From: Escherichia coli | Lineage (GTDB): Bacteria; Pseudomonadota; Gammaproteobacteria; Enterobacterales; Enterobacteriaceae | Assembly: GCF_003334255.1 (NCBI RefSeq) | Contig: NZ_QOWU01000137.1 | Strand: one strand, 5' to 3' | Length of the DNA stretch: 2,272 nucleotides | Shown here: in pieces, positions 1 to 2,272 of the stretch | Numbering within the stretch: the stretch's first letter is position 1 | Layout of the letters: each line of letters begins with the position of its first letter | Program-made: the position numbers and the translations under genes | Notes under the pieces: generated by a model | What the model was told of the DNA's origin: nothing | The model's database searches: none | What the model saw: only the letters and a program-made list of their open reading frames with translations

Positions 1-4
1 GAGT

Positions 5-51
5 AGAGTAAGAGGCAGGGCGTAGTCGGACTATTTCCCTGCCTCTCCTCC
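5..51 (-). ncRNA. Group II intron domain VI with bulged branch-point adenosine (minus-strand A at window position 9)
   Basis: Minus strand GGAGAGGCAGGG ... CCCUGCCUCUUACUCU forms a long stem of 10 contiguous Watson-Crick pairs plus extensions. A single unpaired A on the 3' strand sits 7-8 nt from the window edge, matching the usual branch point to 3' splice site distance. Confidence 0.7.
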
Positions 52-53
52 CC

Positions 54-87
54 GAACCGGACGTGCACCTTTCAGCGCATCCGGCTC
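54..87 (-). ncRNA. Group II intron domain V (catalytic core hairpin)
   Basis: Minus strand reads GAGCCGGAUGCGCUGAAAGGUGCACGUCCGGUUC, 34 nt. It matches the domain V consensus: AGC catalytic triad near the 5' end, 9-bp lower stem including a G-U pair, 2-nt AC bulge on the 3' strand, 4-bp upper stem, and a UGAAAG loop. Differences from the common consensus keep base pairing intact. Confidence 0.92.
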
Positions 88-92
88 TCCAT

Positions 93-1616
93 TTAAATGC
101 TGGCGAACGCCATTGCCACTTCTGTAAAGCGCGATGTATACGTGTTTCTGGTCTCCGTCCTCAGATAGGGATTACCTTCGGGTAGCCGCCAGCGGAACAG
201 CTTCTTGCCTTGCCCCACCAACCGGTACAGTATTTCGCCGCTGAGCTTGCCGTGATTGGTTTTACCAAATAAAACCCACGTTTTGCTCTGACCCGGTTTC
301 GGTGATTTACACCACCACCTCATCAGGGAAGCGATACCTGTACGGTATTTGCGGGCCAGCCAGTGAGCCAGCTTCCAGAACACGACACGGTCGATATAAC
401 TGAAGACTTTGGCCTTAAAATCAACGAACTGATAGAACATGGCCCAGCCTTTCAGTTTTCGGTTGAGTTGTTCAGCCATATCGACTTTGCTTTCACTGTA
501 GTTGCCTGATAACAGTGCTGTCAGCGATGCGGCGAAGTTTCTGGCTTTCTCCTGCGGGATCGTTGAGACCACTCGCATCTCGCCATAACGACTGCGTTTG
601 CGAATGATCCTGTGCCCCAGAAAGATAAAGCCGTCATTAACATGGGTGATTTTAGTCTTATCCATGTTCAGCCTGAGTTTCAGACTGCCTTCGAGCACAC
701 CCCGACACTCCTCCCTGATGGCTTCCGCCTGTGCTTTGGTGCCTTTGACGATGAGGACAAAATCATCGGCATAGCGGCAGTACGCCACCGCGGGTTTCCA
801 CTGCCAGTTTTCTCTGACCGCCGTACTTCGGCCCCGTTGGATACTGTTATTCCAGTACCACCGATCTTTTCTGGCTTTCCCGCTCAGGTAGCGCTCATGC
901 AGGTATTGATCGAACTCATTCAGCATGATGTTCGATAATAGCGGCGATATAACACCGCCCTGTGGCACACCTTCACTGGCCGCCCGAAAGAGACCGACAT
1001 CGATATGTCCCGCCTTGATGGTTTTCCACAGCAGAGTCATGAAACGTGCGTCACTGATCCTGCGGCGTACAGCCTTCATCAGCAGTCGATGATGTACGGT
1101 GTCGAAGTAACTGGACAGGTCGCCTTCAATCACCCAGCGTCCCCGGGTTTCACCACAGTCTGTGAGCTGTAATTTCACCGTGCGGATCGCGTGGTGGACA
1201 CTGCGCTCAGGCCGGAAGCCATATGAGAGCGTATGAAAATCACTCTCCCATATCGGCTCCATCGCCATCAGCATGGCCCGCTGAACAATACGATCCCGCA
1301 ACGCGGGGATACCCAGTGGTCGCAGTTTGCCGTTGCTTTTAGGGATGTAAACCCGTCTGGCGGGCAAGGGCTGGTAGTGGCCTGAGAGTAATTCATCCCT
1401 GAGGATTTGCAGCTCAACAGCCAGTCTGGCCTGTAGCATTGTTTTGTTCACGCCATCAACGCCGGGGGTATGGGCCCCCTTTGATGAAAGCGTGATCCGC
1501 GCCGCTTCAGCCAGCCATTCTGGTTGTGTTATCAGACGCAGCAGCCGTTGAATCCGTAGGGACGGATCGGTGGCTGCCCATGTGGCAAGCTTGCGTTGCA
1601 TTTCGCTGATTATCAA
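93..1616 (-). CDS. Group II intron-encoded protein: reverse transcriptase / maturase, apparently without an endonuclease domain
   Basis: 507-aa ORF with the group II RT motifs in order: TPGVDGV (aa 50-56), PLGIP (100-104), SYGFRPERS (131-139), DLSSYFDTV (166-174), PQGGVISPLLSNIML (218-232), YADD (282-285, codons at 762..773), KITHVNDGFIFLG (322-334). A maturase/thumb-like region follows with GWAMFYQF (390-397). Stop codon TAA at 93..95. The C-terminal 70 aa contain one Cys and no HNH/zinc-finger pattern. The track start at 1616 is a TTG codon; the first ATG is 5 codons downstream (1599..1601). Confidence 0.93.
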   Translation of the reverse strand: MIISEMQRKLATWAATDPSLRIQRLLRLITQPEWLAEAARITLSSKGAHTPGVDGVNKTMLQARLAVELQILRDELLSGHYQPLPARRVYIPKSNGKLRPLGIPALRDRIVQRAMLMAMEPIWESDFHTLSYGFRPERSVHHAIRTVKLQLTDCGETRGRWVIEGDLSSYFDTVHHRLLMKAVRRRISDARFMTLLWKTIKAGHIDVGLFRAASEGVPQGGVISPLLSNIMLNEFDQYLHERYLSGKARKDRWYWNNSIQRGRSTAVRENWQWKPAVAYCRYADDFVLIVKGTKAQAEAIREECRGVLEGSLKLRLNMDKTKITHVNDGFIFLGHRIIRKRSRYGEMRVVSTIPQEKARNFAASLTALLSGNYSESKVDMAEQLNRKLKGWAMFYQFVDFKAKVFSYIDRVVFWKLAHWLARKYRTGIASLMRWWCKSPKPGQSKTWVLFGKTNHGKLSGEILYRLVGQGKKLFRWRLPEGNPYLRTETRNTYTSRFTEVAMAFASI

Positions 1617-2272
1617 AGGTCTTCACCTCGTTAGGTCAGTTAATTCACGTCGCAAACACATTCAAACTGCTTCCCTTCGCCATGTAATGGGCTTTCCCCA
1701 TCGCGGACTACTACGGAAGCTCCGCCAGCCAGCGCGTCATCGGAGCCATGCCCCCTTAACATCCGTCGCTGACCTTCCCCGGTTTACCTGCCTGGACTCA
1801 GGCATACTGAGGAGGCTGCCCGTCGCACTCTTTATCCTTGCTTGCCGCAAGTTGGCAGAAGTCAGCAACGCAAGTGTGATAGACGCTGCTGCCCCGGTGT
1901 TTCGCATACATGTCAAAACACCTTCGACCGGCAGTGCTTACGTATCACTGCCAGTTCCTCCTGCACGGCCTGTCAGATCACGTAGGCCGTGGTGACGTTT
2001 TCAACCCACAGAGGCGGATTAACGGGTTCATGTTCTTCAGCCTTTCAGTACTTAACCTTGAGGATCATCTCGGCTTAGTGATCTCGCCTCAATCCCCGTT
2101 GTCAGCGGGTTACATCACCCTGCGGGCATGCCGCAGGTCACTGCCGCTCAGGTTCTCCACCGTCACACCCGGTGGGATTGTTGGGTTTCTCATCGTGAGT
2201 TACCGGTTCAATATTCCAGACAGACTCGCGGTTCATTTAAGCATCCATGCCCGCCCTGAACTCCGGGCACAC
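1617..2272 (-). ncRNA. Group II intron ribozyme 5' portion (domains I-III and the 5' part of domain IV)
   Basis: About 650 nt of non-coding, hairpin-rich sequence between the GUGUG 5' end and the IEP start. This is the usual size and position for domains I-III. Individual domains and exon-binding sites were not mapped because no exon sequence is available. Confidence 0.75.
1624..1629 (-). promoter_or_regulatory. Putative Shine-Dalgarno sequence (GAGGUG) for the IEP
   Basis: Minus strand reads CGAGGTGAAGACCT-TTG: GAGGTG lies 7 nt upstream of the TTG at 1616 and about 22 nt upstream of the first in-frame ATG. The spacing favours the TTG start. Confidence 0.45.

Follow-up and report, generated by a model that had tools for sequence, protein, structure and literature searches.

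A full-length copy of the catalogued group II intron E.c.I4 from Escherichia coli, very likely of bacterial class A

A group II intron on the minus strand and its boundaries

The window, by which we mean the whole 2,272-nucleotide stretch of Escherichia coli DNA analyzed here, carries a group II intron with its encoded reverse transcriptase (RT)/maturase on the minus strand (Table 1). The initial annotation had described an apparently intact intron filling the entire window. This is essentially right, but bases 1 and 2 already belong to the 3' exon of the interrupted transposase gene. The intron starts with the GUGUG that had been pointed out and ends in CUAC, so that the group II end rule (5' GUGYG and 3' AY) holds at the junction defined by the uninterrupted allele. 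Promoter and terminator scans of the window returned no more than expected by chance, and an Rfam match to CRISPR-DR8 (E=0.87) was dismissed as a chance hit. On the plus strand, open reading frames of up to 141 aa lie antisense to the intron; we found no supporting evidence for them.

Exact boundaries could be set because uninterrupted IS3-family alleles exist. Comparison with intron-less loci, a check proposed with the initial annotation, showed that such an allele (...ACTTACG/TCAGCACA..., where the slash marks the junction) equals the joined exons with 100% identity over 160 nt, and moving the junction by one nucleotide in either direction no longer reproduces it. The intron-less alleles, the end of the Rfam match described below, and the published coordinates of E.c.I4 all agree on an intron end at window position 3.

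The element is already known: it is the catalogued intron E.c.I4, real but ordinary. Copies in EC958 and on Shigella flexneri plasmids are 100% identical to the window, and three catalogued E.c.I4 copies share 99.78 to 99.87% nucleotide identity with it, as judged at the coordinates in Table S3 of PMC3522654. The copy in strain IAI39 encodes the same intron-encoded protein (IEP) accession, WP_001189111.1. With 99.8 to 100% nucleotide identity, a length of 2270 nt, the same hosts, and IS3 targets of the IS629/IS911 type, E.c.I4 shows no substantial difference from the window, which adds 2 nt of exon; S.f.I1 is the 99%-identical Shigella counterpart of E.c.I4. The literature places E.c.I4 in class A, which has no D/En region (class definition from PMC3552965), and we assign the window copy to class A because it is nearly identical to E.c.I4. 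We regard the window as very likely the reverse complement of one full-length E.c.I4 copy, of bacterial class A and living in IS3-family transposase genes. The earlier reading of a full-length intron of a known element class, free of frameshifts and stops, was thus borne out and can be given a name.

Table 1. Features of the intron copy, in window coordinates; intron position p = 2273 - window coordinate
Feature	Position	Strand	Remarks
Whole group II intron E.c.I4	3..2272	minus	2270 nt
3' exon start (TC) of interrupted transposase gene	1..2	minus	TC follows the intron in all three E. coli target types
5' splice-site consensus GUGUG	2268..2272	minus	aligned column reads GUGYG in relatives
Domain I	1778..2267	minus	intron 6-495; RNAalifold consensus on 36 sequences, covariation
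EBS2 ACGUC	1994..1998	minus	intron 275-279; loop of hairpin closed by GGY/RCC
EBS1 hairpin	1930..1952	minus	intron 321-343; compensatory changes at every stem pair (helix 18)
EBS1 CGUAAG	1937..1942	minus	intron 331-336
Domain II	1724..1777	minus	intron 496-549; compensatory changes in 9/14 pairs (helices 22-23)
Domain III	1669..1720	minus	intron 553-604; compensatory changes in 10/16 pairs (helices 24-26)
Domain IV basal stem, 5' strand	1659..1667	minus	intron 606-614; pairs with window 91..99
Small hairpin AGGUGAAGACCU with Shine-Dalgarno	1617..1628	minus	immediately 5' of the start codon; helix 27
IEP gene, RT/maturase	93..1616	minus	507 codons from the probable TTG start, uninterrupted
RT domain	606..1346	minus	aa 91-337
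YADD	762..773	minus	aa 282-285
Maturase/X domain	339..536	minus	aa 361-426
Domain IV basal stem, 3' strand	91..99	minus	intron 2174-2182; includes IEP stop codon UAA
Domain V	54..87	minus	intron 2186-2219; AGC triad, GAAA loop
Domain VI	5..51	minus	~intron 2222-2268; basal helix with compensatory A-U/G-C changes

The intron-encoded protein

The uninterrupted 507-codon RT/maturase with its YADD motif, the central element of the initial annotation, is present as described and lies between the two basal strands of domain IV. Searched with a group II RT profile, as had been suggested, the IEP matches TIGR04416 (group_II_RT_mat) at 340.9 bits, above the model's own cutoff of 300, and Pfam recognizes RVT_1 over the full model together with GIIM. 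These were the only two domains found in the IEP, with no hit to an HNH or other endonuclease domain, and the last 81 residues contain no HNH or zinc motif and only one Cys and one His. The IEP thus has the class A trait of lacking a recognizable DNA-binding/endonuclease region. Of the proteins with solved structures, the group II RTs LtrA (2e-52, with the detected homology confined to the RT region) and GsI-IIC (5e-50) are closest. LtrA cuts the bottom strand and carries DNA-binding and HNH endonuclease domains, whereas the E.c.I4 IEP ends about 80 residues after domain X without them.

RefSeq starts the annotated ltrA gene at an ATG at window position 1601, five codons downstream of the TTG, which gives a protein of 502 aa. 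We prefer the 507-codon reading because 62 of 64 relatives keep the TTG, which is preceded by an invariant Shine-Dalgarno sequence, so that TTG rather than the RefSeq ATG is probably the start. Comparison with relatives gave dN/dS values of 0.07 to 0.12, and the IEP is, by this sequence measure, under purifying selection.

RNA structure

When the 5' 663 nt were folded as a single sequence by minimum free energy, the z-score was weak (-2.1) and the structure unreliable; comparative analysis was used instead, with an RNAalifold consensus on 36 sequences and 80 relatives from other bacteria behind the covariation analysis. The consensus fold contains 155 pairs, 106 of which show compensatory changes. 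In this fold 95.9% of cells are paired, compared with 34 to 43% when the partners are slid against each other, and none of 500 shuffles reached 95.9%. All six RNA domains of the group II secondary structure, arranged about a central wheel, are present, support extending to domains IV, V, and VI, and the window copy retains every helix and motif conserved among the 36 relatives. The basal stem of domain IV comprises 9 bp with compensatory changes in the same alignment.

Domain V, a 34-nt hairpin with a 2-nt bulge, is nearly invariant among the 36 relatives, with one pair showing a compensatory G-C/U-A change. The covariance model scan recommended at the outset placed the domain V/VI model RF00029 at 89..3 on the minus strand with 64.9 bits (gathering score, 40; E=6e-12), a match that encloses the canonical domain V originally proposed, and two plastid D5 models also match domain V. 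The branch-point A that had been claimed for domain VI corresponds to intron position 2264 (window position 9), where it is bulged, unpaired, invariant, and 7 nt from the 3' end. Directly upstream of the IEP start codon, the small hairpin that contains the Shine-Dalgarno sequence includes GAGGUGAAGACCU, which is invariant or almost so across the 36 relatives. DIVa of Ll.LtrB offers an analogue for a role in IEP binding or translational control, and by that analogy the hairpin is a putative site for either.

As a rival reading, the element could be another kind of RT element lying in an insertion sequence (IS) by chance, for example a retron, a group II-like RT, or a DRT defence RT. The RT domain does match retron (54 bits) and Drt (51 bits) models, but both scores fall far under the respective cutoffs of 235 and 200, whereas the score for the group II model clears its threshold. 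The protein has a maturase domain, the domain V/VI covariance model exceeds its threshold, the six-domain fold is backed by covariation, and the intron-less allele differs by the precise absence of the 2270 nt. We consider such an origin exceedingly improbable and treat the element as a group II intron.

Target recognition by EBS1 and EBS2

Two domain I loops of E.c.I4, EBS1 and EBS2, are complementary to its 5' exon. The intron inserts on the sense strand, one base into the codon that follows the D-x-T-Y motif of the transposase, a motif that includes the first catalytic Asp. EBS1 pairs with the Thr-Tyr codons and the next base of the 5' exon. At the IS629-type site, where the exon ends in CUUACG, all six EBS1 positions form Watson-Crick pairs, and 96 to 98% of relatives keep the pairing between the invariant GUA of EBS1 and the Tyr codon UAY. 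The partner of EBS2 is the Asp codon GAY plus the two bases after it, with four of five pairs at the IS629-type site (GAUUU) and five of five at the IS911 site (GAUGU); its partner exon positions -11 to -13 are paired in 100% of relatives. Core EBS1/EBS2 pairs are retained in 91 to 100% of relatives, and in one of them (L015) EBS2 reads UCAUC, a three-base compensatory change that fits its IS6 target GAUGA. Since a G stands opposite the pyrimidine wobble base in both the EBS1 and EBS2 loops, either synonymous codon is accepted. The A at intron position 330, immediately 5' of EBS1, and the U at exon position +1 are both invariant and are candidates for an EBS3 or delta contact.

The pairing signal is carried only by exon positions fixed by the codons. 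No significant pairing was seen at exon positions -1 and -5, where 35 pairs compare with 31.6 ± 3.8 after shuffling, or at -10, where 10 of 17 compare with 7.9 ± 1.5. Because pairing at these three positions stays at the level of the shuffled controls, part of the target choice rests elsewhere, possibly with the IEP. Two other EBS2 candidates were rejected. AGAUCA at intron 189-194, complementary to UGAUUU, is a conserved structural stretch that does not track the exon in relatives, and the hairpin loop UGAUGU at intron 156-161 matches the exon in only about 18 to 20 of 61 relatives and is conserved whatever the target.

Comparison with known group II introns

Several characterized introns share parts of this organization. 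RmInt1 of Sinorhizobium meliloti (class D, IIB3) is likewise an intron with an endonuclease-less RT/maturase that homes into an insertion sequence and proliferates within the genome, and it is the model for fork-dependent priming, PMC8914252 describing cDNA priming by the nascent strand at the replication fork for this En-less intron. It belongs to a different phylogenetic class, however, and targets one specific IS (ISRm2011-2), whereas the target of E.c.I4 is a protein motif common to several IS families. Ll.LtrB of Lactococcus lactis (mitochondrial-like class, IIA; 5g2x) resembles E.c.I4 in EBS1/EBS2 recognition, in the position of the IEP within domain IV, and in lariat splicing. Class C (IIC) introns have an endonuclease-less IEP and insert in or near mobile DNA, as E.c.I4 does. 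IIC introns are shorter, lack EBS2, and recognize terminator or attC stem-loops; in contrast, the domain I of E.c.I4 is of full size, an EBS2 is present, and the target is coding sequence.

Distribution and host insertion sequences

Of 5,426 complete E. coli genomes, about half carry E.c.I4, at 5,497 places in total and at up to 20 places per genome. The intron also matches 2186 plasmid records, 1208 of which are predicted to be conjugative. Its expected hosts are the IS3-family elements IS629, IS911, ISEc16, and ISEc31. All identical copies examined lie inside IS3-family transposase genes; annotated as ltrA, they split IS3/IS629-family transposase genes into two halves and occur on chromosomal islands, prophages, and plasmids, in agreement with the initial suggestion that such a copy marks mobile or accessory DNA. 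The exon bases visible in the window itself are TC only, which is compatible with all three E. coli target types, and near-identical copies occupy three different IS3-type targets in E. coli. When the exons are joined, the reading frame is open in most relatives, typically for about 150 aa per side. One copy with chimeric flanks was seen.

The window itself adds a single copy to a catalogued intron already labeled ltrA by automated annotation. E.c.I4 nonetheless reliably marks IS3-rich accessory DNA in E. coli, Shigella, and Klebsiella plasmids, and its 2.3-kb repeats can drive recombination. Because the transposase genes are interrupted, intron-bearing IS629 and IS911 copies need splicing to function.

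Probable activity and proposed mobility

The window copy is intact in sequence and probably still mobile. We infer that E.c.I4 is active from its three IS3-type targets, its occurrence at up to 20 places per genome, the low dN/dS, and published strain-specific proliferation, and the population data are in favor. For IAI39, 15 strain-specific copies with less than 1% divergence have been published. Conversely, this full-length and intact-looking copy might be functionally silent, a passive cargo of insertion sequences, islands, and plasmids that neither splices nor homes to a meaningful extent. A search of the literature found no splicing or mobility experiment on E.c.I4, the movement of host IS, islands, and plasmids (more than half of the matching plasmid records being predicted conjugative, as given above) can explain much of the spread, and several genomes combine one copy with many empty sites, as in S. 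flexneri 301, for which one copy and 42 free sites are published. Passive carriage could not, however, have placed near-identical copies in three different IS3-type sequences, nor does silence fit the IAI39 copies, the purifying selection on the IEP, or the conservation in the window copy of all helices and motifs shared by the 36 relatives. We judge silence unlikely and favor an intron that is still mobile. Empty target sites beside a single copy occur in many genomes, for example at IS600 in L088, and fit low or conditional activity.

By analogy with the established group II pathway, mobility would begin with transcription through the IS, followed by IEP-assisted lariat splicing via the bulged A of domain VI, which would restore the transposase reading frame. 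The lariat-protein particle would then reverse-splice into another IS copy whose D-x-T-Y site is empty. As the IEP has no endonuclease domain and there would be no opposite-strand cut, mobility needs a primer made elsewhere, and the nascent DNA strand at the replication fork may prime cDNA synthesis as in RmInt1, where this route has been shown experimentally; for E.c.I4 it is proposed from the resemblance.

Which nascent strand would serve is a separate matter. With the element and its target recognition as described, the leading strand might prime, reverse splicing taking place ahead of the fork into double-stranded DNA instead of by the lagging-strand route of RmInt1. In IAI39, which shows the largest recent burst, about 12 of the 15 copies are oriented head-on to replication and about 3 co-directionally (positions from Table S3 of PMC3522654; in the record, which begins at thrL, oriC is located past 4.39 Mb), which is the geometry expected for leading-strand priming. 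The sample is small, though, with a p of about 0.04 including four terminus-proximal copies and about 0.07 excluding them, and it has no empty-site control; several copies probably arrived along with their islands; and 55989, E24377A, and ED1a lean in the opposite direction (about 8 co-directional and about 3 head-on, the same coordinate convention being assumed). Leading-strand priming is a possibility that we hold to be doubtful.

Probable shared targeting across the class A lineage

The literature records class A as "three nearly identical members"; the relatives gathered here number 189. In all of the roughly 60 relatives with readable flanks, whose IEPs are 66 to 96% identical and which come from gamma-, alpha-, and betaproteobacteria and several other phyla, the intron lies at the same point of the catalytic motif W..D-x-T-Y/hydrophobic (the slash marks the insertion point), within transposase genes of IS3, IS6, and IS481-like families. 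Nearly all pairing of EBS1 and EBS2 falls on codon positions fixed by the protein sequence, and G faces the Y wobble bases, which would allow one intron to invade unrelated IS families. On balance, we lean toward the view that the whole class A lineage is a specialized parasite of DDE (rve-type) transposase genes and that the class is far larger than catalogued. This pattern extends the published observation of E.c.I4 in IS3 elements and opens no new question, and the reading of a protein motif through its invariable codon positions may be of interest for retroelement target choice and targetron design.

Identity, Boundaries, and Encoded Protein

The window holds a genuine but ordinary and previously known element: a full-length, intact group II intron, which the initial annotation observed and interpreted correctly apart from small corrections to strand, boundaries, and element name. 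The element reads on the (-) strand; the reverse complement of the window starts with GUGUGCCCGG and ends with ...CUCUUACUCUAC, then UC. Copies 100% identical to the window are found in E. coli EC958 and on S. flexneri plasmids, where they split "IS3 family transposase" annotations in two and their open reading frame (ORF) is annotated as ltrA (WP_001189111.1), in keeping with the earlier suggestion that such a copy marks mobile DNA. The flanks of these copies read ...GATTTTACTTACG^GTGTG... on the 5' side and ...CTCTAC^TCAGCACATGG... on the 3' side (carets mark junctions), confirming the proposed GUGUG 5' end. We joined 80 nt of either flank and searched E. coli genomes; the joined 160 nt were 100% identical to IS3-family transposase genes that are not interrupted and keep their programmed frameshift, and moving the junction by 1 base either way did not recreate this intron-less IS3-family allele. 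Because only the unshifted junction does so, the intron is window 3..2272 (2,270 nt) and does not fill the window as first proposed; bases 1-2 are exon. The match to RF00029, the Rfam group II intron model of domains V and VI (window 89..3, (-) strand; 64.9 bits, gathering score 40, E=6e-12), likewise stops at base 3. Within it, two plastid domain V models match window 87..54, exactly where domain V had been placed.

The sole long ORF of the window (1616..93, (-) strand) is an uninterrupted frame of 507 codons with a TTG start. As had been predicted of a group II reverse transcriptase (RT)/maturase, it exceeds the cutoff of the corresponding NCBIfam profile (TIGR04416; 340.9 bits against 300), and its YADD motif lies at aa 282-285. 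The only Pfam domains in the protein are a full-length RVT_1 at aa 91-337 and, for the maturase, GIIM at aa 361-426. The nearest solved structures are group II RTs (LtrA, 2e-52; GsI-IIC RT, 5e-50), and a retron or Drt identity was rejected, as those models score far under their cutoffs. The C-terminal 81 residues of this intron-encoded protein (IEP) include a single Cys and a single His but no HNH signature; thus, an endonuclease domain is absent. RefSeq starts ltrA at an ATG at window 1601 (region 1599-1616, (-) strand; WP_001189111.1). The TTG at window 1616 lies 7 nt downstream of an invariant GAGGUGA and is kept in 62/64 relatives, and residues 2 to 5 are conserved, whereas five relatives have Leu, Ile, or Gln in place of the RefSeq start Met; the longer reading of 507 codons is therefore probably preferable, and the RefSeq protein five residues short.

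The element belongs, as anticipated, to a known class. Leclercq and Cordaux (PMC3522654) described E.c.I4 insertions in IS629, IS911, ISEc16, and ISEc31, with Table S3 coordinates spanning 2270-2271 nt. Three of these coordinates were fetched (IAI39, pUTI89, and E24377A), and the copies are 99.78-99.87% identical to the full-length window; the IAI39 copy shares its protein accession and end points. Toro and co-workers (PMC3552965) assign E.c.I4 and S.f.I1 to bacterial class A, which they describe as lacking a recognizable D/En region and comprising merely three nearly identical members. Given this identity to catalogued copies and the published placement, the window sequence corresponds to a copy of the named class A intron E.c.I4.

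The intron is abundant: matches were found in 3,208 records and in 2,669 of 5,426 complete E. coli genomes, at up to 20 places per genome, and in 2,722 records the best match reaches 99% identity or more. A further 2,186 plasmid records matched, chiefly from Escherichia, Klebsiella, Salmonella, and Enterobacter. Two E. coli genome records (NZ_CP024243.1 and NZ_CP042892.1) hold otherwise identical copies, each split by an insertion sequence that landed in the intron: an IS4-family (IS421) or IS5-family transposase is annotated between the two pieces.

Ribozyme Fold

The 5' 620 to 670 nt of 36 relatives were aligned, yielding a consensus fold of 155 pairs, of which 106 show at least one compensatory double change. 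Paired cells amounted to 95.9%, compared with 34-43% when the 3' partners were slid by 1 to 3 columns, and none of 500 shuffles matched the observed values. In a second alignment, domain V is almost invariant, and domain VI has a covarying basal helix and an invariant bulged A 7 nt from the end, consistent with the branch A noted earlier. The UAA stop codon of the IEP is located within the covariation-supported basal stem of domain IV, so the ORF occupies domain IV down to the final base pair. A small, essentially invariant hairpin, AGGUGAAGACCU, carries the Shine-Dalgarno sequence and abuts the IEP start codon. The window copy retains all features of domains I to III, the domain IV stem, and domains V and VI.

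Features of the intron (intron position = 2273 - window coordinate)
Feature	Position	Strand	Basis
Domain I	intron 6-495	(-)	consensus fold
EBS2, ACGUC	intron 275-279	(-)	hairpin loop, closing GGY/RCC
EBS1, CGUAAG	intron 331-336	(-)	hairpin loop, stem covarying at every pair
Domain II	intron 496-549	(-)	consensus fold
Domain III	intron 553-604	(-)	consensus fold
Domain IV opening	intron 606	(-)	consensus fold
Domain IV basal stem, 9 bp	intron 606-614 with 2174-2182 (window 1659-1667 / 91-99)	(-)	second alignment, covariation
3' exon, first two bases	window 1-2	(-)	intron-less allele comparison

Scanning within the element revealed no promoter-like or terminator-like sites above chance. A weak CRISPR-DR8 (Rfam) hit antisense to domain I (window 2086-2119, (+) strand; 19.1 bits where the gathering score is 39; E=0.87) was dismissed as chance.

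Relatives and Size of the Class

Scanning one genome per bacterial species identified 189 loci encoding a relative of the E.c.I4 IEP, of which 80 (L007 to L086), with 66-96% amino acid identity to the E.c.I4 protein, were kept. They derive from gamma-, alpha-, and betaproteobacteria and several other phyla, with hosts including Rhizobium, Novosphingobium, Halomonas, Shewanella, Photobacterium, Legionella, and Nitrospira. Relatives with both ends on the contig span 2224-2288 nt and have GUGYG and AY ends. In the literature, class A is described as three nearly identical members or as a "paucity" (PMC3552965, PMC4244168, and PMC7306698).

Two retained loci (L007 and L008) have identical introns and flanks under the labels Citrobacter sp. 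18056 and Chryseobacterium sp. 18061, from one study, which is likely cross-contamination between assemblies; their target is unusual, reading D-V-T-D and not D-x-T-Y. The Erwinia endophytica locus (L014:1345-3465) is truncated, with the protein match ending at residue 464 before AT-rich unrelated DNA, and its ORF also has an early stop.

Target Recognition across IS Families

Among relatives, the 5' exon follows the consensus TGG N6 GAY NTN ACN TAY N (exact in 51/61), and the first base of the 3' exon is T in 68/71. Across the junction of the joined exons, the translation is W..D-x-T-Y^[I/V/L]...G..YL..V.D, in a frame usually open for approximately 150 residues on either side. This motif surrounds the first catalytic Asp in DDE transposases of the rve type, and the insertion point is therefore constant, between bases 1 and 2 of the codon following Tyr. 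In the domain I loops complementary to the 5' exon, EBS1 is Watson-Crick complementary at all six positions to the CUUACG that ends the 5' exon at the IS629-type site, and EBS2 pairs at 4/5 positions with IS629 GAUUU and at 5/5 with IS911 GAUGU. Pairing tracks the codons: within EBS1, the invariant GUA pairs with UAY, the Tyr codon, placing its G across from the wobble C or U, and within EBS2, the invariant GUC pairs likewise with GAY, the Asp codon. Pairing across relatives is 91-100% at codon-fixed exon positions, and 32-59% at exon positions -1, -5, and -10, which is not above shuffled controls.

Among the sampled host genes, five score as IS3 family, all above cutoff, and one scores as IS6 family. 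The latter, in a Halioglobus MAG (L015:564-2840), reads D-E-T-Y and scores 209.9 bits against NF033587 (cutoff, 125); EBS2 there is UCAUC, altered at 3/5 bases and perfectly matched to the target GAUGA. A further host gene (L041) scores as IS481/IS3-like, slightly under both cutoffs. Targeting of IS3 elements by E.c.I4 is already published, as credited to Han 2004 in the citation of PMC3522654 (its ref. 67); the apparent class-wide targeting of D-x-T-Y in several IS families, together with the size of the class, extends that observation and is all that we add to the catalogues consulted.

Like L015, seven loci (L041, L047, L051, L058, L065, L066, and L075) have their intron at the D-x-T-Y point of transposase genes that are not of the IS3 family; L041 has a junction motif of the "WQTDFTY^LKVIGWGW" type, which the other six share. 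In E. coli IAI39, an intact IS600 (L088:9251-10407) is separated by 6 kb from an IS629 that carries the intron; the IS600 site, GACCTGACGTATG^TT, is empty, although its predicted pairing of 5/6 for EBS1 and 4/5 for EBS2 is approximately equal to that of occupied IS911-type sites.

Activity and Mobility

Near-identical copies reside in three E. coli targets, namely, the IS629-type site, IS911 (GGTGATGTGACCTATA^TCTGG), and a third site (GGAGATATTACGTATA^TCTGGGC), for which passive carriage cannot account. The IEP has a dN/dS of 0.07-0.12 against relatives 86-96% identical and is under purifying selection. Independent, strain-specific proliferations of E.c.I4 with <1% divergence have been reported, as have many genomes with a single copy beside empty sites (PMC3522654). 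We found no splicing or mobility experiment on E.c.I4 in the searchable literature. For the window copy, which comes without host gene or host promoter, the evidence for activity is favorable but indirect.

Target pairing and position, fold, and protein domain content are shown by the comparisons above, and mobility would be expected to follow the established group II pathway: maturase-assisted lariat splicing, reverse splicing by which the RNP enters an empty site, and cDNA synthesis that may be primed by the nascent strand at the replication fork. Fork priming is proposed because the endonuclease is absent. RmInt1 similarly lacks the endonuclease; its nascent-strand priming at the fork has been demonstrated, with the lagging-strand template, as described in the abstract of PMC8914252, whereas priming of E.c.I4 is proposed by analogy. 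For IAI39 (NC_011750), whose record begins at thrL with oriC beyond 4.39 Mb, Table S3 of PMC3522654 lists 15 copies; approximately 12 of these run head-on to replication, in a small sample of occupied sites alone. This geometry would fit leading-strand priming, but the opposite tendency is seen in 55989, E24377A, and ED1a, and several copies probably arrived with islands.

One IAI39 copy (L088:27090-29360; NC_011750 1584588-1586857, (-) strand) has an IS629-type 5' exon and a 3' exon from another IS3-type element (TCTGGGCAGGAAATCG), which looks like recombination between two intron copies in different insertion sequences.

What the first reader, a model, noticed from the sequence alone, without database searches (positions are those of the whole stretch)
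1..12. 3' splice boundary and host target unresolved; window edges coincide with intron edges
The bulged branch A is at minus-strand position 9, which puts the 3' splice site at window position 1-3. The 5' end GUGUG is exactly at 2272. With essentially no exon sequence, IBS1/IBS2/IBS3 and the interrupted host gene cannot be identified. The most interesting biology, namely what the intron inserted into (gene, IS element, terminator, or defence or virulence locus), lies just outside the window.
Basis: inference. Interest (0 to 1): 0.45.

Follow-up and report, generated by a model that had tools for sequence, protein, structure and literature searches.

The report
Known E. coli intron E.c.I4 in IS3 transposases
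The window is a complete copy of the well-known E. coli/Shigella group II intron E.c.I4, whose 5' end is exactly at the window edge and whose 3' end is two bases inside it, and whose "host gene" is the transposase gene of IS3-family insertion sequences, so the open question is answered and the answer is ordinary.

Summary
On the minus strand the window carries a full group II intron: GUGUG at 2272, D5/D6 at window 3-89 (Rfam E=6e-12), and one bulged A at window 9. Flanks from identical copies, plus real uninterrupted "empty" sites, fix the boundaries. The intron is 2270 nt (window 3..2272). Window 1-2 (minus-strand TC) are the first two bases of the 3' exon. The element is E.c.I4 (= S.f.I1): 5 mismatches in 2270 nt to a published E.c.I4 copy, and matches in 2669 of 5426 complete E. 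coli genomes. Its target is already published. It inserts in the sense strand of IS3-family transposase orfB, right after the codons for the catalytic W-x-x-D-x-T-Y motif (GAY NTN ACN TAY R | TC). The main hosts here are IS629/IS1203-like elements and ISEc52. EBS1 (CGUAAG, window 1937-1942) pairs 6/6 with the IS629-type IBS1 and covaries with the target in relatives. An EBS2 (ACGUC, window 1994-1998) and δ (A, window 1943) are inferred. No defence or virulence gene is the target. Minor extras: relatives sit at the equivalent D-E-T-Y site of IS6-family transposases, and one copy lies in a DUF3800 gene. Novelty: already known. Interest: low.

The parts
1..2 (-). First two nucleotides (TC on the minus strand) of the 3' exon. 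They are not intron. T (window 2) is position +1, the proposed δ' partner.
   Evidence: Removing 2270 nt restores the transposase frame and removing 2272 nt breaks it. Real empty sites read ...TTACG|TCAGC and ...CTATA|TCTGG with a single TC. Relatives end in CTCTAC followed by TG or TA.
3..2272 (-). Complete group II intron E.c.I4 (= S.f.I1), 2270 nt
   Evidence: 100% identical copies in E. coli, Shigella and Klebsiella. 5 mismatches in 2270 nt to the published E.c.I4-2b copy, NC_009801 4848623-4850893. Boundaries fixed by empty sites.
2268..2272 (-). 5' splice-site consensus GUGUG (intron nt 1-5)
   Evidence: Sequence. All 133 junctions start here. IS matches stop exactly at IS position 741, which is the junction.
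1993..2005 (-). 13-nt terminal loop GUUGAAAACGUCA (intron 268-280). Proposed EBS2 is ACGUC at window 1994-1998 (intron 275-279), pairing with target positions -13..-9 (G A Y N T).
   Evidence: Hairpin 264-284 in the alifold model. Pairs with the invariant G-13, A-12, Y-11 and T-9 in 35/35 sites. C276U in two relatives matches A at -10 in their targets. Inferred, not proven.
1937..1942 (-). EBS1 CGUAAG (intron 331-336) in the loop of hairpin 319-343
   Evidence: 6/6 Watson-Crick with IBS1 CUUACG of the IS629-type target. Covaries in relatives: GGUAUG with CAUACC (6/6), GAUAUG with CCUAUC (5/6).
1943..1943 (-). Proposed δ (A330, immediately 5' of EBS1), pairing with T at +1 of the 3' exon
   Evidence: +1 is T in all 44 full-length copies and in all relatives. 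IEP class A goes with IIA ribozymes, which use δ-δ' (PMC4424553 Table 1; PMC3552965). Consistent, but no covariation is available.
93..1601 (-). Intron-encoded protein (ltrA), 502 aa: reverse transcriptase plus maturase (X), no endonuclease domain
   Evidence: Pfam RVT_1 2.2e-34 and GIIM 1.3e-10, with nothing else even at E<=10. TIGR04416 at 341 bits against a cutoff of 300. RefSeq annotates the same span as ltrA.
54..87 (-). Domain V (catalytic hairpin)
   Evidence: Rfam RF00029 and D5-only models; fold.
5..51 (-). Domain VI with the bulged branch-point A at window 9 (intron nt 2264, seventh from the 3' end)
   Evidence: Fold, z=-5.5; Rfam alignment.

Best explanation
The window is a full-length copy of the bacterial group II intron E.c.I4, an IEP class A, endonuclease-less retroelement. 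It lies on the minus strand and occupies window 3..2272, with two nucleotides of 3' exon at window 1-2. It is a site-specific retroelement that homes into the sense strand of IS3-family transposase genes (orfB). The insertion point is one nucleotide after the Tyr codon of the W-x-x-D-x-T-Y motif that contains the first catalytic Asp. The target reads GAY NTN ACN TAY R | T C. Recognition is by RNA-DNA base pairing. EBS1 (CGUAAG) reads positions -6..-1. A second loop (ACGUC, proposed EBS2) reads -13..-9. The A just 5' of EBS1 (δ) reads T+1. The paired positions fall mostly on the codon positions that protein conservation keeps fixed, which explains how one intron can enter many diverged IS3 members. 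Because the intron is in sense orientation, splicing from the transposase transcript can restore the orfB message, so the IS is a harmless landing site. Shown here: the anatomy, the exact boundaries, the target, the EBS1-IBS1 pairing with covariation, and the absence of an En domain. Inferred: the EBS2 and δ assignments, actual splicing, and priming of reverse transcription by replication-fork DNA, as in other En-less introns.
For: The group II hallmarks are present: GUGUG, D5/D6 and the bulged A, and an RT+X protein. Identity to E.c.I4 rests on 5 mismatches in 2270 nt to a published copy with the same 5' end. Identical copies are frequent in E. coli, Shigella and Klebsiella. The boundaries are fixed because the in-silico join after deleting 2270 nt matches natural uninterrupted IS copies at 100% over 500 nt (pCE10A) and 99.5% over 420 nt (ISEc52). 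The frame is restored only with 2270 nt, and 43 of 43 joined junctions are open. For the target, there are 133 junctions and 35 unique 30-nt flanks. All 35 read D-x-x-Y, 32 are D-x-T-Y without a stop, and nearly all are preceded by a W codon. G-13, A-12, T-4 and A-3 are invariant; T-9, A-7 and C-6 are each 34 of 35; -11 is always Y; -2 is Y in 34 of 35. EBS1 and IBS1 pair and covary in relatives. The literature says E.c.I4 inserts at specific positions of IS629, IS911, ISEc16 and ISEc31 transposases (PMC3522654) and assigns its ORF to class A without a D/En region (PMC3552965).
Against: The genomic origin of this particular window is unknown, so its own flanks are inferred from identical copies. 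In my sample those lie mainly in IS629/IS1203-like elements, plus one mixed-flank copy. The EBS2 assignment is not unique: GAUGU at intron 157-161 scores equally on the target set. The commonest target also has a U·C mismatch at -10. The ISEc52 target pairs at only 4 of 6 positions with EBS1, so the protein may contribute to recognition. No experimental evidence of splicing or mobility was available to me.
Confidence: 0.93

Rival explanations
1. The window edges coincide exactly with the intron edges: the intron is 2272 nt and the terminal TC is intronic.
For: All 44 full-length E.c.I4 copies sampled are followed by TC, so TC looks like part of the repeat. Published BLAST-based coordinates give 2271 nt.
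Against: Empty sites contain that TC (TTACG-TC-AGC and CTATA-TC-TGG). Deleting 2272 nt frameshifts orfB. Relatives end in CTCTAC and are followed by TG or TA. Rfam D6 ends at window 3.
Confidence: 0.02
2. The intron interrupts a host defence, virulence or housekeeping gene, so the interesting biology lies in the disrupted locus.
For: Copies are found next to BREX brxL in EC958 and next to ospG on the Shigella virulence plasmid. One copy is in a DUF3800 gene, and one is in a TonB-like lipoprotein ORF in another frame.
Against: In those loci the interrupted sequence is itself an IS3-family transposase. Of the 35 unique flanks, 31 are IS3-type W-x-x-D-x-T-Y sites; the other four are the IS6-family site and the three non-transposase sites. 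The neighbourhood reflects where ISs accumulate.
Confidence: 0.04
3. The 3' exon is recognised IIB-style by a remote EBS3 in the domain I coordination loop, and/or EBS2 is the GAUGU loop at intron 157-161 rather than ACGUC at 275-279.
For: GAUGU (157-161, the loop of hairpin 153-166) pairs with -12..-8 about as well as ACGUC pairs with -13..-9. D5 also hits plastid IIB D5 models weakly.
Against: The 157-161 hairpin lies 5' of the Id arm in the alifold model and shows no covariation. C276U in two relatives matches A-10 in their targets. Class A IEPs are paired with IIA ribozymes in the literature (PMC4424553).
Confidence: 0.3

Closest known systems
E.c.I4 / S.f.I1 (Escherichia coli / Shigella flexneri group II intron, IEP class A)
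   Same: Same 5' end, 99.8% nucleotide identity to the published E.c.I4-2b copy, the same ltrA product, and the same IS3-family targets (PMC3522654).
   Different: Nothing substantive. The supplement of that paper gives 2271-nt coordinates, whereas the empty-site test gives 2270 nt. ISEc52 is not among the four hosts named in PMC3522654, and neither is an IS6-family host, which I saw only for a 91%-identical relative.
RmInt1 (Sinorhizobium meliloti, class D, En-less, homes into ISRm2011-2 transposase)
   Same: Both are endonuclease-less bacterial group II introns whose natural homing site is inside an IS transposase gene, recognised by EBS/IBS pairing.
   Different: The IEP class and ribozyme type differ (IIB with EBS3 for RmInt1, against a literature-assigned IIA with δ here). 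The IS family differs. Mobility of E.c.I4 was not tested here.
Ll.LtrB (Lactococcus lactis, ML class, IIA)
   Same: Overall IIA-style exon recognition: EBS1, EBS2 and a δ adjacent to EBS1, plus an RT/maturase in domain IV.
   Different: LtrA has D and En domains and cleaves the bottom strand. The protein here ends about 80 aa after the X domain and has no HNH match.

Membership tests
Group II intron (RF00029 and general definition) | 5' GUGYG, and a 3' end with domain V and domain VI carrying a bulged branch-point A 7-8 nt from the 3' splice site | tested here: met
   GUGUG at window 2272-2268. RF00029 at 64.9 bits against gathering score 40. Bulged A at window 9, seventh nt from the end.
Group II intron (mobile, ORF-containing) | Domain IV ORF encoding reverse transcriptase plus maturase (X) | tested here: met
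   RVT_1 and GIIM. TIGR04416 at 341 bits, above the cutoff of 300.
Group II intron (mobile) | Precise insertion relative to an otherwise intact empty site, with EBS1-IBS1 complementarity at the junction | tested here: met
   Empty sites L004 and L005. EBS1 CGUAAG against IBS1 CUUACG, with covariation in L136 and L137.
Group II intron | Self-splicing, lariat formation and retrohoming activity | not testable with these tools
   Needs RT-PCR, branch mapping and mobility assays.
E.c.I4 / S.f.I1 | Near-identity to the reference element | tested here: met
   5 mismatches in 2270 nt to NC_009801 4848623-4850893, which is listed as E.c.I4-2b in the supplement of PMC3522654.
E.c.I4 / S.f.I1 | Homing site at a specific position of IS3-like transposases (IS629, IS911, ISEc16, ISEc31) | tested here: met
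   Of the 35 unique flanks, 31 are IS3-type W-x-x-D-x-T-Y sites. The main host is about 95% identical to elements annotated IS1203 family, and the second is ISEc52.
IEP class A / IIA ribozyme | Phylogenetic placement of the IEP in class A, and IIA-type domain I with δ-δ' | not tested
   Taken from PMC3552965 (class A) and PMC4424553 Table 1 (A pairs with IIA). Here I only see that A330 next to EBS1 can pair with the invariant T+1.
En-minus group II introns | No HNH endonuclease domain at the IEP C-terminus | tested here: met
   Pfam finds only RVT_1 and GIIM even at E<=10. The protein ends 81 aa after GIIM.

The most novel reading that the evidence does not exclude
The E.c.I4 lineage reads the nucleotide skeleton GAY-NTN-ACN-TAY that encodes the catalytic D-x-T-Y motif. 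This lets it cross between DDE transposase families: from IS3 to IS6-family elements at the equivalent D-E-T-Y site, seen in one metagenome contig and in the finished plasmid pmk2 of Klebsiella sp. PL-2018. It also allows occasional entry into unrelated genes that happen to carry the skeleton, such as a DUF3800 gene with D-F-P-Y. I did not find cross-family homing of this kind described in the papers I could read.
Probability: 0.45. Interest if true: 0.3.

Novelty: already known. Interest (0 to 1): 0.1.

Why it matters
It matters little beyond housekeeping. The finding's open questions are closed: the exact 3' boundary, the IBS/EBS pairings and the interrupted gene. The answers match published knowledge of E.c.I4. 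Three points have practical value. Annotators should place the intron's 3' end two bases inside this window, at 2270 nt rather than 2271 or 2272. The 'partial/frameshifted IS3 transposase' pseudogenes that flank ltrA in thousands of RefSeq records are single ISs split by this intron. The neighbourhood of such copies (BREX, virulence plasmids) should not be read as the intron's target.

Tried and rejected
1. EBS2 = AGAUCA at intron 189-194, which gives 7 bp with the IS629 flank. Rejected because the alifold model places it in a conserved 9-bp long-range helix with 289-298.

2. EBS2 = UGAAAAC (270-276) pairing with -13..-7. Rejected because it puts an A·A mismatch on the invariant A-12.

3. The genome-contig scan with the 5' end gave only 5 loci, too few for a site survey. 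The viral and metagenome scans supplied the sites.

4. I tried to read Dai & Zimmerly 2002 (NAR 30:1091), but it is not held. Han 2004 (J Microbiol 42:56) is known to me only from its citation in PMC3522654.

5. NC_011745 (strain ED1a) is not in the collection.

6. The bioRxiv paper on a 'specialized' E. coli intron concerns a different intron, at groEL.

7. The weak CRISPR-DR8 hit at window 2086-2119 (+), E=0.87, is dismissed as chance; it lies inside domain I. The antisense ORFs 612-938(+) and 1570-1995(+) are treated as spurious.

8. The DUF3800::intron junction was not found in finished E. coli genomes. It therefore rests on one metagenome contig.

Full report
**Observation.** Read on the minus strand, the window starts with GTGTGCCCGG at position 2272 and ends ...CCCTGCCTCTTACTCTAC-TC at position 1. 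The Rfam group II model (D5+D6) matches window 3..89 on the minus strand over its full length at 64.9 bits, E=6.1e-12. Folding window 3-91(-) gives D5 at window 54-87 and D6 at window 5-51. D6 has one bulged A at window 9, followed by a 4-bp helix and two unpaired nucleotides, AC (window 4-3). The z-score is -5.5 and no shuffle of 200 folds as well. Between them lies a 502-aa ORF at window 93-1601(-). It carries RVT_1 and the group II maturase domain and no other Pfam match. It scores above the curated cutoff of TIGR04416, 341 bits against 300.

**Identity.** The 2272 bases match at 100% in many finished records. A match is found in 2669 of 5426 complete E. coli genomes, and there are matches on 2186 plasmid records from Escherichia, Klebsiella, Salmonella, Enterobacter, Shigella and others. 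The supplement of PMC3522654 lists E.c.I4 copies by genome coordinates. The copy at NC_009801 4848623-4850893 starts at the same GTGTG and differs from the window at 5 of 2270 positions. PMC3552965 treats E.c.I4 and S.f.I1 as 99%-identical class A ORFs that lack a recognisable D/En region. The window is therefore E.c.I4.

**Boundaries.** In strain EC958 and on a Shigella flexneri plasmid the copy is flanked by ...GCTGATTTTACTTACG | GTGTG...CTCTAC TC AGCACATGG. On a Klebsiella plasmid and in strain E24377A it is flanked by ...GTGATGTGACCTATA | GTGTG...CTCTAC TC TGGACGG. Deleting 2270 nt gives one open frame...LWVADFTYVSTWQG..., whereas deleting 2272 nt shifts the frame. The 2270-deleted join is not just a construct. 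It matches natural uninterrupted IS copies at 100% over 500 nt in a single piece (for example pCE10A) and at 99.5% over 420 nt (ISEc52), and those empty sites read TTACGTCAGC and CTATATCTGG. No alternative placement of the insertion fits these sequences. The intron is therefore window 3..2272, and window 2-1 (TC) is exon. Three further results agree. Relatives at 85-94% identity all end in CTCTAC and are followed by TG or TA. IS matches in interrupted copies stop at IS position 741, exactly at the junction. All 43 testable joined junctions are open. The published coordinates imply 2271 nt. I attribute that to BLAST-defined ends.

**Target.** Scans of genome, viral and metagenome collections with the first 28 nt of the intron gave 129 further loci, which together with the loci fetched earlier made 135. 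From these I extracted 133 junctions and 35 distinct 30-nt 5' flanks. In the intron's sense orientation every flank ends in codons for D-x-x-Y, and 32 of the 35 read D-x-T-Y without a stop. Almost all read W-x-x-D-(F/I/V)-T-Y. G-13, A-12, T-4 and A-3 are invariant. T-9, A-7 and C-6 are each present in 34 of 35. Position -11 is always a pyrimidine, and -2 is one in 34 of 35. The TGG Trp codon at -22..-20 is nearly invariant. The 3' exon starts with TC in 44 of 44 full-length copies. The commonest host is about 95% identical to elements annotated 'IS1203 family'. From my own knowledge, not tested here, IS1203 belongs to the IS629 group. The second commonest host is ISEc52. [quoted passage not shown] The BREX gene next to the EC958 copy and ospG next to the Shigella copy are neighbours of the IS, not targets of the intron.

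**Exon recognition: EBS1.** CGUAAG at intron 331-336 (window 1937-1942) sits in the loop of hairpin 319-343. It is perfectly complementary to the last six exon bases of the IS629-type site, CUUACG. The pairing covaries in relatives. The Salmonella diarizonae intron has GGUAUG and sits after CAUACC (6/6). The Yersinia pestis pMT intron has GAUAUG and sits after CCUAUC (5/6). I regard EBS1 and the 5' splice site as established at the sequence level.

**Exon recognition: EBS2.** A consensus fold of five relatives buries one attractive candidate, AGAUCA at 189-194, in a 9-bp helix. It exposes a 13-nt terminal loop at 268-280. In that loop ACGUC (275-279, window 1994-1998) pairs with G-13, A-12, Y-11 (G pairs with both C and U), N-10 and T-9, so it covers the target positions that stay fixed in this stretch. 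In the two relatives where C276 is U, the target has A at -10. An equal-scoring alternative, GAUGU at 157-161, exists, so this assignment is inferred at roughly 0.6.

**Exon recognition: the 3' exon.** IEP class A goes with IIA ribozymes (PMC4424553 Table 1), which recognise the 3' exon through δ-δ'. The nucleotide 5' of EBS1 is A in the window and in all relatives, and +1 is always T. This is consistent, but there is no covariation to test it. The two commonest sites also trade off against each other. The IS629 type has a perfect EBS1 pairing but a U·C mismatch at -10. ISEc52 pairs at all five EBS2 positions (plus U-14/A280) but at only 4 of 6 positions with EBS1.

**Mechanism.** The following is shown here: a complete ribozyme and RT/maturase, precise sense-strand insertion, and base-pairing potential at the junction. 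The rest is inferred from established group II biology. The spliced lariat-IEP particle reverse-splices into the DNA site defined by IBS2, IBS1 and δ'. Because the IEP has no endonuclease domain, cDNA synthesis is presumably primed by nascent DNA at a replication fork, as in other En-less introns. Sense orientation allows the intron to be spliced from the orfAB transcript, so the host IS is not necessarily inactivated.

**Side observations.** A 91%-identical relative lies at the equivalent position...RRWRMDETY|, of an IS6-family transposase. This is seen in a metagenome contig and in the finished plasmid pmk2 of Klebsiella sp. PL-2018, where the intron is itself split by a further insertion of about 1.39 kb. 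One E.c.I4 5' end lies in a DUF3800-domain gene after ...SYDFPY, which has the same nucleotide skeleton. That junction was not found in finished E. coli genomes. These cases suggest that the RNA reads nucleotides rather than a gene family. Mixed pairs of 5' and 3' exon types also occur. They could reflect recombination between copies or assembly chimeras, and I did not follow them up.

**Verdict.** The unresolved target is an IS3-family transposase gene at its D-x-T-Y codons. The element and its target preference are already in the literature. Interest is low.

Noticed in passing
L141:2890-5342 (Klebsiella sp. PL-2018 plasmid pmk2); L028: A 91%-identical relative of the intron sits after ...RRWRMDETY in an IS6-family transposase, the equivalent of the IS3 D-x-T-Y site. 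In pmk2 the intron is itself interrupted after nt 19 by an insertion of about 1.39 kb, with intron nt 11-19 repeated. That makes it an IS inside an intron inside an IS.
   Followed up: partly
L053:10920-11124: An E.c.I4 5' end is joined to a DUF3800-domain gene after ...FLKSYDFPY (GACTTCCCATACA, which fits the nucleotide consensus). The uninterrupted gene is on E. coli plasmids, but this junction was not found in finished E. coli genomes.
   Followed up: partly
metagenome/viral loci (tabulated): Several full-length copies have a 5' exon of one IS type and a 3' exon of another, for example IS629-type 5' with ISEc52-type 3'. This would be expected from homologous recombination between intron copies in different ISs, or from assembly chimeras.
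   Followed up: no
H1 NZ_CP024243.1 1650880-1654500; H2 NZ_CP042892.1 47911-51246: Intron copies at 100% identity are split into two pieces, with an IS4-like IS421 or an IS5-family transposase annotated inside. These are further examples of nested mobile elements.
   Followed up: no
L007 (Kluyvera georgiana contig, 2271 nt): A whole assembly contig is just the intron plus one base, the typical signature of a collapsed multi-copy repeat. Coordinates of 2271 nt are also used for E.c.I4 in the supplement of PMC3522654, whereas empty sites give 2270 nt.
   Followed up: partly
window 2086-2119 (+): Weak match to the Rfam CRISPR-DR8 repeat (19.1 bits, E=0.87, far below the gathering score), lying inside intron domain I. 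I treat it as chance.
   Followed up: yes
window 612-938 (+) and 1570-1995 (+): Two ORFs of 108 and 141 aa lie antisense to the intron. There is no evidence that they are genes, and they were not examined further.
   Followed up: no
L001:2541-2657: RefSeq annotates an 'AL1L pseudoknot' (the programmed-frameshift signal) in the 5' part of the interrupted IS3-family element, about 340 nt upstream of the intron. The intron therefore lies in orfB, downstream of the frameshift site.
   Followed up: no

Follow-up and report, generated by a model that had tools for sequence, protein, structure and literature searches.

How the reading frame of a group II intron can end almost against its catalytic core, and which sequence then closes the stem of domain IV, is the question raised by this locus. 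The window is the whole stretch of DNA that was analysed, 2,272 nt in length. A sequence-only reading placed the TAA stop codon of the IEP gene at positions 95..93, 5 nt upstream of domain V (DV), which begins at 87, and this spacing is borne out here. Its interval of 54..95 has the right values, while the strand, which it left unstated, is the minus strand, along which the features run from 95 to 54. It also held that the 3′ end of the ORF doubles as the closing strand of the domain IV stem, and it is this claim on which related introns bear most directly. Positions count from the first letter of the window, and the features to which the argument refers are the following.

3..2272, minus strand: complete group II intron of 2270 nt (the sequence, the shared ends of insertions and the RF00029 match at the 3′ end)
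5..51, minus strand: domain VI (RF00029; fold)
54..87, minus strand: domain V, the 34-nt catalytic hairpin (RF00029 and the plastid D5 models, on the same 34 nt)
88..90, minus strand: J4/5 linker GGA, unpaired (columns invariant or nearly so, outside the helix)
91..99, minus strand: 3′ strand of the predicted domain IV closing helix, C AUU UAA AU (covariation and RNAalifold)
93..95, minus strand: stop codon UAA of the IEP, with all three bases paired in the predicted closing helix
93..1616, minus strand: IEP ORF, reverse transcriptase and maturase (ORF list; RVT_1, GIIM)
101..112, minus strand: hairpin UGGC-GUUC-GCCA made from the A-M-A-F-A codons, adjoining the closing helix (fold and alignment)
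1606..1639, minus strand: DIVa-like element, a stem CUGA/UCAG around the hairpin GAGGU-GAAG-ACCUU
1659..1667, minus strand: 5′ strand of the predicted closing helix, GUUUGAAUG, 1 nt (A1668) past the last domain III pair (covariation)
1669..1720, minus strand: domain III, with a basal helix and an apical GAAA-type hairpin (compensatory changes in both)

The intron and its IEP gene

Read on the minus strand, the window consists of an entire bacterial group II intron and 2 nt of 3′ exon (2..1). The intron opens with GUGUG at 2272..2268 and ends with ...CUAC at 3, in keeping with the boundary consensus GUGYG / AY, and independent insertions are identical up to ...CUCUAC and divergent beyond. At the 3′ end, RF00029 matches positions 89..3 of the minus strand with 64.9 bits (gathering score 40, E 6e-12), a match that spans DV and DVI. 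Here, DV has the 34-nt hairpin with its conserved 5′ strand and GNRA-type loop, and the fold of DVI leaves a lone bulged A at position 9 as the branch point, 7 nt from the 3′ splice site. The Rfam group-II-D1D4 models match 9 of the 12 other bacterial introns fetched, whereas against the window they give no match even at E ≤ 1; Rfam coverage of class A domains I–IV appears to be absent, with the 5′ half of the ribozyme (1617..2272, minus strand) left unmatched. In the 3′ flanks of L001–L029, nearly every independent insertion has U as its first exon nucleotide (...CUAC|U), with G or C in two of them (L027, L029), and this preference fits the EBS3-IBS3 type. A CRISPR-DR8 match from Rfam at 2086..2119 on the plus strand (E 0.87; 19 bits, where the gathering score is 39) is taken to be a chance match, and the other short ORFs on both strands, which fall within the ribozyme or run antisense to the gene of the IEP, show no sign of being genes.

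The intron is most likely E.c.I4, of ORF class A, a name assigned through published descriptions rather than by alignment to a reference sequence. Like E.c.I4 and S.f.I1 of Escherichia and Shigella, from which it has no known difference, it encodes an IEP without an endonuclease domain, is inserted in IS3-family transposase genes and is multi-copy in E. coli. E.c.I4 homes to IS629, IS911, ISEc16 and ISEc31, and seven copies of this multi-copy intron have been reported in strain E24377A (PMC3522654); one of the matches to the window (H36) is a plasmid of that strain, an indirect tie to E.c.I4. The same intron has been placed in class A, a class without En (PMC3552965). Of 5426 complete E. coli genomes, 1874 have copies spanning at least 80% of the window, and more than 1300 plasmids carry an IEP gene with 99% identity or more to that of the window. 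Among the copies listed, flanking annotation gives IS3-family transposase genes as the hosts of the identical copies. Thousands of identical copies at IS3-family sites point, if indirectly, to an intron capable of self-splicing and retrohoming.

The IEP is encoded by the longest ORF of the window, the sole long one, which runs for 507 aa from a UUG at 1616 and which is flanked by both strands of the proposed closing helix. Pfam recognizes a reverse transcriptase domain (RVT_1, 2.2e-34) and a maturase domain (GIIM, 1.3e-10), and finds no endonuclease (D/En, HNH) domain in the 507-aa protein. RefSeq annotates a shorter protein of 502 aa that begins at an ATG at 1601, but the real start is probably the UUG at 1616..1614. 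A Shine-Dalgarno sequence, GAGGUG (1629..1624, minus strand), lies 7 nt upstream of the UUG, and the ATG is absent while the UUG position is kept in relatives L035, L039, L041, L045, L046, L053 and L055; this position reads AUG in L046 and CUG in L043.

The stop codon and the domain IV closing helix

A protein search with the IEP returns thousands of homologues, and a scan of one genome per species gave 258 loci, 80 of which were kept (IEP identity 65–96%). These relatives (loci L015–L094) come from Gamma- and Alphaproteobacteria, including Marinobacter, Shewanella, Photobacterium, Legionella, Halomonas, Rhizobium and Novosphingobium, and other phyla are represented by several metagenome-assembled genomes, among them some labelled Bacteroidetes, Planctomycetes, Nitrospira and Acidimicrobiales. 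As described in 2013, class A comprised just three near-identical members; with 258 related loci at 65–96% IEP identity, and with membership judged by IEP similarity, it would now be a large family. A scan of viral contigs returned only identical copies of the intron and one truncated relative, which are of no use for covariation. The test of the helix draws on 57 distinct sequences with IEP identities of 65–96%, and the region upstream of the ORF was read in 66 relatives.

Among the 57 distinct intact relatives the stop codon may be UAA, UAG or UGA, but its distance from the GAGCCG of DV is always exactly 5 nt. In the window, the spacer reads A92 U91 G90 G89 A88 on the minus strand. The homologous proteins all end in the same final alignment column, so that their C-terminal length is fixed. 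Because the 5-nt gap is fixed in all intact relatives, the spacing is not due to chance. Three degenerate copies still have a stop where the intact relatives have theirs, 5 nt from DV; in one of these, from Paraglaciecola polaris (L047), a TAG interrupts the frame two codons early, and the other two (L033, L061) have stops or frameshifts further upstream.

On the comparative evidence, a 9-bp helix formed by 1667..1659 and 99..91 of the minus strand closes domain IV, with the stop codon inside it. The 3′ strand takes in one base (the third) of the penultimate codon, all of the final codon, the UAA and a further two nucleotides of non-coding sequence, and is followed by the three nucleotides of J4/5, which read AGA in some relatives, while J3/4 is a single nucleotide. 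A helix whose 5′ strand starts 1 nt past domain III and whose 3′ strand ends 3 nt before DV is, by its position, the closing helix of domain IV. The 57 sequences were aligned on two anchors, the conserved CAG that follows domain III and the stop codon, to give 58 gap-free columns. In this alignment, 96.9% of cells are paired across the nine base pairs, compared with 79.9 ± 1.1% in shuffled controls, none of which reaches the observed value (0 of 500), and with 20–45% in registers slid by one to three columns. Kinship alone can beat column shuffles; the measures of pair types and of double changes are exceeded as well, with compensatory double changes at six of the nine pairs (110 cells) and 23 extra pair types. 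The register was picked by eye before testing, a concern that is lessened by the slid controls and by RNAalifold, which, given the alignment alone, returns the identical nine pairs. Sequence conservation is high in the GGA of J4/5 and in the first pairs of the helix, and at helix positions 6–8 the sequence varies freely while pairing is kept.

The stop codon itself occupies columns 45–47, which pair with columns 15–13. At the middle base of the stop and position 1664, the 57 sequences divide into 27 with U-A, 27 with C-G and 3 with U-G, none of them mismatched, and where the stop changes between UAA and UGA, a change from U to C on the opposite strand goes with it. This covariation of stop identity (UAA/UGA) with the opposite strand makes a tidy case of a stop codon under constraint from RNA structure. 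The covariation of 99..91 with 1659..1667 across 57 introns thus upholds the proposal that the 3′ end of the ORF provides the closing strand of domain IV.

The duplex energy of the closing helix is −5.0 kcal/mol, that of a weak, AU-rich helix. The MFE fold of the full 2270-nt intron pairs 1667..1659 with ORF sequence and lacks the closing helix, whereas the fold of a mini domain IV from which the ORF was deleted contains it; a single-sequence fold of the 130-nt 3′ end gave nothing informative on domain IV. Comparative analysis was used because single-sequence folding misses weak, long-range helices, and as the helix is both weak and absent from the full-length MFE fold, its support is comparative throughout. 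Two other candidates for the 5′ strand were considered and set aside: CCAUU at 1690..1686, which could pair with AAUGG at 93..89, and GCUGGC near 1728, which could pair with GCCAGC at 104..99. Both segments belong to domain III or its flank, and CCCAU is the 3′ arm of the domain III apical hairpin, itself covarying.

What the protein requires of these codons can be read from its C-terminus. The last four residues of the IEP have entropies of 1.84, 1.60, 2.30 and 3.06 bits, with 11 different residues at the final position, while the V-A-M-A just before them is nearly invariant. Since the protein makes little demand on its last residues, the constraint at the very end of the gene is mostly one of RNA, and their nucleotides covary with 1659..1662. 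The sequence-only reading had supposed that these codons answer to protein and RNA alike. Part of this stands, in that the stem does hold four sense nucleotides and the stop codon; the part to be qualified is the protein half, since at the last two residues there is hardly any constraint from the protein. When codon and structure conservation are set against each other across related introns, as that reading had envisaged, pairing is kept (96.9%) and the last residues are variable.

The elements on the 5′ side of the gene come from a second alignment, which covers the 130 nt that precede the ORF and on which the evidence for domain III and the DIVa-like element is based. In the 66 relatives the pattern is a domain III-like element, then a variable stretch, then a near-invariant Shine-Dalgarno and start. 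Domain III is defined by pairs between columns 12–17 and 58–63 and between columns 30–35 and 41–46, its last pair lying at 1669. The DIVa-like element is defined by pairs between columns 94–97 and 125–128, which form the CUGA/UCAG stem with compensatory changes, and between columns 105–109 and 114–118. Its hairpin, GAGGU-GAAG-ACCUU, sequesters the Shine-Dalgarno sequence (1629..1624) and the first base of the UUG start (1616), and is located some 20 nt downstream of 1667..1659, the 5′ strand of the closing helix. The 34-nt element as a whole is near-invariant across 65–96% IEP identity.

By analogy with Ll.LtrB, the DIVa-like element is probably the site of IEP binding and autoregulation in class A introns. 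In Ll.LtrB, DIVa is a hairpin at the beginning of domain IV that includes both Shine-Dalgarno sequence and start codon; the hairpin of the window likewise includes the Shine-Dalgarno sequence and the UUG start. DIVa of Ll.LtrB is reportedly both the binding site of the IEP and a translational operator, and LtrA bound there represses its own translation. The stop codon of Ll.LtrB presumably lies further from DV than does that of the window intron.

Stop codons near domain V in other bacterial introns

The sequence-only reading regarded a tight coupling of ORF end and core as something already known in bacterial introns, and a survey agrees with it. Starting from 12 unrelated plasmid-borne IEP genes with 29–35% identity to the window IEP, DV was located by Rfam, and 10 of the 12 introns were usable, having both an annotated CDS and an RF00029 match. 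The gaps between stop and DV in these ten are −11, −2, −2, −2, +1, +4, +6, +24, +27 and +133 nt, so that in seven of them the stop codon is within 6 nt of DV or inside it. A 5-nt gap is, by these figures, typical, and several classes are more compact than the window intron. The most extreme is an RmInt1-like intron of S. meliloti with a 419-aa IEP (L103), whose UGA lies 8 nt inside DV (gap −11). In three introns (L100, L101, L106) the UGA overlaps the first two nucleotides of DV, the GA of GAGCCG (gap −2), while a Shigella locus (L104) has its stop 4 nt before DV and another intron (L097) has it 6 nt before.

RmInt1 (class D, Sinorhizobium meliloti) and the E.c.I3-like introns resemble the window intron in having an IEP without an endonuclease domain and an ORF whose end is pressed against or into the catalytic core, as seen in L103 and L104. 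They differ in where the frame ends, since the RmInt1 ORF overlaps DV, whereas that of the window ends within the stem of domain IV, so that DV carries no coding sequence; RmInt1 and the window intron also belong to different ORF classes, with IEPs that are about 30% identical. In the published structure figure of RmInt1, start and stop codons are boxed in the drawing of domain IV (PMC4615759). Chloroplast-like (IIB1) introns of the EcI5 type likewise have the end of the ORF and the core compacted, as in the window, but encode longer IEPs of about 500–600 aa. This compaction is seen in L097 and in L100, L101 and L106, three loci with matches to group II models of Rfam. IEPs of the chloroplast-like class are known to carry D/En domains. 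Three of the surveyed loci (L097, L100, L101) match RF02012, unlike the window, which matches no D1–D4 model.

The intron and this kind of overlap are already known, and the overlap is ordinary for bacterial group II introns. A literature search found no explicit published statement that a stop codon lies in the domain IV stem or in DV, nor one placing it in the domain IV stem of E.c.I4. ORF ends that abut or overlap domain IV or DV are widespread in bacterial group II introns and raise no new question, and the significance of the present case beyond annotation is little. The one mildly new detail is the clean covariation of stop identity across a large class A family.

Translation, folding and the place of the stop codon

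We consider it very probable that, in this likely E.c.I4 intron, domain IV is closed by a weak, AU-rich helix in which the stop codon is embedded, with the ORF filling the domain IV loop. In such an arrangement the IEP gene would occupy nearly the whole of the loop, the closing helix would hold domain III next to domain V, as it does in group II ribozymes generally, and a stop codon placed inside the helix would let the ORF exploit all of domain IV. A ribosome at the stop codon (95..93) would have to unwind all nine pairs, and, from what is known of ribosome footprints, a terminating ribosome would be expected to cover J4/5 and the base of DV. At that moment, translation of a precursor and a closed III-IV-V junction, and with it a splicing-competent core, would be mutually exclusive. 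The helix would then re-form once termination is over, and the new protein could bind the nearby DIVa hairpin, with its Shine-Dalgarno sequence and UUG, and shut off translation, as in Ll.LtrB. A coupling of translation to folding through the stop codon in the helix is plausible.

Two other accounts would do without a stem at the stop codon. The proximity of stop and DV might be incidental, with the helix formed from other, non-coding sequence and the position of the stop set by a fixed protein length. The invariant C-terminal length in the protein alignment would agree with this, as would the absence of the helix from the full-length MFE fold. However, the nucleotides of the last residues covary with 1659..1662 even though the residues themselves are unconserved, which stop codon is used covaries with the strand facing it, and RNAalifold finds the helix; and since there are only 5 nt between the stop and DV, no non-coding strand is to be had there. 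We judge this account extremely improbable. The stretch around the stop codon might instead be a sequence recognized by a protein or by the ribosome, for instance as a contact of the IEP or as the context of termination. Contacts between group II IEPs and regions of the core are known, and the conservation of the GGA of J4/5 and of the first helix pairs is what such a sequence would look like. Yet 110 compensatory cells and 23 extra pair types go beyond mere sequence conservation, pairing collapses to 45% or less when the register is slid by one, and positions 6–8 vary freely and still pair, which together leave recognition without a stem highly improbable.

A further possibility accepts the helix and asks more of it, namely that the overlap has been selected as a switch in which termination times the closure of the ribozyme and the loading of the protein in cis, over and above genome economy. 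The stop position is invariant in 57 diverged introns despite free change of stop type, a weak helix would be easily melted by a ribosome, and the site of termination and the presumed IEP site are neighbours in the fold. Against this, other classes have their stops at +24 to +133 nt or inside DV, and such varied positions mean that no single geometry is needed for group II function; the invariance is also explained equally well by a helix that has to adjoin DV. Selection for such a switch is on balance unlikely. A more specific form, in which class A introns fix the stop in a deliberately weak helix, the terminating ribosome holds domain IV open while abutting DV, its release snaps this helix shut beside the DIVa site and the protein binds there in cis, we regard as quite unlikely. 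If a timing switch of this kind did operate, one round of translation would be coupled to folding of the core and to RNP assembly.

With domain IV closed by a helix that contains the stop codon, the last codons and the stop are positions of RNA structure, in an intron that is very common in E. coli and on plasmids. Because the end of the ORF is RNA-structural, engineering of this intron, be it tags, ORF deletions or targetron-style class A constructs, must preserve the pairing of 91..99 with 1659..1667 or compensate for its loss. Next to this helix lies the short hairpin at 101..112 (UGGC-GUUC-GCCA), which is built from the codons for A-M-A-F-A and where, given the near invariance of V-A-M-A, constraints of protein and RNA plausibly coincide. 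A 5-bp version of this hairpin is 89–100% paired in 46 relatives, with U-A in 14 and C-G in 27 at one of its pairs, and in the other relatives the hairpin is kept with a register shift of one nucleotide.

Follow-up and report, generated by a model that had tools for sequence, protein, structure and literature searches.

The question raised by this locus is where translation of its IEP begins. The window, i.e. the whole 2,272 nt stretch of Escherichia coli DNA analysed herein, carries on its minus strand a longest ORF of 507 aa running from 1616 to 93, in which a TTG at position 1616 is followed in the same frame by an ATG at position 1601. The sequence-only reading had proposed that the IEP probably starts at the TTG, and that automated annotation may select the ATG and so shorten the N-terminus. 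The coordinates and the TTG/Shine–Dalgarno (SD) layout on which this was based are correct, and the prediction regarding annotation holds, as both the PGAP ltrA product (WP_001189111.1, 502 aa) and K-12 ykfC start at position 1601. Public records are divided, with the identical protein present in both a 507-aa TTG form and a 502-aa form, and with homologue clusters split approximately half and half between the two N-terminal lengths. As judged from comparison of related loci, the IEP is most likely translated from the UUG rather than from the RefSeq ATG. The product would then most likely be a 507-aa protein beginning fMet-Ile-Ile-Ser-Glu-Met, in which the ATG at 1601 probably specifies an internal Met. 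The features on which this is based are collected in Table 1.

Table 1. Coordinates of the features discussed, numbered along the window
Feature	Position	Strand	Remarks
Complete group II intron assigned to E.c.I4	3..2272	(-)	Bacterial ORF class A
Domains V and VI of the intron ribozyme	3..89	(-)	Rfam Intron_gpII, RF00029
IEP ORF (RT/maturase, no endonuclease domain)	93..1616	(-)	507 aa from TTG; stop codon 95..93
TTG, codon 1, proposed true initiation codon	1614..1616	(-)	TTG at 78/80 genome loci
ATG, codon 6, RefSeq/PGAP start, probably an internal Met	1599..1601	(-)	502-aa product
Shine–Dalgarno GAGGUGA	1623..1629	(-)	6 nt upstream of UUG
Near-invariant 21-nt stretch AGGUGAAGACCUUUGAUAAUC	1608..1628	(-)	Contains SD, hairpin, start codon, codons 2–3 and UGAUAA internal loop
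DIVa-like stem–loop, four helices	1589..1657	(-)	Covariation; 5′ edge of domain IV
Helix P1	1657-1651 with 1595-1589	(-)	3′ strand in codons 8–10
Helix P2	1648-1646 with 1600-1598	(-)	Pairs U and G of AUG (1601)
Helix P3	1639-1636 with 1609-1606	(-)	CUGA with UCAG (codons 3–4)
P4 apical hairpin GAGGU-GAAG-ACCUU	1616..1629	(-)	SD is the 5′ arm; first U of UUG forms the closing G.U pair
Unpaired 3′ internal loop UGAUAA	1615..1610	(-)	

With regard to the identity of the element, the window appears to be the well-known E. coli mobile intron E.c.I4, an assignment made from its features rather than against a database reference sequence. The sequence opens with GTGTG (2272..2268), which conforms to the GUGYG boundary consensus of intron 5′ ends, and closes with a match to RF00029 at 89..3 that covers the entire model (64.9 bits, gathering score 40, E = 6e-12). 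Precomputed Pfam records for cluster representatives 96–98 % identical to the query list PF00078 (RT) and PF08388 (maturase/X) alone, with no HNH domain, indicating that the IEP has no D/En domain. The best PDB matches are LtrA, the GsI-IIC RT and other group II RTs, with LtrA being the closest solved homologue (E = 2e-52). Across E. coli, 100 % identical copies interrupt IS3-family transposase genes, fragments of which flank them, and approximately 1,900 of 5,426 complete genomes harbour full-length E.c.I4; ykfC of K-12 is a truncated copy, 100 % identical over the probe used. E.c.I4 (= IntA; S.f.I1 in Shigella) is likewise a full-length intron encoding an RT-X IEP without an endonuclease domain, and shares with the window its insertion in IS3-family transposase genes, its multi-copy presence in E. 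coli and Shigella, and a truncated K-12 copy (PMC3522654, PMC3552965). According to PMC3522654 it homes into IS3-like elements, has 15 copies in E. coli IAI39, and is represented in MG1655 by a fragment; PMC3552965 assigns it to class A, one of the En-less classes. No difference from E.c.I4 was detected, the likeness being one of description and features. In 2013, class A was stated to comprise only three members, 99 % identical to each other, whereas the relatives gathered here share 65–96 % amino acid identity and derive from many Proteobacteria, as well as from MAGs assigned to other phyla.

On the minus strand, positions 1629..1599 read GAGGTG-AAGACCT-TTG-ATA-ATC-AGC-GAA-ATG, with GAGGTG at 1629..1624 and the 7-nt spacer AAGACCT at 1623..1617 immediately preceding the TTG. 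The frame is closed on the upstream side by an in-frame TGA (1625..1623) made up of the last three bases of the SD motif, and therefore the TTG and the ATG are the sole candidate starts. The 3′ end of E. coli 16S rRNA carries the anti-SD CUCCACU, the 7-nt complement of GAGGUGA. Measured from this motif, the TTG lies at 6 nt, within the 5–9 nt expected of a genuine UUG-initiated gene, and the ATG lies at 21 nt, bearing out the earlier remark that it is poorly spaced; no SD-like motif directly precedes the ATG in the local sequence. UUG is counted amongst the canonical starts, initiating at 10–100 % of AUG (bioRxiv 10.1101/063800). Considered by itself, the combination of SD and TTG could have arisen by chance. 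The window has a single GAGGTGA where 0.29 would be expected, 52 of 200 shuffled versions contain one or more, and an in-frame NTG would appear in the seven codons separating the stop from the ATG with a probability of approximately 28 % (1-(61/64)^7). The pattern is shown to be real by its conservation across loci that were chosen by protein similarity only.

This conservation was assessed in 80 genome loci so chosen (65–96 % amino acid identity), and in 161 unique related introns, 116 of which possess intact ORFs. Codon 1 is a canonical start in 114 of the 116 (113 TTG and one ATG), and in a metagenome scan in which codon 1 was left free, TTG was found in 93 of 103 unique regions. Clear non-start codons at this position (TCG, TTT) are confined to broken copies with premature stops. 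The ATG at codon 6 is retained in 105 intact copies, and is replaced by CTG, CTA, ATA, CAG or ACG in the other 11, all of which keep a canonical start at codon 1; this is the decisive observation in favour of the TTG. These 11 represent at least three or four separate lineages, as gauged by inspection of flanking sequence with no tree built. Where genome loci without the ATG were checked, the next in-frame NTG is Leu codon 10 (L034) or lies at codons 25–26, and a protein begun there would lose its N-terminal extension. In L034 itself, codon 1 has become ATG and codon 6 is ATA. Clusters of proteins that lack the internal Met are abundant, e.g. P0053 (MIISEQQ, 289 members) and P0074 (MIIRELQ, 60 members). 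An in-frame stop lies two codons upstream of codon 1 at all 80 loci, and no copy examined has a stop between TTG and ATG.

Alignment of the homologues demonstrates that the five upstream codons are conserved, as M/L-I-I-[S/R/K/G]-E, down to 65 % amino acid identity; a pattern in which homologues consistently start at the internal Met, with upstream codons unconserved, was not seen, and the proposal of a TTG start made in the sequence-only reading is thereby upheld. The SD is similarly maintained, being GAGGTG in 61 and AAGGTG in 13 of 79 loci, with AGGTGA invariant or nearly so. Of the 80 genome loci, 73 carry the 21-mer AGGTGAAGACCTTTGATAATC without a mismatch, and 21 consecutive columns of the alignment display at least 97 % identity; no other 20-nt window within ±200 nt is as conserved (0.975 versus approximately 0.7 in the flanks). 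The wobble positions of codons 2–3 never vary. The conservation of IISE is by itself no proof of translation, because the same nucleotides are also fixed by RNA structure, and that of the TTG and codons 2–3 could stem from RNA structure or from protein binding instead of use as a start.

The RNA surrounding the start is predicted to form a stem–loop of four helices at the 5′ edge of domain IV. Its stability is modest (MFE -18.3 kcal/mol, z = -1.94), and the structural case thus rests on covariation. In a MAFFT alignment 88.8 % of stem–loop cells are paired, and in a CM-refined alignment 93.9 %, with 9 of 19 pairs changed on both sides; in the CM-refined controls, slid versions reach at most 44.6 % paired, and none of 500 shuffles attains the observed values. 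The apical hairpin P4 is present in the MFE structure of 61 of 62 unique sequences, with 99 % of its cells paired, one compensatory pair (G–C to A–U, in L034), and G.U to A–U changes. Substitutions in codon 4 are matched by changes in the facing strand of P3, yielding CCGA/UCGG in L044, UCGA/UCGA in L046 and UUGA/UCAA in L034. The UGAUAA internal loop and the GAAG loop are invariant beyond what base pairing explains. In some lineages (L070, L037) the 5′ strand of P1 might instead form a local hairpin, GUUUGC-NNN-GCAAAC, upstream of the SD; this is disfavoured, as the MFE pairs that strand with codons 8–10 in 58 of 62 sequences and covariation agrees, with a switch between the two forms being possible. 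No Rfam family covers the start region, the matches in the window being limited to D5/D6 and a chance match to CRISPR-DR8 at 2086..2119 (E = 0.87).

Two other possibilities were considered and rejected. Occlusion of the start by long-range pairing of CCUUUGAU (1619..1612) with AUCAAAGG (1485..1478) is ruled out by the wobble positions of the Ser-Ser-Lys-Gly codons, which vary freely amongst homologues. An internal sigma-70 promoter as the cause of TTGATA conservation was also sought, but both strands between 1450 and 1800 are devoid of promoter-like sites.

It is unlikely, given these observations, that both codons serve as starts, producing isoforms of 507 and 502 aa, or that the AUG acts as a backup. 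Such an arrangement would accommodate the finding that each of the 116 intact ORFs has a codon-1 start (canonical or CTG), ATG-6, or both, and in particular that L031 and L112, the two intact ORFs in which codon 1 is CTG, retain the ATG and could depend on it; AUG is, moreover, the intrinsically stronger start codon (bioRxiv 10.1101/063800). However, CTG can itself initiate at 1–2 % of AUG (bioRxiv 10.1101/063800), no SD is suitably spaced for the AUG, two bases of which (U and G) take part in helix P2, and loss of this codon from 11 intact ORFs in several lineages marks it as dispensable. Less probable still is that RefSeq is right, such that the ATG is the sole start and TTG-ATA-ATC-AGC-GAA is untranslated, being kept solely as a DIVa structure or IEP-binding site. 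The invariance of codons 1–3, even at wobble positions, would fit such a role, PGAP does pick the ATG, and the covariation of P3 at codon 4 implies that RNA constraint explains much of the apparent peptide conservation. Nevertheless, this reading leaves the 11 intact full-length ORFs without a start closer than codon 10 or codons 25–26 where checked, and sits poorly with the transfer of ATG to codon 1 in L034, with the uniformly open frame between the two codons, and with an SD spacing that is correct for the TTG alone. That the in-frame TTG and GAGG motif upstream of a real ATG are incidental and functionless is barely credible, the chance frequencies given above notwithstanding, as a 21-nt block that is near-invariant across introns with proteins only 65–70 % identical, and more conserved than any other stretch within ±200 nt, effectively refutes it on comparative grounds.

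Initiation at the UUG also agrees with the alignment to LtrA, which begins at query residue 23 and LtrA residue 24, so that the N-terminal lengths of the two proteins correspond only if the TTG is the start. An AlphaFold2 model of the 507-aa protein gives pLDDT values below 50 for residues 1–23 (33–39 at the N-terminus) and is uninformative as to whether residues 1–5 extend the first helix. Literature searches on ykfC and the group II intron, E.c.I4, and UUG-initiated IEPs yielded the identity and class of the element but no experimental N-terminus.

The arrangement resembles that of Ll.LtrB from Lactococcus lactis (IIA/ML). The Ll.LtrB DIVa carries the SD and an AUG loop and anchors the IEP, which contacts it through its N-terminal extension; translation is autoregulated by IEP binding (PMC6144810, citing Singh et al. 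2002). Like the stem–loop of E.c.I4, this DIVa is situated at the 5′ edge of domain IV and harbours both the SD and the IEP start codon, the latter in an unpaired loop in each case, and LtrA equals the TTG-initiated E.c.I4 IEP in N-terminal length. The two elements are likened by architecture, not by sequence similarity, and they differ in intron and ORF class, in the use of UUG rather than AUG, in the enclosure of the E.c.I4 SD within a 5-bp apical hairpin with a GAAG loop, and in its invariant UGAUAA internal loop.

By analogy with this system, which belongs to a different intron class, the stem–loop at 1657..1589 would act as a high-affinity anchor for the IEP; sequence-specific binding has indirect support from the invariant UGAUAA and GAAG loops. 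IEP synthesis would be held low by the weak UUG, and further by the partly sequestered SD. Bound IEP could then occlude the ribosome-binding site, resulting in autoregulation. Pairing of the SD in a hairpin by itself disfavours initiation, and to that extent counts against the UUG as start. The earlier suggestion that IEP translation could be limited by a non-ATG start is plausible. It is possible, although offered here only tentatively, that the 21-nt block constitutes a class A-specific IEP anchor and translational operator in which the UUG is structurally required, the SD hairpin being closed by the first U of this codon in a pair that would be lost with AUG in its place. If so, low IEP dosage and the shut-off of synthesis at RNP assembly would be hard-wired in a single RNA element, conserved across the whole class; no description of a class A operator or anchor of this kind was found in the literature searched. 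The findings extend the Ll.LtrB arrangement, in which the IEP ribosome-binding site is placed within a conserved stem–loop, to the understudied class A, and add to it a weak start codon that is strongly conserved. Selection for low IEP dosage would fit this pattern, which introduces no new principle.

In practical terms, the outcome is an annotation fix for a known element and not a new kind of biology. WP_001189111.1 and the ykfC pseudogene model are probably five N-terminal residues short, and the shortened RefSeq protein affects a very common retroelement of E. coli and Shigella. The N-terminal region of LtrA contacts the DIVa anchor. The 507-aa form is advised for IEP expression (e.g. in class A gene-targeting tools) or RNP modelling. 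Some bacterial genes with UUG starts are annotated inconsistently by gene callers, and here also a short (5 aa) N-terminal mismatch is observed between pipelines. Unlike in other inconsistently called UUG genes, however, approximately 98 % of intact family members keep the weak start, and a structured RNA surrounds it, suggesting selection rather than accident.

The minus strand from 1629 to 1599 reads GAGGTG AAGACCT TTG ATA ATC AGC GAA ATG, exactly as claimed by a sequence-only reading that set TTG (1616) at the head of the longest ORF, with GAGGTG 7 nt upstream. Its description of the ATG (1601) as poorly spaced from this Shine–Dalgarno-like (SD) motif likewise holds, with 21 nt separating it from GAGGUGA vs 6 nt for the UUG. 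This heptamer is a 7-nt complement of the 16S anti-SD, and the expected number of GAGGTGA occurrences in the window is 0.29. As an in-frame TGA (1625..1623) falls inside the motif, TTG (codon 1) and ATG (codon 6) are the sole possible starts. The chance expectation of an NTG among the 7 codons between TGA and ATG is ~28 % by arithmetic, and the start-site anatomy by itself is within chance expectation.

Features of the intron and of the stem-loop surrounding the start
Feature	Coordinates	Strand	Sequence or content	Basis
Intron 5′ end	2272	minus	GTGTG	sequence
Domains V + VI	89..3	minus		Rfam RF00029, 64.9 bits vs gathering score 40
IEP ORF	1616 to 93	minus	507 aa	ORF listing
P1	1657-1651 with 1595-1589	minus	GUUUGCG with CGCAAGC (codons 8-10)	
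P2	1648-1646 with 1600-1598	minus	GUG with UGC; takes in U and G of AUG	
P3	1639-1636 with 1609-1606	minus	CUGA with UCAG (codons 3-4)	
P4 apical hairpin	1629-1616	minus	GAGGU-GAAG-ACCUU; 5′ arm is the SD	
Invariant unpaired loop	1615..1610	minus	UGAUAA; remainder of start codon and codon 2	

Related introns were sampled twice. The first sample comprised 80 genome loci, selected solely for protein similarity (65–96 % identity) and drawn from gamma- and alpha-proteobacteria as well as assorted MAGs; it has TTG at codon 1 in 78 cases, with CTG and ATG in one each. All 80 carry an in-frame TGA two codons 5′ of codon 1; 72 have ATG at codon 6, the other eight CTG, CAG, ATA or CTA. A metagenome scan leaving codon 1 free (NNN) gave 103 further unique regions, four being unrelated chance matches, with TTG in 93 and ATG, GTG and CTG in one each. 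Codon 1 is a clear non-start in three metagenome regions (TCG in two, TTT in one), and all three copies have premature stops. Pooling yields 161 unique start regions, 116 with an intact ORF (at least 480 aa). Among these 116, TTG at codon 1 accompanies ATG at codon 6 in 103, 11 have a canonical codon 1 (10 TTG, one ATG) with codon 6 other than ATG, two pair CTG at codon 1 with ATG at codon 6, and none lacks both. Judged from these sequences, the AUG at codon 6 is dispensable. For those ATG-less genome loci that were checked, reading on in frame first reaches an NTG at a Leu codon, at position 10 in locus L034 (whose codon 1 is ATG and codon 6 ATA) or at 25–26, and a start at any of these would lose the RT N-terminal extension.

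Lengths of the best 120 protein homologues (identity down to about 68 %) fall into two groups, about 507 and about 502 aa, with the longer all starting M/L-I-I-[S/R/K/G]-E. Several are without Met6 (MIISELQ, MIISETQ, MIISEQQ, MIIRELQ, MIISEIQ and LIIGDLQ), the MIISEQQ cluster having 289 members. The N-terminal MIISE, whose conservation had been raised as a check, is indeed retained, with Ile2 and Ile3 invariant in a 27-sequence alignment. For LtrA, the Ll.LtrB IEP and closest solved relative, the alignment starts at its residue 24, opposite query residue 23, so that N-terminal lengths agree only under the TTG start. The AlphaFold model gives no usable information on residues 1–23, and no experimental N-terminus was found in the searched literature.

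Loss of the codon 6 ATG with the codon 1 start kept, the swap in L034 and the LtrA length match thus support the TTG as principal start, and the argument also draws on SD spacing and on codon 1 having decayed in dead copies alone; this is most likely the main IEP start. Dual initiation, at UUG (1616) and AUG (1601), is far less probable; it would fit the lack of any intact copy without both a codon 1 start (canonical or CTG) and the ATG, and the retention of that ATG in both CTG copies. With 11 intact copies lacking it, the ATG (1601) is unlikely to be the sole start, whilst a chance pairing of in-frame TTG and SD-like motif is contradicted by conservation, and so excluded.

The start lies within AGGTGAAGACCTTTGATAATC (1628..1608), which is near nucleotide-invariant, with 21 columns in a row of at least 97 % identity. 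Within ±200 nt, conservation over 20-nt windows peaks in this block, and its exact 21-mer occurs in 73 of the 80 genome loci. Among these loci, AGGUGAAGACCUUUGAUAAUC (1608..1628, minus) is near-invariant between introns with proteins only 65–70 % identical. The wobble bases of codons 2 (ATA) and 3 (ATC) show no change across the introns compared, AUA being rarely used for Ile in E. coli. Due to this wobble-level invariance, MIISE conservation is attributed largely to RNA-level constraint, and is by itself no proof of translation. Neither base pairing nor coding accounts for conservation of the unpaired UGAUAA and GAAG nucleotides.

Domain IV has at its 5′ edge a stem-loop of ~69 nt (1657..1589), defined by folding and covariation, in which P4 closes with a G.U pair whose U is the first base of UUG. 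MFE folds of 62 unique sequences contain P4 in 61, P3 in 59 and P1 in 58, with P3 and P4 also recovered independently by RNAalifold. In a plain MAFFT alignment 88.8 % of cells are paired, with nine compensatory pairs; covariance-model realignment, its pairing figures biased towards the model by construction, gives 93.9 % vs at most 44.6 % with slid partners, and 0 of 500 shuffles reached the observed values. Non-synonymous substitutions are offset on the opposite strand both at codon 4, where Ser becomes Gly, Asp or Asn, and at codon 8, where Arg becomes His, Ser or Cys, examples being L044 (CCGA/UCGG), L046 (UCGA/UCGA) and L034 (UUGA/UCAA). Thermodynamic stability is modest on its own (−18.3 kcal/mol, z=−1.94). 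The P1 5′ strand GUUUGC can also pair locally with GCAAA(C/U) just 3′ into a small hairpin, displacing codons 8–10 (loci L070, L037 and L026); many lineages conserve both partners (1646..1657 vs 1589..1600), which makes a different fold or a switch conceivable. Long-range pairing of the start region with 1485..1478 was ruled out, since it is not conserved, and no promoter-like site was found around the start region. Upstream, a conserved GAAA-tetraloop hairpin, AUGGG-GAAA-GCCCAU (~1687..1701, minus), probably belongs to domain III or to the D3/D4 junction.

In Ll.LtrB, DIVa contains the SD and an AUG loop; it serves as the high-affinity IEP anchor touched by the protein's N-terminal extension, and translation is autoregulated through IEP binding (PMC6144810, citing Singh et al. 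2002). By analogy, the stem-loop would be the class A counterpart of DIVa, with the invariant GAAG and UGAUAA as candidate sequence-specific protein contacts. Initiation at the canonical starts AUG, GUG and UUG runs at 10–100 % of the AUG level, with about 3–4 % of genes UUG-started (bioRxiv 10.1101/063800). The analogy suggests that IEP output may be limited by a weak start codon, by P4 partly sequestering the SD and by newly made IEP binding and occluding the site. With AUG at codon 1, P4 would lose its closing pair, which may help explain UUG retention.

As had been anticipated, automated annotation picks the ATG, with PGAP starting both ltrA (WP_001189111.1) and ykfC there. The identical protein is also public as a 507-aa form (e.g. 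a Shigella flexneri record, a MULTISPECIES entry), making the TTG start an existing alternative annotation rather than a discovery; the element, the kind of arrangement and, in some database records, the TTG form are already known. In practice, this amounts to a corrected annotation for a retroelement that is very widespread in E. coli, along with a covariation-supported stem-loop documented for class A introns.

The window itself is a complete group II intron (2272 nt, minus strand). Taken whole, it has matches in 2,669 of the 5,426 complete genomes of E. coli, and in 1,874 genomes a single locus covers at least 80 % of its length. The full-length matches listed are 100 % identical to it and inserted in IS3-family transposase genes. 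This agrees with the published description of E.c.I4 (= IntA), which targets IS629, IS911 and other IS3-like elements, with a fragment in MG1655 (PMC3522654), and is of bacterial ORF class A, among the classes that lack an endonuclease domain (PMC3552965). K-12 has a truncated copy as the pseudogene ykfC; in DH1 and an MG1655 derivative (locus 1700..2791) its IEP is 3′-truncated, cut off beside IS5, and its SD/TTG/ATG region is identical to the window's. Other E. coli copies have IS insertions inside (IS5 in NMBU-W12E19, IS421 in strain 90-9281), and that of EC958 lies within an IS-rich island, adjoining the BREX defence gene brxL.

Class A, per its 2013 description, had three members only, with a mutual identity of 99 %. 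Relatives at 65–96 % aa identity occur in Marinobacter, Shewanella, Photobacterium, Legionella, Rhizobium, Roseibium, Halomonas and other genera, as well as in MAGs labelled Bacteroidetes, Acidimicrobiales, Rhodothermales, Nitrospira and Phycisphaerae, with more than one copy in several genomes. Contigs of 'Citrobacter sp. 18056' and 'Chryseobacterium sp. 18061', from the same project, are identical in the regions compared around the intron start, which points to cross-contamination or a very recent transfer. On the plus strand, opposite intron domain I, a weak Rfam match to CRISPR-DR8 at 2086..2119 (19.1 bits vs gathering 39, E=0.87) is almost certainly chance. Finally, the IEP stop codon (95..93) precedes the Rfam D5/D6 match by only a few nt, placing the 3′ half of domain IV within the coding sequence of the IEP C-terminus.
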